A stretch of DNA of 64,000 nucleotides from Escherichia phage vB_EcoM_VR20. The notes beneath the pieces are model-generated. The model was not told the origin of the DNA. It saw nothing but the letters and a program-made list of their open reading frames with translations, and ran no database searches. How positions within the stretch are numbered: the stretch's first letter is position 1; each line of letters opens with the position of its first letter. Shown here in pieces: positions 1 to 64,000 of this stretch. The stretch lies in the sequence record NC_028894.1; one strand, 5' to 3'. Both the position numbers and the translations under genes were made by a program.

Positions 1-798
1 GTTAATAAATGGAATGCTCCTGTTAAATCCCGTAAATTGAAAACTGCATTAACTGTTGAGCTTGCTCAGGATATGGAAGCAAATGGCTTTAATGCTCCTG
101 CGTTCCTGGAAGACCTGCTTGCTACTATTATGGCAGATGAAATTAACAAGGATGTTCTTCAGTCTCTTATTACCGTTTCCAAGCGTTATAAAGTAACTGG
201 CGTTTCTGACAATGGCACCATCGATTTAACATATGATGCAGCTCCAGAAGGTGCACGTAAACTGTACGAACTGGTTTGCGAAATGAACTCCGAAATTCAG
301 AAAACTACATCTTATTCCGGTACCTTTGTTGTTGCCTCCAGCCGTGTTGCTGCTATGTTGGCTGGTTCTGGCTGGCTGAAGCATAAACCTGAAGACGAAC
401 AGTGGCTTCCTGAAACAGCGTACGGTTATTTGATTAATGGTCTTCCTGTATTCTGTGATGTTAACAGTCCATTGGATTATGTAACCGTTGGCGTTAAAGA
501 AAATTACGGTGGAAACGAAGTCGTAGGCTCAATCTTCTATGCTCCTTATACCGAAGGCCTGGACTTAGATGATGAAGAACACGTAGGTGCGTTTAAGGTC
601 ATTGTGGACCCAGACAGCTTGCAGCCATCTATCTCCCTGATGGTTCGATATGCGCTTTCAGCTAACCCTTACACCGTTGCTAAAGACGACAAAGAAGCTC
701 GTATTATCGATGCAACTAATATGGATTTAATGGCCGGCCAGAGCAATATGTCTTATCTGCTCGGTGTTAAACTTCCGCCAATCATTTATGAGGCGTAA
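1..798 (+). CDS. 23: Major capsid protein gp23, C-terminal part (5' end lies outside the window)
   Basis: Frame 1 is open from base 1; paralogous to the downstream gp24 ORF; recalled gp23 C-terminal similarity and position upstream of gene 24. Confidence 0.85.
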   Translation, partial: VNKWNAPVKSRKLKTALTVELAQDMEANGFNAPAFLEDLLATIMADEINKDVLQSLITVSKRYKVTGVSDNGTIDLTYDAAPEGARKLYELVCEMNSEIQKTTSYSGTFVVASSRVAAMLAGSGWLKHKPEDEQWLPETAYGYLINGLPVFCDVNSPLDYVTVGVKENYGGNEVVGSIFYAPYTEGLDLDDEEHVGAFKVIVDPDSLQPSISLMVRYALSANPYTVAKDDKEARIIDATNMDLMAGQSNMSYLLGVKLPPIIYEA

Positions 799-2082
799 AT
801 GCAAAAGATTAACGCACTAATTCACGAATCAACATTAACGGCGGCCAACCAGGTCGCCCGTCCTAATTTGCTTTCTTATACTCAGGCCACGAATAAACGA
901 ATTTTTAAAGCACTCGTGGCCGAACAGAAAACTACTCAGCCAGTTGCAGCGTTGTATGGTGTTCGTGTTCTGAACCCAGATGATAAAATGACATATCTTG
1001 GTGGAGCAACGTTTGCGGGTCAAATTGGTATGTTCGAGCGTAAGAATATTCCAGAATTTACAAACAAAGACGAAGCTTATGCAGTCGGCGATATGTTCCA
1101 GTTTGAAAGTGTTGTGTTCAAAGTTTTGGAAGCATCACCATTCGCCGGGACTCTTGAAACTGATTTGGGTGAAGTTATTTCTGAAGCCATTGCTGCTGGC
1201 CATATAAGAATGATGTCGGATGCGGCTTTCACTGATAAATTTGAACAAGGTCATCCTGAAATTGCTGAAGCCGGTTTCCGTATTGATAAATGGCAGACCG
1301 AAGTCAAATCCAGAAAGCTGAAAACTTCTTTAACGGTCGAGCTTGCACAGGACCTGGAAGCAAACGGTTTCGATGCAACAGACTTCATTGATAATATTCT
1401 CGGTATTCAGATGGCAGAGGAAATTAATAAGGATGTACTGCAATCCCTTATTACTGTCAGTTCTCGCTTCAAGGTGCAAGGTGTTTCTGAAAAAGGTGTA
1501 TTGAATCTAACTGACCCGAAATATGATAACGCTCAGGACCGTGCGCGAACCCTGTATTATTATATGTGTGAAATGAACTCCGCAGTTCAACGTCAGACTT
1601 CGTTTGCTGGTACATATGCAGTCGCTTCTTCCCGGTGTGCAGCTATTTTAGCAGCTTCTGGTTGGGTTGAGAAAAAGGAAGACCAGGATGAATTAGCCTA
1701 TGGCGTTCTGAAGAACGGTTTACCACTTTATGCAGATATGAATAGTCCATGTGATTATGTTATTGTTGGTGTAAATGCTGATATGGGTGAAGGTCAGACG
1801 GTCGCATCTTTGTATTATGCGCCTTATACGGAAGGACTTAGTGAAGTTGATGATGAGGGTGATACCTCGGTCGGGGAATTCAAGGTTATTGTTGACCCTG
1901 AAAGCTTGCAGCCTACTGTTGCGCTATTAGCTCGTTATGCATTGACAGCGAACCCTTATACGGTTGCGAAAGATGATAAAGAAGCTCGCATTATTGATGG
2001 TGCTGATATGGATAAGATGGCCAACCAAAGCCAATTGAGTTCTTATCTTGGTGTTAAACTTCCACCACTGGAAAAAGAATAA
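799..2082 (+). CDS. 24: Capsid vertex protein gp24
   Basis: 427 aa, same length as T4 gp24; ATG start; gp23-like fold paralog; followed by hairpin terminator. Confidence 0.88.
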   Translation: MQKINALIHESTLTAANQVARPNLLSYTQATNKRIFKALVAEQKTTQPVAALYGVRVLNPDDKMTYLGGATFAGQIGMFERKNIPEFTNKDEAYAVGDMFQFESVVFKVLEASPFAGTLETDLGEVISEAIAAGHIRMMSDAAFTDKFEQGHPEIAEAGFRIDKWQTEVKSRKLKTSLTVELAQDLEANGFDATDFIDNILGIQMAEEINKDVLQSLITVSSRFKVQGVSEKGVLNLTDPKYDNAQDRARTLYYYMCEMNSAVQRQTSFAGTYAVASSRCAAILAASGWVEKKEDQDELAYGVLKNGLPLYADMNSPCDYVIVGVNADMGEGQTVASLYYAPYTEGLSEVDDEGDTSVGEFKVIVDPESLQPTVALLARYALTANPYTVAKDDKEARIIDGADMDKMANQSQLSSYLGVKLPPLEKE

Positions 2083-2102
2083 GGGCCTTGCGGCCCTTTT
2101 TT
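2083..2102 (+). terminator. Hairpin gggcc-ttgc-ggccc plus T-run after gene 24
   Basis: GC stem followed by TTTTTT seen directly; between convergent genes 24 and rnlB. Confidence 0.6.
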
Positions 2103-3108
2103 ATTCACTAATTAATGCAATCCAAACATGTCTTAATGTTTCTCTTACATTTGCGATGAGTTGCTTTTTAACTTCAACAGGATTTTCCGTCAGAGTCAAT
2201 TCAAGGCCTTCGCGACCGGCTTCTTCCAGAATATCTTGGACCGTTAGCCCCATTACCTTTCCAAAATCCTTCGGTGATACTTCACCAATCTTACTGATAA
2301 CATTATTGATGCGGTTAACAGTCACATAATCAGTGAAATTCCACAGTAAATCCATATCATTTTGGCTCAGAACCACTGCAGCCTTAATAGGCTTATCAGA
2401 CTTTTTCTTTTCACTGAATTTAGAGTTCTTACATTTAATCGCTACGCGCTCGCCGTTAGGTAACCATGCAGGAACATCAGGTTTTAATACAAATCCTTCA
2501 GCAGTGAATACTTTACCTTCCACCTTTGCATCAAAATCAGTGGTATTTGCTGTAGTCAAACCCGCGTTATCCACTGTAAAATTGTAATCAGGGACAACAG
2601 AATCCAGGTCATTAGGGAGCTTAATTAATTCTTCAAAACTACCTGTAGCCAGGCGCGGCGCAACCTTAAACTTATGGATAATACAGAATGCTTCCATAAG
2701 GGTGTCAGTCAGGACAGATTCAGTCCCATCTTCTTTAGTAACGCGGATATCAAATACATAAAAATCTTTATCACCGTAATCCACATTCTTCTGGATACCT
2801 GCCCCGGCAAACTCACCATAAATCTGGTATGCCTGGTAATTAATATCCTGCAAAAGTTTCTGCACAGATTTAATAGAATCTGCATAGTTCTTTAATACAA
2901 TTTCATAACCATAGAAATCTTCTGCAGGCAGGATAGGTCCAGTGCGTTTCGCACATGTCACATTGTCTTGTTCAATGATTAATGAAAAGTTGGTACCATG
3001 AATCTTCTCGCGAGCTACCCATTCACCGCTGGTGAAGCCTTGCAGGCGAATCTTTTCAATGAACTTGTTGTTATAGTGATTTTCAAGGCTGTTGTATTTC
3101 TTAAACAT
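2101..3108 (-). CDS. rnlB: RNA ligase 2
   Basis: 335 aa; N-terminus [14 protein letters not shown] with the ligase lysine motif, matching recalled T4 Rnl2. Confidence 0.85.
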
Positions 3109-3207
3109 AATCTCTCACTTTTGATGTTATAAATATCATTATAAATTAGACCCACTATACTTTCTTTCTCTGAAAGGAATTAATAGTCACAAAGGGGTCT
3201 AGAACCA

Positions 3208-3232
3208 TTATACCACAATTTTATTTTAAGCA
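3208..3232 (-). promoter_or_regulatory. MotA-type middle promoter upstream of rnlB (TGCTTAA box, about 13 bp, TATAAT)
   Basis: Minus strand reads TGCTTAAAATAAAATTGTGGTATAAT; shares the motif ggtctagaaccattata with the uvsY promoter. Confidence 0.45.
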
Positions 3233-3238
3233 AAAAGG

Positions 3239-3502
3239 TCAGAATTTTACATACAATGTTGGTTTGCCTTCTTGCCAATCATAATTCCAGGTAAATGATG
3301 TAAATTTTTCTGCTCGCAGAAATTCAGATATCTTTGCGCGGTTTCCTTCTTCATACTCTTTTTCAGAAACTGCCATATTAACAAAATCTTTGCCATTTTG
3401 AGCAGCGGCAACTGCCACTTTACGGAATATAGCAATAAAATCATTTGCAACTTTATCTTGTGACTCTTTTGCGATTTGACGTAGTTCTTCTGCAAATGTC
3501 AT
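3239..3502 (-). CDS. Hypothetical protein (T4 24.2 position)
   Basis: 87 aa, ATG start with AAAGGTGA Shine-Dalgarno. Confidence 0.55.
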   Translation of the reverse strand: MTFAEELRQIAKESQDKVANDFIAIFRKVAVAAAQNGKDFVNMAVSEKEYEEGNRAKISEFLRAEKFTSFTWNYDWQEGKPTLYVKF

Positions 3503-3702
3503 TTCTTCACCTTTTTGTTATTCAAACGTTTACGATAAACAATCTTTTCTTTTGCTTTAAATTTAGCTTTGGCCTGTTCTACATCAACCCAGGCCTTTGC
3601 CATTTCTTTAGCAGTCCCGCCTAATACCTTGGCGATTTCAATAAATGTCATACCAGATTCATGCAGAAAATGTACTTTAACCTTATCCATAATGATTCTC
3701 AT
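3499..3702 (-). CDS. Small hypothetical protein with helix-turn-helix-like segment (T4 24.3 position)
   Basis: 67 aa; segment MTFIEIAKVLGGTAKEMAK resembles an HTH; start may be the internal ATG at 3690. Confidence 0.5.
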   Translation of the reverse strand: MRIIMDKVKVHFLHESGMTFIEIAKVLGGTAKEMAKAWVDVEQAKAKFKAKEKIVYRKRLNNKKVKK

Positions 3703-3786
3703 GTTGAGTTAGTGAAGCTATCTTAACATGGAATTTTTAACTTGTAAACAGGGTTTTTATGCCAGGCAACGTTTGTACAGTACCAT

Positions 3787-3811
3787 AAAAACAAAGGGAC
3801 CCGAAGGTCCC
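3787..3811 (-). terminator. UUCG-tetraloop hairpin terminator downstream of hoc
   Basis: gggacc-cgaa-ggtccc with flanking A and T runs. Confidence 0.55.
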
Positions 3812-3818
3812 TTTTTAA

Positions 3819-4952
3819 TTAATAAACGTAATCGTATATAATACCAGCTTCTAAAGCGGTGCGATGAATAATTCGACCATTACGAGATTCTTGTACATCA
3901 ACCTCTGGATAGTCGGTAATCATTTTTTGAAGGGTATATCGGTGCAAATAATACGGGCTATCTGGAGCATCAGTTTTCCAGTCTTGCCCAGCAAGAGTCA
4001 TTTTCTGAATTTCGTCCATAACCCACCAACCACACCAGATATAAGCTGAATTACGAACTGGCAGCGGATGAACGTAAGGTAGTTCACCCTCTGGTTCAGG
4101 TGCGACTTTAGCGGTGACTGTTACATTACCAGTTTTTGTTACCGTCACTGGGTTATAATCAGTCGCCGAAACCACAACAGAAACTTCAATAACCTGTGAA
4201 CCTTCGGCGCTTGTATCGATTACCAGAGTATCCGTGGTGCCATCTACAGGAGAACCATCTTTCTTCCAAGAATAAGCAAAAGTAGCTCCACTCGGCGCGC
4301 CGACTACATCCGCTTTAAAAGAAGCTGGAGTACCTTCAGAGACAGTAATAGAAGCAGGCGTTAAAGTAACAGAAACACCCGACATAGTTTTCTTAACAAA
4401 CGTTACCTCAGCTCCTTTAGTTGCGGTGCCATTATTATAATCGGGTGCAGAAACAGTAACTTCGCAGTTCAATGTATAATTTGCTTCTGCTGATTCGGTA
4501 ACAGTAATAGTTTCACCAGTTTGACCTGGGATTACGCTAGTGTTACGTTTCCAAACATAAGCAATTGTTGCACCAGAAGGAGCACCTGTCACGTTAGCAG
4601 TAACAACTTGAGATTGCCCTATTTCTTTAGTAACAGAGGCCGGGTCTAAAGTCAGCGTGATTGCCGGCATTGTTTTATTCTGGATAGTTAAAGTTGTTTC
4701 AGCTTCAGCAGTTTCCGGTTCCCCGTCTGCCGGAGTGGTGGTTGCAACAACTTTAATAGTCTTACTGCCTGCTGGACCAACAGCGACATAATCCATTGCA
4801 GCAGTCACAGAAGATTGAGGAACGCCATCAACGGTCCAGACAAATGATTCGGTACCTTCAGCTGCAGCGCCAGCGCCGGTTGCAGTGAAATTGGTTGTTG
4901 CTCCAATAACGGCCGTAGCCGCCAAAGGAGCAATAGTTACGGTATAAGCCAT
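3819..4952 (-). CDS. hoc: Hoc, highly immunogenic outer capsid protein
   Basis: 377 aa (T4 Hoc 376); repeated Ig-like T/V/S-rich segments; conserved C-terminal capsid-binding region. Confidence 0.8.
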   Translation of the reverse strand: MAYTVTIAPLAATAVIGATTNFTATGAGAAAEGTESFVWTVDGVPQSSVTAAMDYVAVGPAGSKTIKVVATTTPADGEPETAEAETTLTIQNKTMPAITLTLDPASVTKEIGQSQVVTANVTGAPSGATIAYVWKRNTSVIPGQTGETITVTESAEANYTLNCEVTVSAPDYNNGTATKGAEVTFVKKTMSGVSVTLTPASITVSEGTPASFKADVVGAPSGATFAYSWKKDGSPVDGTTDTLVIDTSAEGSQVIEVSVVVSATDYNPVTVTKTGNVTVTAKVAPEPEGELPYVHPLPVRNSAYIWCGWWVMDEIQKMTLAGQDWKTDAPDSPYYLHRYTLQKMITDYPEVDVQESRNGRIIHRTALEAGIIYDYVY

Positions 4953-4961
4953 AATAAACCC

Positions 4962-5627
4962 TTATTTTAAAGTGACAAAAGATGAGTTACGAGTTTCTCG
5001 TACTAGAACAGACCCATTACGATTAATGTAATAAATCAAACTGAATAGAGTTTGGTGCGCGGTGGGATGTGGGAAAGCAGTTGGACGTTCTTTCCAATCT
5101 GGAGTCTCGGCAATCCACTGATAAATCCACCATGGAACAGTACAGAATCCAGGGTTCTTACCAATAAGCATAAGATTTGGGCTAAAGTTTTTTGGCAGAG
5201 CAAATACAGGTTTTTCAGATTCGATAACCTTAGCAACAGCTGCTTCGAACTTTTCTTCGACAAACGGAACGTCCTCTTCGACCACAACAACTGGTTCTTC
5301 GATTTCAACAACTTCAACCTTTGCTTCGGTTGGAGCATCAAATAAGAGCTTAGCTTCTTCTTTAGCTGACTCATCGCCATCAAATTTAGCACCTGACAAT
5401 TCATCATCGGCATCGATAAGGTCAGTGATGCTCAAGCCTTCATTATCATCAGGCATAGGCATGTCAGCAAATGCTTTAAGTCCTGCTTCCAGGTCAGCCA
5501 ACATATTATCAAAGGTTTTTGTTTTCTTAACATCAACACCAAGTGATGCTGCATATTCGGCTAATTTTTCTTTGGCTTCTTTTTTCTCGAGGACACGAAT
5601 TTCCTCAATGTAGTTCTTGTCAATCAT
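4962..5627 (-). CDS. inh: Putative Inh, inhibitor of prohead protease
   Basis: 221 aa acidic protein between hoc and uvsW as in T4; ATG with GAGG Shine-Dalgarno. Confidence 0.55.
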   Translation of the reverse strand: MIDKNYIEEIRVLEKKEAKEKLAEYAASLGVDVKKTKTFDNMLADLEAGLKAFADMPMPDDNEGLSITDLIDADDELSGAKFDGDESAKEEAKLLFDAPTEAKVEVVEIEEPVVVVEEDVPFVEEKFEAAVAKVIESEKPVFALPKNFSPNLMLIGKNPGFCTVPWWIYQWIAETPDWKERPTAFPHPTAHQTLFSLIYYINRNGSVLVRETRNSSFVTLK

Positions 5628-5645
5628 GATGAACCTCGGTTAGTG

Positions 5646-5653
5646 TATAAATA
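5646..5653 (+). promoter_or_regulatory. T4-type late promoter TATAAATA upstream of uvsW
   Basis: Exact TATAAATA about 30 bp upstream of the uvsW ATG. Confidence 0.55.
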
Positions 5654-5681
5654 TAGATATATTTATTACCTTGGAATCATC

Positions 5682-7181
5682 ATGGATATTAAAATCAACT
5701 TTCTAAATTTTAGTCACGTGCATGTTGAATGTGAAGATGGAATCTTCTACGAACTCCGTGATTACTTCAGCTTCGAAGCTGAAAACTATCGCTTCAATCC
5801 AAAGTTCAAGCAGGGAGTTTGGGACGGACGAATCCGCCTCCTGGATTACAATCGTAAATTACCATACGGTTTGGTTAATCAAATTAAAAAGTTCGCTGAC
5901 CAGTTTGGTTATTCATTCTGGATTGACCCGCAAATCACCGAGAAAGAAGAAATCTCTCGCGAAGAATTCGACAAATGGGTCGAGTCAAAAGAAATCTATT
6001 CAGGCAATACCAAGATAACGCCCCATTGGTATCAATCTGACGCCGTATATGATGGTCTGGTCAACAGAAGAAAGATTCTGAACTTACCTACGTCTGCGGG
6101 TAAAAGCCTCATCCAGGCGCTTCTGGCGCGATATTATCTCGAGAACTATGAAGGCAAGGTTCTTATCCTTGTTCCTACAACTGCCCTTGTCGACCAGATG
6201 ATTAATGACTTTGTTGATTATCGGCTTTTCCCTCGTGCAGCTTGTCTGGGTATTCGTTCCGGGACTAAACGCGATTCTGATGCGATGATTTATGTATCGA
6301 CTTATCAGACGGCTGTAAAACAACCTAAAGAATGGTTTGAACAGTTTGGCCAGTTTATGAATGACGAATGCCACATGGCTACAGGTAAATCGATTTCGAC
6401 GGTTATCGAAGGCCTTACGAATTGCATGTTTAAATTTGGTTTGTCAGGTTCACTCCGTGATGGCAAAGCCAACCTTATGCAATATATGGGTCTGTTTGGT
6501 GATATCTTTAAACCAGTATCAACATCTAAATTAATGGAAGATGGCCAGGTTACTGACCTTAAAATAAATAGTATTTTCCTTCGTTACCCTGACGAATTCA
6601 CCGTTAAAATGAAAGGTAAAACTTATCAGGATGAAATCAAGGTAATTACAAAAGCTACACGCAGAAATAAATGGGTAACAAACCTTGCACTCAAGCTTTC
6701 TAAAAAAGATGAAAACGTCTTTTTGATGTTTAAGAATATCGAGCATGGTAAATCGATGTTTGAAATGATTAAAGAAGCTGGTCATGAGAAAGTGTATTAT
6801 GTTTCCGGGGAAGTTGATACCGAAACCCGTAATGCTCTGAAGGTCATGGCAGAGAATGGAAAGGGAATTATTGTTGTAGCTTCATATGGTGTATTCTCAA
6901 CGGGGATTTCCGTTAAAAACCTCCATCATATTATTTTCGCTCACCCGGTCAAGTCAAAGGTAATTGTACTCCAGACAATTGGCCGCGTGCTTCGAAAACA
7001 TGAATCCAAATCGACCGCAAACGTGTGGGACATTGTGGATGATATGGGGGTCAAACCCAAATCAGCAAACGCTAAAAAGAAATATGTTCATATTAACTTT
7101 GCGCTTAAACATGCACTAGAACGTATTCAGCGGTATGCAGACGAAAAATTCAATTATGTAATTAAACAGGTGGAAATATAA
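5682..7181 (+). CDS. uvsW: UvsW RNA-DNA and DNA-DNA helicase
   Basis: Starts MDIKINF..; Walker A TSAGKS; strong recalled identity to T4 UvsW. Track start at 5643 is a GTG. Confidence 0.9.
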   Translation: MDIKINFLNFSHVHVECEDGIFYELRDYFSFEAENYRFNPKFKQGVWDGRIRLLDYNRKLPYGLVNQIKKFADQFGYSFWIDPQITEKEEISREEFDKWVESKEIYSGNTKITPHWYQSDAVYDGLVNRRKILNLPTSAGKSLIQALLARYYLENYEGKVLILVPTTALVDQMINDFVDYRLFPRAACLGIRSGTKRDSDAMIYVSTYQTAVKQPKEWFEQFGQFMNDECHMATGKSISTVIEGLTNCMFKFGLSGSLRDGKANLMQYMGLFGDIFKPVSTSKLMEDGQVTDLKINSIFLRYPDEFTVKMKGKTYQDEIKVITKATRRNKWVTNLALKLSKKDENVFLMFKNIEHGKSMFEMIKEAGHEKVYYVSGEVDTETRNALKVMAENGKGIIVVASYGVFSTGISVKNLHHIIFAHPVKSKVIVLQTIGRVLRKHESKSTANVWDIVDDMGVKPKSANAKKKYVHINFALKHALERIQRYADEKFNYVIKQVEI

Positions 7182-7408
7182 TGAAATCCTTCGAAGAAAT
7201 TATGTACGAAGCATCAATTGAAGGCTTTATGGCTAAGATTGGTTCCTGTCAGACCATGGACGGTCTGAAGGAGTTGGAAGGCTATTATAAGAAACGCAGC
7301 AAAGAAGCTGAACTGAAAGATTCCGATGATATCAGTGTTCGCGATGCTCTTGCCGGTAAACGCGCCGAGCTTGAGGATATGGACGACGAAGAAGACGAAG
7401 ATTTCTAA
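7181..7408 (+). CDS. uvsW.1: UvsW.1
   Basis: 75 aa acidic protein overlapping the uvsW stop, as in T4. Confidence 0.7.
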   Translation: MKSFEEIMYEASIEGFMAKIGSCQTMDGLKELEGYYKKRSKEAELKDSDDISVRDALAGKRAELEDMDDEEDEDF

Positions 7409-7410
7409 AT

Positions 7411-7438
7411 AAAAAGGCCCCAACCAAAAGGAAGGGGC
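7411..7438 (-). terminator. Hairpin plus T-run downstream of the uvsY operon
   Basis: ggcccc..ggggc stem followed on the minus strand by TTTTTATTT. Confidence 0.45.
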
Positions 7439-7465
7439 AAAACCAAAAATGGTTAACAACACTAG

Positions 7466-7633
7466 CTAAATTAAAAGTTGGGTCTCGTTCAGTTGCTCTT
7501 CTGTATTTTCCGTAACTGGCAAACTCTGAACATAATTATAACAGGCGCCCGGATGCACCGGACCTTGGTCTGTATCCACAACCAATGCAGAATCGATTGG
7601 AGTTTTACAGACAACACAAATCTTATCTGACAT
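7466..7633 (-). CDS. Small protein with CxxC..C spacing (T4 uvsY.-2 position)
   Basis: 55 aa, MSDKICVVCKTPID..; below the track length cutoff; ATG with GAGGAGAC Shine-Dalgarno. Confidence 0.5.
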   Translation of the reverse strand: MSDKICVVCKTPIDSALVVDTDQGPVHPGACYNYVQSLPVTENTEEQLNETQLLI

Positions 7634-7661
7634 GATTGTCTCCTCAGTTAAACTTACATAT

Positions 7662-7778
7662 CTATTTAGTGCTCTTCATAATAGCAGCACGAGCTTTCAT
7701 CTCGTTAACAATTTCAGTTATTCGGTTTGCAGAGATAACCATCTCGTCGAGAATCTTACTAATATTCTGTTTCATCAT
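7662..7778 (-). CDS. Small protein (T4 uvsY.-1 position)
   Basis: 38 aa, MMKQNISKILDEMV..; ATG overlaps the uvsY stop (ATGA coupling). Confidence 0.5.
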   Translation of the reverse strand: MMKQNISKILDEMVISANRITEIVNEMKARAAIMKSTK

Positions 7779-8209
7779 TTACCTGCCTCGAATTGTCTTA
7801 TTTCTAACATATGTTTAAGTGCGAAACTTCGTGACTTAACACCATCTAATGCAGCGCTACAGAAGTCCTGGAGCAGTGCCCAATACTGAATTGAAGTATC
7901 AATCTTCAACACGCTTGAATCTGCGGCCATGACTGTTTTCAATTCTGACTTCTCGTATACATCCATGCATACTTCTTCCCCTGGGTCACCCCTTCCCGTA
8001 TAATGGTCTAGTCGTTTTTTCAGTGCAGTTTTCTTCTGAATCTCAAGACGCATTATTTCTTTCTTGCAGTTGGTATACAATCTCAACCATTTGCTATGCA
8101 ACAAAACGTTGTTTTGTGTTTCATATTGAAGTTGTGTACCATCAATTTTTAAATCTGCATCTAACTCGTCCTGAAATACTTCTAACTTATATTCAATCTC
8201 TTTTTTCAT
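7775..8209 (-). CDS. uvsY: UvsY recombination mediator
   Basis: Recalled T4 UvsY identity (QLQYE..HSKWL, C-terminal IRQFEAGK); internal ATG gives 144 aa. Confidence 0.85.
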   Translation of the reverse strand: MKKEIEYKLEVFQDELDADLKIDGTQLQYETQNNVLLHSKWLRLYTNCKKEIMRLEIQKKTALKKRLDHYTGRGDPGEEVCMDVYEKSELKTVMAADSSVLKIDTSIQYWALLQDFCSAALDGVKSRSFALKHMLEIRQFEAGK

Positions 8210-8237
8210 AATGTATCCAATGTAAGGGTCTAGAACC

Positions 8238-8262
8238 ATTATACAGCCATAAAATTAAAGCA
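8238..8262 (-). promoter_or_regulatory. MotA-type middle promoter of uvsY; candidate oriF-like origin element
   Basis: Minus strand GCTTTA box, 12 bp, TATAAT; T4 oriF coincides with the uvsY middle promoter. Confidence 0.45.
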
Positions 8263-8652
8263 TTAACCGTTTTGACTTAGCTGAATCCTGATTTGTTCGA
8301 GGGTATCAGGGTCATCAACAATGCTGAACTGAACCGTTACGATAATGGAGTTATCATCATACATAGGGACAACTGCAACCTGTAGATTGCTTATCCTTGG
8401 TTCGAAGTTCCGCACCGCGGAGACGATGTTGCGTTTAATGGTATCTGTGATTAATGGAGTGATATTCTCAAAAAGCTGATTACTTATATCACATCCAAAT
8501 TCAGGCATAAAAGGCCTTGACCCTTTTCTTGTGGTGATTATTCCCAGAAGACTGTTCTTAACAGACCTTGCACCGGTTACTTTAGCAACGTCTTTATCCC
8601 AACTCATTGACAAGTCAGGAGACACATCGCTATACATTTTGTTTATATTCAT
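8263..8652 (-). CDS. 25: Baseplate wedge subunit gp25
   Basis: 129 aa; recalled T4 gp25 identity (LLGIITTRKGSRPF.PEFGCD). Confidence 0.9.
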   Translation of the reverse strand: MNINKMYSDVSPDLSMSWDKDVAKVTGARSVKNSLLGIITTRKGSRPFMPEFGCDISNQLFENITPLITDTIKRNIVSAVRNFEPRISNLQVAVVPMYDDNSIIVTVQFSIVDDPDTLEQIRIQLSQNG

Positions 8653-9276
8653 TTACATAAACTTAAAGAATTCTTTAAGCCCCTTAATTACATGGACAGA
8701 ATGCGCTCCACACTCGCAAGAGATAGGAATAGCCATTTGGACCTGTGGCTTGAGAAGTTCTTCCGTTAGTGCATTTATATCATCGAGGGTAATTGCATTG
8801 TACAGGTCCTCGATTTCGGCTTCATTTAAGTCATCAACAACGATGCGCTCACCGCCTTCCGTGATAATATATTCGATACAACAAGCAATCATTTTTCCTT
8901 TATCGCCATCTTCAAACAGTCCCGGATAACGGAATTTAATTTTAAACGCCCCGAAATCACGAATAACCTCAGACTCATCCACGATGCTTGCACGACTTAT
9001 AGTCACAGGAATATCTTGTTCCTTTCCACACTCGCATACCCATGTATGCTCGACGTTAACAGCTCCGAGACTATTTGCCCAGAGATTAATAAGAAGCAGT
9101 TCAGCTTCCTGTTTGTTTAACCCTTTAGCATCAGTGCATTTATTAAGCAGTTCAATTATTGCGGGTTCCATACGCTTTTCTAATTTTGCCTGAAGCAAAT
9201 CTTTGTATTCGCGCAAGGTAAAAGCCCTACAATTTATAGTTTTATTTTTAATTTGGACAATAAATTCATAAGTCAT
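8653..9276 (-). CDS. 26: Baseplate hub subunit gp26
   Basis: Internal ATG with AGGAGCA Shine-Dalgarno gives 207 aa (T4 208); gene order 26-25. Confidence 0.75.
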   Translation of the reverse strand: MTYEFIVQIKNKTINCRAFTLREYKDLLQAKLEKRMEPAIIELLNKCTDAKGLNKQEAELLLINLWANSLGAVNVEHTWVCECGKEQDIPVTISRASIVDESEVIRDFGAFKIKFRYPGLFEDGDKGKMIACCIEYIITEGGERIVVDDLNEAEIEDLYNAITLDDINALTEELLKPQVQMAIPISCECGAHSVHVIKGLKEFFKFM

Positions 9277-9293
9277 AATTTGCTCCTTTACTG

Positions 9294-9305
9294 TATTTAT
9301 AAATA
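9294..9305. promoter_or_regulatory. Divergent late promoter tatttataaata serving 26 (minus) and 51 (plus)
   Basis: Palindromic sequence contains TATAAATA on both strands between divergent late genes. Confidence 0.55.
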
Positions 9306-9329
9306 TCAATAAAGATAAAAGGGGATTCT

Positions 9330-10082
9330 ATGGCCAATATCGTAAGATGTGAAATGCCAGACGGAGTTCATCGTTTCAAACCGTTTACAGTCGCTGATTA
9401 CCGTGATTTACTGCTTGTGCGGAATGACATGAACAACAAACCCGTCGAAGAACAAAAACAATTATTAGACGAACTGTTGGAAGATTATTTTGGAGAGTAT
9501 CCGAAAGCATGGAGACCTTACATATTCCTGAAGGTATTCACTTCCTCTATCGGTAAGACAAAAGTCCCGGTAGCGTTCGAATGTCAAAAATGTAAAAAAA
9601 CAAAGCAGACTTTGTTTAACATGAGTCAAGGTCCATTGATAAATCCAACGATGGAAACTGCAGGGATAAAAATACAATTTAAGTTCCCTGAAATGGAATA
9701 TAAAGATAAGTCGGAGCTTGTTCTAAACACCATCCAGACTGTCGAAGACTCAGAACAAAAGTACAATTGGGAAGACCTTCCTGAAGAAACGAAGATGCAG
9801 GTTATTGATGCCATTGATATAGAGAGTCTCGAAGAGCTCCTTAAGAAAATGCATTCAGTTTATATTCCATTTACATATGGTTGCTGCGAAAAACACAAAA
9901 CCGAATATACAGACTTGATTGATGTCTTTAAGCTTATCCTTAACCCGGATGAAGTCTTTGTATTTTATCAAATTAACCACTTGCTGGTAAAGAACCAATA
10001 TACGCTCGATAGCATCATGCACATGATTCCCATCGAACGAGGTATTGCTTTATCGTTAGTTGAGAAGGACTTGAAAAAATGA
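9330..10082 (+). CDS. 51: Baseplate hub assembly catalyst gp51
   Basis: 250 aa (T4 249); position and order. Confidence 0.75.
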
Positions 10083-11248
10083 CAGCTAAATCTATGCAGC
10101 GTGAAGGCTTTCCTAATATCAGCATACGCCTTTACGAAGATTATGATGCCTGGCTCGAACACCGTTTTGTAGAACTGGCTGCAACATTTACAACCATGAC
10201 CATGCGTGATTCTCTTTACGGAAGAAACGAAGGCCTGTTGCAATTCTACGACACAAAGAACTTGCATACAAAAATGAACGGTGAACAAATTATACAAGTC
10301 TCCGTTAAGAATGCCAACTCAGACCGAACCCAATCCAGGATATACGGAAGTAAGCACTTTGCTGTTTCCGTGGATTCAAAGGGTGATAACATAATTACAA
10401 TTCAGCTGGCACCGATTCATGAAATTGAAGACCTGAAATTTAGTCGTATGTTTTATCCGAGTGTGCAAGAAACATTGGTCGAAATGACCGGGGTAATTTA
10501 TCAGGACAGACCTTTGCTTGCTCCTCCGATAAACGGTATAAACGTTTATGCTCCTAATGTTCCATGGTGTGATTCGATGAGCCAATACATGGAATTCATT
10601 AGGGAAGTTGGGCTTGCAGTTGAATCTGATAAATTTGTATTTGTATGGCAGGATATCGACGGCATAAGTATCCAGGATTATGAATGGTTAACTACACAAG
10701 AACCAATTAATTTTGTAGTAGGGGAACCTCGATTGGTTGGTCAGTTTGTACAAAACCTCGAGACTCCATTGGCATTCGATTTCGAATGGTTAACAAAGGC
10801 AAACCAACACACAAGAAAACCATACGAAAACGCAACCGTGTACGCACATTCATTCCTTGATAAGAACGCAACCAGAATAACTTTTGGGGAAGGACAAAAC
10901 AGCATTCTGGTATCTCGTTCCGGTGGCTATTCGGATTACACATATCGAAATGGTTTCGAGGAAGCACAACGATTAATAACCATGTCACAATATGACGGTT
11001 ATGCGCATTGCAAAACATACGGGAACTTTGAATTAACTCCGGGCGATAAGATAAATTTCTATGACCCGAAGAACCAATTCAAATATGATTTTTACGTAGA
11101 CGAAGTTATTCATGAAGTGAGTAACAATACATCAATTACAAACCTCTATATGTTTACCAATGGTAAGCCTATCGAAGTTGAAGAACCACCGAAGGTTAAA
11201 AATGAACTTAAAACTGATTCTGCCGACGAAGAAAATACAGCTGGGTGA
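10079..11248 (+). CDS. 27: Baseplate hub subunit gp27
   Basis: 389 aa (T4 391); ATGA overlap with gene 51. Confidence 0.8.
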
Positions 11249-11720
11249 TAAAGAGATTCACGTTCCCAAGCTTGGACTCAAGCATCACAATCTGATTAAA
11301 AACGAACCTAATCCTTATGTTGCATTAAGAAAGATTATGCAATCGATATTCCCTAATCTTACAGCAGCCGAATCCGACTTTGTATCTTTACATCTTCTGG
11401 AATTCAATGGTAAGCTAAAAGACAAACGCGAGATTAATGGATTTACATATAAGCTGGATGATGTTTATATCTGTCAGCGCCTTGAATTCTCTTATCAAGG
11501 AAAGACATTTAAATTCCGCTCCAATAAACCGTATGAAGAATTCGGACCAGTTGACAATCTCCTGGAGACCCTTTATCTCGGGGAAGATGTTCCAGACTTT
11601 CTGGATATGCCTGCTTTTGTTGCTAAGTGGGCAGACGATATCACAAGCACATTAGCAATCCCGGGTCCGAATGGTCCTGTTAAGGGGTTACTGAAAATAA
11701 TGGAACTCCTAAATGAATAA
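11202..11720 (+). CDS. 28: Baseplate hub distal subunit gp28
   Basis: Internal ATG with GAAGG Shine-Dalgarno gives 172 aa (T4 177); overlaps the end of gene 27. Confidence 0.7.
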
Positions 11721-13458
11721 GAACTCCGAACAAACGAGCTTCAGACGCGGTGGACCTAATAAAAAGCTTATCGAAGAATTAGCACCACAAAGGAGGGCGG
11801 AAGCCCTCTCTGCTGAACAGAATGATGAATTATCGAATCTGAATACAACTCTTACAAATACTCAAGCTGCAACCGAACTTGTGTCGGAAGCTATTGAGGA
11901 TAAGGGTAATCAGATTATTGAGAATATCCAGACCAACAATGGGGTCCTCCAGGATATCAGTGCGGGGGTCGAACTGACGGCTGAAGCCACCGAGAAGACT
12001 CAACAAGGGATTAAAAACCTCACGGATATTCTCTCGGATAAGCTCGACAAACTCAGCGCAATGATAAGCGGTAAAATAGGCGTCACGTCTCCTGTGGCTG
12101 GTTCTGAAAGCCTTAAACCTGTGGAGGACGCACTACCAGAGCCTGAAGAGAATAAGCCCACAGCGAGCGTTCCAGCGCTCATACCGCCAGAAGAACAAAA
12201 GCCCGACGCTGACTTCATTCCGGAACCAGAGCAACCAAAAACCGATGCAGAAGGTAAAGAGACTAATACCTGGTCACTTGGCGATAAGCTTGACACACTT
12301 TCGAAGATAACCGAAAAAGGATTTAAGGCATCGATTTCTGTAGCTGACCGAATCTCCGGGATGCTGTTCAAATATACAATTACGGCAGCAGCCGAAGCAG
12401 CCAAGCTTATTGGTGGATTATTGTTGTTAGTATTCGGTATCGATGCGATACGAGTTTACTTCCAATATTTCATGAAGCAATTCGAAAAAGGATGGGCCGA
12501 ATTTAATGACAAGTTCAAAGAATGGGGACCGTTGCTCGAAGGACTAATGACTTGGGCTAAGAACGCGCAAGCGATGTTTAGTGAAAAGAATTGGTTGGGA
12601 TTAGCTGAAGCTATTATCCGTGGGATGGTCAACTTAACGAAGAACATGGCTCAACTTCTTATGCTTGGTATTTCGAAACTGATTTCAGCTATCTTAAGCA
12701 AAATCCCTGGGATGGGCGATTTAGCAGATAATGTGGAAGCCTCAGCTTTGATGTCTTATCAGCAAAATACAGGGGCAACTCTGGATGATGAAGACCAAAC
12801 CAAGATAGCAAAATATCATGACAAACGTTCGGCCGAAGCAATGGAAGCTGCAGAGAAGATGAATAAGAAGTATAAGGATAAACCTGAACTAATTAATCAA
12901 GCCGAAAAATATGGTAACCTTACCAAGGAGCAAGCTGACCAGCTTCGCGCGGGTGGTATTGACACAAGCTTCAGAGACCTTCCAGAAGAAGAACGTCTGG
13001 ACTATTTCAAGAAGCGTGACAAAGCACAGGCTGATATTATTCGTTTGACCCAAACTGCGGATAACTTAATGAAGCCAGACGCAACCGATAAAAAGAATGC
13101 GATGGAAATGAGAGCTAACATTGAAAAACAATTAGCTGACCCAGCTATGGCAAAAGGTGGAGCTCCGAAAGACCTGAATATGCGCGCCCTGTTGGAAAAA
13201 CTTGATAAGTCTCTTGAGAAGTTCAAAGACGAACCGAAAGTTAAACCGCCGGATGTTAAGACTTCTCCGGATGCACAACAAGCTGCGAAGGTTGACGAAG
13301 GCATGAAGGCCAAAGAAAATAAATACAAGGATGCACCAGCTCAGGCACAAATTAACACGGTCAATAATATTCAGAAGACTTCCAGGACGCAATACAATAT
13401 GCCTCCTCAAAGTTCAACCCCTGCCCCTGGCATGAGACAGGCCACGAGAATTAACTAA
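11713..13458 (+). CDS. 29: Baseplate hub and tail length determinator gp29
   Basis: 581 aa (T4 590); position between 28 and 48. Confidence 0.8.
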   Translation: MNKNSEQTSFRRGGPNKKLIEELAPQRRAEALSAEQNDELSNLNTTLTNTQAATELVSEAIEDKGNQIIENIQTNNGVLQDISAGVELTAEATEKTQQGIKNLTDILSDKLDKLSAMISGKIGVTSPVAGSESLKPVEDALPEPEENKPTASVPALIPPEEQKPDADFIPEPEQPKTDAEGKETNTWSLGDKLDTLSKITEKGFKASISVADRISGMLFKYTITAAAEAAKLIGGLLLLVFGIDAIRVYFQYFMKQFEKGWAEFNDKFKEWGPLLEGLMTWAKNAQAMFSEKNWLGLAEAIIRGMVNLTKNMAQLLMLGISKLISAILSKIPGMGDLADNVEASALMSYQQNTGATLDDEDQTKIAKYHDKRSAEAMEAAEKMNKKYKDKPELINQAEKYGNLTKEQADQLRAGGIDTSFRDLPEEERLDYFKKRDKAQADIIRLTQTADNLMKPDATDKKNAMEMRANIEKQLADPAMAKGGAPKDLNMRALLEKLDKSLEKFKDEPKVKPPDVKTSPDAQQAAKVDEGMKAKENKYKDAPAQAQINTVNNIQKTSRTQYNMPPQSSTPAPGMRQATRIN

Positions 13459-13466
13459 GGAATAAC

Positions 13467-14561
13467 ATGAAAGTAAAAGAACTCGATATTGATATTGCGG
13501 GTTTATTTAACGGAGGTTCTAAGACCTCCGCTGGGCAGTCAAAAGCTGCCCAGACTCAAGCTACTATTGTGGCGCAATATCCAGCAGAACGAGCTTCCGG
13601 TAATGATTCTTCAGATGATATGCGAGTTAATGACCTTTATAAAAATGGTCTGTTATTCACGGCATACAATTTCAGTTCAAGAACATCTCCGGAATTACGC
13701 TCAGACAGGTCAAGCCAATTGACTTCATTAAAGAAAGTTTCCAATGGTGCTTCATTTAACCCGGTTAAAAGTTTAACATCTTTTGCTAAATCGAAATTAA
13801 CCGGTGCTGGGTCAACAGGTAAAAGTTTTGATTCAAACGCTGTCGCAAATATCCTGTTGCCTCGTTCGAAGTCTGATGTAGAATCCGTGTCGCATCGATT
13901 CAACGATGTTGGTGAGTCTCTTATTACGAAAGGCGGTGGCTCAGCTACTGGTATTCTTAGTAACATCGCATCGACCGCAGTTTTTGGTGCACTCGAATCA
14001 GTTACAAACGGTGTAATGGCCGACCATGGTGAACAGATTTACACAACGGCAAGAAGCATGTATGCTGGTCCAGATAACCGGACAAAAGTTTACACATGGG
14101 AAATGACTCCACGTTCGGCCCAGGACTTAATCCAGATAGTGAAGATATACGAGATTTTTAACTATTACTCCTATGGGGAAACCGGTAAAAGTTCGTTTGC
14201 TTCCGAGCTGAAAGAAAAAATCGATACATGGTATAAATCCACCTTCAAAAAAGAAGCAATCGATAACTTTGACGGCAAGTTGCTCGGTGAAGAGATAACA
14301 AGCTTCCTAACGAACGTTCTGGTGGTCTCTAACCCTACTATCTGGTATATCCGCAACTTCGGCGATACAAGCTCGTACGATGGTCGTGGGGAGCTATTTG
14401 GGCCGTGTCAGATTCAGAGCATAAGATTCGATAAATCTCCGGATGGTCATTTCGGTGGATTAGCTATTGCTCCTAACCTGCCATCGACTTTTGTACTTGA
14501 AATCACTTTCCGTGAAATCATTACGCTTAACCGTGGCTCATTATATGCGGAAGGTTTCTAA
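13467..14561 (+). CDS. 48: Baseplate tail tube cap gp48
   Basis: 364 aa, same as T4 gp48. Confidence 0.85.
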   Translation: MKVKELDIDIAGLFNGGSKTSAGQSKAAQTQATIVAQYPAERASGNDSSDDMRVNDLYKNGLLFTAYNFSSRTSPELRSDRSSQLTSLKKVSNGASFNPVKSLTSFAKSKLTGAGSTGKSFDSNAVANILLPRSKSDVESVSHRFNDVGESLITKGGGSATGILSNIASTAVFGALESVTNGVMADHGEQIYTTARSMYAGPDNRTKVYTWEMTPRSAQDLIQIVKIYEIFNYYSYGETGKSSFASELKEKIDTWYKSTFKKEAIDNFDGKLLGEEITSFLTNVLVVSNPTIWYIRNFGDTSSYDGRGELFGPCQIQSIRFDKSPDGHFGGLAIAPNLPSTFVLEITFREIITLNRGSLYAEGF

Positions 14562-15520
14562 TGTTTACTTTACAAGAATTTCAAACACAAGCGATTAATA
14601 TCGACTTGCAGAGGAATAACCTTTTTAGTGTGGTCTTCGCGACCGCACCTTCCTCTAAATCTCAGAATCTTCTGGACCAGTTTGGTGGCGCATTATTCAG
14701 TAACCTTCCTGTTAACTCAGATTGGTTCGGATTAACACAAGGTGACTTAACTCAGGGGATAACAACTCTTGTTACTGCCGGGACACAAAAGCTTATTCGC
14801 AAATCAGGGATAAGCAAATATCTTATTGGGGCAATGAGTAACCGTGTTGTGCAATCATTATTAGGTGAATTTGAGGTTGGTACTTACCTGCTTGATTTCT
14901 TTAATATGGCTTATCCAACGGCTGGTCTATTAGTTCACTCTGTTAAGCTTCCGGATAACACATTGAACTACGAAATGGACCTTAACCATAATGCGCCAAA
15001 TATCAAGATAACAGGGAGAGAATATTCTCCGTTGGTATTGAGCTTTAGAATGGATTCAGAGGCAGGGAACTTCAGAGCATTTAACGATTGGGTTAACTCT
15101 GTACAGGACCCAGTTACCCAGCTAAGGGCTTTGCCTGAAGACGTTGAAGCTGATATTCAGGTTAACCTTCATTCGCGTAATGGGTTACCGCATACGGTTG
15201 TTATGTTAACTGGTTGTGTTCCTGTAAGTGTATCAGCGCCTGAATTGAGTTATGAAGGTGATAATCAGATAGCTACATTTGATGTGACTTTTGCTTATCG
15301 CGTTATGTCAACTGGTGCGGTGGGAAGAGCTGCAGCATTGGAATGGTTGGAAGATAAGGTTATTAAAGGTGTATCTGGTATTAGTTCAGATAACAACTTG
15401 AACGCAGAAGTTGCCAAATTGAGTCGCTTGTCTGGTGCTCAATCTGGATTAACAAGTCTATACAATACGTTTACTGGTTCTGGGAGAACAGTCTCTGGTG
15501 GAAGTCAACGTATATTATAA
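14561..15520 (+). CDS. 54: Baseplate tail tube initiator gp54
   Basis: 319 aa (T4 320); paralogous to gp48 and gp19. Confidence 0.85.
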   Translation: MFTLQEFQTQAINIDLQRNNLFSVVFATAPSSKSQNLLDQFGGALFSNLPVNSDWFGLTQGDLTQGITTLVTAGTQKLIRKSGISKYLIGAMSNRVVQSLLGEFEVGTYLLDFFNMAYPTAGLLVHSVKLPDNTLNYEMDLNHNAPNIKITGREYSPLVLSFRMDSEAGNFRAFNDWVNSVQDPVTQLRALPEDVEADIQVNLHSRNGLPHTVVMLTGCVPVSVSAPELSYEGDNQIATFDVTFAYRVMSTGAVGRAAALEWLEDKVIKGVSGISSDNNLNAEVAKLSRLSGAQSGLTSLYNTFTGSGRTVSGGSQRIL

Positions 15521-15549
15521 AAAGAAAGGGACCCGAAGGTCCCTTTTTT
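15520..15549. terminator. Bidirectional hairpin terminator between gene 54 and the alt block
   Basis: aaaagaaa-gggacccgaaggtccc-tttttt; A-run and T-run flank a perfect stem. Confidence 0.6.
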
Positions 15550-15838
15550 ATTTGCGGAATGAAATGAAACCTGCTGCAGTCATGACAGCTTCTTTCTTAA
15601 CAAATACTGTAATTGCAATTGGTGCTTCAGATTCAAGTTGTCCAGTTACTACACCATTAAAAATATTTTCTGTTTGTTCAGAATTTACAAAGTTTTCAAC
15701 AGGGCGAAGGTCAAACTTCTTATCTTCGCCAAACACGCGCCGCAGTTCATTACCCACTGCGCTGTCAAACTCTTCTGAAGCCGGGATAACATTCTCAACT
15801 ACCAGTTCCTGACCATTAAAGCGAAAAGATGATTTCAT
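15548..15838 (-). CDS. Hypothetical protein (T4 alt.-1 region)
   Basis: Internal ATG with GAGGAAAACAAA Shine-Dalgarno; early promoter GTTTACA-17-TACAAT upstream. Confidence 0.5.
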   Translation of the reverse strand: MKSSFRFNGQELVVENVIPASEEFDSAVGNELRRVFGEDKKFDLRPVENFVNSEQTENIFNGVVTGQLESEAPIAITVFVKKEAVMTAAGFISFRK

Positions 15839-15901
15839 TTTGTTTTCCTCATGTGCAATTGATATGAACATTGTATCGCACTTCCTTGTGCTTGTAAACC
15901 C

Positions 15902-17962
15902 CTACGAAAGGAATTTAGGAGGAATAGCTTCCAAATTAATACAACTAGCAAGAATACCAAGACCTTGATTGACTTTCTTCGTTACCCCAGAGGATGCAAA
16001 CGATGCAAAGTCAACAGATTCTACTGGCTCTTCTGTTTCCTCGCCCTGATAAACGACAAGCTCACCAGTTTCCATCAACACATCACCATCATAGATAACT
16101 GCATTTTCATCCAGTTGGTCCGTAGTCTGGATATCAGCTTCCAGCATTTTGACGTTCGCGTTTCCTTGATACGAAGCATCAGTAATTTTGGTAATCTTAA
16201 CTACAGTCCCACGAGGAAGAATAACTTCCTGCTCGGACGGGTTGCTTGACAATTCACCAGGAACAATTACGTTAATTAAGTCCGCCCCAGAAATTTTCCA
16301 ACCAACATGCATCATTACGTGGTCGCGGCGTGCATCCGGCATATCTGGTAAAACAATTTCGTCATCAGCCTGGAAAGATGTCCCATCACGATAGTCCTGA
16401 TGAACTGCAGCCATAGCAACGTTCGCCACCCAGCCACCAAAGATAATCGGTTTAAACGACGTTGATACATAGTTCCTGAAATAAAATAATTTAGATTTCT
16501 TAATTTTATCAAATGTAGGAACGTTTAAATATTGACCACGCCAAAGAGTTGTATTAGGCGGCAACTTATGTCCAATTTCAAAGGCCGAATCCAATTCCTT
16601 AATTGTTTCGACAACTCTGTCTAGATTTAGGAATTCAGCTTCTTCTTCATAATATTTGCCCATCAAATAATTATTAATATCGGCATAGTTTGCTCCACAA
16701 TAATCTGCAATTGCTTCTCGCTGGCCATAATGGAAACGGTTGTCAGTATACCCTGCTGTGAAATTAAGAGTATTTTCTGATGCTTCTTCGGCAAAGTCTT
16801 TAACTGCAACACGAATGGCGCTTGTGTATTCTTTTTCCCAGAGCGAGGCTGCATAAGTGGCTGCATCCAGGTTAGGAGGAGCATCATTCATTTTTCTTTC
16901 GATAAATGCGGCTTTGCGAAGGTTAAGAATCTCTGCACATGATTCGGCAAAAATCTGCATCTGCTTCATACTGCCAACAGGAGCACGTTTAAGTTCACGA
17001 TGCATACGGTTAAAAATTGGGTCAGAGTCTTCAATACGAATTTCTTCTTTCCAAACACCATTTGCTCGCATAGCCGCATCTGCTGCGCGCATACGAGCCA
17101 TAGTATTCGTTTCGGAAGGTCGAACAAAAATTTCCAGTTCTTCATAATCATCGATAAGTTCTGCCGTAGCCGGTCGACTAAACTTAGCAGCTTCTGCATC
17201 AATTTCGTCCCAGCCATCGGGCACGGAATCACTTGGAGCATACTGGGCTTGTGCAATAGCTCGGCGACTGATTTTAGTTTTCTGGGCAACAGCAGCATCG
17301 GTCTTTTTGTTTGCTGCGTCAATCAGAACTTCGGCTGCGATTTCTTGTTTGGAGACTTGTGCGCCTGTATCTTTATTAGTGAATACATCGCCAACTTTAG
17401 TTTCAACTTTTTGATATTTCTCAGGGACTGGTGGCATACCATCAACCGAAAGCAGGTCAACACCCTTTTTGTACATAATTACATAAGCGTTCTTTTTACC
17501 GAGGCCAGAAGCATTCGGAAGAACATGATAACGCCCGCTGGTTTTCATTTGAATCAGTCGATTCATAATACGAATAACAGCTTGGTCTTGCCCTTTCATT
17601 TTTTTGGATGGGAAACGGAACAAGACTACATCAGGTTTGCCTAGTTTAATGCTTTCCCAGACTGTAACAAAAATCAGGTTAATCGCATCAAGAGGTTTTT
17701 CACCTAGACCACCCTTCAGAGGAACAGCATGGCCATGTGAAGTCCCGGAGAGCAGGAATACCTCGGCAATTGCATCGCCGCGTTTATATTGTTTAACTGT
17801 TTCTTTGCCCGTGAATTGCATCAAACGGGCCATAAGAGAATTGGTCCCAGGAACACCGAATTGCCAAACCTGTGGGACCTTGTATTTCGGATTCATATTA
17901 ATGACAGGATAACCGAAGGCTTCGATATATTTGTCAAAGAGTTCATTTAATTGTTCAGACAT
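15902..17962 (-). CDS. alt: Alt, ADP-ribosyltransferase packaged in the head
   Basis: 686 aa (T4 682); position between gene 54 and gene 30. Confidence 0.75.
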   Translation of the reverse strand: MSEQLNELFDKYIEAFGYPVINMNPKYKVPQVWQFGVPGTNSLMARLMQFTGKETVKQYKRGDAIAEVFLLSGTSHGHAVPLKGGLGEKPLDAINLIFVTVWESIKLGKPDVVLFRFPSKKMKGQDQAVIRIMNRLIQMKTSGRYHVLPNASGLGKKNAYVIMYKKGVDLLSVDGMPPVPEKYQKVETKVGDVFTNKDTGAQVSKQEIAAEVLIDAANKKTDAAVAQKTKISRRAIAQAQYAPSDSVPDGWDEIDAEAAKFSRPATAELIDDYEELEIFVRPSETNTMARMRAADAAMRANGVWKEEIRIEDSDPIFNRMHRELKRAPVGSMKQMQIFAESCAEILNLRKAAFIERKMNDAPPNLDAATYAASLWEKEYTSAIRVAVKDFAEEASENTLNFTAGYTDNRFHYGQREAIADYCGANYADINNYLMGKYYEEEAEFLNLDRVVETIKELDSAFEIGHKLPPNTTLWRGQYLNVPTFDKIKKSKLFYFRNYVSTSFKPIIFGGWVANVAMAAVHQDYRDGTSFQADDEIVLPDMPDARRDHVMMHVGWKISGADLINVIVPGELSSNPSEQEVILPRGTVVKITKITDASYQGNANVKMLEADIQTTDQLDENAVIYDGDVLMETGELVVYQGEETEEPVESVDFASFASSGVTKKVNQGLGILASCINLEAIPPKFLS

Positions 17963-17987
17963 AATAGGTTCCTTATAAAATATGATG

Positions 17988-17995
17988 TATTTATA
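17988..17995 (-). promoter_or_regulatory. Late promoter TATAAATA upstream of alt
   Basis: Minus strand AGTATAAATACAT about 25 bp upstream of the alt ATG. Confidence 0.45.
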
Positions 17996-17996
17996 C

Positions 17997-18015
17997 TAAA
18001 AAAGGGCCGAAGCCC
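17997..18015 (-). terminator. UUCG hairpin terminator downstream of gene 30
   Basis: A-run, gggc-cgaa-gccc, then tttt. Confidence 0.55.
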
Positions 18016-18020
18016 TTTTG

Positions 18021-19553
18021 TTATTTTAATCCAGTCTTTGACCAGTCGCCAAATACATCTTCGAATGTGTCTGCATGGTCTTTATCGAAACGGAACCCTT
18101 TGATAATCGGCAGGAACAATGCAACCGTATTATCTTTACGAGTCTCGGAAGTCAACCAACCATTACATTCACAGTCGGCAATCATTCCAACCAATTCACC
18201 TTTACGGGCTTTAACCATCAAGGCTTCACGGTCCATTTCATGACGCTCCTCAATCGGAATAGTAACCCATTTTTTGGTTTTCTTATCTTTAACTTGAGTT
18301 GTGTCTTTAAAACCAGAACCACAGTTATTTGTAATCTTACCACAAGAAGAACGAAGCACAACACCACCAATCTTATTCGGGTCTTTATCGTGCTCGTAAT
18401 ATCCAATGATTTCCATTGCAATGTCAATTACTTCTTTGAACTTGTACAAGTTCTTTGAGCGCTTGTTTTCCCAAATCGATGCCATGTTCTTAAGGATAAT
18501 ACCTTCAAGACCTTCATCCACATATTTCTTATAGATAACCTTCGCTTCATCGAGATTGTTAACAACATGGTTTTCAATCAGAATCATGCGGTCAAAACCA
18601 TGCAGCACCACGTTATCTGCAATCATCTTTTCCAGAACAGCAAAACGCACATCGTATTTCAACGGATTGAGAATCTTAACATCAGAATAGACTTCAATCA
18701 GTGGAACATAATCCCAAACCTGGAATTTCATACAAGCAGCTTCTGTTGCCGAAATAGTTCCTTTCAATGATTTGTTTGCCAGACCATTTGAAAAGGTTCT
18801 TGATTCCGCAGTTTCTTGTGCAGGGGCAATCTCATTTGAATCGTCAAAAAGGAAGCCCAAACCGTCATTCTGGGGAGCTACTTTCTGTTCATGGTATACT
18901 AACTCACCGTCAATCAAAACGCCCTCAGGATGTCTCTCACGCGCTTCACGAGTAGCTTCAATCAATTCCTTTTTAAGGAGGTCAAGCTTGAGGTATTCGT
19001 TGCCAGCTCGGGATAACAATCGAACATCATCCAACTCATCGCCACGAACTTCTGCAAAACACCGAGCGCCGTCGGCTTTCAATTGTGCAAAGGCCGGGAA
19101 CTTAATGTTCTTGGCAATACCGGCTTCATCATAGGAAGAAGCGAGCATCTGCGGTTGTTCTGGAATTAAACCTTTCCAAACCTTATTTGCAATTGATACG
19201 GATGCCCCGCATTCCAGGTCACGCATCATCACACGGCGCAGGACTTCAACATCTGCTTTTTTACCATCGGCAATATAGCCAGATAATTCCTCGATTGCAG
19301 CATTACCTGTTAATTTACGAGAGGCCAATGTGAATTCGATAAAGTCAAGCATATCATCGATATTCAGCATACCAAAGCTTTGAGTCGTTGTTCCAGGTTT
19401 TGGCCATTTCTTGATATAGAACTGGATGCCTTTGGAATATGTCAAACGATACACACGTTTGAGGGTTTCATTGTCAGAATACGATTCCAGAATAGCTTGT
19501 TTCTCTTTAGTAGAATCGGTTGCAGCAATTTCATTTAAAATATCTAAAATCAT
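18021..19553 (-). CDS. 30: ATP-dependent DNA ligase gp30
   Basis: Adenylation motif KADGARC; strong recalled T4 ligase identity; ATG with AGAGGTGA Shine-Dalgarno. Confidence 0.9.
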   Translation of the reverse strand: MILDILNEIAATDSTKEKQAILESYSDNETLKRVYRLTYSKGIQFYIKKWPKPGTTTQSFGMLNIDDMLDFIEFTLASRKLTGNAAIEELSGYIADGKKADVEVLRRVMMRDLECGASVSIANKVWKGLIPEQPQMLASSYDEAGIAKNIKFPAFAQLKADGARCFAEVRGDELDDVRLLSRAGNEYLKLDLLKKELIEATREARERHPEGVLIDGELVYHEQKVAPQNDGLGFLFDDSNEIAPAQETAESRTFSNGLANKSLKGTISATEAACMKFQVWDYVPLIEVYSDVKILNPLKYDVRFAVLEKMIADNVVLHGFDRMILIENHVVNNLDEAKVIYKKYVDEGLEGIILKNMASIWENKRSKNLYKFKEVIDIAMEIIGYYEHDKDPNKIGGVVLRSSCGKITNNCGSGFKDTTQVKDKKTKKWVTIPIEERHEMDREALMVKARKGELVGMIADCECNGWLTSETRKDNTVALFLPIIKGFRFDKDHADTFEDVFGDWSKTGLK

Positions 19554-19562
19554 AATCACCTC

Positions 19563-19841
19563 TTAGTCGTTGGCTCTATTATATGCCACATCTTCCAAAA
19601 GCAAATCCAGACGCTTATGATAAGAGAACACAAATCTCATTCGCCCATCTGGTTTAAACTTAGACATAAAGTGAACATAGATAAACCCTTGCTCAACGCA
19701 TTCACGCCAAACCGGATGGTCTTTGGCTGGGTTAATATCAAACGAGTAATCATGATTCACATGACGAATAAACTGATTAACATGGCCATAATCCATGGTA
19801 GTAGTAGGACCGTAATCAGAAATAGTATGAACGACAAACAT
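19563..19841 (-). CDS. Hypothetical protein (T4 30.1 position)
   Basis: 92 aa; ATGA overlap with the upstream gene. Confidence 0.5.
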   Translation of the reverse strand: MFVVHTISDYGPTTTMDYGHVNQFIRHVNHDYSFDINPAKDHPVWRECVEQGFIYVHFMSKFKPDGRMRFVFSYHKRLDLLLEDVAYNRAND

Positions 19842-20665
19842 CAATTACCCCCTTGGCCACCGGTCGGTTGATTGTACCAATATTCAATGCCAGTACCTAC
19901 GCGTGGACCATATTGATATGGATATGCTGGATTATATCCAGGGGTCCATGGTTGACCTGGTTGCCAGCCTTGCTGCATTTGTTGTTGAAGACGTCGAGTT
20001 TCACGAAACAGTTCGTCCAGTTTACGGAGTTCATCAGGGGTGAATTCTGGTTTGACTGGTTCATCTTTGTGTTTCAGTTTAAGCTGCCCAGCTACATCGT
20101 CCCAATTAAAAACTTTGGAAGCTGTTTTAGGAATAGCATTACGTTCGCCACGGGCCATCCAATAAACCGGGACTTCAAGGATTTCACTCGCATGGTCGCA
20201 ATGGTGTGCAAGGTCATCAATATAACAAACGACATTATATTTGGTCTTCGCTTTCTGGAATAACTCTTCTTTAGAGGCTGTATGGCCGCACATCATCACT
20301 TCTTTAAATGCACCAGGGAACAAAGCATTCAGGTTGAATTGACGATTCAGACGGGCGTCAATGGAATCACCCAGAGCCGTAACAGCCACAAAATCATATT
20401 GCTCTTTGAGGTTATTAATAACCCTTAACGCATCTGCGTAAGGAGACAAATAACGAATAAAATCTGAACAGTTATATTTCTCAATCAACTGTGCTCCCAA
20501 CTCTTCATCACAATTGAACAGTTTACCAGGGGTCACAAATTTTTCATCCTGAATCATCTTAAGGATATGTTCCAGGGGTAAATTATATTTTTGGGCGAAA
20601 TAAGGCAAGCCTGACTGCCATGACAAACATACGCCATCAATATCTGTTAAAATAACGGGTTTCAT
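19841..20665 (-). CDS. HAD-superfamily phosphatase-like protein with Q/P/G/Y-rich tail (T4 30.2 position)
   Basis: N-terminal ILTDIDGV is an HAD motif I, with a later DD motif; low-complexity C-terminal tail. Confidence 0.6.
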   Translation of the reverse strand: MKPVILTDIDGVCLSWQSGLPYFAQKYNLPLEHILKMIQDEKFVTPGKLFNCDEELGAQLIEKYNCSDFIRYLSPYADALRVINNLKEQYDFVAVTALGDSIDARLNRQFNLNALFPGAFKEVMMCGHTASKEELFQKAKTKYNVVCYIDDLAHHCDHASEILEVPVYWMARGERNAIPKTASKVFNWDDVAGQLKLKHKDEPVKPEFTPDELRKLDELFRETRRLQQQMQQGWQPGQPWTPGYNPAYPYQYGPRVGTGIEYWYNQPTGGQGGN

Positions 20666-21120
20666 AATGCATCTCTCAATTGGTTAAGTATGTCAATAAA
20701 TTCTTGTTCAGTCAATATTGTATCATGAACAGTAAGGTGGCTCGCCATCGAATGCTTTAAAACTTTGCCCTTTGTAGCTTGTAATGCGTCGCGGAATCCT
20801 TTGTTTTGGAGCGCTGCTTCAAAATATGCATTTGTATACAACTCTTTCCATGATGTAGAGTATCTTGAAAAGGGAATTCCAAGCCAGAAAAGCGTCCCAC
20901 GGTCCGCAGCTCTAGCATAAGCTCTTCCACTTTGCTGGGCGGCCAATCCGGACATCCCAAATATACGTTTTTGTTGTTCACAATTTCTCACCTTACACCC
21001 TTGCAGGAAGCCTTCAAGACCTCCAAACTGGATGCCCTCCATAACAAAAGGCCATTTAGCAAAGTTACTTAATGCGCATGATGGCCATGGGAAATTGCTT
21101 CTGATTTCTAACTCAGACAT
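20662..21120 (-). CDS. NADAR/YbiA-like protein, tentative (T4 30.3 position)
   Basis: Motifs LSNFAKWP and EGFLQGCK resemble YbiA/NADAR as recalled; not search-verified. Confidence 0.5.
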   Translation of the reverse strand: MSELEIRSNFPWPSCALSNFAKWPFVMEGIQFGGLEGFLQGCKVRNCEQQKRIFGMSGLAAQQSGRAYARAADRGTLFWLGIPFSRYSTSWKELYTNAYFEAALQNKGFRDALQATKGKVLKHSMASHLTVHDTILTEQEFIDILNQLRDAL

Positions 21121-21325
21121 CTTTGACACTTACTACATCAACGTTTGCCCAATGACCATAACCAGGTAGACGGTCTTTAATAGATAATCCACCGTCAGAT
21201 TTCAGCATTTTAATTGTTTTAGTATATGGTTCAATATTTCGGGCCCATGGACTCACGTCAGTTACGCGATAAGTAACTTCAACCATTTCTGTGCCCAAAA
21301 TTTTCTGAATCAGTTTCTTAAACAT
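21113..21325 (-). CDS. Hypothetical protein
   Basis: 70 aa ORF with ATG start in a tightly packed minus-strand array. Confidence 0.5.
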   Translation of the reverse strand: MFKKLIQKILGTEMVEVTYRVTDVSPWARNIEPYTKTIKMLKSDGGLSIKDRLPGYGHWANVDVVSVKDV

Positions 21326-21326
21326 A

Positions 21327-21521
21327 TTATCCTCGCCTTAAACATTTGATTACAGACAGTTCACCGTCCATGCGAACGTCTTCAGTTCCATCAACCCACA
21401 GGACTACGTAGGCTTCTTTAATTTGTGTATTACCCAATTTAAAAGCAGGCAAAACCTTAGAAATCATTCCAGGAATACCTACGCCTTTTAACTGGACAGT
21501 TTGTGATAAGAATAGTTGCAT
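21327..21521 (-). CDS. Hypothetical protein
   Basis: 64 aa ORF with ATG start. Confidence 0.45.
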   Translation of the reverse strand: MQLFLSQTVQLKGVGIPGMISKVLPAFKLGNTQIKEAYVVLWVDGTEDVRMDGELSVIKCLRRG

Positions 21522-21808
21522 TAAAACCTCATCTGAAACCCGTGTGATTTAACATTGCCACCATAGATGTCAGACGTATTGACTTCACGAGCAGCACTTG
21601 GGTCGATATTGATATCATGGTTGAGCTTAGTGATTGCCAGGGTATCACGACCATTAACAGTACGAAATTCTACCGGACATACAACATCGGCATAAGCCTT
21701 AATAGATTCACGAGTAGGTTGTTTGTCGGCAGGAACGTCTTTACCTGCTTTAGAGAAAACAACTTCACAGAAATTTTTACGAGTATCAAAATAAGTGGTC
21801 ATAAACAT
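21521..21808 (-). CDS. Hypothetical protein
   Basis: Internal ATG with GAGGAAAATATT Shine-Dalgarno; hairpin ggggctttcgcccc just upstream. Confidence 0.5.
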   Translation of the reverse strand: MFMTTYFDTRKNFCEVVFSKAGKDVPADKQPTRESIKAYADVVCPVEFRTVNGRDTLAITKLNHDINIDPSAAREVNTSDIYGGNVKSHGFQMRF

Positions 21809-21844
21809 AATATTTTCCTCAAGGGGCTTTCGCCCCATTTAAGA

Positions 21845-22210
21845 TTAGATATCAAATTCATTAAGAACTACATCAAAGATTGCTTCCAGGTGTTCAGGTT
21901 TTGCTTTGTTACCCAGGATATGACGAATCCAAGTTTTAACCAACAGCTTGCGATTAACACCATTCCAGCAAGGATGAGTACCTAAATCACGCTCGCGGAA
22001 ATCATCATCTAAAGCAATTTTAAAGGTTGAACCAGTCATAGTGATTGAAAGAGTGATACCATTTTCAAATCGCATATAAACGTAGTTAGGAGTCATGTAC
22101 TGTTCAATTTCGCACACTGAACCATTTTTATGTTTCCACAGGCAAATAACTTCAGAAGAACCTGGGATGCAGTTAGAAACATATTTGCGTTCAAAGTTGA
22201 TGTAGTTCAT
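21845..22210 (-). CDS. Hypothetical protein
   Basis: 121 aa; ATG preceded by the conserved GGAGAATAAA leader and promoter/stem-loop cassette. Confidence 0.55.
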   Translation of the reverse strand: MNYINFERKYVSNCIPGSSEVICLWKHKNGSVCEIEQYMTPNYVYMRFENGITLSITMTGSTFKIALDDDFRERDLGTHPCWNGVNRKLLVKTWIRHILGNKAKPEHLEAIFDVVLNEFDI

Positions 22211-22281
22211 TTTATTCTCCAGTTGTTTTCATTTGTTGGTACAGGTCTATAATATCATAACCTGTACCAAAGTAAACTGTT
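22211..22281 (-). promoter_or_regulatory. Early promoter with stem-loop (PeSL-like cassette)
   Basis: Minus strand GTTTAC-17-TATTAT; 8-bp stem ggtacagg/cctgtacc encloses the -10. Confidence 0.45.
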
Positions 22282-22650
22282 TTATGCGACTTTAATCCAA
22301 TTATCTAAATTTAATTCACCCTTAGCTTTCATTTTTTCAATCAAATCATCAGCAGTGGTGCGACCATTTTGATACCATGTAACATCTTCAGAATAACCAG
22401 TTTCTTCATCTTCATAGGTCTTACAACGAATCTTACCAAGAATCAAAGTTTTCAGTTCGTAGGTATCACCAGTAAAAAAGTTTGTTACCATAATTTTCCA
22501 GGAGAAGTCATCAGAAGGACCTTCTGGAGTCATGCAAGAAACGAATTCAAATTGTTCTTTATACAAGTGCCATTGCATTTCTTTAGTTTCAATGGCTTTG
22601 TAGCCGTCGTGGTCTTTACCTTTGATGTATGAGTTAAGATTGATTTTCAT
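22282..22650 (-). CDS. Hypothetical protein
   Basis: 122 aa; ATG preceded by the conserved leader repeat. Confidence 0.55.
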   Translation of the reverse strand: MKINLNSYIKGKDHDGYKAIETKEMQWHLYKEQFEFVSCMTPEGPSDDFSWKIMVTNFFTGDTYELKTLILGKIRCKTYEDEETGYSEDVTWYQNGRTTADDLIEKMKAKGELNLDNWIKVA

Positions 22651-22734
22651 TTTATTCTCCAGTGTTTTATTGTGTAACTCAGTATGGAATCATTATGCAC
22701 TGGACCAACCCTGTTGTAAACCTTTTATGGAAAT
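22651..22734 (-). promoter_or_regulatory. Early promoter plus conserved leader repeat
   Basis: TTTACA-17-CATAAT, then leader TCCATACTGAGTTACAC..CACTGGAGAATAAAATG shared with 38309, 57450 and 61474. Confidence 0.5.
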
Positions 22735-22758
22735 AAAAAAGGGACTCCGAAGAGTCCC
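22735..22758 (-). terminator. UUCG hairpin terminator
   Basis: A-run then gggactc-cgaa-gagtccc directly after the stop of the 53-aa ORF. Confidence 0.55.
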
Positions 22759-22763
22759 TGAAC

Positions 22764-22925
22764 TTATGCTTTCGGCTTACCAAAGCAAGCTGCATCGGCA
22801 CGCAATACCGCACGAGCACGAGCCTGAAGTTTATCAGTTACCTGATTGATTCGCTTGTTGGACGCACGCTTGTAACCAGCGCGTTTGGAGGAGCCATCAA
22901 CAACTTTAACTTCTTTCTTAGCCAT
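22764..22925 (-). CDS. Small basic protein, 53 aa
   Basis: MAKKEVKVVDGSSKRAGYKRASNKR..; AAGAG Shine-Dalgarno; terminator right after the stop; not in the ORF track. Confidence 0.45.
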   Translation of the reverse strand: MAKKEVKVVDGSSKRAGYKRASNKRINQVTDKLQARARAVLRADAACFGKPKA

Positions 22926-23222
22926 ATTAAATTCTCTTTAAAATAGAATGCAGGACTTATTGACATTGCCTGCGCAAGCCCTCGAAGGGAACATTAGGTT
23001 TCGGATATTTAACGACAGGATAACCATAAACCTCGTCATCATACCAACCACGACTTAGACAGATAACCTTTTTCTGACGCGTGATAGTACAAAATACATT
23101 CAAGAGGTACACCGTAAAACTGCTGGGGTCTTAAAACTATAATGATTCACAAATCATTAATCAGGCAGTTCGACAGCTCCTCGATTTTCTAGCCGCACTT
23201 AAGGTAGCGAATCACCTAAAAC

Positions 23223-23477
23223 TTACTTCAGAGTAACGACAAAATGTCGAACAGCTTTGCGAGCAGCAGATGCCAGCGGCTTAGCAAATTTCAGTTCATC
23301 TTTTGCTTCGAGCACAGCGCGAAGGTCGGTTTGTACCGGGTTAAGATGTTTGAAATACTGCAGAATTTCCAGTGCTTCGGCTTCAACATCAATAGATGCG
23401 CCGTAGTTTTCGTGACCGTTATTCCATGCAGTGCGTTGCAGTTCAAGAGCGTGTTGTAATTGTTTGTTTAAAGACAT
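23223..23477 (-). CDS. rIII: rIII lysis inhibition accessory protein
   Basis: Start MSLNKQLQHALELQR.. with GAGG Shine-Dalgarno; about 84 aa, close to T4 rIII. Confidence 0.75.
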   Translation of the reverse strand: MSLNKQLQHALELQRTAWNNGHENYGASIDVEAEALEILQYFKHLNPVQTDLRAVLEAKDELKFAKPLASAARKAVRHFVVTLK

Positions 23478-23617
23478 TTTAGAAGCCTCAATATGAGGTG
23501 AATATTTGGTGGACACGTTCTTCTGAATTTCACTTCCTTTCGACAAGTCTCTCAGTTGTAGTCCACCGTTTAGGATTCTCCGGGTAACTAACTGGTCCGG
23601 CAGCCAATCCATATTAT

Positions 23618-23625
23618 TATTTATA
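23618..23625 (-). promoter_or_regulatory. Late promoter TATAAATA upstream of rIII
   Basis: Minus strand GTTATAAATAATAAT about 140 nt upstream of the rIII ATG. Confidence 0.4.
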
Positions 23626-23634
23626 ACGCTAATT

Positions 23635-23982
23635 TTACTTATAAAGACAAGGAACAGCTTTATAATGACAGGTCACAAATTTCTGCTTAACTTCTTTAGC
23701 CTGCTTAAGTCCCAGAGCAACCAGAGGATGTGGAACGTTTGCAATCTTGCCAACCGGAAGAGGAGTCAAATCGCCTACTTCACAGAAGCCTTCAGGAACA
23801 TCTGAACCAATCGAAAATACTTCACACATCTCGGGAATTTCACCCTGATGAAGTTTTCCGATAACGATACCTGATGCCGTAGTTTCTTCATCACCAGCTT
23901 GCTTTGGCTCAGAAACCAAAATAATATATTCACCTACTGCTTTAATTGGTAATTCCATATTTAATCCATGTTGTTTGGTCAT
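23635..23982 (-). CDS. 31: Co-chaperonin gp31 (GroES-like)
   Basis: C-terminus ..[41 protein letters not shown] matches recalled T4 gp31. Confidence 0.88.
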
Positions 23983-24013
23983 GTATTAATAATAACACGC
24001 GTTGTTTGAAGCA

Positions 24014-24313
24014 TTAAAGGACGAGCAGAGTCTCGGTCTGCAAACCATTCACAGAAATCAATTTATTGAAACAGAATGAACGCCATTCATTAAGCTTGGT
24101 ATCAAATACCCGGATATAGCTAACTGGTTCTTTATGAGCTTCTGGACCAGGGGCCTGGATTTCTTTATACGGCAGCAGGTCCAGGTCGCGAGTGCAAGTC
24201 ATACGACGGATGCTACCATCTGCTTTTTCAAACAGAACTTCGTGAAAACCAACAGACAAAATAGTCTTGACTTTTTCACGGAGACGAATTGTTTCTTGTT
24301 CAGTTAAAATCAT
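24014..24313 (-). CDS. Hypothetical protein (T4 31.1 position)
   Basis: 99 aa, ATG start. Confidence 0.5.
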   Translation of the reverse strand: MILTEQETIRLREKVKTILSVGFHEVLFEKADGSIRRMTCTRDLDLLPYKEIQAPGPEAHKEPVSYIRVFDTKLNEWRSFCFNKLISVNGLQTETLLVL

Positions 24314-24315
24314 AA

Positions 24316-24549
24316 TTATTCCAAAACAGTTTTAATGGTTGTTGCATTACGCTCTTTTAGAGCTCTTAATAGGCTATGGCAATTTTCAAGAATAGGCACC
24401 GTTTTATAGTTCATTTCGGCGCGAGCCCACTCGGATTTATAGTACGATTTCCAACGAGAGAAAAAGTACTTTTTATATTCTACTGAATAGGCTACCAGGT
24501 TTTCACCTTTTGAGTTCAGACCTGAAAACTTAACTAGACGAAATTTCAT
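24316..24549 (-). CDS. Hypothetical protein (T4 31.2 position)
   Basis: 77 aa, ATG start. Confidence 0.5.
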   Translation of the reverse strand: MKFRLVKFSGLNSKGENLVAYSVEYKKYFFSRWKSYYKSEWARAEMNYKTVPILENCHSLLRALKERNATTIKTVLE

Positions 24550-25130
24550 TATTCACCACAAAATTCGTTAATGTTTTCCCAGTTCAATTTGTCTAAACTA
24601 CGCTTAGGCACATTGAACACCTCAATTCCTGCATTCTTCAGGATATCATCCCAACCAGGAATATTCTTATCATACGTTTCACAGTAAACCAATTTCTTGA
24701 TTCCTGATTGAGAAATTGCCTTTGCACAATCAGGACAAGGAGAAAGCGTCACATACATAGTAGCGCCTTCAATTGACGAACCCATTCTGGCTGCGAACAG
24801 AATCGCATTAAGCTCGGCATGAATTTCGTTGTTCTTTGACCATGCAGAATGTTCTTCGCGATGGGCTTTCGCCAATACAAAACGGTCAACCTTACTGAAT
24901 CTCACACATTCTGGCTTATGACCAGGGACGAGAACGGGTTTAGGTTTATTCAGTAACCAACCTTGCTCTTCCGCATGCTCGCAACAGTTGACCCCACCTG
25001 CAGGGGAACCATTATACCCTGTAGAAATAATGCGACCATTCTTTTCAATAACAGCTCCCACTTTCCAGGAGCAACATTTTGATTCTTGAGATACAAGGTA
25101 TGCGATTTGCAGAACAGTAGTTGGTTTCAT
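24549..25130 (-). CDS. cd: dCMP deaminase
   Basis: 193 aa, same as T4 Cd; zinc motifs HAE and PCxxC. Confidence 0.9.
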   Translation of the reverse strand: MKPTTVLQIAYLVSQESKCCSWKVGAVIEKNGRIISTGYNGSPAGGVNCCEHAEEQGWLLNKPKPVLVPGHKPECVRFSKVDRFVLAKAHREEHSAWSKNNEIHAELNAILFAARMGSSIEGATMYVTLSPCPDCAKAISQSGIKKLVYCETYDKNIPGWDDILKNAGIEVFNVPKRSLDKLNWENINEFCGE

Positions 25131-25466
25131 TTACATCACCACGAGATAATTGGTTTTAATAGTTTCAACACGATATAATTCATGTCGCAATTTAGTAATG
25201 CTCTTAACATGTGTTGTAATTATACTATCACCATCGCTGAAGCGTTTTTTCTTATCGTCAAAAATCACCCCAAACATTCGCTCACCAATTTCTACAGGAG
25301 CTTCTGTGATAACAACCGCATCATAATTACTTGGGTGAATACTTTTAAACAGAGCATCATTCGCAAGCGTTACTTTGATAAATGCAGTTGTTTCTGGGTC
25401 CAACTTACGATGGTCACCTAAATCATTTTTAAGTGATTCTTTGAAAATATCCATTAAATTCATCAT
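25131..25466 (-). CDS. Hypothetical protein (cd.1 region)
   Basis: 111 aa, ATG start directly upstream of cd. Confidence 0.5.
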   Translation of the reverse strand: MMNLMDIFKESLKNDLGDHRKLDPETTAFIKVTLANDALFKSIHPSNYDAVVITEAPVEIGERMFGVIFDDKKKRFSDGDSIITTHVKSITKLRHELYRVETIKTNYLVVM

Positions 25467-25708
25467 TGAATATACACTCGCTGCGCTTCAACCAGACCAT
25501 CAGAACCCAATTTCAGTTGGGTCAACTGGTCACCACCTTTTAGAGTAATTTTCGGATTAATGACAATCATAAAACTGCGTGCAGATTCCTGAATAACTTG
25601 CAAAGTCGCAGCAGGGAATCGCTGCGATACGCGGTTAATCATCTCTTGAGCAAATGCCTTCACTTTTTCGTGAAACTCTTCAACAGTAATTGGGGTTTCG
25701 CTAAGCAT
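25463..25708 (-). CDS. Hypothetical protein
   Basis: 81 aa; ATGA overlaps. Confidence 0.5.
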   Translation of the reverse strand: MLSETPITVEEFHEKVKAFAQEMINRVSQRFPAATLQVIQESARSFMIVINPKITLKGGDQLTQLKLGSDGLVEAQRVYIQ

Positions 25709-26250
25709 CAGATTGTCTCCTGTTTTACTTGTTTAACGATAGAAGCTTTTGTGATATCGCCCTTGATAATATAACAATCTTCTGCAGTACCACGGTTTAA
25801 CAGACGCTCTGCCTCGCCTTCCGCATATTCTTTTGACACATGACGAGAGTTAATCTCAATCTTGCCATTTTTAACCACAAGCAATTTCCAAACTGATGCA
25901 AGTTTTACTGGCACAGGTTCAACTTCTGGCTTAACGCCAACTTCCGCTTGGATGAAATAATCAAATTCATCAGACAATGGACCAGCAGAAACAAACATTG
26001 CCCCATGATGCCTGTTTTCTGCACCAGAAATTTTTGCCAAATCCACAAAATTCTTTTCATCAATCAAACGAATCTCACAAACTTTTCTTCCACCGCTAGC
26101 AGTATCAGGGACAATCTTAACTTCAAACGGAGTCATACCGATGTATTTGGCAATTTGGTAATTAGCTGCCCAGCCTCCGGCAATAAACTGTTTTTTGGCA
26201 TTTTCAGATGCGAACTTGTAAAACTTGCCTTCTTCAAAGAAATTACTCAT
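25708..26250 (-). CDS. Hypothetical protein, member of the GKFY..AKKQFIAG paralog family
   Basis: 180 aa; N-terminal motif shared with the ORFs at 38642 and 39359; early promoter upstream. Confidence 0.55.
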   Translation of the reverse strand: MSNFFEEGKFYKFASENAKKQFIAGGWAANYQIAKYIGMTPFEVKIVPDTASGGRKVCEIRLIDEKNFVDLAKISGAENRHHGAMFVSAGPLSDEFDYFIQAEVGVKPEVEPVPVKLASVWKLLVVKNGKIEINSRHVSKEYAEGEAERLLNRGTAEDCYIIKGDITKASIVKQVKQETI

Positions 26251-26279
26251 TTTGTTTTCCTCATGTGTTGATGAAATTC

Positions 26280-26309
26280 ATTATACACCATCCGTGGTGA
26301 AAGTAAACA
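26280..26309 (-). promoter_or_regulatory. T4-type early promoter GTTTAC-17-TATAAT
   Basis: Minus strand GTTTACTTTCACCACGGATGGTGTATAAT, then GAGGAAAACAAA Shine-Dalgarno. Confidence 0.55.
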
Positions 26310-26310
26310 C

Positions 26311-26622
26311 TTAAATTGCTTCGACAACTACCGTTTGTTTCTGGAAGTCCATTTTGCATGAAATGGCCAAAATGTGGTTATCAATTTTAAACGGAACAAT
26401 TGCAAATGCTGCACCAGGCGTGAGTTGAACAGTGATTGCATCAACTGCATCCGGGAACATGATTTCCAGAATAGCAGACAAACGACCATGCACCTTTAGT
26501 TCAGTCGACACGTCGACGCTTTCGTATAGATAATCAGATACAATCTGACTAAAAACTACTTTAACAATTTCAGAATACGTAGGAAACATTTTCTTTTCTC
26601 GCTTAGTTATTGGGGTATCCAA
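26311..26622 (-). CDS. Hypothetical protein
   Basis: 103 aa, ATG start. Confidence 0.5.
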   Translation of the reverse strand: MDTPITKREKKMFPTYSEIVKVVFSQIVSDYLYESVDVSTELKVHGRLSAILEIMFPDAVDAITVQLTPGAAFAIVPFKIDNHILAISCKMDFQKQTVVVEAI

Positions 26623-26636
26623 AGGACCTAGACCCC

Positions 26637-26660
26637 ATTATAACATAAAATTTTTAAAGC
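26637..26660 (-). promoter_or_regulatory. MotA-type middle promoter (GCTTTA box, 12 bp, TATAAT)
   Basis: GCTTTAAAAATTTTATG is nearly identical to the element upstream of rnh. Confidence 0.45.
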
Positions 26661-26661
26661 G

Positions 26662-26877
26662 TTAATGAACGGTATGCACCTTGACATTAACGATAAATCG
26701 GTCAATGACTTCAGTCAGCGGAACAAACTCAACATAGTACTCGCCTTTGTAACGTTCATTGAGGTCATTACGAAGGGCCGCTAGCGAGTTAATGAGGGCA
26801 GGAGACATATTCTGCCCTACCAGTTTCTGAAGCTCTTTATAAGCTTCTTCTTCAACTTCATGGTGTTTGTTATACAT
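26662..26877 (-). CDS. Hypothetical protein
   Basis: Internal ATG gives 71 aa; the track ORF with an alternative start overlaps its neighbour. Confidence 0.4.
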   Translation of the reverse strand: MYNKHHEVEEEAYKELQKLVGQNMSPALINSLAALRNDLNERYKGEYYVEFVPLTEVIDRFIVNVKVHTVH

Positions 26878-27066
26878 AATGTTCTTCCAAGAAGGCCAAG
26901 AGTTCTGGAGCGGATTTAAAAATACCACCATCGACCTTGTCTTCATCTTTATAGTCCATCACATCCAGGCCAATACGTCCATCAGTTAAAGGCCATACGC
27001 CGAAGAAAAAGCATTTACGTTTTTCAATTTCTTCGATTGTACGAAAAATCTTTTCGATATTATTCA

Positions 27067-27067
<1 letters not shown>
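26870..27067 (-). CDS. Hypothetical protein
   Basis: 65 aa from the internal ATG, which overlaps the pseT stop. Confidence 0.4.
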
Positions 27068-28285
<1,218 letters not shown>

Positions 28286-28289
<4 letters not shown>

Positions 28290-28768
28290 ACACCAAGCTC
28301 CTTATAAAGTTCTTCGCGACAGGTTTTAAGGATTTTACCAGTTTCATAAGCTGCACTTTCAGAAACATCACCAAGTGCAGCGGCAGATTGCATTTGTCCA
28401 TGGCGTTTAGCTGCATATTCAAAACTTTTTACTAGCTCACGAATACGTTCTTTTTCATTGTATTCTTCAATGAATTCAGGGTATTCCCAAACTGGGCGCA
28501 TCATACGATACCAATGCTGAATAGTAATATAATTACTTCCATCCAGATTAATAATTTGCGAAGGCTTAATAGCGCCCGGAGCATAAAAAGTTACCTGTCT
28601 TACTACATCAATACCGTCCACAATAGCCCAAGCAAAATCGAAAGTTGCCTTCTTTTCAATTGGTGTACTTGCACAGGACCCTAATTTTAAGAGCTTTTGT
28701 AATGCAGGGGATTTAACACCTGAAATGTATTCAGGATTAGCCACAAAACTGTTATCGCGTAATGACAT
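28286..28768 (-). CDS. Hypothetical protein
   Basis: Internal ATG with GAGGAAAATATT Shine-Dalgarno gives 160 aa; promoter/stem-loop cassette directly upstream. Confidence 0.5.
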
Positions 28769-28775
28769 AATATTT

Positions 28776-28840
28776 TCCTCAAATATTTTATAATCCGTGG
28801 GAGCATTATACTCTGCTCCCATGAGTTTGTACACTACTTT
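28776..28840 (-). promoter_or_regulatory. Early promoter with stem-loop (PeSL-like)
   Basis: TGTACA-17-TATAAT; stem gggagca/tgctccc encloses the -10. Confidence 0.45.
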
Positions 28841-28937
28841 CCAAAAAGACCCTGAACACATAAAGTGGCCGCAATTCCAAAACAAAAACAGAATGCACCA
28901 AATCTAACAATATCCCAACCAAGGCTACAGGTCTCTA

Positions 28938-29228
28938 TCATTTGCAACGTTCCTCTTTTAGTTCAGAACGATAATAACATAACATACCTTTTTGGTCACG
29001 TACATATCTTTTTACATCATTCATCCAAATCCTGAATTCTTGCGATGCTTCAAAAGGCATACCAACCCAGGCTTGACCCTCAATTACCTTCACTTCCCAT
29101 TGCTGCTTATAATCAGCCAATGCAACAGGCCAATTAGGATGAACTTGGATTGTGGGCTCCACAACGGGCTTCTGGGCGCATGAAACGAGTCCAATAGCCA
29201 AACATACTGCCATGATAGATTTCATCAT
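28938..29228 (-). CDS. Outer-membrane spanin lipoprotein (T4 pseT.2-like)
   Basis: 96 aa; signal peptide with lipobox LVSC-A; start overlaps the end of the upstream membrane/coiled-coil ORF. Confidence 0.6.
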   Translation of the reverse strand: MMKSIMAVCLAIGLVSCAQKPVVEPTIQVHPNWPVALADYKQQWEVKVIEGQAWVGMPFEASQEFRIWMNDVKRYVRDQKGMLCYYRSELKEERCK

Positions 29229-29578
29229 TTGGTGAGCTCCTGGAAGTCCTGGGCGAACTTATCAAAAGACTGATTAATCTGTTTTTCAACTAATTTAGGC
29301 TTCGCTGCCACAACCTTAGTACGTTTTGCATCTGCGCGAAGTTTATCATTTTCCTTCTGCAGGTGTTCAACATATTCCTGGCGCTGTTGGTCAAGGAGAT
29401 TAATTTGATTAACCTGGTCTTTTATTGATTGCAGATTTTTCGCATTATCTTCTGCGACTTTGGTGACTTCCGCCACCGCTGTCTTGAGATTATCCACTTT
29501 TGCTTTTAGATAGAAACCACTACCAGCAGTTACTACCAGGGCGAGCATAAGCCCTGCGGTGAGATTACTTATTTGCAT
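29225..29578 (-). CDS. Inner-membrane spanin (T4 pseT.3-like)
   Basis: 117 aa; N-terminal transmembrane helix then coiled-coil periplasmic domain. Confidence 0.6.
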   Translation of the reverse strand: MQISNLTAGLMLALVVTAGSGFYLKAKVDNLKTAVAEVTKVAEDNAKNLQSIKDQVNQINLLDQQRQEYVEHLQKENDKLRADAKRTKVVAAKPKLVEKQINQSFDKFAQDFQELTK

Positions 29579-30072
29579 AACTTGATGATTACCTCAACAA
29601 TATCATCCTGGGATAAACCATTCAGGAGGATGTGATTTGTACTGTCAGATGCTGAAATGCGGAACTGATTACCAACTTCATCCGCCATATCATCCTGGGT
29701 TAATACTGGGTGTTTAATTCCCAGGCGGTGCTGAAGTGTCAGGGGTTCAACCACAACATAACAAACACATCCATTGATATGCACATTAGGTTGGGTCTGA
29801 TTGATGAACACTTCTGCATCATATTTAACCAAATGGTTCTTTAAGAAGTCAACCATTTCAGGAACAGATTCATGCAGCGCTTCTTTCCGCTCTTCTGATT
29901 TTTTATCACGATATTCTTTTTGTTTCGCCTTCAACTTTTTATTGGAGGCGAGTTTTTTCCGCAAGTCAGTCATGAGACCAATTTTCTTGGTCCCTTTATA
30001 GACATAAATTCCGTCATGACGGTCACCATATTCATTGACAATCATTTCATTTGAAATCAGTTGCATATCCAT
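29569..30072 (-). CDS. alc: Putative Alc, host transcription shutoff factor
   Basis: 167 aa from the internal ATG with GAGGAAAATATT Shine-Dalgarno, same length as T4 Alc; position between the spanins and rnlA. Confidence 0.55.
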   Translation of the reverse strand: MDMQLISNEMIVNEYGDRHDGIYVYKGTKKIGLMTDLRKKLASNKKLKAKQKEYRDKKSEERKEALHESVPEMVDFLKNHLVKYDAEVFINQTQPNVHINGCVCYVVVEPLTLQHRLGIKHPVLTQDDMADEVGNQFRISASDSTNHILLNGLSQDDIVEVIIKLCK

Positions 30073-30085
30073 AATATTTTCCTCA

Positions 30086-30319
30086 TTAGTAGCGGTTGTA
30101 ACCCCGGGGGCCAAAAGAGTTGGCACCCAGACGTTCATCTTTCTTTTTGGCTCTTGCTCTAAACCCAGAATCACCTGTTTGAGCTTTCAGTTCTTTTAAC
30201 AATTTGGCCTTCAGGTCAGTAATGAAACCAATCCGGCGGTCTCCCTTGTAGACATAGATTCCATCATTTCTGTCGCCATATGCCTTTGTAACTCTGTCAT
30301 TTGAAATTAAGTTTAACAT
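30086..30319 (-). CDS. Small protein paralogous to the Alc N-terminal domain
   Basis: 77 aa; ..LISNDRVTKAYGDRNDGIYVYKGDRRIGFITDLKAKL aligns with Alc residues 1 to 45; basic tail. Confidence 0.5.
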   Translation of the reverse strand: MLNLISNDRVTKAYGDRNDGIYVYKGDRRIGFITDLKAKLLKELKAQTGDSGFRARAKKKDERLGANSFGPRGYNRY

Positions 30320-30390
30320 GTTTTGGTCCTCATCAGTAGTTGATGGAACCATTATGTATAGAAAGAAGGGGCTTGTACACCCCTTTTTTA
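30320..30390 (-). promoter_or_regulatory. Terminator/promoter cassette downstream of rnlA
   Basis: Hairpin gggg-tgtacaag-cccc overlaps the -35; TGTACA-17-CATAAT; leader CATCAACTACTGATGAGGACC. Confidence 0.45.
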
Positions 30391-31527
30391 TTATTCAGGC
30401 AGGATTACATCCGCTTGGTAGTCCACCGGGATGTAAAGTTTATGATTTTTAAGGAAAACATTATTGATTTGAGCGATGGTTTGCTCTGTTTCCTGGGGAC
30501 GTTGATAGGTGTTCATTAATACGGAGAACAAACCCGGATATGGTTTACACAACTCTTGACCTTTAATCGCAAACTCGCGTCGGTCTTTTCCCGCCAACTG
30601 TTTCTGGGCATCAAGCAACAGTCCCAGGGTATTGGACAGATAATCCAGATGTGCAATGGTAAAGGCATTAACTTTTTCACGAGCATAATCATCGCCAGTA
30701 AACATGGCAATAACATCATCTGCACCGCCTGCAACAACAACTTCAAACAGACGCTGGTTATTGTTAACAGAATCCTTTGTATGGTGTAAAGCACAATACC
30801 ATTCTGTCTTAACTTTAAATTTGCGACCATCGACCAGCTCATAGACAAAGCCTTCAATCTCTTTCATATCACGGACGTTTTCAATTGTAGTCGGGTCATA
30901 TGCTTCAACCAGGAATGGACGAAGCGCGGCATCTTTAAACAAATCCTGATAAGGGATATATTCGCCAGTTTCATTATGGCGAACGTTCAGTAAAATCAGG
31001 TCACGTTCCTGGTAAGGCAAAACAATGCGGTTGGTTGGTGCAACATATTCCATATTGCATGTATAACCAGCTTCAGTAATTTCAGTTACACGCTCACGGA
31101 AAGCTATACGGTGTTCTTGTTTGAATACCTGCAGTGCTTCTGCTGCCTGGGAGCTTTTGATTGACCCTTTGGATTTAAAAGCAATATTGGTCTGGTCCAT
31201 ATAAGTGGAGACAAGAGAGCCATCAGCCTTGGTCATGACCAGCGCAACTTCATCCATATTGATATCCATGGTCAACGGATTTTCACCCAGATTAAAGAAT
31301 TTTTCCATAGGACGAGCAGCAATGCGAACTGGACCATCGTCATCCATTTCAAACATAATACCACGGCACTCCAGTGCGTCATCAAGAAGCCAATCACTAT
31401 AGGAAGCATAGTTATAGCTAAAGATGCGGAACTTAGTTTCAAATGGAGAAACAAAATCCGTATAGAAAAACTTACCTTTATCGGATTCGGCGCAAAGCTT
31501 CATTAAGTTATCATATAATTCAATCAT
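30391..31527 (-). CDS. rnlA: RNA ligase 1
   Basis: 378 aa (T4 374); RIFSYNYASYSDWLL, ECRGIMFE and KADGSLVSTY match recalled T4 Rnl1. Confidence 0.88.
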   Translation of the reverse strand: MIELYDNLMKLCAESDKGKFFYTDFVSPFETKFRIFSYNYASYSDWLLDDALECRGIMFEMDDDGPVRIAARPMEKFFNLGENPLTMDINMDEVALVMTKADGSLVSTYMDQTNIAFKSKGSIKSSQAAEALQVFKQEHRIAFRERVTEITEAGYTCNMEYVAPTNRIVLPYQERDLILLNVRHNETGEYIPYQDLFKDAALRPFLVEAYDPTTIENVRDMKEIEGFVYELVDGRKFKVKTEWYCALHHTKDSVNNNQRLFEVVVAGGADDVIAMFTGDDYAREKVNAFTIAHLDYLSNTLGLLLDAQKQLAGKDRREFAIKGQELCKPYPGLFSVLMNTYQRPQETEQTIAQINNVFLKNHKLYIPVDYQADVILPE

Positions 31528-31934
31528 TTCTTCACCTTATGTTGGTAATTCCACGGGGGATTAAAAAGCTTGATGAACATCGGCTCTTCCAGAGACATCG
31601 TTTCGACTGACATTGTGCCAAGTTCATTGGTCATTGACAGATTGAAACATTGTCGTGCATAGAATACCACCTTTTTGCCTTCTTGTAAAGCTTCATGTAT
31701 CATCCGGGATTTGTTTGAATCACTCGTCTGGTCGATTCTGTTAATCGCAGTCCGGTAATAGTTGATACGCTTCTTAAGGTTGTTCGTCTTACCAATATAC
31801 ACTAGTTCATCATCAACTGAAATAGCATAGATAACATTTTTCTTGTTTGCGAGAGTAAGGATAGGGATTTTACCATCGACTAACTCTAACTCCGCGTATT
31901 TTATAAAACTGTATTCATCAGCGATTTGTTTCAT
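31524..31934 (-). CDS. denA: Endonuclease II, GIY-YIG family
   Basis: 136 aa from the internal ATG, same as T4 EndoII; GIY-YIG motif VIYAISVDDELVYIGKT. Confidence 0.7.
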   Translation of the reverse strand: MKQIADEYSFIKYAELELVDGKIPILTLANKKNVIYAISVDDELVYIGKTNNLKKRINYYRTAINRIDQTSDSNKSRMIHEALQEGKKVVFYARQCFNLSMTNELGTMSVETMSLEEPMFIKLFNPPWNYQHKVKK

Positions 31935-31936
31935 GG

Positions 31937-31955
31937 GCAAAAAGGGCCGAAGCCC
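31937..31955 (-). terminator. UUCG hairpin between nrdB and denA
   Basis: A-run then gggc-cgaa-gccc. Confidence 0.5.
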
Positions 31956-31960
31956 TTTCC

Positions 31961-33139
31961 TTATAGATATTTACGGAAACCAGCAAGAACGTTCTCATCG
32001 ACGTCATTGTCAATCTGGGCTACCAGGTAAGCGGACAACTCAACTTCTTGTGGTGCTGATTGCACATTATCAGAGTTAAGATATTCGCGAATCCATGGAA
32101 TCGGGTGCTTAGTAGATTCTAACACGATTTCACACGGGAGTCCACATTGCTTCATACGAGAAACCGTCAGGTAATCGATGAACCGGTTAAGAATCTCGAC
32201 GCTCAGCCCAGGGAGTCCACCATCTTTAAACAGATGCACGGCCCATTCTTTTTCCTGACGATTAACTTCCATGAAAATGGCTGCGGCTTCTGCTTCGCAT
32301 TCGTGAGCGATTTTAACCCATTCGTCACCGTCAACACCAGTCTGCAGTTGACGAAGAATATATTGGGTCCCCTTAAGGTGGAGCTGTTCATCACGGGCGA
32401 TGAACTTCATTATCTTCGCATTGCCTTCCATGATTTCCATGTTCTTATGGAAGTTGAAAGTACAAGCAAAAGATACATAAAAACGAATGGCTTCCAGGGC
32501 GTTAATAACATGCAGGCAGAGATAAAGAGACTTCATTAATGCTCGTTTGGCGATAGCTTCTTGTTTGATAGCACGTTCCAAACGTTCGTCCGCTTCGGGA
32601 GTTTCTTTGGCCAGTTCAACAAAAGCAATCTGGTTTTGCCATTGACGAGTTTTATTCAGAACATCATCATAGTAATGACCGATGGATTCAGCTCGCTTCA
32701 TGATTGCATCATCCAACAGGATTTCGTCGAATACCTTCGCCGGGTCCGTGTAGAGATTTCGCATGATGTGCGTATAAGAACGAGAGTGAATTGTCTCACT
32801 GAATGTCCAGGTCTGAATCCATGTATCAAGACTCGGGTCAGAAACTAATGCGGCTAATGCTGCAGCTGGAGCACGACCCTGGATACTATCCAGAAGTGAT
32901 TGGTATTTCAGGTTGTTGGTAAAAATATTTTGTTGATGTTCAGGAAGCTTATTAAATTGGGCTCCATCCATCATCAGGTTGACTTCCTCGGGTCGCCAGA
33001 AAAAACTCAACTGCTTTTCTGTTAATTCTTCGAAAACTTTATGACGCTGGATATCATAACGGGCGATGCCCAATCCTGAACCGAAGAACATTGGCTCGGC
33101 TAAAACATCCACCGGAGTGGTATTAAAAACTGTACTCAT
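31961..33139 (-). CDS. nrdB: Ribonucleotide reductase beta subunit
   Basis: 392 aa uninterrupted ORF with recalled NrdB identity; no intron. Confidence 0.9.
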   Translation of the reverse strand: MSTVFNTTPVDVLAEPMFFGSGLGIARYDIQRHKVFEELTEKQLSFFWRPEEVNLMMDGAQFNKLPEHQQNIFTNNLKYQSLLDSIQGRAPAAALAALVSDPSLDTWIQTWTFSETIHSRSYTHIMRNLYTDPAKVFDEILLDDAIMKRAESIGHYYDDVLNKTRQWQNQIAFVELAKETPEADERLERAIKQEAIAKRALMKSLYLCLHVINALEAIRFYVSFACTFNFHKNMEIMEGNAKIMKFIARDEQLHLKGTQYILRQLQTGVDGDEWVKIAHECEAEAAAIFMEVNRQEKEWAVHLFKDGGLPGLSVEILNRFIDYLTVSRMKQCGLPCEIVLESTKHPIPWIREYLNSDNVQSAPQEVELSAYLVAQIDNDVDENVLAGFRKYL

Positions 33140-33177
33140 TTTATTTCCTCAATAGCTCATCCATGAGCATAATTATA

Positions 33178-35433
33178 TCAAAGTTTACAGGCGGAGCAGT
33201 CTTCTGCTTTAGGAGCTTCGATTTCGTAATCGTCTGTACCGGAACCATCTCTAGTGTTATGATAATAAAGGTTTTTTCCACCAAAATACCAGAAGTACAT
33301 CAAGTCGTCAAGCATAACTGACATCGGAACTTTTCCTTTCGGATAATTCTGCGGGTCATAATACGTATTCGCCGATGCTGACTGACAAATCCATTTCAAC
33401 ATAATCGCGACTTGGGTCAGATAAGGTTTGTTACCCTGCTTAGCTAACACCCATGCGTAATCGTACAATCCTTTATTGTGCTCAATATTGGGCACGACTT
33501 GATTAAAGGAACCCTCTTTTGACTCTTTAATAGAGACTGGTCCACGCGGAGGTTCGATACCGTTTGTACTGTTAGAAACTTGGGAAGATGACTCACAAGG
33601 CATAAGTGCTGATAATGTGCTATTACGGATGCCATGTTCAACCAGGTCTTCCCGCAACTGCGCCCAGTCACAAACGTAGTTTGGAGCTGCGATTTGGTCA
33701 ATCTTTTTATTGTACCAGTCGATAGGTAATTCGCCTCGAGCCCAACGAGTGTCTGAATAATATTCGCAAGGTCCTTTTTCTTTGGCGAGCTTGATTGATG
33801 CTCGGATAAGGCCATATTGTAATCTCTCGAACAGTTCATGCGTTAAATCGTTTGCATCAGCGTAGGAAGCGAAATTGCTTGCCAGCCATGCAGCATAGTT
33901 AGTAACCCCAACACCCAGGTTGCGGCGTTTTTTGGCTTTCAGAGCTTCTTTAACCGGATAACCCTGATAGTCCAACAGGTTGTCAAGAGCACGAACTTGA
34001 ACTTCGGCTAGCTCGTTAATCTTATCTTGGTCCTGCCAGTCAAAACTATCCAGAACAAATGCAGACAATGTGCACAATCCGATTTCAGCATCTTCGCTGT
34101 TTACATCAGTGGTCGGGATTGCAATTTCGCAGCAAAGGTTCGATTGACGAATCGGAGCCTTGTCACGGATGAACGGAGTGTAGTCATTCACGTTGTCAAC
34201 GAACTGTGGATAAACCCTGGCTGTCCCGGAACGTTCGGTCATGAATAATTCAAATACATCTTTTGCTTTGATACGTTTCTTACGAACTGTCGGGTCTTTT
34301 TCTAAGGCTTCATATAACTCACGGAATTTATCCGGGTTATCAAAATATGAATAATACAATTCACCGCCAGCTTCGTGTGGACTAAACAGAGTGATGTAAT
34401 CATTCTTGGCCAGTCGTTCCATCATCAGGTTATTCAACTGGACACCATAGTCCATATGCCTGATACGGTTTTCTTCAACGCCTTTGTTGTTCTTCAGAAC
34501 GAGTAAATTTTCAACTTCCAAATGCCAAATAGGATAATAAGCAGTAGCAGCGCCGCCACGGATTCCACCTTGTGAACATGATTTAACAGCCGTTTGGAAA
34601 TGTTTCCAGAACGGAATAACACCAGTATGCTTGACTTCACCCATACCGATTTTCGAACCTTCAGCACGAATCATGCCAACGTTGATACCGATACCTGCAC
34701 GCTTACTGATATATTCGATGATTGAATTAGCAGTCTTATTGATTGACTTCAGGGAGTCAGCCGCTTCGATAACCACGCAGGAACTGAACTGTCTTGTAGG
34801 TGTTCTGGCGCCCGCCATGATAGGTGTGGGCAACGAAACCTGTCGTGTAGATACTGCATCATAAAAACGGCAAACGTGCTTCAGACGGTCCGTTGGTTCA
34901 TCCTGGTGCAGTGCCATGCCGATAGCCATGATAGCGAATTGCGGAGTCTCGTAAATTTTACCGGTGGTTTTATCTTTAACCAGGTATTTCTCTTTCAACT
35001 GCATCGCGCCTGCATAAGTCAGGTCAAAATCACGTTCGTGCTTGATACGAGATTCCAGATAAGTAATCTCTTCGGCAGAATAACTTGACAACAGTTCCGG
35101 GTCGTATTTGCCTTCATTGACACAATAAGAAATCTGGTCAATAAAAGAACGCGGTTCGAACTGGCCATAAACATCTTTACGCAGAGCAAACATCGTAGCC
35201 TTCGCTGCAACGTATTGGTAATCTGGTTCTTCAACCGAGATAAGCCCAGCAGACACTTTGATGATAACCGTCTGAATATCGCGAGTAGTCATACCATCGC
35301 GCAGATGTGGTTTGATTGTTTCGTATAATTCATACGGGTCGATATTGGTTCCTTCACATGACCAGGAAAGAACTTTAATAATTTTCTGGCCATCAAAATC
35401 TTGAGATACGCCACTACTTTTTTGTACTTGCAT
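33178..35433 (-). CDS. nrdA: Ribonucleotide reductase alpha subunit
   Basis: 751 aa (T4 754); ATP-cone N-terminus; uninterrupted; GAGGAAAACATG Shine-Dalgarno. Confidence 0.9.
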   Translation of the reverse strand: MQVQKSSGVSQDFDGQKIIKVLSWSCEGTNIDPYELYETIKPHLRDGMTTRDIQTVIIKVSAGLISVEEPDYQYVAAKATMFALRKDVYGQFEPRSFIDQISYCVNEGKYDPELLSSYSAEEITYLESRIKHERDFDLTYAGAMQLKEKYLVKDKTTGKIYETPQFAIMAIGMALHQDEPTDRLKHVCRFYDAVSTRQVSLPTPIMAGARTPTRQFSSCVVIEAADSLKSINKTANSIIEYISKRAGIGINVGMIRAEGSKIGMGEVKHTGVIPFWKHFQTAVKSCSQGGIRGGAATAYYPIWHLEVENLLVLKNNKGVEENRIRHMDYGVQLNNLMMERLAKNDYITLFSPHEAGGELYYSYFDNPDKFRELYEALEKDPTVRKKRIKAKDVFELFMTERSGTARVYPQFVDNVNDYTPFIRDKAPIRQSNLCCEIAIPTTDVNSEDAEIGLCTLSAFVLDSFDWQDQDKINELAEVQVRALDNLLDYQGYPVKEALKAKKRRNLGVGVTNYAAWLASNFASYADANDLTHELFERLQYGLIRASIKLAKEKGPCEYYSDTRWARGELPIDWYNKKIDQIAAPNYVCDWAQLREDLVEHGIRNSTLSALMPCESSSQVSNSTNGIEPPRGPVSIKESKEGSFNQVVPNIEHNKGLYDYAWVLAKQGNKPYLTQVAIMLKWICQSASANTYYDPQNYPKGKVPMSVMLDDLMYFWYFGGKNLYYHNTRDGSGTDDYEIEAPKAEDCSACKL

Positions 35434-35499
35434 GTTTTCCTCTGTTATAAAATGGGGTCATGCTTATACTAACACATGACCCCTGGAGCGGAATCGTAT

Positions 35500-35799
35500 T
35501 TATGCGCCCAAATCCTCGAGCGAAAAGGTGTCTTTGAAAAGTTTGTTAACAACCAGAGCGATGATATCCCCATGACATGACTTTGGTTTGCATGTACAAG
35601 CTAATCGCATTCCGCGAAGGGTTTCAAGGTGTTCTCTTTTGATTTCACCCGATTTAATCTTTGATATGAAATATTCTTTAAAGTTCTTTATGTTTTCTTC
35701 TCGGGTACCATCTTTATATGGGTTTCCCCACATGGTACCCCGTTGAATATTCACATCAAAGTCGGATTGATATTTGTTAACAACCCGACAGGCTTTCAT
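35500..35799 (-). CDS. Conserved hypothetical protein, DUF4326-like (nrdA.1 region)
   Basis: 99 aa; MWGNPYK and CxCxxxxCHGD resemble the DUF4326 pattern as recalled. Confidence 0.45.
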   Translation of the reverse strand: MKACRVVNKYQSDFDVNIQRGTMWGNPYKDGTREENIKNFKEYFISKIKSGEIKREHLETLRGMRLACTCKPKSCHGDIIALVVNKLFKDTFSLEDLGA

Positions 35800-35860
35800 A
35801 GTAGGAAGTTAAGCCCGACCATTATGGCCAGAAATAAAATACCGGCAATTTGAATTTTCA

Positions 35861-36057
35861 TTATACCTCGACAATAAACCAGATAGACCGATTGAAATCA
35901 TCATATTCATACGATTTAATCACACGCATAACATAAAGTTCTTTACCCTGGACAAAAATCGTTGTTTTCTCTTTAGGCAGTTCATCGAGACTTATATTCA
36001 TTTTTTCAAACAGCACCTCATTGGTGCCGTATCTATTGTTTACTATACGAATATTCA

Positions 36058-36058
<1 letters not shown>
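35861..36058 (-). CDS. Hypothetical protein
   Basis: 65 aa; overlaps the td start. Confidence 0.4.
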
Positions 36059-37716
<1,658 letters not shown>

Positions 37717-37720
<4 letters not shown>

Positions 37721-38058
37721 TTTAATTCCTTAACTGCCTTTTTGATGGCAGTAAAATCTTTGCGAATATCAAGAACCAATTTGTAAAGATGTTTAATTGT
37801 ATCTGTATCAAAATATGATACCACACAACGAGAATTGCGAATATCTTCTAATGAATACTTGCTTTCACTTGTGCCATATCCAATGATACCACTAATGCAC
37901 TTGTCATTAAGCGTATATTTCTGTGGACCATCAATAATATTTTTAGGATAGATGTAAAGACTCCAATCAAATTTTTGTTCAAGCGTATTAACCTTAACTT
38001 CAAGAATCAGTTCAGGATGTGCATCATCTTTAGCAAAACAAGTGTATTCAGTAAGCAT
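37717..38058 (-). CDS. Hypothetical protein
   Basis: Internal ATG with GAGGAAAATATA Shine-Dalgarno gives 113 aa; the longer track ORF overlaps its neighbour. Confidence 0.45.
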
Positions 38059-38068
38059 TATATTTTCC

Positions 38069-38308
38069 TCACGCTTTCTTAGCGACTTTCCAGTCAGCTT
38101 TAAATTGGTCAACGTCAGAGTGATGAATCCAGAAACCAGATGAGCTACCATCTTCATAAAGAGGACAACCATCACACTCATCTTTCCAACCCATTGCACA
38201 CAAAGTTTCTTCAGCTTTTTCTAGAGCTTCTGGATTGTTACCCTGGATTGTGAAATACCATTTGCCTTTAACTTCTGAATCTTTGATGCTCTCACGTTGT
38301 AATTTCAT
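38069..38308 (-). CDS. Hypothetical protein
   Basis: 79 aa, acidic with cysteine pairs; preceded by the conserved leader repeat. Confidence 0.5.
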   Translation of the reverse strand: MKLQRESIKDSEVKGKWYFTIQGNNPEALEKAEETLCAMGWKDECDGCPLYEDGSSSGFWIHHSDVDQFKADWKVAKKA

Positions 38309-38400
38309 TTTATTCTCCAGTGTTTTAGTTGTTAACTCAGTATGGGACCATTATGTCATAGCCCCATTTGGTTGTACACTACTTTTTAAATTTTATCAAG
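38309..38400 (-). promoter_or_regulatory. Early promoter plus conserved leader repeat
   Basis: TTGTACACTACTTTTT upstream element, -10 CATAAT, leader ..CCCATACTGAGTTAACAACTAAAACACTGGAGAATAAAATG. Confidence 0.5.
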
Positions 38401-38640
38401 CCATTTTCCAAGTTTAGTCATTTCCTTGGTGGCCTTTTCCATACTTCTGAACTTAACTAATAAAGGATGAACATCCATACCCATCACCAGATTGGTTGCA
38501 AGACTATGTTCACCAACAAGCCATAATGAGTATGTTTGAACATCCAAACCATAATTTCTGTCTTTATGCAAACGCACACCCATCACTTCAAATTGCTCAC
38601 TCGCCTTTTCTACTGCATCCAGGAAATCATCTTTAGTCAT
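38386..38640 (-). CDS. Hypothetical protein
   Basis: 84 aa from the internal ATG; overlaps the upstream promoter cassette region. Confidence 0.4.
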   Translation of the reverse strand: MTKDDFLDAVEKASEQFEVMGVRLHKDRNYGLDVQTYSLWLVGEHSLATNLVMGMDVHPLLVKFRSMEKATKEMTKLGKWLDKI

Positions 38641-38641
38641 A

Positions 38642-39010
38642 TTAGACCTCAAAAGTTGCTTTAATCAGTGCAATGACTTCTGCGGCATTTTTGTGATTGA
38701 CTTGCACATGAATGGTTTGGGTATCAACATCAGGAGCATCACTATCAACTTCCAGGAAGTGACAGAATTCCCATTCAGCGAGTTCAAAGTACTCATCAGC
38801 GTCACACATACTATTCAGGATGGTACCATCTTTCATTTCAACTTTTTCAACAAAATAATCACCTTCAATATAACACATATCCAGGATTTTGAAGGAATTG
38901 CCGTGTTGTTCCATCAACTTGACCATGCACGAATTATCATCAGGACTACCAGCGATGAATTGTTTTTTAGCAGCAGGGTCTAATACGTAAAATTTACCAG
39001 TTTCCATCAT
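38642..39010 (-). CDS. Hypothetical protein, GKFY..AKKQFIAG paralog family
   Basis: Start MMETGKFY.. with GAGGAAATTAAA Shine-Dalgarno; 8-bp hairpin gggaacat/atgttccc upstream. Confidence 0.5.
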   Translation of the reverse strand: MMETGKFYVLDPAAKKQFIAGSPDDNSCMVKLMEQHGNSFKILDMCYIEGDYFVEKVEMKDGTILNSMCDADEYFELAEWEFCHFLEVDSDAPDVDTQTIHVQVNHKNAAEVIALIKATFEV

Positions 39011-39068
39011 TTTAATTTCCTCATTTTTGTTGAGGGAACATATTATCATGTTCCCGTTGGTTTGTATA

Positions 39069-39296
39069 CTAAGCTTGAATCAAGCCCATATAAAATTCAG
39101 CGTCTTCCGGGTGCATCCCTTCGCAATATTCATTTTGCATAAAGCGAGTAAGGTCTTCAAGAGGACCTTGAACTTCAATTTGAATACTAAAGAATTGGGT
39201 ATCTTTAATGTAAGTCATACACAAAGAAGGATACCGATTACGAATAACTTCGTAAGTGTATTCAAAATCAACGATATCAATATTAACCTTAGCCAT
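39069..39296 (-). CDS. Hypothetical protein
   Basis: 75 aa acidic; GAGGAAAATAAA Shine-Dalgarno; hairpin ggtctat..atagacc upstream. Confidence 0.5.
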
Positions 39297-39358
39297 TTTA
39301 TTTTCCTCATGTAGTTGATAGGTCTATAATAACATAATCATAGACCCGTTGTAAACTG

Positions 39359-39722
39359 CTATTTGAAGGCTTTTTGTAGAAGTTCAATGATTTGGTCGAC
39401 GTTATTAGCATCTACAACACAATTAATAGAAACCGCCCCTGAAGGTGTTTTTGTATAACTGGAGTATTCACGGAAGCAATAAAACTCTTCTTCACTAAGT
39501 TCAAAATAATCATCACCCATACCATCATCATTATAGATTGCACCATTAGCACAAATTATTTCGGTTACATAATCATAGCCGTCTGCACTTGATATTGATT
39601 TAACTTCAAAACCAATCACCATTTTCTTGGATGATGTCGACCATACTAGCATTCGATGAACTAATATCAATGAAAGATTTAATACGATGTGGATTGAACT
39701 CATATTTTTTGCCAATTTCCAT
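39359..39722 (-). pseudogene. Frameshifted paralog of the 38642 gene: 38-codon frame A (39606..39722) plus 80-codon frame B (39359..39605)
   Basis: Both halves align in register with the paralog; the frames break at UGG-UUU-UGA over the A4 run at 39608..39611. Confidence 0.45.
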
Positions 39723-39803
39723 TTTTATTTCCTCAGTGGTTATCAGTAGTTGATGGAATCATTATGCACCGGGTCAAGGGACTTGTACACTACTTTTTGA
39801 AAA
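39723..39803 (-). promoter_or_regulatory. Promoter cassette, near-duplicate of the one at 57450
   Basis: TGTACA-17-CATAAT; leader CATCAACTACTGATAACCACTGAGGAAATAAAAATG. Confidence 0.5.
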
Positions 39804-39826
39804 TAAAAAAGGGACCCGAAGGTCCC
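39804..39826 (-). terminator. UUCG hairpin terminator downstream of gene 32
   Basis: A-run then gggacc-cgaa-ggtccc. Confidence 0.6.
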
Positions 39827-39832
39827 CTTATA

Positions 39833-40744
39833 TTAAAGGCCAGCCAGAAGGTCGTCAAGACCATCATCAGAAGGCTCTGGAGTGCTTGGAGCAGTCGCAG
39901 TGCGTTCAGACTTAGCAGGTTTGCTGGAAGTGAAGTCTTCCATATCTTTATCAAAATCGTCCAGGTCAGCGCCCAGTTTATCGGCTTGCGCAGCAGCTTT
40001 AGAAGCAGCACCACCGAGAGCAGCTGTACCCATTACTTTAGCGAATTTCTTCTGATTCTCTTCAAGAGATTTAAATACCAGCAATTCATTCAGGTCAGAC
40101 ATTTCGTCCCAAAGTTTTTTCTGGAATGCTTCATCATTGATGCCAGCGATTTCAGACTGGTTCATGAATTTGGAATCATCGTAGTTTTTATAGCCGGAAA
40201 CCATTTTAGATTTCAGTACGAAGTTCGCACCTTCAAAAGGACAGGTTACATCAATAGCTGTTTCGCCCATGTCAACATCGACTTCAACCATCTGGTTGAT
40301 TTTGTCCATGATTTTCTTACCAAAGCGATATTTGAATACTTGGCCTTCGTTAGACGGAACAGCAGGGTCTTTAATGACCAGGATGTTAGCCCAGTAAGAA
40401 GTATTACGCTTCAGTTTACGATATTCGGATTCGTTTGTATTGTACAGGTCATTCTTATTCATGTACGCACACACAGGGCAGTTTTCATAATCGCCGTGAG
40501 TAGAAGTACAGTTTTCAATATACCATTGACCAGCATTTTTAAAGCCGTGGTTAACGAGCTTGATGAATGGAGATGGATTTTCTTCATTCTTAGAAGGCAG
40601 GAAACGAATAACCGCAGAGCCGACGCCATCAGTATCTTTCAGTTTCCATTCTTTTTTATCGTCAGAAGAGAAACCAGCACCACCTTTCAGTGCATTAAGG
40701 GAAGCAGCCAGGTCAGCAGGGTTTTTACGTTTAAACATAGACAT
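39833..40744 (-). CDS. 32: Single-stranded DNA-binding protein gp32
   Basis: 303 aa (T4 301); strong recalled identity; zinc ligand residues and acidic C-terminus. Confidence 0.92.
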
Positions 40745-40804
40745 ATGATTTTCCTTAGATTATTTGATTTTTAGCAGTTGTTTTGATTACGTATTAATTA
40801 TACT
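40745..40804 (-). promoter_or_regulatory. Candidate gene 32 translational operator
   Basis: Hairpin cttcaa-tcact-ttgaag followed by an A/U-rich stretch before the Shine-Dalgarno, as in T4 gp32 autoregulation. Confidence 0.35.
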
Positions 40805-41473
40805 TCAAAGTGATTGAAGCGTTATTTGACAGTTTTTAACGGTCTCGATGAACAATTTACGAGCTTCAAGAGAATCTATATTTAAGATTTTCTTATAGGC
40901 ATTTAGTTTGGTCGAATACTTTTCCCAAACCAAGTCGTTAGTCTGTTCATCATGTTTATTTATAATACCTAAAAATGAATCAAGCAAACAAAACGTTTCA
41001 AATGAGATAACATTCGATTGGAGAAGTTTGAAAATATAACTTGTATTCACTTTAGTATTATACTCGAAAATCTCTTGGAGCGATTTGACTTCGACTTTCT
41101 TACTGAAGTAATAGATGTTCTTTATATCATCTTCGTATACTTGTCTAATTCTTTTAAGTCTGCCAATGTATTCTCTATAAAATATCAGAGCATCGGCATC
41201 ACTTATATCGCCTATCCATGCATCCTGGTTTGCAACCAGGTTTGACATGAATATTAACGTTAATTCTTTGAGAGTGTACTTATCGCTAAGCTTTTCGAAA
41301 AAATACTTATCGCGACGTTTTTGATAAGCACTATCGGAGATTCGCATGGTCCAGTTATATTTGATAATATCATAACGACCCGAAAAATGCTGTTTGATGG
41401 ATAAGTACAGTTGGTATACTGATTTACCATTTATATATCGGTTGTTATTTGGAGGCATGCGAATCGTAATCAT
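40805..41473 (-). CDS. 59: Helicase loader gp59
   Basis: 222 aa (T4 217); strong recalled identity (KYDIIKYNW.MR.SD.AYQKRRDKYFF). Confidence 0.88.
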   Translation of the reverse strand: MITIRMPPNNNRYINGKSVYQLYLSIKQHFSGRYDIIKYNWTMRISDSAYQKRRDKYFFEKLSDKYTLKELTLIFMSNLVANQDAWIGDISDADALIFYREYIGRLKRIRQVYEDDIKNIYYFSKKVEVKSLQEIFEYNTKVNTSYIFKLLQSNVISFETFCLLDSFLGIINKHDEQTNDLVWEKYSTKLNAYKKILNIDSLEARKLFIETVKNCQITLQSL

Positions 41474-41763
41474 AACAAAAAGTCCAGCGTATTAGTTTTC
41501 TGTGTACGAGACATACTCGGACGAAGCAGGTTATCATCATATGCTTCATTCATAATCTTATCGATGATTCCCGCAGGGATATATCGAGCAAAATTGCCTT
41601 CAGGGATTCCACGTTCTTCCAACCAGGCAGTCGCAGCTTCCAGATAAGACATTTCAGTTGACTCAACCATGGCTTCAATATCAAGCCCGTTTTGCTGCTT
41701 ACTAATCGCCCCGGAAGGCGATTCAGTTTTCTGTGTATCGAAATTAACTAAAGAGGACATCAT
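41470..41763 (-). CDS. 33: Late transcription co-activator gp33
   Basis: C-terminus ..LLRPS...KTNTLDFLL as recalled for T4 gp33; start at MMSSLVNFD with GGAG Shine-Dalgarno; start uncertain. Confidence 0.65.
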   Translation of the reverse strand: MMSSLVNFDTQKTESPSGAISKQQNGLDIEAMVESTEMSYLEAATAWLEERGIPEGNFARYIPAGIIDKIMNEAYDDNLLRPSMSRTQKTNTLDFLL

Positions 41764-42013
41764 AGAGCTCCACAGCTTCGGTTTTTTCATCTTCAAAACG
41801 TTCACGAGTGCCTTTATGATACAAGCCGAGCTGTGTATTGAACATCTTACCGTCAACGCCTAATTCAGTTTTTGCCTTATCTTTAAGGTCTTTAATTTCG
41901 TCTGCATATGCTTCCATTTTTAATTTGGTATCGGAAGCAGCTTTAATCAGCTTGGCCAGTTCAGCGCCATGAGTATCAGGGCAAAATTCAACTTTCACTT
42001 TTTTCTCTTTCAT
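41744..42013 (-). CDS. dsbA: DsbA double-stranded DNA-binding protein
   Basis: 89 aa, same as T4 DsbA; AAGG Shine-Dalgarno. Confidence 0.75.
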   Translation of the reverse strand: MKEKKVKVEFCPDTHGAELAKLIKAASDTKLKMEAYADEIKDLKDKAKTELGVDGKMFNTQLGLYHKGTRERFEDEKTEAVELYDVLFS

Positions 42014-42021
42014 AATATACC

Positions 42022-42966
42022 TTAATAAAATTCAGCAATATTTGCAGTTAGTTTAGACAGACCAGACTTAACAAAGTAAGGATAAACTTTACTTTTGGCT
42101 GGGATAACGTAGTTATTATATCGTTCTAAGATTGAAGCGGATATTTCCGTTGGGATAAAGTCCATATCAATCAACAATTGGTTTTCACAGAATCTATTAT
42201 ATTGCTCTTCTGTTAAAAGCGTTTTCAAAACGTCATGGTCGTAATAGTTGAGTGCAATTTGTTCAAGCTCAGCTGCGCGGGTTGGCGGAGTACGTTCACC
42301 TTCTTCATGAGTGTAATAAAAATCACCACGAACCTTGATGCTCGACACGTTATCTTTTTTGTCGCCTTTAACAACCTTTGTCACGCAATCCATAAGGGCA
42401 TCGCCTGATTTAGTTTTGACATATTTTTTCTGCATCGGGGACCATTGTTTCACCCCAGGGAATTTATGCAACTGCGTAAAGTCACCATCCGAAGAAACAA
42501 TCATAACCGGATGTCCGAGACCAGTGAGCAACTTCGTTAATACTGCAATATGGTCATCAGCCTCAACTTTATCCATATTCATCACGATGTAAGGCATATG
42601 TTTTTCCATTTCATCGATAATGATGTGCATAGCAGCATGTAGACCTTCCCAATCGAATTGAGACTCTTCACGAGCTTTCGCTCGGTTTTTCTTATAATAA
42701 TAAGATTTCGTCCGGCGCCAATAACCATTCTTCGAGTTATCAACACAAATAATTGGAATCGTATAACCGAGCTTCTTGAACTGCACAATATTTTTTCTGA
42801 TGGAGTTCAGAACCAGGTGACGGGTCATTGCGGTTGTTACCTTTGGATAACCAGCGTCTTTGCCGAATTCCTGGAAGGCTGCAGCCATGATGAGCTGACT
42901 AAAATCGAGTAACTGAAAACCATCTTTTTGACGGTCTTCTTCAGGGAGTAAAAAATCTAAATTCAT
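42022..42966 (-). CDS. rnh: RNase H, 5'-3' exonuclease
   Basis: 314 aa (T4 305); FEN-like acidic motifs; between dsbA and gene 34. Confidence 0.85.
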   Translation of the reverse strand: MNLDFLLPEEDRQKDGFQLLDFSQLIMAAAFQEFGKDAGYPKVTTAMTRHLVLNSIRKNIVQFKKLGYTIPIICVDNSKNGYWRRTKSYYYKKNRAKAREESQFDWEGLHAAMHIIIDEMEKHMPYIVMNMDKVEADDHIAVLTKLLTGLGHPVMIVSSDGDFTQLHKFPGVKQWSPMQKKYVKTKSGDALMDCVTKVVKGDKKDNVSSIKVRGDFYYTHEEGERTPPTRAAELEQIALNYYDHDVLKTLLTEEQYNRFCENQLLIDMDFIPTEISASILERYNNYVIPAKSKVYPYFVKSGLSKLTANIAEFY

Positions 42967-42997
42967 ATGAACCTCTGTTCAATTAGTTGACTCGATT

Positions 42998-43021
42998 ATA
43001 TTAGCATAAAATTTTTAAAGC
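42998..43021 (-). promoter_or_regulatory. MotA-type middle promoter upstream of rnh
   Basis: Minus strand TTGCTTTAAAAATTTTATGCTAATAT, same module as at 26637. Confidence 0.4.
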
Positions 43022-43023
43022 AA

Positions 43024-43031
43024 TATAAATA
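43024..43031 (+). promoter_or_regulatory. Late promoter TATAAATA of gene 34
   Basis: Exact TATAAATA about 30 bp upstream of the gene 34 ATG. Confidence 0.6.
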
Positions 43032-43061
43032 CACGTATACCAATCAATAAGGATAAAGCAC

Positions 43062-46000
43062 ATGGCCGATATTTTAAAACCAGCATTCAGAGCAACATCC
43101 GGTCTCGATGCTGCTGGTGAGAAAGTCATTAATGTCGCGAAAGCTGATTACTCAGTTTTGTCAGACGGCGTTAACGTAGATTTCTTTATAGAAGAAAACA
43201 CAGTTCAACAATATGATGCAACGCGCGGATACAAAAAGAACTTCGCAGTTATTAATGATAACCGTATTTGGGTTGCTCAGCGTGATATTGATGCTCCAGC
43301 AGGAGCATTTACCCCTCAGTATTGGTTAGCAACCCGTACTGACCCTAAATGGGAAACTGTTGCATCTCCAACTCGTCAGCTTAATTCAGGTGAATTTATC
43401 GCAGTCGACTCAGCTGCAAGCTTTACCACATTTACATTGCCTCCGAACCCGACTGATGGTGATACCATCGTTATTAAAGATATCGGCGGCAATACTGGTT
43501 ATAATGAAATCAAAGTTCAATCGAGCAACGTGCCTGGTCAAGGTAACCAAAAAATTGTTCGTTTTGGTAATCAGTATTCAGAAGTTTTAATTACCAAACC
43601 GTTCTCTTATAATATGCTTATTTTCTCCAACCGCCTTTGGCAGTTCTGGGAAGCAGGTAACGAAGAACGCGGAATAAGAATTGAACCAAGCTCTGGTAAA
43701 TATCGAACTCAAGCATCAGATTTTATTATGCGTCATTATACGACTGCAGAAAAAATTACATTTGTTCTTCCTAAGTATGCTAACCAAGGTGATATTGTCA
43801 AATCGGTAGACATAGATGGATTAGGGCCATTATATCACCTGGATGTTGAAACGTTTGACGAGTCAAGCTCTCTGGGTAAACAGGGCCAACACAGTATGGA
43901 ATTCCGTACAACTGGTGATGGCTTCTTCGTGTATAACGCAGTTGAAAAACTGTGGGTAACCTGGGACGGTGATAACAAAACTCGTTTGCGTGTAATTCGT
44001 GACAATGTAAAATTGTTACCAAACGAAAGTATCATCGTGTTCGGTAATGATAACAACACCTCGCAGACAATTAACATTGACCTTCCAACAGGTGTTCGTC
44101 AGGGTGATGTTGTTAAGATTGCTCTGAACTATCTCCGCAAGGCACAGACGGTTAATATTAGAGCTTCGGCTACTGATAAAATTGCATCTTCTGTTCAGTT
44201 GCTTCAGTTCCCGAAACGTTCGGAATATCCGCCGGACACTGAATGGGTATTTGTTGACTCTTTGACTTTCAATGGTAATATAAGTTATACTCCGGTTATT
44301 GAATTAAGTTACATGGAAGATACGGTTAATAACATTAACTACTGGGTTGTTGCTCAGAACGTTCCGACTATTGAGCGTGTTGACTCGAAGGATGATTTGA
44401 CCCGTGCTCGTCTGGGTGTTATTGCATTAGCTAACCAGGCTCAGGCTAACGTTGACCATGAAAATAACCCTGAAAAAGAATTAGCAATTACCCCGCAGAC
44501 TTTGGCTAACCGTGTGGCTACTGAATCACGTCGTGGTATTGCACGAATTGCTAACACTGCCCAGGTGAACCAGGATACGACTTTTGCTTTCCAGGACGAC
44601 ATCATCATCTCTCCGAAAAAGTTAAACGAACGTACAGCTACAGAAACACGTCGTGGTGTCGCAGAAATCGCCACACAACAAGAAACTGATGCAGGCACTG
44701 ATGATACTACCATCATCACTCCACGCAAGCTACAAGCTCGTCAGGGCTCAGAAAGCCTATCTGGTATCGTTAAGTATGTTCCTACTACCGGGACTACTCC
44801 AGCGACTTCTAGAGCAACTATAGGTACTAACGTTTATAATAAAAATACAACTACTCTGGTAATTTCTCCGAAAGCTTTGGACCAATATAAAGCTGACCAG
44901 AACAACCAAGGTGCTGTATATCTGGCTACTCAGTCAGAAGTTAACGCGGGGGCAACAAATACAGGATTCAGTAACTCGGCAGTGACTCCTGAAACATTAG
45001 GTGCCCGCAGAGCAACAGATTCAAACCATGGTTTAATCGAGATTGCAACTCAAGCAGAAGTTAATACAGGAACCGATTATACCAGAGCTGTGACTCCTAA
45101 AACGTTGAATGACCGTAAAGCAACAGAATCATTATCCGGCATAGCCGAGATTGCTACGCAATCAGAATTTGATAGTGGTACTGATGATACTCGTATTGCA
45201 ACGCCATTAAAAATTAAAACTAGACTGAATGATACTGCTCGTACTTCTGTTATTGCAGCAAGTGGTTTAGTAGAAACAGGGACGCTCTGGGACCATTATA
45301 CGCTGAATATTCTTGAAGCAAATGAGACTCAACGTGGCACCGCAAGACTGGCTACTCAACTTGAAGTTAATACTGGTACTGACGATAAAACAATCGTTAC
45401 TCCGCTTAAGTTGATGTCGAAAAAAGCCACAGAAGGCACCGAAGGTATTGTTCGCATCGCTACTCGTGCAGAAACTATCGCAGGAACAAGTTCAATCCTG
45501 GCTGTTTCTCCGGTTAGTCTGAAATGGATTGCACAGTCCGAACCAACATGGGCAGCAACCACGACGACCCGCGGCTTTGCTAAGATGTCTGAAGGCGCAA
45601 TTACTTTTGTCGGTAATGCAACTGCAGGTTCGACCCAGGCTCTTGACCTGTACGAGAAAAATAGCTATGCTATCTCTCCGTATGAGTTAAACAAAACCCT
45701 TGGTAACTTCCTGCCGCGTTTGGCTAAAGCAGCAGACTCGGATAAACTGGATAACCTGGATAGCACGCAGTTCATTCGTCGTGATATTGACCAAATCGTT
45801 GAAGGTACATTAACCCTTAGAAAGAACATAAGAGTTGATGGTCAGCTGGCGACTGGTGGTACCGGTGAATTTGGCGGCTCGTTGGCGGCTAACTCCACAT
45901 TTACTATACGCAACACAGGAACTCCGACCCGTATCGTTTTCGAAAAAGGTCCTGCCTCCGGTGCAAACCCGGTTCAGTCAATGAGCATCCGTGTATGGGG

Positions 46001-46961
46001 TAACCAGTATGGTGGCGGTTCGGATACGACTCGTTCTACCGTGTTTGAAGTCGGTGATGAAACATCTAACCACTTTTATTCGCAACGGAATAATCTTGGT
46101 AATATTACTTTCAGCATAAACGGTACAGTTCAACCGATTAACGTTAATGCATCCGGAACATTGAATGCTAATGGCGCGGCAACATTTGGACGTTCGGTGA
46201 CAGCACAAGGTGAATTTATAACCTATAGTGCAAACGCATTTAGAGCTATTAATGGTAATTACGGATTCTTTATTCGTAACGATAATGCTAATATCTATTT
46301 TATGCTAACTAATTCAGGTGACCAGACCGGTGGTTTTAATGGATTACGTCCTTTAGCTATTAATAATGCATCTGGCCAGGTTACAATTGGCGAAGGATTA
46401 ATTATTGCTAAAGGAGCTACTATAAATTCAGGTGGTTTAACTGTTAACTCAAGAATTCGTTCTCAAGGTGCTAAACCCGCTGACCTTTATTCTAGAAAAC
46501 CTGATGCAGATAATACAGGCTTCTGGTCTGTTGAAGTTAATGACTCTGCGACATATAATCAGTTCCCGGGTTATTTCAAAATGGTTGAAAAGACCAATGA
46601 AGTAACTGGCCTGCCTTATTTGGAGCGTGGTGAAGAAGTTAAATCACCGGGTACATTAACTCAGTTTGGTAATACGCTGAATTCACTCTATCAAGACTGG
46701 ATTACTTATCCGAATACGGCTAATGCCAGCACGACCCGCTGGACTCGTACATGGCAGCAGAACAAAAACGCATGGTCTGGTTTTGTTCAGGTCTTTGATG
46801 GTGGTAACCCGCCGCAGCCGTCGGATATTGGTGCATTGCCTGCTGATAACGCTTCGATGAGTAACCTGACCATCAGGGATTGGTTAAGAATCGGTAACGT
46901 ACGTATTGTTCCGGACCCAGTAACTAAATCCGTTAAATTCGAATGGATTGATACACCATAA
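43062..46961 (+). CDS. 34: Long tail fibre proximal subunit gp34
   Basis: 1299 aa (T4 1289); internal repeats of the ..ETRRG.AEIATQ.E.. type. Confidence 0.9.
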   Translation: MADILKPAFRATSGLDAAGEKVINVAKADYSVLSDGVNVDFFIEENTVQQYDATRGYKKNFAVINDNRIWVAQRDIDAPAGAFTPQYWLATRTDPKWETVASPTRQLNSGEFIAVDSAASFTTFTLPPNPTDGDTIVIKDIGGNTGYNEIKVQSSNVPGQGNQKIVRFGNQYSEVLITKPFSYNMLIFSNRLWQFWEAGNEERGIRIEPSSGKYRTQASDFIMRHYTTAEKITFVLPKYANQGDIVKSVDIDGLGPLYHLDVETFDESSSLGKQGQHSMEFRTTGDGFFVYNAVEKLWVTWDGDNKTRLRVIRDNVKLLPNESIIVFGNDNNTSQTINIDLPTGVRQGDVVKIALNYLRKAQTVNIRASATDKIASSVQLLQFPKRSEYPPDTEWVFVDSLTFNGNISYTPVIELSYMEDTVNNINYWVVAQNVPTIERVDSKDDLTRARLGVIALANQAQANVDHENNPEKELAITPQTLANRVATESRRGIARIANTAQVNQDTTFAFQDDIIISPKKLNERTATETRRGVAEIATQQETDAGTDDTTIITPRKLQARQGSESLSGIVKYVPTTGTTPATSRATIGTNVYNKNTTTLVISPKALDQYKADQNNQGAVYLATQSEVNAGATNTGFSNSAVTPETLGARRATDSNHGLIEIATQAEVNTGTDYTRAVTPKTLNDRKATESLSGIAEIATQSEFDSGTDDTRIATPLKIKTRLNDTARTSVIAASGLVETGTLWDHYTLNILEANETQRGTARLATQLEVNTGTDDKTIVTPLKLMSKKATEGTEGIVRIATRAETIAGTSSILAVSPVSLKWIAQSEPTWAATTTTRGFAKMSEGAITFVGNATAGSTQALDLYEKNSYAISPYELNKTLGNFLPRLAKAADSDKLDNLDSTQFIRRDIDQIVEGTLTLRKNIRVDGQLATGGTGEFGGSLAANSTFTIRNTGTPTRIVFEKGPASGANPVQSMSIRVWGNQYGGGSDTTRSTVFEVGDETSNHFYSQRNNLGNITFSINGTVQPINVNASGTLNANGAATFGRSVTAQGEFITYSANAFRAINGNYGFFIRNDNANIYFMLTNSGDQTGGFNGLRPLAINNASGQVTIGEGLIIAKGATINSGGLTVNSRIRSQGAKPADLYSRKPDADNTGFWSVEVNDSATYNQFPGYFKMVEKTNEVTGLPYLERGEEVKSPGTLTQFGNTLNSLYQDWITYPNTANASTTRWTRTWQQNKNAWSGFVQVFDGGNPPQPSDIGALPADNASMSNLTIRDWLRIGNVRIVPDPVTKSVKFEWIDTP

Positions 46962-46969
46962 GAGGTATT

Positions 46970-48106
46970 ATGGAAAGATTTATGGCTGAATTTGGACAGG
47001 GATATGTCCATGTTCCCGTGCTTTCTGAAAATAACGCAGTAAGATATAAATTGTCGATTGCTGGGACTTGTACCAAATCGCCAAACTATCCCTACGTTAA
47101 GTTTCAAGATGAGGCCTTCGGGCCTCAGACATTCCAGAATGGATTAAACCTTATTGAGATTGACCCAGTAACAAATACAATCACTGCAACCAAAAACTAT
47201 GGTTTCACAAAAGACTATGATGTCATTTCACAGGCCTTTGTGACTTATATTAATTCCATCCCAGCGGGTAGGATTGTTTGTTTGATATCGCAGGGAAAAT
47301 TGAATGCTTCCCAAACTTTAATTGATTGGTTCAGAACACATGGCTCGACTGCATTTCCGGATAAGTGGTTGATTGACCAAGTTGATACTTCGTATTCGGC
47401 TTTTTATATCTCTGGTCGAAATGCAATCGTTAAAGAGCATGTGCTATATAATGACGGGGTAACTGTTGAGGATGTATTGACTCCATTGGAAATGGTGTAC
47501 GACGACTTCGCTGATGTGGGTGGCACAGGATTCCCTCTGCGCATCGTGGAAGACGGAAACACATATTATAGTAATAGTACACAAGAAATAAAACGCTTCC
47601 CCACAGACTCCCCCATCACTCCTGCGGCCGATTATAATATGGCCCCTGGTGATACTTTTTATCTGAAGTTTCAGCTGACATATGACCAGGCACTTAAAGA
47701 CCTTGGAACAACTCAGATGTCTGTTCGATTCTTTAGTGGTCAGACGATGATTCAGTCAAACGATTATGATATCCCATCTACAGGTCAAGCAAGTCCACCG
47801 GCTGGCGCATGGATGACGTTTGAACGTTATGTAGTTGTTCCACCGAATGCTGATGGATTTACATTGTATGCAAGGAAGACCGTTGCTGCTGGACAAGGTG
47901 GAGTAAGGAATATTTTCTTTACAGAAATCGCGCGACAAGAAACACAAGCTAAATCTGCAGAAATCGGTGTCAACGGCATAAGAATGGTTGTAGCTGGAGA
48001 ACCGGGAAATCTTGGTAATGTCATTGCACAATTGAATGATAAAAATGCAACTAAAGCAAGTCAATCTGGATTTGTATTTGCTGCAGAATTCCGTGAAAAA
48101 GAATAA
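46970..48106 (+). CDS. 35: Long tail fibre hinge gp35
   Basis: 378 aa (T4 372); position. Confidence 0.85.
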   Translation: MERFMAEFGQGYVHVPVLSENNAVRYKLSIAGTCTKSPNYPYVKFQDEAFGPQTFQNGLNLIEIDPVTNTITATKNYGFTKDYDVISQAFVTYINSIPAGRIVCLISQGKLNASQTLIDWFRTHGSTAFPDKWLIDQVDTSYSAFYISGRNAIVKEHVLYNDGVTVEDVLTPLEMVYDDFADVGGTGFPLRIVEDGNTYYSNSTQEIKRFPTDSPITPAADYNMAPGDTFYLKFQLTYDQALKDLGTTQMSVRFFSGQTMIQSNDYDIPSTGQASPPAGAWMTFERYVVVPPNADGFTLYARKTVAAGQGGVRNIFFTEIARQETQAKSAEIGVNGIRMVVAGEPGNLGNVIAQLNDKNATKASQSGFVFAAEFREKE

Positions 48107-48126
48107 GGACCTTCGGGTCCTTTTTT
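48107..48126 (+). terminator. UUCG hairpin terminator after gene 35
   Basis: ggacc-ttcg-ggtcc followed by TTTTTT. Confidence 0.6.
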
Positions 48127-48129
48127 CAT

Positions 48130-48137
48130 TATAAATA
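48130..48137 (+). promoter_or_regulatory. Late promoter TATAAATA of gene 36
   Basis: Exact motif about 25 bp upstream of the gene 36 ATG. Confidence 0.6.
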
Positions 48138-48162
48138 CTCTTATCTAATAAAGGGGAATATT

Positions 48163-48822
48163 ATGGCCGATTTAAGAGTAGGCTCAACGACTGGGGGCTC
48201 AGTTATCTGGCACCAGGGCAACTTTCCGTTGACGCCAGTAAGCAATGATTTATTTTACAAAACATATAAAGTATATACAGAATTCAATAAACCGCAAGCA
48301 GCAGATAACGACTTTGTTTCTAAAGCTAATGGTGGGAATTATTTAAGTACAGTAAACTTTGATAAAGACTTACAATTTAAAGATTCCGATGGGTATTGGG
48401 TTAAATTGGGTAGAAAAACCAATACATCCCCAATGTCTGCTACATATTCTTTCTCATTTAGAATGAGCAAAGGTATGGGTCTTGAGACATCGGATGGTAC
48501 ACCGTTTGTAATTTTCGACCCGACTACTGTTATAGGTGCAAACCGTCTTACTGTAATGGGTGATATCCTTGGTCGTCAAATTAAAGACGAATCAGGTCGA
48601 GTGTTTTCTCCAGGGAATACTCCGTCAAAAGCACAAGTTGGATTAAGTGATGTGGATAACGCAAAACAGGTCCAAATAAATAATAGTAACATACAATCTA
48701 TGGCTGGCGTTCTTTCAGCCCCGAATTTCATATCTAGGAACCCAGGTACATTGAACGAACACGTTCCTCGTATTGACCAGGTTGTTCTTAGAGGCACATC
48801 TGAAGATTTTGGATATTATTAA
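48163..48822 (+). CDS. 36: Long tail fibre distal connector gp36
   Basis: 219 aa (T4 221). Confidence 0.85.
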   Translation: MADLRVGSTTGGSVIWHQGNFPLTPVSNDLFYKTYKVYTEFNKPQAADNDFVSKANGGNYLSTVNFDKDLQFKDSDGYWVKLGRKTNTSPMSATYSFSFRMSKGMGLETSDGTPFVIFDPTTVIGANRLTVMGDILGRQIKDESGRVFSPGNTPSKAQVGLSDVDNAKQVQINNSNIQSMAGVLSAPNFISRNPGTLNEHVPRIDQVVLRGTSEDFGYY

Positions 48823-48830
48823 GAGGCATT

Positions 48831-51800
48831 ATGGCTACTTTAAAATCAATACAATTTAAAAGAAGTAAAATAGCAGGAGCCAAGCCTACTGCAGCTCAGT
48901 TAGATGAAGGTGAACTGGCTATTAACTTACGCGACCGCACGATTTATACCAAAACCGACCAGAACCAGATTATTGACCTGGGTTTTGCTAAAGGTGGACA
49001 GGTTGATGGTGATATTCTCCAGAACGGCACATTTAACCTCAATGGTAATATGTTCGTTTACGCTGGTAAGTATATTGAATTTTTACCTAAAACTGCCGGT
49101 AATGGTGCCTGGGCTAACCAGCACTTGAATAAAGCTCCTATCTTTGCAGATTTAAGTTCAACTACCTCAGTATCAGAATATCATCCTCTGATTAAGCAAC
49201 GTTATAAAGACGGTACTTTTTCTGCTGGTACATTAGTAAACGAAGGTAGTTTTAAATTCCATTATATTGATGAAACCGGTGATTCGAAATATTGGACTTT
49301 TAATCGAAATGGTAATTTCATCGTAGATTCCGGTAGTATTGAAGTTCGTACCGGTAATATTTCTGCTTCAGGCAATATAAACTCTGCTAATGGTATTATC
49401 ACCGGTCCTGAAATTGTTACTAAAAATATTAATTTTAGTACAAAAACATTTGTAGCTAATGCTAACATTGGATATGATTGGGTTTCTTTACCTACTTGGG
49501 TTTATAACCCACCGGCTGATGGTTCTGATAATACTACTAACGGTTTAAACTATTTGCGTAAATTACGTGCATCAAGTGCATCAAGTATTTTCCATGAAAT
49601 TGCCGATTGCCGAAAAGGCAAGCCACAAGAAATTTCTTGGTGGACCGGTGTAGGTCCGGCATCTTTCCAATGGGCGTTTGATACTAGTGGGCGTATTACT
49701 GCAGGTAAATCTATTTCTGTTGGTCTTCCTGATAGTGGTACAAACGGCCGTTATCCTTTAGATTCTGCGATTTCTATAGGTATTGCCATCGGTGATAACG
49801 ATACAGGTATTAAATGGGTCCGTGACGGCGTTATCGATTTAATGGCCAATGGTATTTCATCTGCAACTATTCTTAATAACGGTATTAATAGTACTAAAAA
49901 ATTGATGGTTGGATATAGTCGAGATTCTGGTTCTACTTGGGATTTCCCAAATAACAACCAAGCAATGTTTACTGCTCGTACTGATATTGATGGCAATAAT
50001 AACGGTGATGGTCAGACTCATATCGGTTATAACAGCAATTCTAAAATGTATCACTATTTCCGTGGCACGGGTCGTATGGCTGTTGGTATGGCCGAAGGGC
50101 TTATTGTTGAACCAGGAATTTTAGATATTAAAACCGGTTCTAATAGCGTTGCTATTAGAGCGGACGGAACAATTAACTCCACCCAGCGTATTTCTATGCG
50201 TACGGGCTTGTTTTTAAATGGTGATGATAATACTAATGCTTTATCGTTTAAAGCGCCTTCTGGTGTTGATGGTACTAAAACTATCAATTGGGACGCAGGT
50301 ATTCGTAACGGTCAAAACAAAAACACTGTAACACTTAAAGCTTGGGGTAACTCCTTTAACGCAGGCGGCGGTAACAGAGAAACTGTATTTGAAGTATCAG
50401 ATTCACAAGGTTATTATTTTTATGCCCAGCGTACAAATCCGGCCGTTGCCGGAGGTATAGGACCTGTCAACTTTAAGTTTAACGGAACTGTTGAAACAGG
50501 CCATATCATAGGCCTTGGTGATATTACTGCTTCCGGTACAGGTTCTTTTGGTGGCAATGTTACCATGACTAATGGCCTGTTTGTCCAAGGTGGTTCTTCT
50601 ATTACTGGCCAAGTTAAAATTGGTGGAACGGCAGATGCATTAAGAATTTGGAATGCTGAATACGGTGCTATTTTCCGTCGTTCAGAAACAGCATTACATA
50701 TTATCCCGACTAATAAAGATGCCGGTGAAAGCGGTGGAATAAGTAATCTTCGCCCATTAAGTATTGGTCTTGATAATGGTATGGTACAAATGCGCCATTC
50801 TGTCACGATAGGCGATAATGGTACTGGCGGTAATATGATTACTGTGGACAACGATAGCAAACTTGTTGTTGTTACTAGTAATAGTCGCATTTCTCCTAAT
50901 TTCCGTATGCAGATAGGACAAGCATCGTATATTGATGCTGAATGTACTGACACAGTTCGCCCTGCGGGAGCTGGTTCTTTTGCTTCACAGAATAATGAAA
51001 ACGTCCGTGCTCCGTTCTATATGAATATTGATAGAGCTGATACTGGTACATATGTTCCGATTTTGAAACAACGTTATGTTCAAGGCAACGGCTGCTATTC
51101 ATTAGGGACTTTAATTAATAATGGTAACTTTAGAGTTCATTATCATGAAGGCGGAGATAACGGTTCTTCAGGTCCACAGACTGCTGATTTTGGATGGGAA
51201 TTTATTAAAAACGGTGATTTTATTTCACCTCGCGATTTAATAGCAGGCAAAGTCAGATTTGATAGAAATGGTAACATCACGGGTGGTTCTGGTAATTTTG
51301 CTAACTTGAACACAACTTTAGACCGCAAAGTTACCACGGGCTGGATTAATTATGTTGATAGTGGTTGGTATAAATTAGCAACAGTAACTATGCCTCAGGG
51401 TGTGGCTACGGCCCAATTTAAAATTACCGGTGGTTCTGGATTTAACGTTGGTATTTTCAGACAAGCAACAATTAATGAAATTGTATTACGCTCGGGTAAT
51501 AATACACCTAAAGGAATTAATGGCGTTTTATGGCAGCGTGAAACGGATGCTATTAAAGACATAGCATATATTAATATCTCTGGCGATGAATATGATGTTT
51601 ATATTAATTGTGGCACCTATTTAAATAGACTTACAATCGAATATAGCACGTCAGAAAATGCTTCAGTAGTAGTTCATGGATTATACGGGCCTACCCAATC
51701 ACCAATAGCAGAACTTCCTGTAGACAGTGTTAAAGGACGCGTTTTTAAACTTCTTAACAATAGCTCAGGTGTTTTTGATGCAGGTAGTTCTAATATTTCT

Positions 51801-52799
51801 ACAAACGCTACATTTGTTGCTAATACAACCATTGGATTCCGTCACAAATCTAATGGTGACGAAAGCGGTTCCGCTGCTACTTTGTTTTATAATGATGGTA
51901 CTACGTTCCACATATTATTAACAGATAAAAATACCGATGCTGATAAAACTAAAGCCTCAGGTTCTTATAATAGCTTGAGACCTTTTTCTATTAATATTGC
52001 TTCCGGTAAAGTAACTATTTCAAACTCTATGAGCGTTTCTGGGTTATCAGAGTTTTATAATGGCCTTAACATCAAAAATAATGGAAGCATTAACTTTGAT
52101 AAATCAGGTACTAACCCGAGAAACATGCGTATATTCCATGCTGGCGATGCTTCTCGTGGAAACCGTATTGAAATAGCTGATGACAGTAGTTACTTGGTTT
52201 ATTTTCAACGTTATGCAGCCGGCGGCATTGTTTGTTCATTTAACAACTCTGATATGACCGGGGTGCAAACTCTTAACGTCGAGACCAAAATTAATACCCC
52301 ACAAATTGGCTCATTTGGCGTTAATACGACCAACGCACTTGGTGGTAACTCGATTGCAATCGGTGATACTGACACTGGTATTAAACAGAGTGGTGATGGT
52401 ATTTTTGATATTATTACTAATGCCGCCCGCCGCATGAGATTCCAGTCAGGTGATACTTATTCGGATATGAATATTAACGCCCCGAACGTTTATATTCGTT
52501 CTGATATTCGTTTGAAATCTAACTTCAAACCTATTGAAAATGCTCTTGACAAGGTTGAACAACTAGACGGTTTAATCTACGATAAAGCAGACTACATTGG
52601 CGGTGAAGTTGTTCATACCGAAGCAGGTGTTATTGCACAGAGTTTAGAAAAAGTATTACCTGAAGCTATTCGTGAAGTTGACGACATTAAAGGTAACAAA
52701 GTTCTTACCGTTTCAACCCAGGCACAAGTTGCTCTGTTAATTGAAGCAGTTAAAACTCTGTCGGCTAAAGTTAAAGAACTTGAAGCAAAACTTAATTAA
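48831..52799 (+). CDS. 37: Long tail fibre distal subunit gp37, T2-type with C-terminal chaperone-like domain
   Basis: 1322 aa; N-terminal half matches recalled T4 gp37; last ~110 aa resemble an intramolecular chaperone domain with coiled-coil end. Confidence 0.85.
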   Translation: MATLKSIQFKRSKIAGAKPTAAQLDEGELAINLRDRTIYTKTDQNQIIDLGFAKGGQVDGDILQNGTFNLNGNMFVYAGKYIEFLPKTAGNGAWANQHLNKAPIFADLSSTTSVSEYHPLIKQRYKDGTFSAGTLVNEGSFKFHYIDETGDSKYWTFNRNGNFIVDSGSIEVRTGNISASGNINSANGIITGPEIVTKNINFSTKTFVANANIGYDWVSLPTWVYNPPADGSDNTTNGLNYLRKLRASSASSIFHEIADCRKGKPQEISWWTGVGPASFQWAFDTSGRITAGKSISVGLPDSGTNGRYPLDSAISIGIAIGDNDTGIKWVRDGVIDLMANGISSATILNNGINSTKKLMVGYSRDSGSTWDFPNNNQAMFTARTDIDGNNNGDGQTHIGYNSNSKMYHYFRGTGRMAVGMAEGLIVEPGILDIKTGSNSVAIRADGTINSTQRISMRTGLFLNGDDNTNALSFKAPSGVDGTKTINWDAGIRNGQNKNTVTLKAWGNSFNAGGGNRETVFEVSDSQGYYFYAQRTNPAVAGGIGPVNFKFNGTVETGHIIGLGDITASGTGSFGGNVTMTNGLFVQGGSSITGQVKIGGTADALRIWNAEYGAIFRRSETALHIIPTNKDAGESGGISNLRPLSIGLDNGMVQMRHSVTIGDNGTGGNMITVDNDSKLVVVTSNSRISPNFRMQIGQASYIDAECTDTVRPAGAGSFASQNNENVRAPFYMNIDRADTGTYVPILKQRYVQGNGCYSLGTLINNGNFRVHYHEGGDNGSSGPQTADFGWEFIKNGDFISPRDLIAGKVRFDRNGNITGGSGNFANLNTTLDRKVTTGWINYVDSGWYKLATVTMPQGVATAQFKITGGSGFNVGIFRQATINEIVLRSGNNTPKGINGVLWQRETDAIKDIAYINISGDEYDVYINCGTYLNRLTIEYSTSENASVVVHGLYGPTQSPIAELPVDSVKGRVFKLLNNSSGVFDAGSSNISTNATFVANTTIGFRHKSNGDESGSAATLFYNDGTTFHILLTDKNTDADKTKASGSYNSLRPFSINIASGKVTISNSMSVSGLSEFYNGLNIKNNGSINFDKSGTNPRNMRIFHAGDASRGNRIEIADDSSYLVYFQRYAAGGIVCSFNNSDMTGVQTLNVETKINTPQIGSFGVNTTNALGGNSIAIGDTDTGIKQSGDGIFDIITNAARRMRFQSGDTYSDMNINAPNVYIRSDIRLKSNFKPIENALDKVEQLDGLIYDKADYIGGEVVHTEAGVIAQSLEKVLPEAIREVDDIKGNKVLTVSTQAQVALLIEAVKTLSAKVKELEAKLN

Positions 52800-52802
52800 C
52801 AA

Positions 52803-52818
52803 GAGGGCTTCGGCCCTC
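52803..52818 (+). other. UUCG stem-loop between genes 37 and 38
   Basis: gagggc-ttcg-gccctc without a strong T-run. Confidence 0.4.
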
Positions 52819-52830
52819 TAAGGATTTTTA

Positions 52831-53619
52831 ATGGCAATTGTAGGTGTTCCTGGTTGGATTGGACAATCTGCCGTAGATGAAACGGGACAACGTTGGATGG
52901 ATGCCGCTATGCGCGATGTGCGAGTTGCAGTACCCGGTTGGATGGGGTCGATGGCAGGACAATCAAAAGAAATTTATCTATCTATAGGGGCTAATAACTC
53001 TTATGATAGAAACTCCCTTATTAACTGGATGAGGGCTCAAGGTGGTGCGCCTGTAGTTATTACAATCACCGGTAACTTAGTATCCAATAGCACCGGTAAC
53101 GCTTGTTTGGAATTTCCTAGCAATCTTCCTAACGCGTATATTCAACTTATCATTAATAGCGGTGTGACTGTTTATGGCCGAGGAGGTAATGGTTCTACTA
53201 ATGGTTCGGCAGGTGGAAACGGTGGTACAGCTATCCATAACGCAGCCGGAACTAAACTCCGTATTCGTAATAACGGCGCTATTGCCGGTGGTGGCGGTGG
53301 CGGTGGCGCAGTATCATTGCAAAATAGCTACCCGACTAATGGTACATGCGGTGGTGGTGGTGGTAGACCATTTGGCGTAGGTGGCAAAATAGGCTCTGAC
53401 GCTATATTGTCCGGTTCGAATGCGTCTTTAACAGCTGCCGGTACAGGTGGTGCTACAGTCCAATATGGTGGAGGTAATGGCGGTAACGTTGGAGCTGGCG
53501 GTGGACGAGGATGGGGCAAAAATGTTTATACCTCTGCAGGTGGCTCAGCTGGTGCTGCTGTCACTGGCAATGCTCCTAACTGGCAAAACGTAGGAACTAT
53601 TTACGGCTCAAGAGTCTAG
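52831..53619 (+). CDS. 38: gp38 receptor-recognising adhesin, T2/T6 type
   Basis: 262 aa; conserved N-terminus MAIVGVPGWIGQSAV.ETGQRWM, poly-glycine blocks, C-terminal GTIYGSRV. Confidence 0.75.
   Translation: MAIVGVPGWIGQSAVDETGQRWMDAAMRDVRVAVPGWMGSMAGQSKEIYLSIGANNSYDRNSLINWMRAQGGAPVVITITGNLVSNSTGNACLEFPSNLPNAYIQLIINSGVTVYGRGGNGSTNGSAGGNGGTAIHNAAGTKLRIRNNGAIAGGGGGGGAVSLQNSYPTNGTCGGGGGRPFGVGGKIGSDAILSGSNASLTAAGTGGATVQYGGGNGGNVGAGGGRGWGKNVYTSAGGSAGAAVTGNAPNWQNVGTIYGSRV
53287..53307 (+). repeat. GGY codon microsatellite encoding poly-Gly inside gene 38
   Basis: ggtggtggcggtggcggtggc seen directly. Confidence 0.6.
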
Positions 53620-53630
53620 TGCAAAAGCAT

Positions 53631-53638
53631 TATAAATA
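53631..53638 (+). promoter_or_regulatory. Late promoter TATAAATA of holin gene t
   Basis: Exact motif about 20 bp upstream of the t ATG, with AAAGGAGAAAAG Shine-Dalgarno. Confidence 0.6.
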
Positions 53639-53656
53639 TCTTTAAAGGAGAAAAGT

Positions 53657-54310
53657 ATGGAACCAAAAGTAGGAATCTCAATACCCGACCTACTTTTTGG
53701 ACTTCTTGATAGAATTTTTAAAGATAATGCAACCGGGAAAGTTGTCTTTTCCCGGGTACTAGTTATTGTTCTATTATTTTTAATGGCGGTAATCTGGTAT
53801 AAAGGTGATGCAATTTTAGATGCGTATAGGGATGCTTCATATGCCTCGTACACAGAAATGATAAGGCAAGACCAGGATAACAGATTTAAAATTGCAGCTA
53901 TCGAGCAAATCCAGATAGTTCACTCATCAAGCGGAGCAGACTTTACAGCGATATATTCCTTTAGACCAACTAACCTTAACTACTTCGTGGATATGGTGGG
54001 GTACGAGGGGATATTACCTGAATCAGTTGACGAAAAAAATTTGGGTGGGTTTCCAATAGATAAGACTTCAGCGGAATATTTGGCGGGGGTTAATGGTAAT
54101 TATTTTGAATCCGGCACGGAATCTGTATTCTTACCAACAAAGAAAAAAAGCAGCTTCGAATATATGTTCAGCTGCCCATTCTTTAATTTGGAAAACGTTT
54201 ACGCAGGCACAGTCTCGTTGTACTGGTATAAGCAAAAACCCGACCTTAGTTTTGATAGGCTTTCTGCTATGTGTGGGCAAGCAGGTCGTACGCTCGGGCG
54301 TACACGTTAG
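53657..54310 (+). CDS. t: Holin T
   Basis: 217 aa (T4 218); single N-terminal transmembrane helix; LFG.LDR.FKDNATGKV matches recalled T4 T. Confidence 0.88.
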   Translation: MEPKVGISIPDLLFGLLDRIFKDNATGKVVFSRVLVIVLLFLMAVIWYKGDAILDAYRDASYASYTEMIRQDQDNRFKIAAIEQIQIVHSSSGADFTAIYSFRPTNLNYFVDMVGYEGILPESVDEKNLGGFPIDKTSAEYLAGVNGNYFESGTESVFLPTKKKSSFEYMFSCPFFNLENVYAGTVSLYWYKQKPDLSFDRLSAMCGQAGRTLGRTR

Positions 54311-54582
54311 AATCCGGAGGTATACATCATCAGATATCGGTGTATATCTTCGAATCCTTCGTTAAATTGTTCAATGATTTGTTCAATTTCATCTTCAGAT
54401 AAACTTTTAAACAACTTGTTAAACGATACATTGTTTAACTCATTACCATTCTCATTCCTTAATCCCAACTCATTCAAAAACGCGATAAACACATCACGCT
54501 TCATCGTAATATCTTCCCGGTCGGTTTTAATCAAAATAGATGTAACGGTAACAATTTCAGAAACGATTTCAAATTTAGTCAT
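54307..54582 (-). CDS. asiA: Anti-sigma-70 protein AsiA
   Basis: 91 aa (T4 90); ..VTSILIK..REDI....FIAFLNE.G and FNEGFE..HRYL.MYT match recalled T4 AsiA. Confidence 0.82.
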   Translation of the reverse strand: MTKFEIVSEIVTVTSILIKTDREDITMKRDVFIAFLNELGLRNENGNELNNVSFNKLFKSLSEDEIEQIIEQFNEGFEDIHRYLMMYTSGF

Positions 54583-54622
54583 TTTAATTTACTCAAGTAT
54601 TCAATAAGACATTCAATTATTC

Positions 54623-54805
54623 AGTAAGGATATTGTACTATTATTCCTCTGGGTTGTACACATGATTTTCCATCTGTACAACATATGTCTGATACATATC
54701 TTCAATTGGTTCCTGGAACTTAAAATCAGCTCCAAGGAATTCCTCAAAGCAAGCTTGCTCGCGTGTACGCTGACCAGTAACGGTGTTCTCTAAGTTATGA
54801 CTCAT
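54623..54805 (-). CDS. Small hypothetical protein, 60 aa
   Basis: ATG overlaps the arn stop (ATGA); open frame found by hand, not in the ORF track. Confidence 0.3.
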
Positions 54806-55098
54806 ATGTTATTCCCCATTTCAATATAATCTTCTAGACCAAAATCATCGATTTCTTCTTGGATTTCTCTTAAAATTTGTTCTTCATCTAAGCCAGCGCC
54901 AAAGGTCACTTTAACATAACCGGGACGTTCACTAGAGAACCGAATTGTGTATTCCGGTTGGATATAGCCAAAACTACTATCCAAATCACAAAGAATTTCT
55001 GCATAGATTTCGTCGCCGACATCAGCATGAATTTTAAAAAGTTCATCAATGAGAATAACTAGTTCAGTTGCTTTGTACGTATGGAGTTTAGTAATCAT
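54802..55098 (-). CDS. arn: Putative Arn, anti-restriction nuclease
   Basis: 98 aa, strongly acidic, next to asiA as in T4; not sequence-verified. Confidence 0.45.
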   Translation of the reverse strand: MITKLHTYKATELVILIDELFKIHADVGDEIYAEILCDLDSSFGYIQPEYTIRFSSERPGYVKVTFGAGLDEEQILREIQEEIDDFGLEDYIEMGNNI

Positions 55099-55207
55099 AG
55101 CCTTTACCCTTGTGTTTCTGCTTGCGATTGGATTCTTTAAAGTTTTTCTTCTTGTCCTTATGGACAGACGCCTTATTGAAATCGTGCTTAGCTACCAAAT
55201 TGTTCAT
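55088..55207 (-). CDS. Lysine-rich micro-ORF, 39 aa
   Basis: MNNLVAKHDFNKASVHKDKKKNFKESNRKQKHKGKGYDY; TTGAGGAAATTAC Shine-Dalgarno; overlaps flanking genes in other frames. Confidence 0.3.
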   Translation of the reverse strand: MNNLVAKHDFNKASVHKDKKKNFKESNRKQKHKGKGYDY

Positions 55208-55469
55208 GTAATTTCCTCAATTGATATTCCAAAGAGCTAATAATTTCTTTATTAGTAGCAATATACATATCACGTAAAAATGGTTTTAAGCCGTTCATAA
55301 TTTTGTGAATATTATCAGGAGAAATATGGTTTATATATTCGTGGTCTAAAGCATCCCAGGCGGGTTGGTTAACATAAGTTCCCCAGTTATCTTCCATCAT
55401 AGCATTCAGACGTTTGATATGATTAATATGACCTTCGATTGCATCAATCTGGAGTTGTTTAAGGTTCAT
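55188..55469 (-). CDS. Hypothetical protein (arn to motA island)
   Basis: 93 aa, ATG start. Confidence 0.5.
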   Translation of the reverse strand: MNLKQLQIDAIEGHINHIKRLNAMMEDNWGTYVNQPAWDALDHEYINHISPDNIHKIMNGLKPFLRDMYIATNKEIISSLEYQLRKLHEQFGS

Positions 55470-55951
55470 TAGTAAAGGTCCTCTGAATAAAGTTCGTCTT
55501 CGCGTCCACCACGTTCAATACGTACCTGGCCTGCATAAGTAGCAATAATCATGGCTTCTTTACGAGTCCAATAATTGCTGTATTGGTCGATAAATCCTTG
55601 GTCGTCACCACATACCTGACATGAAACCACTTTGTCTTCAACTGCATCCAATACTGCAGCCATGTCTTTAGAATAATGACGAGCACCCGGAATAACGAGT
55701 GTTCCACCTTCCTTTAATTTAAAACGGTTCGCTGCTGAAACAATACGTCGTTGGAATTTCTGGTCATTACACCAGTACCCGAGTTCCCAACAGATTTCTG
55801 GGACTTCATCCAGGACATCTTGTTCTGTATATTCACCACCATAAGAAGCTAATTTAGCAGCCAGACTTTCAGGAGTCTCGCGTGACAGAGCCTTATCTAA
55901 CAGAGCTAAACGTTCTTCAAAGGATAATTCTTTACCTTTTAATGGATTCAT
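55469..55951 (-). CDS. Hypothetical protein
   Basis: 160 aa; ATGA overlaps on both sides. Confidence 0.5.
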
Positions 55952-56295
55952 TTGATATTCACCTTATAACCATTATATTTCACGAATTCATGAATTTTAT
56001 CACCAATACCAATCAGCTCGCCTTTATCAGGAGAAGCTAATTTGATATCAACTGTTTGACATACACCAAACGAAGTTATGGATACTTTTTCTATAGTAAT
56101 AATCTCAAGAAAACGTGATAACTGCATACCAAATTCAAGAGTAACATTATCAATTTGGAGATGAAGGTTATAAATTACCTTAATACCATTCACCAGGGCA
56201 CAGCGCTCATCCCAAGCGTTACGTTGCTCTTCAATCAATTTAAGGGAATGGCCTTCGCCATCCCAATTTAGTTCCATAGGAATCATTTGAACCAA
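55948..56295 (-). CDS. Hypothetical protein
   Basis: 115 aa. Confidence 0.5.
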
Positions 56296-56615
56296 CCTTT
56301 AACACGTTGCCACAGACTTTTCTGTTGAGCTTTATTAACACCAATTGAGCGAATAACTGGTTGTGATTCCTGGTATTCTTTGTAGTCAGCTTTATATACT
56401 TCATATGCTGCTGGAACAAAGGCACCAATCGCTGCCATGAAGTTCTTGCGTGCACCAAATGGAGCTACTGCATCATCTTGGCGGTGGATAAGATACTGAC
56501 CAGCTTTAACCTTGACAATAGTTCCAAGGTAAGCGCCATGATACCAAACATCCCAACCCTCTTGAGTAGGTTCTACACAAGCGCGCAATTCATTAACAAT
56601 ATTCAGCTTATTCAT
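56283..56615 (-). CDS. Hypothetical protein
   Basis: 110 aa. Confidence 0.5.
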   Translation of the reverse strand: MNKLNIVNELRACVEPTQEGWDVWYHGAYLGTIVKVKAGQYLIHRQDDAVAPFGARKNFMAAIGAFVPAAYEVYKADYKEYQESQPVIRSIGVNKAQQKSLWQRVKGWFK

Positions 56616-56622
56616 AATTTCC

Positions 56623-57231
56623 TCACTTTAAGATGTTAATAACATGTTGAATGTTTTCAGTTGACATAACGTTGTCAATGTAGGTATTCAATCCACCCAC
56701 TTTAACGCTAAATCCCACGTCTGTAAACTGTTTTACTATCTTTTGTTCAGTATTATACGCATGCACGCGAATCTGACCATCACGACGAACATCAATCTGT
56801 TTTAATGTCTTGACACGCTTGAACTTCACAATCAGATTGCTGCGGTCTTCTGAAATGCTCTTAAAGTCAATACCAATAGACAACAATTGCTCTTTGATAT
56901 ATTCTGCAGTCGCTTCCATTTCATCAGTCACACCGCGTTTTGTTCTTGTCTTCTTCACTTCCAGAAGGTCGGGATTATTTTCATTCGCCCAAAGTTCAGC
57001 TGCATCCAGAATAAGGTCAACACCTTTTTCTGTAACCATCAAACCATCACCAGAAGCTTCAACATAGTTGTTATTCAACAATGTCTGTACGCTATCAATT
57101 GATGTGTTCTGCTGGTCTAAAACAACCTCTGGACTCACAAAGTTGTTTTTGTATACAAACACCAGAGCATTGACATCAGTCTCATGCAGCGCGTTCTGGG
57201 AGCATTTAACGATATAATTTAACTTGTTCAC
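56623..57231 (-). CDS. motA: Middle transcription activator MotA
   Basis: 202 aa (T4 211); matches recalled T4 MotA (..ASGDGL..TEKG.DLI..AAELWA.EN.P.LL). Confidence 0.85.
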   Translation of the reverse strand: MNKLNYIVKCSQNALHETDVNALVFVYKNNFVSPEVVLDQQNTSIDSVQTLLNNNYVEASGDGLMVTEKGVDLILDAAELWANENNPDLLEVKKTRTKRGVTDEMEATAEYIKEQLLSIGIDFKSISEDRSNLIVKFKRVKTLKQIDVRRDGQIRVHAYNTEQKIVKQFTDVGFSVKVGGLNTYIDNVMSTENIQHVINILK

Positions 57232-57233
57232 AA

Positions 57234-57449
57234 TTATCCCTTAATAGATTTCATGTAATTTGATGCATATGATTGTACCACAGTACGTTTCATATGGGAA
57301 GTAGAAACAATCACATCAATCGCTTGTTTACGTTCTTCTTTAGAATTCGCCAGTTTGAACATGTCAAAGTAATAATAGCAAGCTTCTTTGTTAGATTTGA
57401 ATTTGATGTTGATGTATTCTTGACCTTCATTCTGTTGTGCAGTAAACAT
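57234..57449 (-). CDS. Hypothetical protein (motA.1 position)
   Basis: 71 aa from the internal ATG with GGAGAATAAA Shine-Dalgarno. Confidence 0.5.
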   Translation of the reverse strand: MFTAQQNEGQEYINIKFKSNKEACYYYFDMFKLANSKEERKQAIDVIVSTSHMKRTVVQSYASNYMKSIKG

Positions 57450-57540
57450 TTTATTCTCCAAAGTTTTTGTGATTCAGTGTGTAACTCAGTATGGAATCAT
57501 TATGCATCAGGTCAAGGGAATTGTACACTACTTTTTAAAA
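57450..57540 (-). promoter_or_regulatory. Promoter cassette, near-duplicate of the one at 39723
   Basis: AAAAAGTAGTGTACAATTCCCTTGACCTGATGCATAATGATTCCATACTGAGTTACAC. Confidence 0.5.
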
Positions 57541-57541
57541 T

Positions 57542-57563
57542 AAAAAAGGACCCCGAAGGGTCC
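57542..57563 (-). terminator. UUCG hairpin terminator
   Basis: A-run then ggaccc-cgaa-gggtcc. Confidence 0.55.
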
Positions 57564-57661
57564 TAGTCTTTATCTATCTTATTGCCAATAAACATACCAA
57601 CAATCACACCCGCGATTGCCGCGAAAACACAAAGTAATGCAAACTCCACTCCAAAACTCAT
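57563..57661 (-). CDS. Hydrophobic micro-ORF, 32 aa
   Basis: MSFGVEFALLCVFAAIAGVIVGMFIGNKIDKD; ATG overlaps the gene 52 stop; below the track cutoff. Confidence 0.35.
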   Translation of the reverse strand: MSFGVEFALLCVFAAIAGVIVGMFIGNKIDKD

Positions 57662-59037
57662 AGAGCCTCCAAGTCATTAAGGTATTCAGTTTTAACATCA
57701 GTTGCCTTCCAGTACTCATGCTCAGCTTTCTTAGCCTTTGCTTCGTCTGCAAGCTTCTTGGCTTCGTCAGAGGTCATATGGTAGATGTTCATCGCCACTA
57801 ACTTCTCTGCATAATCGCCATATATTTCGCTTGCCTGGAGCTCCTCAATCAACTTCTTACGAGGTTTCCCCTGGATAACAACCTTACCGTCAATCACTTC
57901 TTTAATAAAGAAGACTTTCGCCCGGGCCAGTTTAAATGCTGCTTCAGTTTCTTTAATCTTACTGTCAATTCGCACTTGGACATAAGTCTTACGGACATCA
58001 ACGAAATCGCGAATCAAGTCAAGCGTGTTGGTGTATTCAGCCAGCTTGCCTTTGTGATTAAGCACTGTTAAGTTCTGGGAGAGTTTCTCAATCAGACCAA
58101 AGTCTTTCATGATTTTCTCATGATTCTCTTCTTCAGTGCCGTCCAGCTTGTATTCTTTACGGAATTTAATCTTAAACCCAAAACCATGCTCGCCGCAATT
58201 ATCTTTCCAGGTTATAAAACCTTTCTCTTCCAGCGGGTCCAGGATTTTACTTGTATACTTTTCCAGGTTCCATTGAACTGGAATTTCAGTAATTTCCATT
58301 TGAGTTCTGGAGGTCATTTTGTATGTGCCATGGAGCTCATACTTACCAGGCTCTTCCAGCTCAACAACTTCACCACGGAATTCTGGATATTTTACTTTCG
58401 GAGCAACCGGCTCACGACCTTCCACGATAGCTTTAACAGCTTCCTTGACGTCCTGGAACGAATGAGGAAGAATATCAGTAGCGAAGCCAACAGCAATCCC
58501 AGAAGTGGCGTTAAGTAATACAGTAGGAATAACAGGAAGATAAAAAGCAGGAGGCTTATGTTCTTCATCAGGATGGACCGGAGCATATTCTGTATCCTTA
58601 AACAAGTTGTAAAAGTTCTTTGAAACCCTTGCGAATACATAACGAGCTGATGATGCTTCTGGAACCATTCTGGAACCAAAGTTGCCCTGTCCATCAAACA
58701 TGGGGTATTCATTTTTATATGTTGCGACCAAACCGGATGTTGCTTCTTCAGCTGATGCTTCACCATGGTGATAACCATAATCAGCTACGCCACCTGCGAT
58801 GGATGCAACCTTATGGAATTTATTCTTATCGCCACGAGCCAGGTCTAATGCTCTCGCCATAACAAATCTGTGAACTGGTTTAAAACCATCAATCATGTTT
58901 GGGATGGCGCGACCTTCCACAGTGTAGATAGCATATGACAATGCTTCCACATCAATAATGTCTTTTAGACTACGTGGGTTAAGGGACCCCATGGAATCAC
59001 TGAACTGTTTGGACATCATACTTAAAACGTCAGACAT
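57658..59037 (-). CDS. 52: DNA topoisomerase II medium subunit gp52
   Basis: 459 aa (T4 442); GyrA-like; TAAGGTGA Shine-Dalgarno. Confidence 0.9.
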   Translation of the reverse strand: MSDVLSMMSKQFSDSMGSLNPRSLKDIIDVEALSYAIYTVEGRAIPNMIDGFKPVHRFVMARALDLARGDKNKFHKVASIAGGVADYGYHHGEASAEEATSGLVATYKNEYPMFDGQGNFGSRMVPEASSARYVFARVSKNFYNLFKDTEYAPVHPDEEHKPPAFYLPVIPTVLLNATSGIAVGFATDILPHSFQDVKEAVKAIVEGREPVAPKVKYPEFRGEVVELEEPGKYELHGTYKMTSRTQMEITEIPVQWNLEKYTSKILDPLEEKGFITWKDNCGEHGFGFKIKFRKEYKLDGTEEENHEKIMKDFGLIEKLSQNLTVLNHKGKLAEYTNTLDLIRDFVDVRKTYVQVRIDSKIKETEAAFKLARAKVFFIKEVIDGKVVIQGKPRKKLIEELQASEIYGDYAEKLVAMNIYHMTSDEAKKLADEAKAKKAEHEYWKATDVKTEYLNDLEAL

Positions 59038-59045
59038 ATATCACC

Positions 59046-59186
59046 TTACCAGATTAACGAATGTACTGCCATTATAGCATCAGAAATAAAAAGCACAACC
59101 TGCACTAATGCAAACATAACTCCATAATACAGCGCTACCAATAAGGTAGCAAGGGCTAATGAATAGCCCAAGATTTTCTTAATCAT
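59046..59186 (-). CDS. Small membrane protein, 46 aa
   Basis: MIKKILGYSLALATLLVALYYGVMFALVQVVLFISDAIMAVHSLIW; ATGA overlap with the upstream ORF. Confidence 0.4.
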   Translation of the reverse strand: MIKKILGYSLALATLLVALYYGVMFALVQVVLFISDAIMAVHSLIW

Positions 59187-59347
59187 TTATTAACCGCTGA
59201 TTCCAGAAATTTGACTAAGGCATCCAGTACAAACCATGTGCAAATAAATCCTGCAAAAAGAGTACTTGGGACCCATACACCTGTAGCAAAAAGAGTCACA
59301 GCAACGATAACAGCTACGAGCCAGATAAAAGTAAAAACTGTTTGCAT
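59183..59347 (-). CDS. Small membrane protein, 54 aa (possibly ac-like)
   Basis: Internal ATG with GAGGAAAATATG Shine-Dalgarno; two predicted transmembrane helices. Confidence 0.4.
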   Translation of the reverse strand: MQTVFTFIWLVAVIVAVTLFATGVWVPSTLFAGFICTWFVLDALVKFLESAVNK

Positions 59348-59436
59348 ATTTTCCTCAAGGGCGTCCAAAGACGCCAGTTAATTTCAGATTATGACGATGC
59401 CATTGCATCACATGTTCGTTATGGAAATTACTCATA

Positions 59437-59886
59437 TTAATAGCTCTGCAGAATGAATTTAAAGTTATCAGCAAGCATGCGATTCATTTCTGAAAGGGTC
59501 TGGCAATCAGAACTATGCGAGCGAGTGAACGCCATCGCAATTTGACCTTTACCATAACCAGTTGTCAGAGGTTTCATTTTAGAAACCGGGACAAACAGGA
59601 CTTCATAGATAACCCCATTGTTCGCCATTGTGCGAGACAGTTGTGAACGCTGTTTGCGGATGTGACTTAATACAGTGTCAAACCCTTGTTGTGAACGTTG
59701 GTTACCAACATAAAAACGTGCAGCAACAATACGTGATTCGCCTTCACCTTTGACCACGAAATAAAAACCTGGTTGGGTAATAGCTTCTTTAGTTGGACGA
59801 CCCGCCACATAATTACCATTATGGATGTAAGCAATAGTGGTAGCGCCAGCATTCAGTACGTCACGACGAGTCATGTAAGTAGTCAT
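59437..59886 (-). CDS. ndd: Nucleoid disruption protein Ndd
   Basis: 149 aa (T4 151); [21 protein letters not shown] and [13 protein letters not shown] match recalled T4 Ndd. Confidence 0.85.
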
Positions 59887-59960
59887 ATTAATTTCCTCAG
59901 TAAGTTAAAGTTTTGTGCTCCAGTGGGGTCATTATACTCTGACCCCAAGAGTTTGTACAC
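59887..59960 (-). promoter_or_regulatory. Early promoter with stem-loop upstream of ndd
   Basis: TTGTACA-17-TATAAT; stem ggggtca/tgacccc encloses the -10. Confidence 0.45.
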
Positions 59961-60304
59961 TATTTTTGAAGCTGTTCTAAAATAAATCCGCTGGTGTAAA
60001 GGCTTGCATTATACAGGCGGTCAAGAGACAATGAATCCAATCCATAAGCTTCACGAATTGCATTGATAGCACTTTCGTAACTTGTATAATAAACATCGCG
60101 ATAATCACGGTCCATAGTCATGCGGAACTTAATAAATTTATAGAAACCAGTTTCAGGGTCCTGATAGAATGCAAATTCTGCAGACATCAAATTTTTAAGG
60201 TGAACAACTTTTGTGCCACCCGAATAACTTAAATCAAAGGCTTCTGATACGCTAATTTGTTTAAAGAACATAATGTTGCGATTACCAAAAAAGACTTTAG
60301 ACAT
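59960..60304 (-). CDS. Hypothetical protein (ndd.x region)
   Basis: 114 aa; GAGGAAATCATT Shine-Dalgarno. Confidence 0.5.
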   Translation of the reverse strand: MSKVFFGNRNIMFFKQISVSEAFDLSYSGGTKVVHLKNLMSAEFAFYQDPETGFYKFIKFRMTMDRDYRDVYYTSYESAINAIREAYGLDSLSLDRLYNASLYTSGFILEQLQK

Positions 60305-60320
60305 AATGATTTCCTCAATT

Positions 60321-60566
60321 TTATTCAGGGTCTACCGAGCCATCCCACAAGTCAACTTCTTCTGATGATTCCATCAGTTCATCGACCGTGAAGCACTCAG
60401 TATTATTTTCAATTGCAAAGCGCTTGCGATACCAGGGGTAATCCAAACAGTTTTCAGTGCGCACTGGATGTTCATTTGAATCCATCAATGGACTAATGCG
60501 AATCAGTTGTTGTCCATTACTCAGGACAAATTTTTCACCAACTACAATGTCTTTAAAAAGTTTCAT
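60321..60566 (-). CDS. Hypothetical protein
   Basis: 81 aa; GGAGCTAAGCA Shine-Dalgarno. Confidence 0.5.
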   Translation of the reverse strand: MKLFKDIVVGEKFVLSNGQQLIRISPLMDSNEHPVRTENCLDYPWYRKRFAIENNTECFTVDELMESSEEVDLWDGSVDPE

Positions 60567-60769
60567 TGCTTAGCTCCATTCCAAATTACGTCAACAACAG
60601 ACTTCAGACCATTATCCTGGATTTGCGTGAACACTTCAGCAGCAATCCAGACCTGGAAACCAATCATTGCAATGGCACCAATGAAAATCAGGATAATCAT
60701 CGCCACAATAAACTTGAACATAAAGTCAAAGCGACGATTGGATTTCTGAAAGTTTGAACTATACCGCAT
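60563..60769 (-). CDS. Small membrane protein
   Basis: 68 aa with one strong transmembrane helix; TGAGGAAAATATT Shine-Dalgarno. Confidence 0.5.
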   Translation of the reverse strand: MRYSSNFQKSNRRFDFMFKFIVAMIILIFIGAIAMIGFQVWIAAEVFTQIQDNGLKSVVDVIWNGAKQ

Positions 60770-60787
60770 AATATTTTCCTCAGTAAA

Positions 60788-60934
60788 TTAAAGAACTTCT
60801 TCAATTTGGATGTATTTGCTATAACCTTCCTCGATGAGGATATCACGAGCGCAGTCAGCACTAATATAAGCATTAAAGCTAAGAGTTTTAATCACTTTAC
60901 CGTGCAGCTTTACTTTATAAATTCGGTTACCCAT
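60788..60934 (-). CDS. Hypothetical protein
   Basis: 48 aa from the internal ATG with GAGGAT Shine-Dalgarno. Confidence 0.4.
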   Translation of the reverse strand: MGNRIYKVKLHGKVIKTLSFNAYISADCARDILIEEGYSKYIQIEEVL

Positions 60935-60944
60935 AATATTATCC

Positions 60945-61061
60945 TCAAAAGAAATAGTTAAAGTAAACACGCACATGGTCAATCATAAAAACAATTGGGA
61001 AAATGCTCAGGACAACAAACAGTACAAACATGTTCCAAATGGCTTTAAGTAACTTTTTCAT
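60945..61061 (-). CDS. Hydrophobic micro-ORF, 38 aa
   Basis: MKKLLKAIWNMFVLFVVLSIFPIVFMIDHVRVYFNYFF; GGAGATGATT Shine-Dalgarno; promoter upstream. Confidence 0.35.
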   Translation of the reverse strand: MKKLLKAIWNMFVLFVVLSIFPIVFMIDHVRVYFNYFF

Positions 61062-61206
61062 AATCATCTCCAGTAGTTGATAGGTTCATTATACTACAAC
61101 CACCGGAGATGTACACTCTTTTATGTAAGTTTCATTAATAATAAACTAAAACAAACACAAATTACTGGGATACACAACATCCAGATAAGACACCACATTT
61201 TGCTGC

Positions 61207-61473
61207 TCAAAATATCACCTCCTTTATCTCAATCAATCCCCTGTACAATGCAGTGCGGAGGTCATAAAGAATATCTATGCCATCAACATTATCCAGCTTG
61301 CCATCAATAAGCTTTTCCAAATCTTCCTTTGATGCAACCAATGGGCGAAGAAATTTACAATCAGAAAGAGATAACTCTGTAGTAACATCATCACCATCAC
61401 CTGACGCATCATACATAACGGCAACAACCATACCTGTAACTTTGTGTTTGGCGTAGTATAATTTAATATCCAT
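61207..61473 (-). CDS. Hypothetical protein
   Basis: 88 aa from the internal ATG; preceded by a promoter/stem-loop cassette and GGAGAAAAA Shine-Dalgarno. Confidence 0.5.
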   Translation of the reverse strand: MDIKLYYAKHKVTGMVVAVMYDASGDGDDVTTELSLSDCKFLRPLVASKEDLEKLIDGKLDNVDGIDILYDLRTALYRGLIEIKEVIF

Positions 61474-61550
61474 TTTTTCTCCAGTTGTTTGGTAACTCAG
61501 TATGGAATCATTATACATAGACTCCATACTGATGTACACTATTTTTTAAT
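61474..61550 (-). promoter_or_regulatory. Early promoter with stem-loop plus conserved leader
   Basis: TGTACA-17-TATAAT; 9-bp stem cagtatgga/tccatactg encloses the -10. Confidence 0.5.
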
Positions 61551-61825
61551 TAATTGTGCATTTGTTCTTTAACTTCTTTGTATGCGCCAACTGCATTCAC
61601 GACCCCAGTAAAATCTGCAGTCCCACGATAGAGATAGAAAGCGATTTCAGTCAAGTGGTAAACTTCAAATTCTGAAAGATAAACGATAACGTCATAATAG
61701 GCAACTTGACCCTGGACTTCATTGAATACTACATCAAAAATTTCATGGGTTGGAAAATTGATGTTGTTGTTTTTGAGTGCTTGAATGAGAATTTGTTTGA
61801 TGTGATGAGTAGTAACGTGTTCCAT
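61550..61825 (-). CDS. Hypothetical protein
   Basis: 91 aa from the internal ATG; its Shine-Dalgarno lies inside an 8-bp hairpin. Confidence 0.45.
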   Translation of the reverse strand: MEHVTTHHIKQILIQALKNNNINFPTHEIFDVVFNEVQGQVAYYDVIVYLSEFEVYHLTEIAFYLYRGTADFTGVVNAVGAYKEVKEQMHN

Positions 61826-61872
61826 GATAATGTCCTCATTTGTTGGTGTGAGGACATTATTACACAGTTGGT

Positions 61873-62466
61873 TCAGCTTGTAAACCGGTGATAGGGAAAT
61901 TTTTCTTCTGAACAAGAACGGAGGTACCAACCATCCCCTTGTGACTTCTGCACAAGACCAGACTCAGGAACGAAAGCACCAGGCCCAGCAAGGAATTTTG
62001 GTTTAAATCTATAACCTTTGATAGTCTCTTTAACATTGAACATAATCATAAGGTCAGCAAGCTTGTGTTGCATAAAAGGACCAAGATTAACCCCATAACC
62101 ATGTGGATAATCGCCCTGGTGGCCAGTATGCACTGATATCCATTTGGAACCAGACTGATGGGTCTTGACTTCGATTCTCACACCTTCCTTCGAAACTACA
62201 TCAAATGCAAAGGAATACGGATTATCGTAATCTTCATCACCACCGCATAAAAAGCCGGAGGTCCATTTGGCAATAGCTTGTTCAGCCATTGTAGCTACCA
62301 TACATCTTTGCATGACTTGCTCACGGTCCTGACCTGGGTCTTTACGCAATGAATACCTGGCAGTGTCTACAATCTTTTGCAGGGATTCAGGGGTTAAGTC
62401 TTCTTTTGTATAAAGAAAGGAGGGCATCTTTTTCAGATGCTCCCATGTTTTACTCTTCTGAATCAT
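61873..62466 (-). CDS. Hypothetical protein (in the region where T4 has denB)
   Basis: 197 aa from the internal ATG with AAAGGATGA Shine-Dalgarno; identity to endonuclease IV not verifiable. Confidence 0.4.
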   Translation of the reverse strand: MIQKSKTWEHLKKMPSFLYTKEDLTPESLQKIVDTARYSLRKDPGQDREQVMQRCMVATMAEQAIAKWTSGFLCGGDEDYDNPYSFAFDVVSKEGVRIEVKTHQSGSKWISVHTGHQGDYPHGYGVNLGPFMQHKLADLMIMFNVKETIKGYRFKPKFLAGPGAFVPESGLVQKSQGDGWYLRSCSEEKFPYHRFTS

Positions 62467-62470
62467 CAGC

Positions 62471-62791
62471 TCATCCTTTAAAATACATATCGGATTTTTC
62501 GACAATATCCAAAGAATTTTGCTCAGCTTGCTCTTGATAATCACTGCCAATATAAACTTTGTCTACATGAACGACGCCATAATAAATTCTGGCACTTTCG
62601 GCCAGAGTAGAATGGTCCAGACTACGAAGTTCTTCTTTCGTTGCAAGAATGATGTTCCCTGCATATAACCGACCAGTTGACTTTGTAGAAGCATAATGAC
62701 AATCCACACAATAAACAATATCCGCAACATGATTCCCATGCAACCGGATTTCGTTAATAGATTCATCGCCAACGTTCATATAGTTAATCAT
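62471..62791 (-). CDS. Hypothetical protein
   Basis: 106 aa, ATG start. Confidence 0.45.
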   Translation of the reverse strand: MINYMNVGDESINEIRLHGNHVADIVYCVDCHYASTKSTGRLYAGNIILATKEELRSLDHSTLAESARIYYGVVHVDKVYIGSDYQEQAEQNSLDIVEKSDMYFKG

Positions 62792-62794
62792 AAT

Positions 62795-62992
62795 TTATTC
62801 ACCAAAATAAGAGATACGAATTGCCAGAACATGAGCATAAGCACTCATTGCATCTAACTGGGCATTCAAAAGACCTTGTTGACGAGCATCGAGAGTTTCA
62901 AAAACTCCACCCTTAATAAACTCTTCAAGAGCATTAATTTTCAAAACCAGCTGGTCATATTCTTCAACTACACGTGCTTGGAAACCTAACAT
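62795..62992 (-). CDS. Hypothetical protein
   Basis: 65 aa, coiled-coil-like. Confidence 0.4.
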   Translation of the reverse strand: MLGFQARVVEEYDQLVLKINALEEFIKGGVFETLDARQQGLLNAQLDAMSAYAHVLAIRISYFGE

Positions 62993-63004
62993 AAAGCCTC
63001 ATTA

Positions 63005-63018
63005 GGGGCCGAAGCCCC
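63005..63018 (-). other. UUCG stem-loop downstream of rIIB
   Basis: ggggc-cgaa-gcccc without a T-run. Confidence 0.4.
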
Positions 63019-63025
63019 GATTAAT

Positions 63026-64000
63026 TTAGAATTGTTCAGTTACATCATCAAGGACCAGATAACCACAGACCCTCATTTTGGAATCATTATAATCCACCGG
63101 GATGCTTACAACATCACGCGGGTGAACTTTACAGGATACGATGCGCCCATCACCATGGCCAAAACCACTTCCGATATAGCCTTTAGAGCAAACATGCAGC
63201 CCGGTTGAACAGGTTTGCTCGTCATTATCGTTCACACGAGAGCGCGGCATTTTAACATATTGACCAGGGCTGTTGTCGAATGTATTTGAGTGACAATCTT
63301 TGTAAGTTGCACGAACCATTTTCCATGCGATGAAATGACCGTCTTCGGTGATTTCGATATCGTTCGCAACCAGGAAGTCAAACAAACGCTGTACGGCTTT
63401 CTCACTCGGGTTCTCAAGGAGATTCTCAAGGAACGGCAGATAGAATTCAAAGTCTTCGCCATTTTGCATTGAATCAATGATACGAGTAACCAGACCAGAG
63501 CGCAGTTCAATTCCCTGATAGAACAGACTACCGCCTTCAATACGCACATCGCCTTTCACATATTTTTGTACTGCAGCTTTGATTGAGATAAACTCGATAG
63601 CATCATCAAAACGAGATTCAATCAATGCCTGAATAATATCATTAAAGTGTTTATGGTCTTTTGTTGCGTTCCAGACCGTACGACCTTCGGTGATGGAAAC
63701 GAATTTGCTTGATGCATTCCATACGATTTCCGGGCGGCTTCCGCCGATTGTATCTTCAACAACCGGGACTTCAACCGTTACTGTCACCGGAGCATTAATC
63801 GCCACACCAACAGCTGCTTTCAGTGATGCAGAAATGGTTTTAGATAATTTTGATTCTTTATCATTTTTCAAAACACGGCGAATGGTGTCAACCGATACAC
63901 CGAAATTATCTGCTAGTTCCTGTTGGGTATAATTACCAGTTTTATAAAGAGAAACTACCTGGTTTTGGTCAAATTTGGATAAAGCTTTAATATTAAACAT
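63026..64000 (-). CDS. rIIB: rIIB
   Basis: 324 aa; strong recalled T4 rIIB identity (GNYTQQELAD..GVSVDTIRRVLKN, YFPFLENLLENPS); its ATG is the last three bases of the window. Confidence 0.88.
   Translation of the reverse strand: MFNIKALSKFDQNQVVSLYKTGNYTQQELADNFGVSVDTIRRVLKNDKESKLSKTISASLKAAVGVAINAPVTVTVEVPVVEDTIGGSRPEIVWNASSKFVSITEGRTVWNATKDHKHFNDIIQALIESRFDDAIEFISIKAAVQKYVKGDVRIEGGSLFYQGIELRSGLVTRIIDSMQNGEDFEFYLPFLENLLENPSEKAVQRLFDFLVANDIEITEDGHFIAWKMVRATYKDCHSNTFDNSPGQYVKMPRSRVNDNDEQTCSTGLHVCSKGYIGSGFGHGDGRIVSCKVHPRDVVSIPVDYNDSKMRVCGYLVLDDVTEQF

What the first reader, a model, noticed from the sequence alone, without database searches (positions are those of the whole stretch)
39359..39722. 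Paralogous gene split at UGG-UUU-UGA: candidate +1 frameshift or fresh pseudogene
The gene upstream of gene 32 is a paralog of the ORF at 38642..39010, but its first 38 codons (MEIGKKYEF..ENGDWF) and last 80 codons (EVKSISSADGYDYV..) are in different frames. Both halves align in register with the paralog. The break is at UUU-UGA over a 4-nt A run at 39608..39611, the same architecture as the prfB +1 site (re-pairing codon followed by an in-frame stop). A GGUGAU element sits a few nt upstream.
Basis: partly seen in the sequence, partly recalled or inferred. Interest (0 to 1): 0.65.

Follow-up and report, generated by a model that had tools for sequence, protein, structure and literature searches.

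The report
One-base insertion splitting phage gene frd.2a
A small, dispensable early gene of a T4-like phage is split by one extra T that no related genome carries, so it is a fresh mutation or a sequencing error, and its likeness to a programmed frameshift site follows automatically from that insertion.

Summary
On the minus strand, a 38-codon ORF (39722..39606) and the last 82 codons of a +1-frame ORF (39607..39359) together encode a complete FRD2-family protein (Pfam PF03197, 120 bits). It is a paralog of the ORF at 38642..39010 (31% identity, E=4e-15). The break is TGG-TTT-TGA, over the A4 run at 39608..39611.

The split is private to this genome. All nine Gaprivervirus relatives examined, plus T4 and an IMG/VR contig, read TGG-TTT-GAA with an intact ORF (120 codons in the Gaprivervirus relatives). 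None of 154 phage records matching the site is identical across it. All 60 listed matches are one base shorter. Exact searches for the 4-T allele found nothing in four collections, while the 3-T controls found relatives.

Inserting one T into TTT-GAA necessarily creates both UUU-U and UGA. The GGUGAU element is simply Gly-Asp codons, also present in the intact SP18 gene. No RNA structure is present.

Once repaired, the gene differs from relatives mostly by synonymous changes. No other annotated gene in the roughly 49 kb of the window compared is frame-broken, and homopolymer lengths show no sign of a sequencing-error pattern.

Verdict: a fresh one-base frameshift lesion (about 50%) or an isolated base-call error (about 40%). 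It is not a conserved programmed +1 site. Low-level accidental +1 slippage remains possible. Interest is low.

The parts
39606..39722 (-). frd.2a, 5' part: 38 codons (MEIGKK...ENGDWF) followed by a TGA stop at 39608..39606
   Evidence: It is 97-100% identical to residues 1-38 of the intact CJ20 and SP18 Frd.2a.
39608..39611 (-). T4 run (A4 on the plus strand). It is one T longer than the T3 run found in all relatives, and it is the only frame-disrupting difference.
   Evidence: Alignment. Site strings of 11 relatives. No match for the T4 allele.
39359..39607 (-). frd.2a, 3' part in the +1 frame: 82 codons (EVKSISS...LLQKAFK) followed by a TAG stop
   Evidence: It is 98.8% identical to residues 38-120 of CJ20 and SP18 Frd.2a. 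The Pfam FRD2 match spans the junction.
39615..39620 (-). GGTGAT (Gly36-Asp37 codons), complementary to the AUCACC stretch near the 3' end of 16S rRNA.
   Evidence: Sequence. The same hexamer is in the intact SP18 gene, while other relatives read GGCGGT or GGTGGT.
39620..39622 (-). ATG in the +1 frame, 11 nt upstream of the TGA. It is a possible but poorly signalled restart codon for an 87-aa C-terminal fragment (MVIGFEVKS...).
   Evidence: Sequence. There is no GGAGG-like element upstream of it, only CAAGAAA. Any use of it is inference.
39761..39789 (-). Promoter-like site (TGTACA-17-CATAAT) upstream of frd.2a. The ribosome-binding GAGG lies at 39734..39731.
   Evidence: (a consensus scan only) and the sequence.
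39808..39829 (-). Terminator-like hairpin after gene 32. It separates gene 32 from frd.2a.
38642..39010 (-). frd.2b, the intact paralog (122 aa, Pfam FRD2)
39069..39296 (-). frd.3 (75 aa, Pfam Phage_FRD3), lying between the two frd.2 paralogs

Best explanation
The window comes from a T4-like phage of the genus Gaprivervirus (SP18/CJ20 group). The gene at 39359..39722 is frd.2a. It is one of two paralogous copies of the T4 early gene frd.2, whose function is unknown and whose N-terminal domain is predicted to have an LSm-like fold.

In this genome alone, a run of three T's (Phe38 codon TTT, followed by GAA) has gained a fourth T. This is most simply explained by replication slippage in a mononucleotide run, the classic Streisinger mechanism. 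Translation from the normal start therefore ends at UGA after 38 residues, inside the LSm-like domain. The remaining 82 codons are left in the +1 frame without a good ribosome-binding site of their own.

The lesion is very recent. It is not a selected recoding signal. The gene can be lost because T4 frd.2 amber mutants plate normally under laboratory conditions and an intact paralog, frd.2b, lies about 350 bp downstream.

Shown: the insertion, its uniqueness to this genome, and the integrity of the rest of the gene. Inferred: that the extra base exists in the phage DNA rather than only in the assembly, and that the gene is functionally inactivated.
For: - Identity and context. Searches show that the orthologous locus in SP18, DCP80 and CJ20 is an intact 363-nt gene (annotated frd.2a in SP18, hypothetical protein in the other two), and that T4 frd.2 is also intact.
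- The difference. In one search the only frame-disrupting difference from the relatives is TGG-TTTT-GAA against TGG-TTT-GAA. In one search all nine Gaprivervirus relatives, T4T and one IMG/VR contig read TGGTTTGAA with no internal stops.
- Uniqueness. In one search none of the 154 matching phage records is identical across the site, and every one of the 60 listed alignments is exactly one base shorter than the query. Searches find no record with an exact 28-mer spanning a 4-T run, in either sequence background. The 3-T control finds 60 records. The 4-T allele is also absent from IMG/VR, metagenome contigs and GTDB genomes, while the 3-T allele is present.
- Protein databases. The split products are not on record. 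No database protein matches the out-of-frame N-terminal extension.
- Freshness. In one search the repaired gene differs from the Gaprivervirus relatives by 6-9 synonymous against 1-4 non-synonymous codon changes, with no further lesion.
- Assembly quality. In one search, frd.2a is the only annotated gene with a frame change across the roughly 49 kb of the window that aligns to CJ20 and SP18. In one search the window has 4 private homopolymer lengths among 2152 comparable runs, within the 0-7 range seen for eight relatives. The other three private lengths are intergenic. The assembly therefore shows no homopolymer-error signature, which mildly favours a real mutation.
- Dispensability. PMC12152347 reports that T4 frd.2 amber mutants have similar plating efficiency on suppressing and non-suppressing hosts.
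Against: - No reads are available, so a single base-call or consensus error cannot be excluded. It would look identical at the sequence level.
- A CRISPRi-ART screen scored T4 frd.2 as a fitness gene (PMC11879866). That makes outright loss somewhat less expected, although this phage has a second copy.
- The created site, UUU-UGA, is intrinsically prone to slipping, so the gene may not be completely silent.
Confidence: 0.5

Rival explanations
1. Sequencing or assembly artefact. The phage really has TTT and an intact 120-codon frd.2a, and the fourth T is a consensus error in a homopolymer.
For: - The allele is a singleton among all relatives and collections searched.
- Removing one base restores a protein 99% identical to SP18 Frd.2a, with a mostly synonymous divergence pattern.
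- Database entries with frame-scrambled frd.2 do exist. P0010, a 90-aa product from a T4 record, is read in several frames.
Against: - The assembly otherwise looks clean. No other annotated gene is frame-broken.
- There is no excess of private homopolymer lengths (4 of 2152, against 0-7 in relatives).
- A 3-to-4 run is short for the usual homopolymer error modes, which mainly affect runs of 5 or more. This last point rests on general knowledge.
Confidence: 0.4
2. Programmed, selected +1 ribosomal frameshift of the prfB type. The peptidyl-tRNA-Phe on UUU would slip to the overlapping UUU while UGA waits in the A site, helped by pairing of GGUGAU with the anti-Shine-Dalgarno sequence of 16S rRNA. 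The result would be regulated synthesis of full-length Frd.2a.
For: - The sequence alone shows UUU_UGA with perfect re-pairing in the +1 frame.
- A 6-nt complement to the 16S 3' end sits one codon upstream.
- The +1 product is a complete family member.
- prfB uses CUU_UGA with a Shine-Dalgarno (SD) sequence 3 nt upstream (PMC10798248).
Against: - Conservation, the hallmark of programmed sites, is absent. No relative found has the site.
- Every 'signal' either predates the insertion in intact genes or is created by it.
- GGUGAU pairs with 16S nucleotides 1531-1536. The base that pairs with C1535 therefore lies 7 nt from the P-site codon, against 3 nt in prfB. That is a relaxed geometry rather than a compressed one. 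This is an inference from the 16S sequence.
- The stop context is UGA-A rather than the UGA-C of prfB.
- No RNA structure is present (z = 0.07).
- There is no conceivable autoregulatory logic of the kind that links RF2 to UGA.
Confidence: 0.03
3. The lesion is real and is partly rescued by chance. A few per cent of ribosomes slip +1 at UUU_UGA, or reinitiate at the +1-frame AUG at 39622..39620. The phage would then still make a little full-length Frd.2a or a C-terminal fragment. This would be adventitious 'compensatory' frameshifting on a fresh indel.
For: - UUU followed by a pyrimidine is a documented error-prone +1 site in E. coli (Fu and Parker 1994; Schwartz and Curran 1997). These are cited from the reference lists of PMC5009743 and PMC4914553, and the efficiencies are from memory.
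- A stop codon in the A site prolongs the pause.
- Compensatory frameshifting on indels is a recognised class (PMC5009743).
Against: - It has not been measured.
- UGA-A is not a notably weak terminator.
- No stimulatory element is in a validated register.
- The AUG lacks an SD sequence.
- This explanation is moot if the extra T is an artefact.
Confidence: 0.15

Closest known systems
Bacteriophage T4 Frd.2 (Pfam FRD2, PF03197), the early gene downstream of gene 32
   Same: - The repaired protein scores 120 bits against PF03197.
- It is 83% identical to T4 Frd.2 in the multiple alignment.
- It occupies the same 32-to-frd gene cluster.
- T4 Frd.2 is an early protein with a predicted LSm-like N-terminal domain (PMC12152347).
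   Different: - The gene is duplicated here as frd.2a and frd.2b.
- The 2a copy is interrupted at codon 38 by a 1-nt insertion seen in no other genome.
E. coli prfB (RF2) programmed +1 frameshift site: CUU_UGA_C with an AGGGGG SD sequence 3 nt upstream
   Same: - A P-site codon that can re-pair one base downstream within a U run.
- An immediately following in-frame UGA.
- An SD-like hexamer one codon upstream.
   Different: - The site is not conserved in any ortholog.
- It is created in its entirety by one inserted base.
- The SD-like element pairs with a different part of the 16S tail, giving an aligned spacing of about 7 nt rather than 3 nt.
- The stop context is UGA-A rather than UGA-C.
- There is no autoregulatory rationale.
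Streisinger-type frameshift mutations in T4 homopolymer runs (rII and e genes), and ordinary homopolymer pseudogenes
   Same: - A +1 insertion within a mononucleotide run.
- Orthologs are intact.
- The gene is otherwise undamaged.
   Different: Nothing of substance differs. The only open point is whether the base is in the DNA or only in the assembly.
'Savior' or compensated indels, such as the herpesvirus thymidine kinase G-run indel with low-level frameshifting (reviewed in PMC5009743). Also error-prone +1 shifting at UUU-Y sites such as argI.
   Same: An indel in a homopolymer creates a site at which rare slippage could restore the frame.
   Different: - The run here is only four bases long.
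- No evidence of a shifted product exists.
- No selective advantage of the indel is known.

Membership tests
prfB-type programmed +1 frameshift site | A slippery P-site codon that can re-pair in the +1 frame, directly followed by an in-frame stop codon | tested here: met
   UGG UUU UGA, with a U4 run. The feature follows automatically from inserting a T into TTT-GAA.
prfB-type programmed +1 frameshift site | Conservation of the shift site, meaning two overlapping frames, among orthologs | tested here: not met
   All 11 orthologs examined have one frame and three T's. None of 154 phage records is identical across the site, and all 60 listed alignments are one base shorter. No exact match to the 4-T allele was found in four collections.
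prfB-type programmed +1 frameshift site | A Shine-Dalgarno-like stimulator at the short, compressed spacing (3 nt from the base that pairs with 16S C1535 to the P-site codon) | tested here: not met
   GGUGAU lies literally 3 nt upstream but pairs with 16S nucleotides 1531-1536. The aligned spacing from the C1535 partner to UUU is therefore 7 nt (sequence, plus inference from the 16S 3' end). PMC10798248 states the 3-nt rule for prfB. The hexamer is also present in the intact SP18 gene.
prfB-type programmed +1 frameshift site | A frameshifted full-length product made in vivo | not testable with these tools
   This needs a reporter assay or mass spectrometry.
FRD2 protein family (Pfam PF03197) | Score above the Pfam gathering threshold | tested here: met
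   The repaired protein scores 120.4 bits against a cut-off of 29, over residues 26-120. The paralog scores 111.1 bits.
FRD2 protein family (Pfam PF03197) | Encoded as one uninterrupted ORF in the gene 32-to-frd cluster | tested here: not met
   The synteny is met, but the ORF in the window is interrupted at codon 38.
Recent frameshift pseudogene or homopolymer indel | An indel of length not divisible by 3 in a mononucleotide run, with intact orthologs and no secondary lesions | tested here: met
   The ratio of synonymous to non-synonymous codon differences is 6/1 to 9/2 against most relatives.
Recent frameshift pseudogene or homopolymer indel | The extra base is present in the phage DNA, with read-level support | not testable with these tools
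   No reads are available. Indirect evidence is that the assembly shows no other broken gene and no excess of private homopolymer lengths.

The most novel reading that the evidence does not exclude
The extra T is real. The UUU_UGA site it created, with GGUGAU one codon upstream, would then support appreciable +1 slippage (1% or more) by tRNA-Phe in E. coli, so that the phage still makes some full-length Frd.2a. This would be a natural snapshot of a just-born, not yet selected, prfB-like frameshift site compensating a fresh indel.
Probability: 0.12. Interest if true: 0.35.

Novelty: already known. Interest (0 to 1): 0.1.

Why it matters
It matters little biologically. At most, one redundant copy of a dispensable early gene has been inactivated in one phage isolate.

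Practically, the locus should be annotated as a frameshifted frd.2a, or corrected after resequencing. It should not be annotated as two small ORFs or as a recoding event.

The case is also a useful caution. A one-base insertion in a homopolymer that precedes 'GA' will always mimic the slippery-codon-plus-stop look of prfB. Conservation, not architecture, has to be the test.

Tried and rejected
- **Stimulatory RNA structure.** Folding 39530..39650 on the minus strand gave a z-score of 0.07 against shuffles, so no structure is present.
- **Transcriptional slippage.** Rejected, because a 4-nt run is far shorter than the runs of about 7 or more known to support it. This rests on general knowledge and PMC5009743.
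- **The same split in other assemblies.**
  - Exact-product look-ups for the 38-aa and 87-aa products found nothing.
  - A homology search with the 118-aa +1-frame ORF found only intact proteins of 119-129 aa covering its in-frame 70%. The one exception was a multiply frame-scrambled product from a T4 record.
- **A general homopolymer-error signature in the window.** None was found.
- **Contingency or phase-variable locus.** Rejected, because the run is too short and is invariant (T3) in all relatives.
- **Two separately functional half-genes.** Rejected as unlikely. The break falls inside the predicted LSm-like N-terminal domain (residues 1-88 in T4 Frd.2; PMC12152347), and the second half lacks a ribosome-binding site.
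- **Papers not held.** Schwartz and Curran 1997 and Devaraj and Fredrick 2010 could not be read. Statements about UUU-Y efficiencies and spacing dependence are therefore from memory or from secondary citation.
- **Codon counts not used.** The synonymous and non-synonymous counts printed for T4T and the IMG/VR contig are not meaningful beyond nt 257, because the C-terminal regions carry indels.

Full report
**1. What the window is and what sits at the site**

The region around the finding is the gene 32-to-frd cluster of a T4-like phage, with all genes on the minus strand:

| Gene | Coordinates | Notes |
|---|---|---|
| gene 32 | 39833..40744 | 303 aa |
| the split gene | 39359..39722 | the finding |
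| frd.3 | 39069..39296 | Pfam Phage_FRD3 |
| second FRD2-family gene | 38642..39010 | the paralog |
| 88-aa ORF | 38386..38652 | no Pfam match |
| frd.1 | 38069..38308 | DUF5417 |
| frd (dihydrofolate reductase) | 36915..37508 | |

The closest public genomes belong to the genus Gaprivervirus (SP18, CJ20, DCP80 and the TH series). They are 94-97% identical in DNA, and none is identical. In SP18 the orthologous gene is annotated frd.2a and the paralog frd.2b.

**2. Checking the observation**

- The minus strand reads ...CAA GAA AAT GGT GAT TGG TTT TGA AGT TAA... in the frame of the ATG at 39722. This gives a 38-residue product that ends at the TGA at 39608..39606.
- One base further on, the frame ...TTT GAA GTT AAA TCA... 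stays open to the TAG at 39361..39359. It encodes 82 residues beginning EVKSISS.
- Joining the two parts by dropping one T gives a 120-aa protein. It matches Pfam FRD2 across the junction (residues 26-120, 120.4 bits).
- This protein is 99% identical to SP18 Frd.2a and 83% identical to T4 Frd.2. It is 31% identical (E=4e-15) to the neighbouring paralog, in register on both sides of the break.

The corrections are small: 82 codons rather than 80, and the gene is transcriptionally downstream of gene 32, not upstream.

**3. Is the split conserved?**

It is not.

- A four-way DNA alignment shows a single frame-disrupting difference. The window has TGG-TTTT-GAA where SP18, DCP80 and CJ20 have TGG-TTT-GAA.
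- I extracted the ortholog from nine Gaprivervirus genomes, T4T and one IMG/VR contig. All read TGGTTTGAA and have no internal stop.
- A 91-nt query centred on the site hit 154 phage records. None was 100% identical, and each of the 60 listed alignments is exactly one base shorter than the query.
- I then used 40-nt queries designed so that every 28-mer seed must span a four-T run. Both the window's GGTGAT background and the common GGCGGT background gave no match. The three-T control returned 60 records, 58 of them at 99% identity or better.
- The four-T allele is also absent from IMG/VR, JGI metagenome contigs and GTDB genomes. The three-T allele is present in IMG/VR and in metagenome contigs.
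- Neither split product is on record as a called protein.
- A homology search with the 118-aa +1-frame ORF found only proteins covering its in-frame 70%, with lengths of 119-129 aa. The one exception is a 90-aa entry from a T4 record that is itself read in several frames.

**4. Why the site looks like prfB**

The intact SP18 gene reads GGT GAT TGG TTT GAA. Inserting one T anywhere in the TTT run produces all three features at once: UUU followed by U (the re-pairing codon), UGA (T plus the GA of the next codon), and the pre-existing GGUGAU one codon upstream. None of the three 'signals' is therefore independent evidence of selection.

Most relatives carry GGCGGT or GGTGGT (Gly-Gly) at that place, so the hexamer is not conserved even as sequence.

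In prfB, the SD sequence whose 3' G pairs with 16S C1535 lies 3 nt from the P-site codon, and this short spacing is what drives the shift (PMC10798248). Here GGUGAU pairs with 16S nucleotides 1531-1536, so the partner of C1535 lies 7 nt from UUU. That is a relaxed, initiation-like register. This is my inference from the 16S 3' sequence.

The stop context is UGA-A, not the UGA-C of prfB. The surrounding RNA has no structure beyond chance (z = 0.07).

**5. Real mutation or artefact?**

Reads are not available, so I looked for indirect signs.

- I took ORFs from the CJ20 and SP18 regions and mapped them by tblastn onto the window. frd.2a is the only annotated gene whose match changes frame. The other flagged cases are unannotated or antisense ORFs, or lie upstream of the annotated start (read against the annotation).
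- All other 1- or 2-nt indels relative to CJ20 and SP18 lie in intergenic terminator or promoter stretches, or are compensated pairs within divergent segments.
- With exact 12-nt flanks, the window has 4 homopolymer runs of private length among 2152 comparable runs. This is within the 0-7 range seen when each of eight relatives is made the focal genome. The other three private runs are intergenic.

The assembly is therefore not riddled with homopolymer errors. This mildly favours a real mutation, but it cannot exclude one isolated miscall.

The repaired gene differs from the Gaprivervirus relatives by 6-9 synonymous and 1-4 non-synonymous codon changes, and it has no second lesion. If the break is real, it is very recent.

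**6. Biological context**

- T4 frd.2 is an early gene of unknown function. Its N-terminal domain (residues 1-88) is predicted to have an LSm-like fold.
- Amber mutants plate normally (PMC12152347), although a CRISPRi-ART screen scored the gene as contributing to fitness (PMC11879866).
- The break at codon 38 lies inside that domain, so neither fragment is likely to fold.
- This phage has an intact second copy, frd.2b, about 350 bp downstream. That should buffer the loss.

**7. Mechanism and rivals**

- **Best explanation (about 0.5).** A Streisinger-type +1 slippage during replication added a T. Translation stops at UGA after 38 residues, and the gene is a fresh pseudogene.
- **Rival (about 0.4).** The extra T exists only in the assembly.
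- **Programmed +1 frameshifting (about 0.03).** This is essentially excluded by the lack of conservation.
- **Accidental rescue (about 0.12-0.15, and only if the base is real).** UUU_U is a documented error-prone +1 site in E. coli (Fu and Parker 1994; Schwartz and Curran 1997; known to me from memory and from the reference lists of PMC5009743 and PMC4914553). A stop codon in the A site lengthens the pause, so a low level of accidental, compensatory +1 shifting could occur. A weakly signalled +1-frame AUG at 39622..39620 could also allow some reinitiation.

**8. Verdict**

This is an ordinary, already known kind of event, and interest is low (0.1). Resequencing the site settles the matter.

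Noticed in passing
window 35504..36048: About 545 bp between td (36058..36918, minus strand) and nrdA has no counterpart in CJ20 or SP18. It carries two minus-strand ORFs: 35500..35799 (99 aa, Pfam DUF4326, E=2e-21) and 35861..36058 (65 aa, no Pfam match). It looks like a small accessory-gene insertion.
   Followed up: partly
window 39069..39296; L001 (SP18) 1973..2039: frd.3 lies between frd.2a and frd.2b in the window, CJ20 and DCP80, but is absent from SP18. SP18 has a segG homing-endonuclease gene between genes 32 and 59, which is absent from CJ20 and DCP80. This is local gene-content mosaicism around gene 32.
   Followed up: no
protein P0010 (from a GenBank 'Escherichia phage T4' record, locus T4583L_241): This 90-aa Frd.2 homolog has an N-terminus, an internal EEE stretch and a C-terminus that are each read out of register. 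The deposited sequence is multiply frameshifted. It is an example showing that split frd.2 genes in databases can be sequence-quality artefacts.
   Followed up: partly
L006 (SP18) 17466..18216: SP18 annotates the host-transcription inhibitor alc as two ORFs, alca and alcb. The window's alc region shows no frame change relative to CJ20.
   Followed up: no
window 48121..48126, 57532..57536 and 57542..57547: These three intergenic homopolymer runs, next to terminator-like G+C hairpins, have lengths private to the window among nine genomes. This is probably ordinary intergenic length variation.
   Followed up: no
window 38386..38652 (minus strand): An 88-aa ORF that overlaps the end of frd.2b by a few codons. 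It is conserved in CJ20 and SP18 (annotated as a hypothetical protein similar to JS98 gp232) and has no Pfam match.
   Followed up: no

What the first reader, a model, noticed from the sequence alone, without database searches (positions are those of the whole stretch)
39723..39826. Near-identical ~100-bp terminator/promoter cassette present twice
The sequence at 39745..39826 and that at 57488..57563 share an A-run, a UUCG hairpin, an A/T-rich upstream element, TGTACA, a 17-bp spacer and CATAAT at roughly 90 percent identity. This fits the promoter-early stem-loop (PeSL) cassettes proposed to shuffle accessory ORFs in T4-type phages. One copy sits beside the frameshifted paralog.
Basis: partly seen in the sequence, partly recalled or inferred. 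Interest (0 to 1): 0.55.

Follow-up and report, generated by a model that had tools for sequence, protein, structure and literature searches.

The report
Terminator plus early-promoter cassettes, T4-like phage
The two look-alike 75-base stretches are real: each is a transcription stop signal followed by an early-gene start signal in a T4-like coliphage, they are the two closest members of a larger, already described family of such cassettes (PeSLs), and they have apparently swapped short sequence patches.

Summary
The working strand is the minus strand, and the element is not present only twice. The window comes from a Gaprivervirus, a T4-like coliphage.

- **Copy A (39761-39827)** lies between gene 32 and a frameshifted frd.2a.
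- **Copy B (57499-57564)** lies between a 32-aa ORF downstream of gene 52 and a 71-aa ORF followed by motA.
- **Shared anatomy:** each has a C(UUCG)G hairpin with a T-run, an A-tract, GTGTACA-N17-CATAAT, and a leader with a ribosome-binding site. A and B are 88% identical (66/75).
- **Family:** about 15 promoter sites of this kind lie on the minus strand. The core pattern matches 10 times against 0.16 expected. They precede classic T4 early genes (asiA, motA, ndd, alc, frd.x, 30.x).
- **Conservation:** both sites are occupied in all 12 close relatives examined, and in JS10 and T4.
- **PeSL reading:** the anatomy fits. ORFs downstream of A are swapped, lost or moved in relatives, with junctions inside promoter cassettes. 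B is flanked by syntenic core genes, and A and B enclose 17.7 kb of essential genes.
- **New detail:** the window's A carries a unique 6-nt patch of B-type sequence, and sister phages carry reciprocal patches. This suggests short-patch gene conversion.

Verdict: a new member of a known kind, of modest interest.

The parts
39833..40744 (-). Gene 32 (ssDNA-binding protein); its stop codon TAA at 39833-39835 lies 5 nt before hairpin A
   Evidence: ORF; annotated as gp32 in SP18, P479, DK-13 and VR25 at the matching position
39811..39827 (-). Hairpin A: GGGGACC-UUCG-GGUCCC, a C(UUCG)G tetraloop
   Evidence: Read; terminator scan; RNA MFE -14.7 kcal/mol, z -3.0
39800..39810 (-). T-run TTTTTTATTTT following hairpin A (U-tract of an intrinsic terminator)
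39791..39799 (-). A-tract CAAAAAGTA upstream of the -35 (UP-element-like), shared across the family
   Evidence: Family listing
39784..39790 (-). -35 region GTGTACA of cassette A
39767..39783 (-). 17-nt spacer AGTCCCTTGACCCGGTG. Positions 39768-39773 hold five changes unique to this window, four of them to the base found in B cassettes
   Evidence: 12/12 relatives read GAGCTAAGG here. None of the 32 deposited genomes that align over most of the cassette exceeds 95.2% identity. Clustering P about 2e-5
39761..39766 (-). -10 hexamer CATAAT of cassette A
39723..39760 (-). Leader of A (GATTCCATCAACTACTGATAAC...) with ribosome-binding site GAGG at 39731-39734. The transcription start is inferred near A 39754
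   Evidence: This leader is closest to that of cassette 30380, not B
39359..39722 (-). frd.2a homologue, frameshifted by an extra T at 39608-39611
   Evidence: Alignment with P479, SP18 and T4; annotation
57563..57661 (-). 32-aa ORF overlapping the gene 52 stop; its stop codon TAG (57563-57565) overlaps hairpin B
   Evidence: Read; 99-bp ORF annotated at the same place in UPEC01, DK-13 and P479
57547..57564 (-). Hairpin B: AGGACCC-UUCG-GGGUCCU
   Evidence: RNA MFE -16.7 kcal/mol, z -3.5
57537..57546 (-). T-run following hairpin B
57522..57528 (-). -35 region GTGTACA of cassette B, preceded by A-tract AAAAAGTA at 57529-57536
57505..57521 (-). 17-nt spacer ATTCCCTTGACCTGATG of B (14/17 identical to the A spacer)
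   Evidence: 0.82 against a median of 0.35 for all pairs
57499..57504 (-). -10 hexamer CATAAT of cassette B
57450..57498 (-). Leader of B (GATTCCATACTGAGTTACAC...TTTGGAGAATAAA), with ribosome-binding site GGAG at 57456-57459
   Evidence: 90% identical over 30 nt to the leader of cassette 22721
56623..57449 (-). Genes driven by B: a 71-aa ORF (57234-57449) and motA (56623-57231)
   Evidence: ORFs; motA annotated in UPEC01, VR26, DK-13 and SP18
22692..22758 (-). Third hairpin-plus-promoter composite: GGGACUC-UUCG-GAGUCCC, T-run, GTTTACA-N17-CATAAT. It lies upstream of 30.8
   Evidence: (MFE -14.4, z -4.2)
38350..38379 (-). Family member driving frd.1, with a stem-loop around the -10
39040..39069 (-). 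Family member (GTATACA) driving frd.2b, with stem GGGAAC/GTTCCC around the -10
39326..39355 (-). Promoter-like site (TTTACA-N18-TATTAT) driving the frd.3-like ORF 39069-39296. It is part of the module 39075-39367 that sits elsewhere in VR25 and is absent from SP18
28805..28834 (-). Family member with stem GGGAGC/GCTCCC around the -10; the downstream ORF has no SP18 counterpart
59931..59960 (-). Family member driving ndd, with stem GGGGTC/GACCCC around the -10
30351..30380 (-). Family member driving alc, with stem AAGGGG/CCCCTT around the -35. Its leader is the closest to that of A
54632..54661 (-). Family member upstream of asiA
61510..61539 (-). Family member in the variable ndd.x region, with a B-type leader
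15870..15899 (-). Family member (GTTTACA) upstream of alt.-3

Best explanation
Each copy is a composite regulatory cassette on the minus strand of a Gaprivervirus (T4-like) genome.

**How it works (inferred from sequence).** An intrinsic terminator, made of a C(UUCG)G hairpin plus a U-run, ends and 3'-protects the upstream transcript. That transcript is gene 32 for A, and gene 52 plus a 32-aa ORF for B. Immediately after it comes a host sigma-70-dependent early promoter: A-tract, GTGTACA, N17, CATAAT. It starts a new transcript about 7 nt past the -10, with a 35-50 nt leader and a ribosome-binding site. For A that transcript covers frd.2a and the small frd.x ORFs. For B it covers a 71-aa ORF and motA.

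**Family (shown).** A and B belong to the phage's genome-wide early-promoter family, the T-even form of the published PeSL cassettes.

**Why they look alike (inferred).** They share descent, and their spacer is shared, which promoter function does not require. They also exchange short patches by ectopic recombination. The window's A carries a B-type patch, and sister phages carry reciprocal patches.

**Recombination role (shown only as a comparative pattern).** The cassettes give portable homology at which neighbouring small ORFs are lost, replaced or moved. This is seen downstream of A but not at B.
For: - **Anatomy:**
- **Hairpin stability:** -14.7 and -16.7 kcal/mol, z about -3 to -3.5. The stems differ by compensating swaps.
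- **Family:** 10 exact pattern hits, all on the minus strand, against 0.16 expected. Each is followed by a ribosome-binding site and ATG. They sit upstream of asiA, motA, ndd, alc, frd.1-3, 30.7, 30.8 and alt.-3.
- **Positional conservation:** both cassettes are present in SP18, P479, DK-13, EAWsc9, VR26, UPEC01, TH40, TH41, TH44 and TH54. A was also recovered in VR25 and DCP80; B was not examined there. Hairpin-plus-promoter composites occupy the same two positions in JS10 and T4.
- **Homology beyond function:** spacer identity is 0.82 against a median of 0.35. The leaders are mosaic: B resembles 22721 (0.90) and A resembles 30380 (0.73).
- **Conversion patches:** 12/12 relatives have GAGCTAAGG where the window's A has GACCCGGTG. 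The B alleles read GACC[TCG]G[AC]TG. DK-13's A has B-type ATCCCC, and the B of TH41 and TH54 has A-type AGTCCC. No deposited genome shares the window allele. Five of six differences fall in 6 nt, P about 2e-5.
- **Shuffling next to A and other cassettes:**
- **Published framework:** PMC2839356 and PMC4122927 for PeSLs; PMC2988021 for the extended consensus of T4 early promoters; PMC4371310 for the UUCG hairpin found in T4 mRNA.
Against: - There are no transcript data for this phage. Promoter and terminator activity are inferred from sequence and position.
- TGTACA matches TTGACA at only 4 of 6 positions. A generic sigma-70 scan finds no more sites than in shuffled sequence (14 against 12.9 and 11.2). 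The case therefore rests on family-level conservation.
- No breakpoint occurs at B in any Gaprivervirus relative, so B shows no shuffling role.
- The donor of the patch is not identified exactly. The nearest B alleles differ by 1 nt and the window's own B by 2 nt. One of the five changes matches neither the A type nor the B type.
Confidence: 0.8

Rival explanations
1. Pure functional convergence. The two stretches look alike only because each is an optimised terminator plus a strong early promoter. There is no pair-specific common descent and no recombination between them.
For: - T4 early promoters are known to share consensus well beyond the hexamers (PMC2988021).
- The A-tract, GTGTACA and CATAATGATTCCAT are shared by many family members.
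- T4 has six similar places per genome.
Against: - The 17-nt spacer is not conserved across the family (median identity 0.35) yet is 0.82 between A and B.
- Patch patterns differ by lineage and are reciprocal: window A, DK-13 A, and the B of TH41 and TH54.
- Five changes clustered in 6 nt are not expected from point mutation.
Confidence: 0.1
2. Recent duplication, or insertion of a small mobile element (MITE-like or a homing-endonuclease footprint), placed the same about 100-bp element at two sites in this genome.
For: - The two copies are direct repeats of 88% identity, 17.7 kb apart.
- Homing endonuclease genes such as segG come and go nearby in relatives.
Against: - Cassette A is present in all 12 Gaprivervirus relatives examined and cassette B in the 10 where it was examined. 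Equivalent composites sit at both positions in JS10 and T4.
- Neither terminal inverted repeats nor target-site duplications were seen on reading the two copies. The flanks and leaders are unrelated.
Confidence: 0.03
3. The window-specific patch in A is not gene conversion. It is either an assembly or consensus artefact at a repeated sequence, or a single complex mutation such as template switching.
For: - The allele is found in no other deposited genome, nor in the single metagenome contig matching the B-type spacer pattern, which is a B cassette.
- The adjacent frd.2a has a homopolymer frameshift that could be a sequencing error.
Against: - The patch is not identical to the window's own B (2 differences), as simple read mis-assignment would give.
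- Independent genomes show other A/B patches (DK-13, TH41, TH54).
Confidence: 0.12
4. The active promoter in B is not TGTACA-N17-CATAAT but the overlapping TTGACC-N16-CATACT that lies inside it.
For: The scan lists TTGACC (57515)-N16-CATACT (57488) with 9/12 matches, the same score as TGTACA-N17-CATAAT.
Against: - The equivalent site in A has CATCAA as its -10 and fails the scan.
- UPEC01 and TH44 B alleles lack TTGACC (TTGTCT) but keep GTGTACA and CATAAT.
- The family-wide register is GTKTACW-N17-YAYWAT.
Confidence: 0.07

Closest known systems
PeSL (promoter-early stem-loop) cassettes of T4-type phages: RB49/phi1 (Arbiol et al. 2010, PMC2839356); PST/T4 and nt-1/KVP40 (Comeau et al. 2014, PMC4122927)
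   Same: - Intergenic composite with the same order of parts: upstream stop codon, stem-loop, A/T-rich region, -35/N17/-10, ribosome-binding site, start codon.
- Many copies per genome on the early strand.
- In A and B the stem-loop sits just upstream of the promoter, as in PST/T4. Other window members have stems around the -10 or the -35, as in RB49/phi1.
- Indels and replacements of small ORFs lie next to cassettes, with junctions between the -35 and the start codon.
   Different: - The genus differs (Gaprivervirus). The -35 is mostly GTGTACA rather than TTGACA (RB49) or TTTACW (T4/PST).
- Copy B flanks conserved core genes and shows no rearrangement.
- The evidence here is short conversion patches between distant copies, not the deletions or mini-circles shown by inverse PCR in RB49/phi1. 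No experiment was done here.
Phage T4 early promoters and the T4 gene 32 terminator
   Same: - T4 has a GC-rich hairpin, TTTTTTATTTT, an A/T-rich stretch and GTTTACA-N17-TACTAT at the same two positions: after gene 32 and before motA.
- T4 early promoters are described as UP/-35/TGn/-10 promoters with extra consensus (PMC2988021).
- From my own knowledge, not tested here: the gene 32 terminator is a classic strong terminator used in the omega interposon.
   Different: - The sequence differs outside the T-run. The T4 hairpins here lack the UUCG loop, and the spacers are unrelated to the Gaprivervirus ones.
- The T4 A and B copies share 39 identical nt upstream through the -35, but not the spacer.
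C(UUCG)G extra-stable tetraloop hairpins of T4 mRNAs
   Same: - All three composites in the window use a C(UUCG)G loop.
- The same hairpin recurs at 3785-3820, 15517-15552 and 48095-48130.
- The motif was first noticed in T4 mRNA (PMC4371310).
   Different: Nothing unusual. Here it serves as the stem-loop of a canonical intrinsic terminator.

Membership tests
PeSL cassette (Arbiol 2010 / Comeau 2014) | Sigma-70-type early promoter: -35 and -10 boxes separated by about 17 nt | tested here: met
   GTGTACA-N17-CATAAT in both copies. The pattern gives 10 hits against 0.16 expected. Activity was not measured.
PeSL cassette (Arbiol 2010 / Comeau 2014) | [quoted passage not shown] | tested here: met
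   TTTTTTATTTT(C)AAAAAGTA directly upstream of the -35 in A and B.
PeSL cassette (Arbiol 2010 / Comeau 2014) | Stable stem-loop within or next to the promoter, able to act as a terminator or attenuator | tested here: met
   Hairpins of -14.7 and -16.7 kcal/mol, z -3.0 and -3.5, followed by a T-run. Termination itself was not measured.
PeSL cassette (Arbiol 2010 / Comeau 2014) | Intergenic, bounded by the upstream stop codon and the downstream ribosome-binding site and start codon | tested here: met
   A: TAA at 39833-39835 to ATG at 39720-39722. B: TAG at 57563-57565 to ATG at 57447-57449.
PeSL cassette (Arbiol 2010 / Comeau 2014) | Repeated many times in the genome, mainly in regions rich in small non-essential ORFs | tested here: met
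   About 15 sites on the minus strand. They cluster at 22.2-30.4 kb, 38.3-39.8 kb and 57.5-61.5 kb, and none lies in the tail-fibre block.
PeSL cassette (Arbiol 2010 / Comeau 2014) | Adjacent ORFs differ between closely related phages, with junctions in or at the cassette | tested here: inconclusive
   - Met for A: VR25 replacement at 39722/39723, VR26 fusion, SP18 deletion 39025-39293, VR25 relocation of 39075-39367.
- Met for cassettes 22721 and 28834.
- Not met for B, which is collinear in all Gaprivervirus relatives.
- No statistical comparison was made with non-cassette intergenic sites.
PeSL cassette (Arbiol 2010 / Comeau 2014) | Recombination between cassettes yields deletions or mini-circles (inverse PCR) | not testable with these tools
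   This needs infected-cell DNA. Only indirect comparative evidence is available: the mosaic leaders and the patches.
Intrinsic (Rho-independent) terminator | GC-rich stem, short loop, and a U-tract of at least 5 immediately 3' of the stem, on the transcribed strand and downstream of a stop codon | tested here: met
   Minus-strand scan hits at 39829-39808 and 57564-57547, each with a T-rich tail.
T-even early promoter set (positional orthology with T4) | Same genomic position as a T4 terminator and early promoter: after gene 32, and upstream of motA | tested here: met
   T4 and JS10 intergenic sequences at both positions show a hairpin, a T-run and GTTTACA-N17-TACTAT.

The most novel reading that the evidence does not exclude
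The promoter-terminator cassettes of T4-like phages evolve in concert. Copies many kilobases apart, separated by essential genes, keep exchanging patches of about 6-30 nt by ectopic gene conversion. This can happen within a genome or between co-infecting relatives. Regulatory sequence would then be homogenised or reshuffled independently of the genes it controls. The cassette family would form a genome-wide network of recombination micro-targets, rather than only local brackets for accessory ORFs.
Probability: 0.4. Interest if true: 0.4.

Novelty: new member of a known kind. Interest (0 to 1): 0.27.

Why it matters
For annotation, it shows that these two 'repeats' are regulatory signals: the gene 32 terminator with the frd.x early promoter, and the promoter of the motA operon. 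They are not mobile DNA or a duplication. It extends the PeSL picture to Gaprivervirus. It adds comparative support that junctions of ORF gain, loss and relocation fall inside such cassettes. It gives one concrete, testable hint that distant cassettes exchange short patches. It does not open a new kind of biology.

Tried and rejected
- **Rfam:** a scan of the whole window at gathering thresholds gave no hit, so no known structured RNA explains the conserved leaders.
- **Generic sigma-70 scan:** promoter-like sites are no more frequent than in shuffles. The scan is uninformative on its own, and the family-specific pattern was needed.
- **Folding of the promoter-plus-leader parts of A and B:** no structure beyond chance, z -0.4 and +0.9. 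The stem-around-the-(-10) seen in other family members is absent from A and B.
- **IMG/VR scan with the cassette pattern:** it returned only VR25 and VR26.
- **Metagenome scan with the B-type spacer pattern:** it returned one contig, an ordinary B cassette. No second copy of the window's A allele was found.
- **Papers not held:** the T4 genome review (PMC150520) and the JS98 genome paper could not be read. Whether early promoters of the JS98/SP18 group were catalogued there remains unchecked.
- **Open-library searches:** a search for Gaprivervirus or JS98 early-promoter descriptions found nothing specific. A search for the gene 32 terminator and the interposon found nothing.
- **Duplication or mobile-element idea:** rejected, because cassette A is present in all 12 relatives and cassette B in all 10 checked, and T4 has the equivalents.

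Full report
**1. What is in the sequence**

The two stretches align as claimed. A 41-nt probe from copy A matches only copy B, with 3 mismatches, against zero expected in shuffles. From the hairpin to 8 nt past the -10, identity is 66/75 = 88%. Ungapped identity over 73 nt is 82%.

The informative strand is the minus strand. For copy A it reads, in order:
- the gene 32 stop codon (39833-39835);
- GGGGACC-TTCG-GGTCCC (39827-39811);
- TTTTTTATTTT, then CAAAAAGTA;
- GTGTACA (39790-39784);
- a 17-nt spacer;
- CATAAT (39766-39761);
- a 38-nt leader with GAGG;
- ATG at 39722.

For copy B it reads:
- the stop codon of a 32-aa ORF that overlaps the end of gene 52;
- AGGACCC-TTCG-GGGTCCT (57564-57547);
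- a T-run, then AAAAAGTA;
- GTGTACA (57528-57522);
- a 17-nt spacer;
- CATAAT (57504-57499);
- a 49-nt leader with GGAG;
- ATG at 57449.

Both hairpins fold well as RNA, at -14.7 and -16.7 kcal/mol with z about -3 to -3.5. Both are called terminator-like on the minus strand. The two stems differ by compensating swaps, so pairing is kept.

**2. It is a family, not a pair**

The repeat finder groups A and B with further copies. A pattern search for GTKTACW-N17-YAYWAT gives 10 hits, all on the minus strand, against 0.16 expected. Allowing 16-nt or 18-nt spacers, GTATACA and GTTTACT brings the count to about 15 sites, each followed by a ribosome-binding site and an ATG.

CTTCGG-N6-TTTTT occurs three times, at A, at B and at 22736-22752, against 0.08 expected. 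So there are three hairpin-plus-promoter composites.

Six other members carry a strong stem-loop whose loop holds the -10 hexamer. Each has a different stem sequence, with MFE -12 to -15 kcal/mol and z -3.3 to -4.9. One further member has a stem around the -35.

**3. Where the window comes from and what the cassettes flank**

The window is 95-98% identical to Gaprivervirus phages (Tevenvirinae): DCP80, P479, TH44, SP18, VR25 and DK-13.
- Copy A lies between gene 32 and an frd.2a homologue.
- Copy B lies between gene 52 with its 32-aa ORF and a 71-aa ORF followed by motA.
- The other members precede alt.-3, 30.7, 30.8, a cd-region ORF, alc, frd.1, frd.2b, an frd.3-like ORF, asiA, ndd and ndd.x ORFs.

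These are the classic early genes of T4. T4 and JS10 have a GC-rich hairpin, a T-run and GTTTACA-N17-TACTAT at the same two positions.

The straightforward reading is therefore an intrinsic terminator followed by a host sigma-70-dependent early promoter. T4 early promoters are known to share consensus beyond the hexamers (PMC2988021). The C(UUCG)G hairpin was first noticed in T4 mRNA (PMC4371310).

**4. Why A and B are the closest pair**

Segment-wise comparison shows the following.
- A and B are each other's best match in the 40 nt upstream of the -35.
- They are also each other's best match in the spacer, which is not needed for promoter recognition: 0.82 against a median of 0.35 for all pairs.
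- Downstream of the -10, B is closest to cassette 22721 (0.90) and A to cassette 30380 (0.73).

The cassettes are therefore mosaics.

I collected 13 orthologous A cassettes and 11 B cassettes from Gaprivervirus genomes.
- Within-genome A-B identity ranges from 73% to 88%. The window is the highest.
- All 12 relatives read GAGCTAAGG in the 3' half of the A spacer. The window reads GACCCGGTG.
- The B alleles read GACCTGATG, GACCCGCTG, GACCGGATG or GACCCGATG, plus a distinct TTGTCTTAGGA allele in UPEC01 and TH44.
- Five of the six differences between the window's A and P479's A fall in 6 nt (39768-39773). Four of them change to the B-type base.
- The chance of that clustering is about 2e-5, and about 1e-6 jointly with the direction of change.
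- None of the 32 deposited genomes that align over most of the cassette carries this A allele. The best identity is 95.2%. The single metagenome contig that matches the B-type spacer pattern is an ordinary B cassette.
- Other lineages show other patches. DK-13's A has the B-type ATCCCC and an extra A in the A-tract. The B cassettes of TH41 and TH54 have the A-type AGTCCC.

I infer repeated short-patch exchange between the two cassettes, either within a genome or between co-infecting relatives. The exact donor is not identified. The nearest B alleles differ by one base, and one of the five changes matches neither type.

**5. Does it shuffle ORFs?**

Next to A, yes, as a comparative pattern.
- VR25 keeps cassette A at 96% identity but replaces frd.2a with an unrelated 258-bp ORF. 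The breakpoint is at 39722/39723, the start codon.
- VR26 joins the A promoter to an ACTGAGTTACAC-type leader and frd.2b.
- SP18 lacks 39025-39293, the frd.3-like module. Its junction lies in the 17-nt ATGAGGAAA(A/T)TAAAATG that two neighbouring leaders share.
- VR25 carries the module 39075-39367, which is promoter plus ORF, inserted into the frd.1 cassette between its -35 and its ribosome-binding site (window 38318/38372).
- T4 itself is 93% identical to the window only over 39465-39735. That match ends at the ribosome-binding site.
- Cassette 22721 abuts an extra gene (30.6A) in SP18. The ORF downstream of cassette 28834 has no SP18 counterpart.

These junction positions, between the -35 or -10 and the start codon, are the ones reported for PeSL crossovers in RB49/phi1 (PMC2839356).

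At B, no. All Gaprivervirus relatives are collinear through B. The indels in that region lie elsewhere, at 54806-55095, 55955-56279 and 56616-56619.

A and B are direct repeats that enclose genes 32, 59, 33, rnh, 34-38, t, asiA and motA. A crossover between them would not give a viable deletion.

I did not test whether junctions are statistically enriched at cassettes compared with other intergenic sites.

**6. Comparison with what is known**

The anatomy meets every sequence-level criterion of the published PeSL cassettes.
- A and B correspond to the T-even layout, with the stem-loop just upstream of the promoter (PMC4122927).
- The members with stems around the -10 or -35 correspond to the RB49/phi1 subclasses (PMC2839356).
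- Arbiol et al. already mention PeSL-like sequences in JS98.

In T4 the two equivalent cassettes share 39 identical nucleotides from the T-run through GTTTACAA. Six places per T4 genome match that cassette. Strong similarity among such cassettes is therefore a general property of the subfamily.

This is a new member of a known kind. The only mildly new element is the evidence for lineage-specific conversion patches between distant cassettes.

**7. Limits**

No transcript or recombination data exist for this phage. Promoter and terminator activity, the transcription start and the conversion mechanism are all inferences. The frameshift in frd.2a and the patch in A should both be checked against raw reads.

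Noticed in passing
window 39608-39611 (within 39359-39722, minus strand): frd.2a carries one extra T in a T-run relative to P479, SP18 and T4. The ORF is split into a 38-aa piece and a 118-aa piece. It is unresolved whether this is a real pseudogene or a homopolymer sequencing error.
   Followed up: partly
window 28805-28834, 59931-59960, 38350-38379, 61510-61539, 39040-39069, 22249-22277 (minus strand); also 39326-39355: Six early-promoter cassettes have a strong stem-loop whose loop contains the -10 hexamer. The stems all differ in sequence (for example GGGAGC/GCTCCC and GGGGTC/GACCCC), with MFE -12 to -15 kcal/mol and z -3.3 to -4.9. By eye, the frd.3 promoter at 39326-39355 has a similar stem (GGTCTAT/ATAGACC); I did not fold it. 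This matches a PeSL subclass described for RB49/phi1. What the stems do is unknown.
   Followed up: partly
window 30351-30392 (minus strand): The alc promoter has a stem AAGGGG/CCCCTT that encloses the -35 (MFE -11.1, z only -1.6). The A and B spacers begin with the same (G/T)(T/C)CCCTT at the equivalent position. In A, GTCCCTT occurs twice: in the 3' arm of the hairpin and at the start of the spacer.
   Followed up: no
window 39465-39735: Phage T4 and many Tequatrovirus genomes are 93% identical to the window over only these 271 nt, the N-terminal half of frd.2 up to the ribosome-binding site. Neighbouring genes are about 70% identical. This points to exchange between genera, with one end at the cassette.
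   Followed up: partly
window 57450-57461, 22648-22660, 38306-38320, and the 22277 leader: Several leaders end in GGAGAATAAAATG. This matches the strong RegB cleavage consensus GGAGRAYARAA (PMC3014915). The leader of cassette A has GAGG instead. The transcripts from B and from A may therefore differ in RegB sensitivity.
   Followed up: no
window 3785-3820, 15517-15552, 48095-48130: The same C(UUCG)G hairpin recurs: GGGACC/GGTCCC at the first two sites and GGACC/GGTCC at the third. At the first two sites T-runs lie on both sides, so these look like bidirectional terminators.
   Followed up: no
L002 3031-3175 and L028 3054-3180 (phage T4): In T4 the cassette after gene 32 and the one before motA share 39 identical nt (TTTTTTATTTTAAAAATTTTTTCACAAAACGGTTTACAA) and the same -10 region, but have different hairpins and spacers. 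Six places per T4 genome match.
   Followed up: partly
window 37500-37714; 40824-40835; 54806-55095; 55955-56279: These are other presence/absence differences from close relatives that are not at promoter cassettes.
- A 75-aa ORF (37493-37720) is missing from P479, DK-13 and EAWsc9.
- segG is inserted between genes 32 and 59 in SP18 and DK-13 but not in the window.
- A 98-aa ORF (54802-55098) is missing from UPEC01, VR26 and DK-13 but present in JS10.
- A 115-aa ORF is missing from DK-13.
   Followed up: partly
window 583-780 vs 1870-2067; 29993-30057 vs 30243-30307: Two further direct repeats, of 198 nt at 73% and 65 nt at 74%, were reported by the repeat finder and not examined.
   Followed up: no

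Follow-up and report, generated by a model that had tools for sequence, protein, structure and literature searches.

A structure-free gene 32 leader without a T4-type pseudoknot behind a candidate MotA/AsiA middle promoter in a Gaprivervirus phage

The gene 59-gene 32 junction

The locus described here lies in a 64-kb stretch of phage DNA (the window, i.e., everything that was analysed) that belongs to the genus Gaprivervirus, whose members are SP18/VR7-like T-even phages. The 1.8 kb around it are 95 to 99% identical to the corresponding DNA of about 30 phages of this genus from Escherichia, Shigella, and Yersinia, among them CJ20, SP18, VR7, and VR25/26. Pfam searches confirmed the T4 gene order rnh-dsbA-33-59-32-frd.2 on the minus strand, with rnh at 42966 to 42022, dsbA at 42013 to 41744, gene 33 at 41856 to 41470, gene 59 for the helicase loader at 41473 to 40805 (T4_Gp59_N/C), and gene 32 for the single-stranded DNA-binding protein of 303 amino acids at 40744 to 39833 (gp32, E = 8.7e-51). 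The spacer between the last two genes occupies exactly positions 40745 to 40804, from the gene 59 stop TGA (40807 to 40805) to the gene 32 ATG (40744). These boundaries, together with the Pfam calls for gp32 and gp59, bear out an earlier note on this DNA, which had taken the element for the gene 32 leader. Read on the mRNA strand, the junction is ...AAAAACUGUCAAAUAACGCUUCAAUCACUUUGAAGUAUAAUUAAUACGUAAUCAAAACAACUGCUAAAAAUCAAAUAAUCUAAGGAAAAUCAUAUG.

The gp32 encoded here carries the N-terminal FKR(K) motif associated with cooperativity and the His/Cys3 zinc ligands H66, C79, C89, and C92, none of which varies in the alignment. Two ATGs lie in frame at the start of gene 32 (MSMFKRK; 40744 to 40742 and 40738 to 40736); the 7-nt spacing from the Shine-Dalgarno (SD) sequence suits the first, as in T4, and the second is the start annotated in the SP18 and VR7 records. 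Four nucleotides past the gene 32 stop lies a strong intrinsic terminator (39808 to 39829, minus strand), a 9-bp stem with 5 G-C pairs and then a T-run; a terminator right behind gene 32 has been reported for most T4-like genomes. On the upstream side, gp59 ends in ...NCQITLQSL*, and its last six codons (ITLQSL) are the MotA box and promoter spacer described below, read as protein. The gp59 of JS98-like and CC31-size relatives ends in ...(N/S)CK(F/Y)*. To judge from these sequences, the ITLQSL tail seems to be an extension by read-through and no conserved portion of the protein.

The junction differs in content among close relatives. In the window, genes 59 and 32 are direct neighbours, with no cassette inserted. 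In phages of the SP18 type, segG separates genes 59 and 32 and ends in codons that run through the same sequence. VR7 and TH15 have a different seg-like ORF that ends right ahead of TATAAT and is apparently frameshifted in VR7. The three contexts become homologous again from the MotA box or from TATAATTAATACG onwards (window 40803 to 40830; L002 1760 to 1830; L016 and L017 880 to 960). The 59-32 junction is a hot spot for the gain and loss of homing-endonuclease genes.

A candidate middle promoter ahead of gene 32

A perfect -10 hexamer, TATAAT (40797 to 40802, minus strand), is found in all Gaprivervirus leaders examined. In the window, it is preceded on the same strand by a 12-bp spacer, atcactttgaag (40803 to 40814), and by a candidate MotA box, taaCGCTTCA (40815 to 40824), which overlaps the last codons of gene 59. 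In T4 middle promoters, an excellent -10 is separated by 12+/-1 bp from a MotA box, (a/t)(a/t)(a/t)TGCTTtA, whose centre is near -30 (PMC2988021; Hinton 2010). The candidate box matches this consensus at 9 of 10 positions. The exception, a C before GCTT where T4 prefers T, counts against a MotA-type promoter; the same C is present in 4 of the 10 minus-strand sites of the form GCTTYA-N11-13-TANNNT, taaCGCTTCA included.

To gauge the pattern, its occurrences were counted in the window. GCTTYA-N11-13-TATAAT was found 7 times against 0.09 expected, a number reached in 0 of 100 shuffles, and 6 of the 7 sites are on the minus strand; a version with a looser -10 gave 13 sites against 4.5 expected. 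An ORF begins 47 to 101 nt past four of the six strict minus-strand sites, and one of the four is the counterpart of T4 PdsbA. The other strong MotA-type candidates are located at 42115 to 42138, 42998 to 43021, 26637 to 26660, 25219 to 25243, 45295 to 45319, and 8238 to 8261 on the minus strand and at 31497 to 31519 on the plus strand; that at 42115 to 42138 is about 100 nt ahead of dsbA, where T4 has PdsbA.

Promoters of the same layout were seen in relatives. VR7 and TH15 keep CGCTTTA-N12-TATAAT although their spacer is unrelated and another ORF lies upstream, the JS98-like phages have TGCTTCA-N12-TAATAT straight after the gene 59 stop, and L021 has TGCTTAA-N12-TATAAT. In VR7/TH15 and the JS98-like phages, the 12-nt length of the spacer is retained while its sequence differs. 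Both phage factors that such promoters require are encoded in the window on the minus strand: the middle-promoter activator gene motA at 56623 to 57231, which scored above the cut-off for both Pfam MotA_activ and MotCF and is rather diverged from these models (E = 6e-12 and 5e-9), a point against the promoter, and asiA, for the co-activator and anti-sigma factor, at 54307 to 54582 (Pfam AsiA, E = 7.9e-21). We consider it probable that the bases in which the earlier note saw a hairpin form, with TATAAT, a MotA/AsiA-dependent middle promoter for gene 32, whose activity we infer from its layout. Given sigma-70 -10 geometry, transcription would begin about 7 nt past the -10, in a zone at 40789 to 40792 (minus strand); a start near G40790 would leave a leader of about 46 nt that does not include the hairpin.

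Other promoter types were considered for the site. The site has a poor -35 and for that reason is not called by the sigma-70 -35/-10 scan; an early-type promoter was accordingly dropped and a MotA-type one preferred. Extended to 40795, the -10 becomes TATAATTA, a 7/8 match to the T4 late box; a late promoter at this place was rejected as well. The canonical late box itself, TATAAATA, has an exact match inside gene 59, 220 nt ahead of gene 32 (40957 to 40964, minus strand). It was discarded as a conserved late promoter of gene 32 because VR25/26, VR7, and the JS98-like phages do not have it there. SP18 and T4 have a late box inside segG instead, at -137 and -158, respectively.

The structure-free leader and the search for a pseudoknot

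The gene 32 operator of T4 is composed of a pseudoknot of about 28 nt and an unstructured tract of >40 nt that contains UUAAA/UAAA repeats and the ribosome-binding site (RBS), and both parts are reported to be essential (PMC535899, PMC3014915). In the window, the 57 nt at 40745 to 40801 (minus strand) are an A-rich, structure-free leader that overlaps the RBS and is a candidate cooperative gp32-binding region or translation enhancer. Read from 40801 to 40745, it has 54% A, 79% A+U, and 7% G, a minimum free energy (MFE) of 0.0, and a mean P(unpaired) of 0.89. Only 0.2% of the 57-nt windows on the minus strand are equally unstructured and 0.3% are equally A+U-rich; loci as unstructured as the leader number about 15 in the 64 kb, and the leader is the most A-rich unstructured stretch of its strand. 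The earlier note had described about 35 nt of unstructured A/U-rich RNA before the SD. The tract is real, but it is longer than stated, with 46 nt from the hairpin to the SD and 57 nt to the AUG.

With these 57 nt, the leader exceeds the >40 nt of unstructured A+U-rich RNA of a T4-type operator, and it extends over the SD, AAGGA (40752 to 40756, minus strand; 7 nt ahead of the first ATG at 40744 to 40742), up to the AUG at 40744, so that the RBS is overlapped as in that operator. T4-style UUAAA/UAAA repeats were looked for in the leader, and it holds 0 UUAAA, 1 UAAA, and 1 UUAA, along with six UAA triplets; the T4 leader has four UUAA(A). The 3' part of the leader does correspond to the cooperative-binding half of the T4 operator, in agreement with the earlier note, in that it is A-rich and structure-free and has CAACUG(C/U)UAA and an AAGGA 7 nt from the AUG. 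Such RNA is not peculiar to this phage. Over positions -45 to +3 of about 60 distinct gene 32 leaders, the median MFE was -0.2 and the median A content 50%, and structure-free A-rich RNA ahead of gene 32 is a family-wide trait.

Within the leader, a conserved core, UAAUCAAAACAACUGCUAAAAAUC (40766 to 40789, minus strand), includes CAACUG at 40780 to 40775. The core is identical to the JS98-like leader at 22 of 25 positions (88%), compared with 51% between the gene 32 sequences of the two phages at 4-fold degenerate sites. CAACTG[CT]TAA occurs a single time in the window. Across 61 distinct gene 32 leaders, AACUG was found in 72 copies versus 4.1 expected (about 17-fold), and the element (C)AACUG(U/C)UAA is present in 42 of the 61, with or without a pseudoknot. 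Among the entries L018 to L091 of our panel, (A)AACUG(U/C) recurs one to four times per leader in most T4-like lineages (in the window at 40775 to 40780 and 40828 to 40836, minus strand), and some phages have it within the 3'-terminal part of gene 59, in codons for ..TVKNC... We found no mention of this recurrent motif in the reviews consulted. A near-identical 25-nt copy of the 5' part of the leader, UAUAAUUAAUACGUAAUCAAAACA, occurs in Serratia phage Muldoon at 22274 to 22298 (L099 351 to 375). It was rejected as a homolog: the match is A/T-rich, has E = 0.06 to 0.7, lies between two glucosyltransferase genes of Muldoon-like phages, and is probably due to chance. An Rfam search of 39500 to 42000 at a permissive threshold returned chance snoRNA/sRNA matches only, with nothing on the leader.

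To look for the other half of a T4-type operator, we collected the gene 32 upstream regions of T4, of the congeners of the window, and of 80 IMG/VR contigs, which gave about 60 distinct leaders, and scanned them with a purpose-written search for H-type pseudoknots under compact and permissive loop limits, with shuffles as the control. The structure sought was the T4-type gp32 nucleation site, an H-type pseudoknot of about 28 nt at the 5' edge of the operator with an S1 of 4 to 5 bp, a 1-nt loop, and an S2 of 7 bp. The compact scan recovered the T4 pseudoknot, UGCC-a-GCUAUGA-GGUA-aagug-UCAUAGC, and the T2-type structure, and overall 18 of the 60 distinct leaders proved to have a pseudoknot, whose stem energies range from -16 to -21 (p <= 0.01 versus shuffles). 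It returned nothing for the window, SP18, VR7, TH15, the JS98-like phages, and several other groups. In the window, the best candidate of the permissive scan had -11.6 against a shuffle mean of -11.2, a value equalled by 38% of the shuffles, and none of the candidates used the reported hairpin. Ten distinct members of the T4-type pseudoknot family were then aligned; 97% of the cells pair, versus 76% in shuffled alignments and <=55% in slid ones, and 7 of the 11 pairs have changes on both sides, i.e., covariation. The covariance model (R1) built from this 10-member alignment gave 46 to 61 bits for its members and 21 to 28 bits for two untrained extended-loop variants. On the window leader, it gave 7.8 bits (E = 4.6 in 6 kb), and this match covered the CAACUGCUAA tail only.

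The earlier note had proposed the arrangement that gp32 uses in T4 and had made the proposal depend on pseudoknot-forming potential in the leader. Neither scan, nor the covariance model, finds an operator with a pseudoknot; the structure prediction that the note had suggested as a check thus goes against it by its own measure, and the strict T4-type reading is refuted. Several individual candidates were also dismissed. A pseudoknot on the reported hairpin has 0 candidates, as its 5-nt loop UCACU has no AGUGA partner. An all-A/U pseudoknot in the leader, GUAU-a-AUUA-AUAC-g-UAAU, consists of A-U stems of 4 bp with a crossing loop of 1 nt and is not returned by the scans. For 40803 to 40781 as a decayed pseudoknot, a gapped T4/L021 alignment is suggestive, but the sequence is A/T-rich and no pairing survives, which leaves the idea as speculation. 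A covariance-model match at 39735 to 39780 (minus strand), between the gene 32 terminator and frd.2, reached 13.8 bits (E = 0.1) and was taken as chance.

Some leaders of the panel have pseudoknots of another form. L047/L048, L049/L052, and L059 contain extended H-type pseudoknots at about -100 to -32, with stems of 7 to 8 bp and loops of 4 to 13 nt, whose stem energy of about -21 was reached by 0 of 100 shuffles. Their S2, GGUGUAC/GUACAUC, is similar to that of the compact T4-type pseudoknots, and they have a MotA-type promoter immediately ahead. These leaders are a third operator architecture.

Readings of the junction and comparison with known systems

Taken as a whole, the junction probably holds a middle promoter followed by either a pseudoknot-less operator or a strong translation start site. 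With moderate confidence, we favour the former, a pseudoknot-less gene 32 operator behind a MotA/AsiA middle promoter, for which promoter activity, transcription start, gp32 binding, and repression are what we infer from sequence features. The MotA box (40824 to 40815), the 12-bp spacer, and the -10 (40802 to 40797) would yield a gene 32 transcript from near G40790, whose A-rich, G-poor, structure-free leader of 46 to 57 nt would present the CAACUGCUAA core and the SD. Once free gp32 exceeds the available single-stranded DNA, it would coat the unstructured leader RNA cooperatively, and the RBS would be hidden. Two points count against the operator. The pseudoknot is reported to be essential for repression in T4 and RB69, so the leader may lack autoregulation (PMC535899), and an unstructured A-rich leader is equally expected of a merely strong translation start.

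The main rival, which we hold to be possible though rather unlikely, dispenses with autoregulation altogether and takes the leader for nothing but a strong translation initiation region, S1-friendly and with an open RBS, that serves an abundant protein from a middle promoter. It can point to the missing pseudoknot, the near lack of UUAAA and UAAA, and the roughly 15 other loci of the window that are equally unstructured; moreover, the literature reports no test of autoregulation in pseudoknot-less T4 relatives (PMC535899, PMC3014915). It sits less well with a leader that is the most A-rich unstructured stretch of its strand, with a core conserved across genera well above neutral sites, and with an AACUG motif that is specific to gene 32 leaders. 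Furthermore, because gp32 binds any long unstructured RNA cooperatively (the von Hippel model), some gp32 feedback would be hard to avoid. Autoregulation by gp32 in this phage is best described as plausible on sequence grounds.

The remaining rivals assign a role to the reported hairpin. The earlier note had placed an inverted repeat, cttcaa-tcact-ttgaag, in the gene 32 leader. The repeat exists, but it lies at 40819 to 40803 (minus strand), and only 2 to 3 of its bases fall inside 40745 to 40804. As a weak RNA hairpin, GCUUCAA-ucacu-UUGAAGU, it has 7 pairs including a terminal G-U (40802 to 40820, minus strand) and thus spans the final five gene 59 codons as well as the TGA stop. Its 5' arm is the MotA box; its loop and 3' arm, with the TGA, lie in the promoter spacer. 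The predicted stability is modest, with -3.9 kcal/mol for 6 bp and -5.9 kcal/mol for 7 bp. Perfect 6-bp hairpins occur on the minus strand once per 347 nt, compared with once per about 540 nt in shuffles, so this one is not beyond chance, and the 116-nt region around it folds no better than shuffles (z = -0.11). VR7 and TH15 do not have the hairpin, though the rest of the leader is kept there, and the JS98-like phages have no inverted repeat over the promoter. The single difference in the repeat in VR25/26, CTT to CTC, is silent in gene 59 and disrupts the closing pair, which argues against selection on the stem, and no covarying pairs were found in the hairpin. Most likely, the reported hairpin represents a chance complementarity of the MotA-box core (GCTTCAA) with the end of the spacer (TTGAAGT), and its annotation is better corrected to that of a middle promoter.

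Since the hairpin is upstream of the predicted start near G40790, it would be absent from the promoter-proximal mRNA and occur only in read-through RNA. RNA from upstream promoters or from the TATAAATA at 40964 to 40957 would carry it, and a role for the hairpin is possible there. It might replace the T4 pseudoknot as a nucleation or boundary site from which gp32 spreads cooperatively along the leader to the RBS. No other stable structure is predicted in the region, and the hairpin would be present in read-through and possible late transcripts; its position, -76 to -58, is near that of the T4 pseudoknot (-67 to -40), and a simple hairpin stands before an A-rich tract in some distant T4-like leaders (L087 and L060). 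We nevertheless judge such nucleation improbable, for a stem that is this weak, of chance frequency, unable to form a pseudoknot, and upstream of the predicted proximal start, that is lost or weakened in the relatives named above, and that shows no covariation.

RNase E prefers RAUUW, and the AAUUA at 40799 to 40795, after the hairpin, resembles this motif. The hairpin and the adjoining A/U-rich UAUAAUUAAU could accordingly be a processing or stability signal by which a polycistronic 33-59-32 RNA gives rise to a stable gene 32 message. In T4, RNase E cuts all gene 32 transcripts at -71, just 5' of the operator, and this cut is conserved in five relatives (PMC3014915). However, a motif of the AAUUA type has very little information in A/U-rich sequence and the hairpin is not conserved in the genus, and we give this role the same low credence as nucleation. 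Finally, an intrinsic terminator or attenuator for gene 59, to which the location of the hairpin at the very end of that gene might point, is effectively refuted by anatomy, the stem having 2 G-C pairs only and no U-tract behind it; it was not reported by the terminator scan, and T4 gene 32 depends on read-through from upstream promoters.

Returning to the pseudoknot-less operator, a bolder generalization, which we regard as unlikely, would hold that gp32 is autoregulated without a pseudoknot in Gaprivervirus, JS98-like, and other T4-like lineages, that (C)AACUG(U/C)UAA is a sequence-specific nucleation site, and that the pseudoknot is an accessory that enters and leaves the 59-32 junction along with promoter and segG cassettes. 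The operator of T4 gene 32 is the textbook example of how a protein can recognize its own mRNA among other single-stranded nucleic acids, a specificity that is credited above all to the pseudoknot. Close T-even relatives with a conserved gp32, which keep the unstructured half and the CAACUG core and have no pseudoknot, thus provide a natural test system: Gaprivervirus and its neighbours would test whether the pseudoknot is really required or whether an unstructured tract or a short motif is enough. The components are all of known kinds, namely, gene 32 leaders, middle promoters, and pseudoknot-less T4 relatives, and the region is an ordinary, slightly variant one. In the literature consulted on T4 relatives, we found no description of a MotA promoter fused to a pseudoknot-less leader with a CAACUG core in T-even-type phages.

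The operator of T4, T2, and RB69, which McPheeters in 1988 and Shamoo in 1993 are said to have described, reportedly consists of a 5' H-type pseudoknot and an unstructured UUAAA/UAAA tract. The window resembles it in the same gene and position over the RBS, in a long structure-free A+U-rich tract, in a promoter directly upstream, in CAACUG(U/C)UAA at about -35 (after the pseudoknot in T4), and in the AAGGA 7 nt from the AUG. It differs in that the window has no pseudoknot, UUAAA repeats are almost absent, the tract measures 57 versus about 39 nt, and the only nearby stem is a non-conserved 6- to 7-bp hairpin in gene 59. RB69 has a similar pseudoknot, and a clone lacking the pseudoknot elements was built to test whether they are required (Borjac-Natour 2004, PMC535899). 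As for the promoter, T4 middle promoters (P32 and PdsbA) likewise have a MotA box 12 bp from an excellent -10, with motA and asiA encoded and the motif enriched. T4 P32 differs in that it starts about 204 nt upstream, inside segG, so that its RNA includes the pseudoknot, whereas the promoter in the window abuts the leader and has C for T before GCTT.

RB49 reportedly has no pseudoknot (Desplats 2002, as cited in PMC535899 and PMC3014915). The leader of the RB49-like group (Krischvirus) that we compared has a sigma-70 promoter, TTGACA-17-TATAAT, followed by about 37 nt without a pseudoknot. It is in line with the literature and is a precedent for the architecture of the window, with which it shares a promoter directly upstream and a short unstructured leader. 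Unlike the Krischvirus leader, which has a -35/-10 promoter and no CAACUG core, the window combines a MotA-type promoter with the core. The JS98-like phages (Dhakavirus) differ from the window in having no inverted repeat over the promoter and a longer leader with extra CUGUUAA repeats, and they share with it the gene 59 stop, the MotA box-N12--10 layout, and a pseudoknot-less, unstructured leader with UACAACUGCUAAAAUC.

What the first reader, a model, noticed from the sequence alone, without database searches (positions are those of the whole stretch)
48831..53619. T2-type adhesin module: extended gp37 with chaperone-like C-terminus plus Gly-rich gp38
gp37 is 1322 aa against 1026 in T4 and lacks the T4 His-box tip; its C-terminus resembles a self-cleaving intramolecular chaperone domain. 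The following gene encodes a 262-aa gp38 with a conserved N-terminal gp37-attachment region and poly-glycine blocks, the T2/T6/S16 architecture in which gp38 is the receptor binder.
Basis: partly seen in the sequence, partly recalled or inferred. Interest (0 to 1): 0.5.

Follow-up and report, generated by a model that had tools for sequence, protein, structure and literature searches.

The report
T2-type tail-fibre adhesin module, known
These two genes are the ordinary, already annotated long-tail-fibre tip of the published coliphage vB_EcoM_VR20: a fibre protein that probably cuts off its own folding domain, followed by a T2-like glycine-rich adhesin that caps the fibre and binds the host.

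Summary
ORF 48831-52799 (+) encodes a 1322-aa gp37 and ORF 52831-53619 (+) a 262-aa gp38, between genes 34-35-36 and holin t.

The interpretation also holds:
- gp38 matches Pfam GP38 (E 1e-78) and Gp38_N (E 7e-16).
- It is 92% identical over its full length to T2 gp38 and 50% to T6 gp38.
- It matches the solved S16 adhesin (6F45_D, E 1.5e-43) and shows no similarity to T4 gp38 (E 2.4).
- gp37 has none of the seven GxHxH boxes of the T4 tip.
- gp37 ends in a Peptidase_S74 intramolecular chaperone domain (aa 1224-1322). Its junction, NVYIR|SDIRLK, is identical to that of T2.
- Ser1224 and Lys1229 are invariant in 81 homologues, and the predicted fold matches solved chaperone domains.

Neither gene is new. 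Both proteins are exact matches to GenBank entries of Escherichia phage vB_EcoM_VR20 (Gaprivervirus), already named distal tail fibre subunit and long tail fibre adhesin.

Only two points are specific to this phage. gp37 is a recombinational mosaic. gp38 carries 21 substitutions relative to T2, including position 161, a site reported to separate T2 from SV76, so the receptor (OmpF or FadL as the best guess) cannot be read off safely. Interest is low.

The parts
48130..48137 (+). T4-type late promoter motif TATAAATA upstream of gene 36. It probably drives a 36-37-38 late transcript.
   Evidence: Exact motif. It follows a terminator-like hairpin plus T-run after gene 35. Its function is inferred from the T4 late-promoter consensus, not tested.
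48831..52799 (+). Gene 37, the long tail fibre distal subunit precursor (1322 aa).
   Evidence: ORF. It is 85% identical to dhaeg gp37, 82% to CJ20, 53% to T2 over aa 1-1081, and 51% to T4 over aa 1-881. Exact match to YP_009207440.1 of phage VR20.
48831..52499 (+). Predicted mature gp37 (aa 1-1223), the trimeric fibre shaft ending in ...NAPNVYIR.
   Evidence: The cleavage position is inferred from alignment to the S16 site DLNVS^SDRRIKK and the fPS site DVYIR^SDGRLKI (PMC7917993), and from the identical NVYIR/SDIRLK context in T2. Not shown experimentally for this phage.
52332..52499 (+). gp37 distal tip (aa 1168-1223), homologous to the S16 gp37 beta-helix that carries the gp38 docking surface.
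   Evidence: phmmer match to 6F45_A at E 7e-10, covering aa 1168-1320. Foldseek match of the model to 6F45 chains A-C at 44-45% identity over 41-47 residues.
52500..52796 (+). Peptidase_S74 intramolecular chaperone domain (aa 1224-1322) with the Ser1224/Lys1229 pair. It is predicted to be auto-cleaved after trimerisation.
   Evidence: Pfam PF13884 at E 8e-15. S, D and K are invariant in 81 sequences. The AF2 model has pLDDT above 90 over this domain. Foldseek hits are 7DC3 (E 9e-6), 3GW6 (E 1e-3) and 3GUD.
52802..52819 (+). Intercistronic hairpin with a UUCG tetraloop between genes 37 and 38. An AAGGA ribosome-binding site follows it.
   Evidence: Sequence. Predicted fold of -13.4 kcal/mol, and conserved in T2, dhaeg, CJ20 and, in variant form, T4.
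52831..53619 (+). Gene 38, the T2-type receptor-recognising adhesin (262 aa).
   Evidence: Pfam GP38 at E 1e-78. 92% identity to T2 gp38. 6F45_D at E 1.5e-43 and 9v85 at E 2e-39. Exact match to YP_009207441.1.
52831..52956 (+). gp38 N-terminal gp37-attachment domain (aa 1-42) with Trp9, Trp22 and Trp37.
   Evidence: Pfam Gp38_N at E 7e-16. The three Trp are invariant in the T2, T6, dhaeg and CJ20 alignment. Their role as prongs that insert into gp37 pockets is taken from the S16 structure (PMC6851490).
53176..53559 (+). gp38 glycine-rich motifs and the variable segments between them (aa 116-243). This is the predicted polyglycine sandwich with receptor-binding loops.
   Evidence: 33% Gly with runs at 118-119, 128-132, 153-159, 174-178, 184-185, 206-207, 213-218, 223-225 and 237-238. 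The G7 run aligns with the long central glycine run of S16 gp38, which PMC6851490 numbers 151-158 as helix 3. 12 of the 21 differences from T2 lie in this region.
53657..54310 (+). Holin t, the downstream boundary of the module. It has its own late promoter motif at 53631-53638.
   Evidence: Pfam Phage_holin_T at E 3e-66. TATAAATA motif.

Best explanation
This is the distal long-tail-fibre module of Escherichia phage vB_EcoM_VR20 (Gaprivervirus), built on the T2/S16 plan.

Proposed mechanism, in order:
1. gp37 is made as a 1322-aa precursor.
2. Its C-terminal S74 intramolecular chaperone domain (aa 1224-1322) nucleates trimerisation of the beta-helical fibre.
3. The domain then removes itself by Ser1224/Lys1229-mediated autoproteolysis between Arg1223 and Ser1224.
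4. Cleavage exposes a flat triangular tip ending in ...NVYIR.
5. One copy of gp38 docks on that tip through its N-terminal three-helix domain (Trp9, Trp22, Trp37).
6. gp38 presents its polyglycine sandwich, whose variable distal loops bind an outer-membrane protein.

The receptor is most likely OmpF and/or FadL, as for T2.

What is shown here: the gene structures, the family memberships, the conserved catalytic and docking residues, the predicted chaperone fold, and identity to deposited VR20 proteins.

What is inferred from T2 and S16: the cleavage itself, the 3:1 stoichiometry, the presence of gp38 in the virion, and the receptor.
For: - ORFs and synteny 34-35-36-37-38-t.
- gp38: Pfam GP38 at 1e-78 and Gp38_N at 7e-16. 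92% identity to T2 gp38 over all 262 aa. Same 90% cluster as T2 gp38. S16 gp38 structure 6F45_D at E 1.5e-43 over aa 8-260. Invariant W9, W22 and W37.
- gp37: S74 domain at E 8e-15. The SDIRLK context is identical to T2, dhaeg and CJ20. S, D and K are invariant in 81 homologues. The AF2 model has mean pLDDT 83, above 90 over the chaperone domain. Foldseek finds the MyRF ICA domain 7DC3, the endosialidase chaperone 3GW6, the GA-1 chaperone 3GUD and the S16 gp37 tip 6F45.
- The T4-type His boxes are absent.
[quoted passage not shown] The gp37 trimer, single gp38 and tryptophan prongs are described in PMC6851490. T2 gp38 recognises FadL and OmpF (PMC12529663, PMC8594841).
- Both proteins are exact matches to annotated VR20 proteins.
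Against: Nothing contradicts the architecture.

The receptor assignment is weak. gp38 differs from T2 at 21 positions, 12 of them in the Gly-rich/variable region. One of these is position 161 (Val here, Ala in T2, Thr in SV76). That is one of only two residues separating T2 (OmpF/FadL) from SV76 (OmpF/FhuA) according to PMC12529663.

Cleavage and virion incorporation were not observed for this phage. The structure was predicted for a monomer although the domain works as a trimer. The tip part of the model (residues 1-60) has only pLDDT 53-76.
Confidence: 0.93

Rival explanations
1. gp38 is a T4-type assembly chaperone that is not part of the virion, and the tip of gp37 itself binds the receptor.
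For: Only the gene name and position are shared with T4 gene 38.
Against: There is no sequence similarity to T4 gp38 (BLASTP E 2.4). There are strong matches to the adhesin family and to solved adhesin structures. gp37 lacks the T4 receptor-binding needle with its seven GxHxH boxes.
Confidence: 0.01
2. The S74 domain is a degenerate, non-cleaving remnant that stays on the mature fibre, so gp38 would have to attach elsewhere or not at all.
For: No cleavage data exist for this phage. The tip part of the model has modest confidence.
Against: The Ser/Asp/Lys triplet is invariant among 81 homologues. The junction sequence is identical to T2 and aligns to the experimentally defined S16 cleavage site (PMC7917993). 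The chaperone part of the model is high-confidence and matches solved auto-processing domains. From my own knowledge, not checked here: T2 gp37 was shown to lose about 120 C-terminal residues (Drexler, Riede and Henning 1986).
Confidence: 0.04
3. The architecture is T2-type, but the adhesin recognises a receptor other than OmpF/FadL (for example FhuA, OmpC, Tsx or an LPS epitope) because of its substitutions in the variable loops.
For: There are 21 substitutions relative to T2. These include position 161, plus A208 and G214, which are unique within the 90% cluster. T2 and SV76 differ by 2 residues yet are reported to use partly different receptors (PMC12529663).
Against: Closely related gp38 adhesins generally share a receptor (PMC12032242). 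Identity to T2 is 92% over the full length, and most variable segments are conserved.
Confidence: 0.35

Closest known systems
Phage T2 gp37/gp38 (Tequatrovirus T2)
   Same: The gene order is the same. gp38 is also 262 aa and 92% identical. gp37 has the same S74 C-terminus, with an identical NAPNVYIRSDIRLKSNFKPIEN junction and 71% identity over the last 175 aa. The UUCG hairpin between the two genes is the same.
   Different: The gp37 shaft is only 53% identical over aa 1-1081, and aa 1082-1146 do not align. gp37 is 1322 aa here against 1341 aa in T2. gp38 has 21 substitutions. The genomic backbone is Gaprivervirus, not Tequatrovirus.
Salmonella phage S16 gp37-gp38 tip complex (PDB 6F45)
   Same: gp38 aligns over aa 8-260 at E 1.5e-43. 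The alignment includes the N-terminal Trp-bearing domain, the G7/G8 central glycine motif and GGGGGRP. The gp37 tip plus chaperone domain aligns at E 7e-10, with the cleavage-site Ser and Lys conserved.
   Different: Identity is much lower, the variable loops are of different lengths, and S16 uses Salmonella OmpC. The sequence before the cleavage site is NVYIR here and DLNVS in S16 (PMC7917993).
Escherichia phages dhaeg (Dhakavirus) and CJ20 (Gaprivervirus)
   Same: These are the nearest full-length gp37 relatives in the local phage collection, at 85% and 82% identity. Their gp38 proteins are 92% and 86% identical.
   Different: The window gp37 is a mosaic of the two. It is CJ20-like at aa 1-840 and 1161-1322, dhaeg-like at aa 841-1120, and unlike both at aa 1121-1160. 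CJ20 gp38 diverges after aa 170.
Phage T4 gp37/gp38
   Same: The N-terminal two thirds of gp37 are homologous (51% over aa 1-881). The flanking genes 34, 35, 36 and t are the same.
   Different: T4 gp37 ends in a needle with seven GxHxH boxes and has no S74 domain. T4 gp38 is an unrelated 183-aa chaperone.
Endosialidase / tailspike intramolecular chaperone domains (Peptidase S74; PDB 3GW6, 3GUD; MyRF ICA 7DC3)
   Same: Same Pfam family, the same Ser-x4-Lys pair at the domain start, and the same predicted fold.
   Different: Here the domain sits on a T-even long tail fibre. Its removal is thought to create a docking site for a separate adhesin rather than to finish a self-sufficient spike.

Membership tests
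T2/S16-type gp38 adhesin (Pfam PF05268 GP38 + PF21721 Gp38_N) | Profile match above the curated cut-off for both domains | tested here: met
   GP38 scores 264 bits against a cut-off of 25. Gp38_N scores 58 bits against a cut-off of 25.
T2/S16-type gp38 adhesin (Pfam PF05268 GP38 + PF21721 Gp38_N) | N-terminal attachment domain with three conserved tryptophans | tested here: met
   W9, W22 and W37 are invariant against T2, T6, dhaeg and CJ20. Their role is taken from PMC6851490 and PMC7917993.
T2/S16-type gp38 adhesin (Pfam PF05268 GP38 + PF21721 Gp38_N) | Conserved glycine-rich motifs separated by variable segments | tested here: met
   The Gly runs are listed. They align with those of S16 and of 9v85. 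The glycine motifs are invariant and the segments between them vary. The three-dimensional polyglycine sandwich was not modelled here.
T2/S16-type gp38 adhesin (Pfam PF05268 GP38 + PF21721 Gp38_N) | Encoded directly downstream of a gene 37 that ends in a cleavable chaperone domain, and upstream of t | tested here: met
T2/S16-type gp38 adhesin (Pfam PF05268 GP38 + PF21721 Gp38_N) | Present on the virion fibre tip and determines the receptor | not testable with these tools
   Needs virion proteomics and receptor-mutant plating.
Peptidase S74 intramolecular chaperone domain | Pfam PF13884 match above the cut-off at the extreme C-terminus | tested here: met
   55 bits against a cut-off of 22, at aa 1224-1280.
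Peptidase S74 intramolecular chaperone domain | Catalytic Ser and Lys five residues apart at the domain start | tested here: met
   S1224 and K1229 in SDIRLK. Both are invariant in 81 aligned homologues.
Peptidase S74 intramolecular chaperone domain | Chaperone-domain fold | tested here: met
   The AF2 model has pLDDT above 90 over the domain. Foldseek finds 7DC3 at E 9e-6, 3GW6 at E 1e-3 and 3GUD at probability 0.97.
Peptidase S74 intramolecular chaperone domain | Autoproteolytic release after trimerisation | not testable with these tools
   Inferred from S16 (PMC7917993). T2 processing is from my own knowledge (Drexler et al. 1986).
T4-type gp37 receptor-binding needle | Series of GxHxH His boxes near the C-terminus | tested here: not met
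   T4 has 7 at aa 883-998. The window gp37 has none there, only HYH at aa 770. BLASTP to T4 gp37 stops at aa 881.
T4-type gp38 assembly chaperone | Sequence similarity to T4 gp38 (183 aa) | tested here: not met
   BLASTP E 2.4.

The most novel reading that the evidence does not exclude
Two local peculiarities might give VR20 a receptor specificity or adsorption behaviour that differs from T2 and from its Gaprivervirus relatives. The first is a subterminal gp37 block (aa 1121-1160) that is at most 52% identical to dhaeg, CJ20 and T2; over the wider aa 1081-1200 the best match in the local phage collection is 71%. The second is a set of gp38 substitutions at 161, 208 and 214. If so, VR20 would be a natural example of host-range retargeting by very few residues or by a tip-proximal segment swap.
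Probability: 0.15. Interest if true: 0.3.

Novelty: already known. Interest (0 to 1): 0.08.

Why it matters
It matters little beyond correct annotation. The T2-type arrangement is the majority architecture among T-even phages (PMC6851490). It has a crystal structure (6F45), and it is already annotated for this very phage.

The practical value is modest. The module shows the modular, recombining nature of tail-fibre genes: Gaprivervirus and Dhakavirus-like gp37 segments combined with a T2-like gp38. It also provides a natural gp38 variant 21 residues away from T2, which could be used in receptor-specificity mapping or fibre engineering.

Tried and rejected
- T4-type reading of gene 38: rejected, BLASTP E 2.4.
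- T4-type His-box tip: rejected by motif count and by the extent of the alignment.
- Retrieving the VR20 record (NC_028894) from the local phage collection: not held.
- Exact look-up of the gp37-encoding contig: nothing on record. The identification as VR20 therefore rests on exact identity of both proteins.
- Papers on VR20's fibre genes: the search found nothing specific.
- Reference to T2-type gp37 proteins in the homologue search: the search with the gp37 C-terminus returned mostly short metagenomic and prophage S74 proteins and no T-even gp37. This is probably a limit of the word index. It was good enough for a structure-prediction alignment but says nothing about distribution.
- gp38 structure: not modelled. 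The sequence match to the solved S16 adhesin already covers nearly the whole protein, so a second large database search was not justified.
- tRNA scan of the window: none found.
Full report
**Observation.** They lie in the canonical T-even late block. Upstream are gene 34 (43062-46961, Pfam Gp34_2nd and Gp34_trimer), gene 35 (46970-48106) and gene 36 (48163-48822). Downstream is holin t (53657-54310, Phage_holin_T E 3e-66). T4-type late promoter motifs TATAAATA precede genes 34, 36 and t at 43024, 48130 and 53631. Genes 36, 37 and 38 therefore look like one late transcription unit. This is an inference from the T4 consensus.

**Source of the window.** An exact-sequence look-up finds both proteins in GenBank and RefSeq. 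They are AIZ02319.1/YP_009207440.1 ("long tail fiber protein distal subunit") and AIZ02320.1/YP_009207441.1 ("long tail fiber adhesin") of Escherichia phage vB_EcoM_VR20. That phage belongs to species Gaprivervirus vr20.
- The backbone of the window is about 95% identical at nucleotide level to Gaprivervirus CJ20 and to other closely matching coliphages such as vB_EcoM_RZ.
- The VR20 record is not in the local phage collection, which explains why the best DNA hits to the module reach only 82-92%.
- The public T2 record annotates its own gp38 as "similar to vB_EcoM_VR20 long tail fiber adhesin".

**gp38.**
- It matches Pfam GP38 (E 1.3e-78, aa 47-262) and Gp38_N (E 6.8e-16, aa 1-42).
- It is 92% identical to T2 gp38 without any gap, 92% to dhaeg, 86% to CJ20 and 50% to T6. 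It falls in the same 90% cluster as T2 gp38.
- Against solved structures it matches the S16 adhesin 6F45_D (E 1.5e-43, aa 8-260) and a GFP-gp38 fusion, 9v85 (E 1.9e-39).
- Trp9, Trp22 and Trp37 are invariant. In S16 the equivalent residues insert into three equivalent pockets of the gp37 trimer (PMC6851490, PMC7917993).
- Glycine makes up 33% of aa 116-262. The G7 run at 153-159 aligns with the long central glycine run of S16 gp38, which PMC6851490 numbers 151-158 as helix 3.

**gp37.**
- T4 gp37 (1026 aa) aligns only to aa 1-881 at 51% identity.
- T4 has seven GxHxH boxes between aa 883 and 998. The window protein has none there, only an HYH at aa 770 that corresponds to the non-tip T4 motif at aa 742.
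- Instead, the C-terminus matches Peptidase_S74 (E 8.3e-15, aa 1224-1280).
- The junction NAPNVYIR|SDIRLKSNFKPIEN is identical in T2, dhaeg and CJ20.
- It aligns to the S16 construct 6F45_A across the experimentally defined S16 cleavage site (site DLNVS^SDRRIKK from PMC7917993).
- In an alignment with 80 diverse S74-containing homologues, Ser1224, Asp1225 and Lys1229 are invariant.

**Predicted fold of the gp37 C-terminus.** An AlphaFold2 model of aa 1161-1322 has mean pLDDT 83, above 90 across the chaperone domain. Foldseek against the PDB returns the following:
- MyRF intramolecular chaperone auto-processing domain 7DC3 (E 9e-6)
- endosialidase intramolecular chaperone 3GW6 (E 1e-3)
- GA-1 chaperone domain 3GUD (probability 0.97)
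- for the N-terminal strands, the S16 gp37 tip 6F45 (44-45% identity)

The observed 6F45 gp37 chains are only 68-72 residues long. This fits the chaperone domain having been cleaved off in that crystal.

**Mechanism.** The best-supported account is the established T2/S16 one.
1. The S74 domain assists trimerisation of the gp37 beta-helix.
2. It cuts itself off between Arg1223 and Ser1224, releasing 99 residues.
3. Cleavage exposes the ...NVYIR tip.
4. A single gp38 caps that tip through its Trp-bearing helical domain.
5. gp38 presents the variable loops of its polyglycine sandwich to an outer-membrane protein.

Gene structure, family membership, conserved catalytic and docking residues, and the chaperone fold are shown here. 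Cleavage, stoichiometry, virion location and receptor are inferred from S16 and T2.

**Receptor.** T2 gp38 recognises FadL and OmpF (PMC8594841, PMC12529663), and close gp38 relatives usually share receptors (PMC12032242). OmpF and/or FadL is therefore the default guess.

The guess is weak. The protein differs from T2 at 21 positions, 12 of them in the Gly-rich/variable region. At position 161 it has Val, where T2 has Ala and SV76 has Thr. T2 and SV76 differ at only two residues (161 and 207) yet are reported to use OmpF/FadL and OmpF/FhuA respectively (PMC12529663). Ala208 and Gly214 are unique within the named members of the cluster.

**What is particular to this phage.** gp37 is a mosaic:

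| gp37 residues | Identity to CJ20 (Gaprivervirus) | Identity to dhaeg (Dhakavirus) | Identity to T2 |
|---|---|---|---|
| 1-840 | mostly 90-100% | lower from about aa 561 | not stated |
| 841-1120 | 30-70% | 85-95% | not stated |
| 1121-1160 | 22% | 52% | 16% |
| 1161-1322 | 90-100% | 72-98% | 65-85% |

A tblastn search with aa 1081-1200 finds nothing above 71% in the local phage collection. It also hits Peduovirus and Salmonella, Yersinia and Cronobacter phages. This is the familiar segmental exchange of tail-fibre genes and does not change the functional reading.

**Verdict.** The feature is an already deposited, correctly annotated member of a structurally characterised family. Novelty: already known. 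Interest: low.

Noticed in passing
window 46970-48106 (gene 35 product, aa 57-129): The gp35 hinge connector gives a Pfam match to ILEI (interleukin-like EMT inducer / FAM3 domain, PF15711) at E 1.7e-9, 38.5 bits against a cut-off of 27. This is an unexpected family name for a phage tail-fibre hinge protein.
   Followed up: no
window 48831-52799, gp37 aa 841-1160: gp37 is a recombinational mosaic. aa 841-1120 are 85-95% identical to Dhakavirus dhaeg but only 30-70% to Gaprivervirus CJ20. aa 1121-1160 are at most 52% identical to dhaeg, CJ20 or T2. The best tblastn hit for aa 1081-1200 is 71%.
   Followed up: partly
window 52071-52430 (gp37 aa 1081-1200): tblastn of this subterminal segment also hits Peduovirus (P2-like) records and Salmonella, Yersinia, Cronobacter and Enterobacter phages. 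S74-ended homologues also occur in Salmonella enterica and E. coli genome records. This suggests a tip and chaperone module shared across unrelated phage groups.
   Followed up: no
window 52802-52819: A 7-bp hairpin with a UUCG tetraloop sits between genes 37 and 38 (-13.4 kcal/mol). It is conserved in T2, dhaeg and CJ20, and in variant form in T4.
   Followed up: partly
window 48107-48137: A terminator-like hairpin GGACCTTCGGGTCC, also with a UUCG loop, plus a T-run lies directly after gene 35. The late promoter motif TATAAATA follows it ahead of gene 36.
   Followed up: no
window 48831-52799, gp37 aa 122-165 / 746-790 and aa 315-345 / 1172-1200: There are two pairs of internal repeats in gp37. 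One is (L/I)(I/L)KQRY...G(T/S)L(V/I)N.G.F..HY at aa 122 and 746. The other is IAIGD.DTGIK...DG(I/V).D at aa 321 and 1178.
   Followed up: no
window 48831-52799, gp37 aa 514-645: The middle of gp37 matches the Pfam Gp34_trimer domain (E 1e-10, two stretches). A gp34-type trimerisation module is therefore reused in the distal half-fibre.
   Followed up: no
whole window: The window is from Escherichia phage vB_EcoM_VR20, by exact protein identity. That record is missing from the local phage collection, and its gp37 gene is not in the contig index. No tRNA genes occur in the 64 kb.
   Followed up: yes
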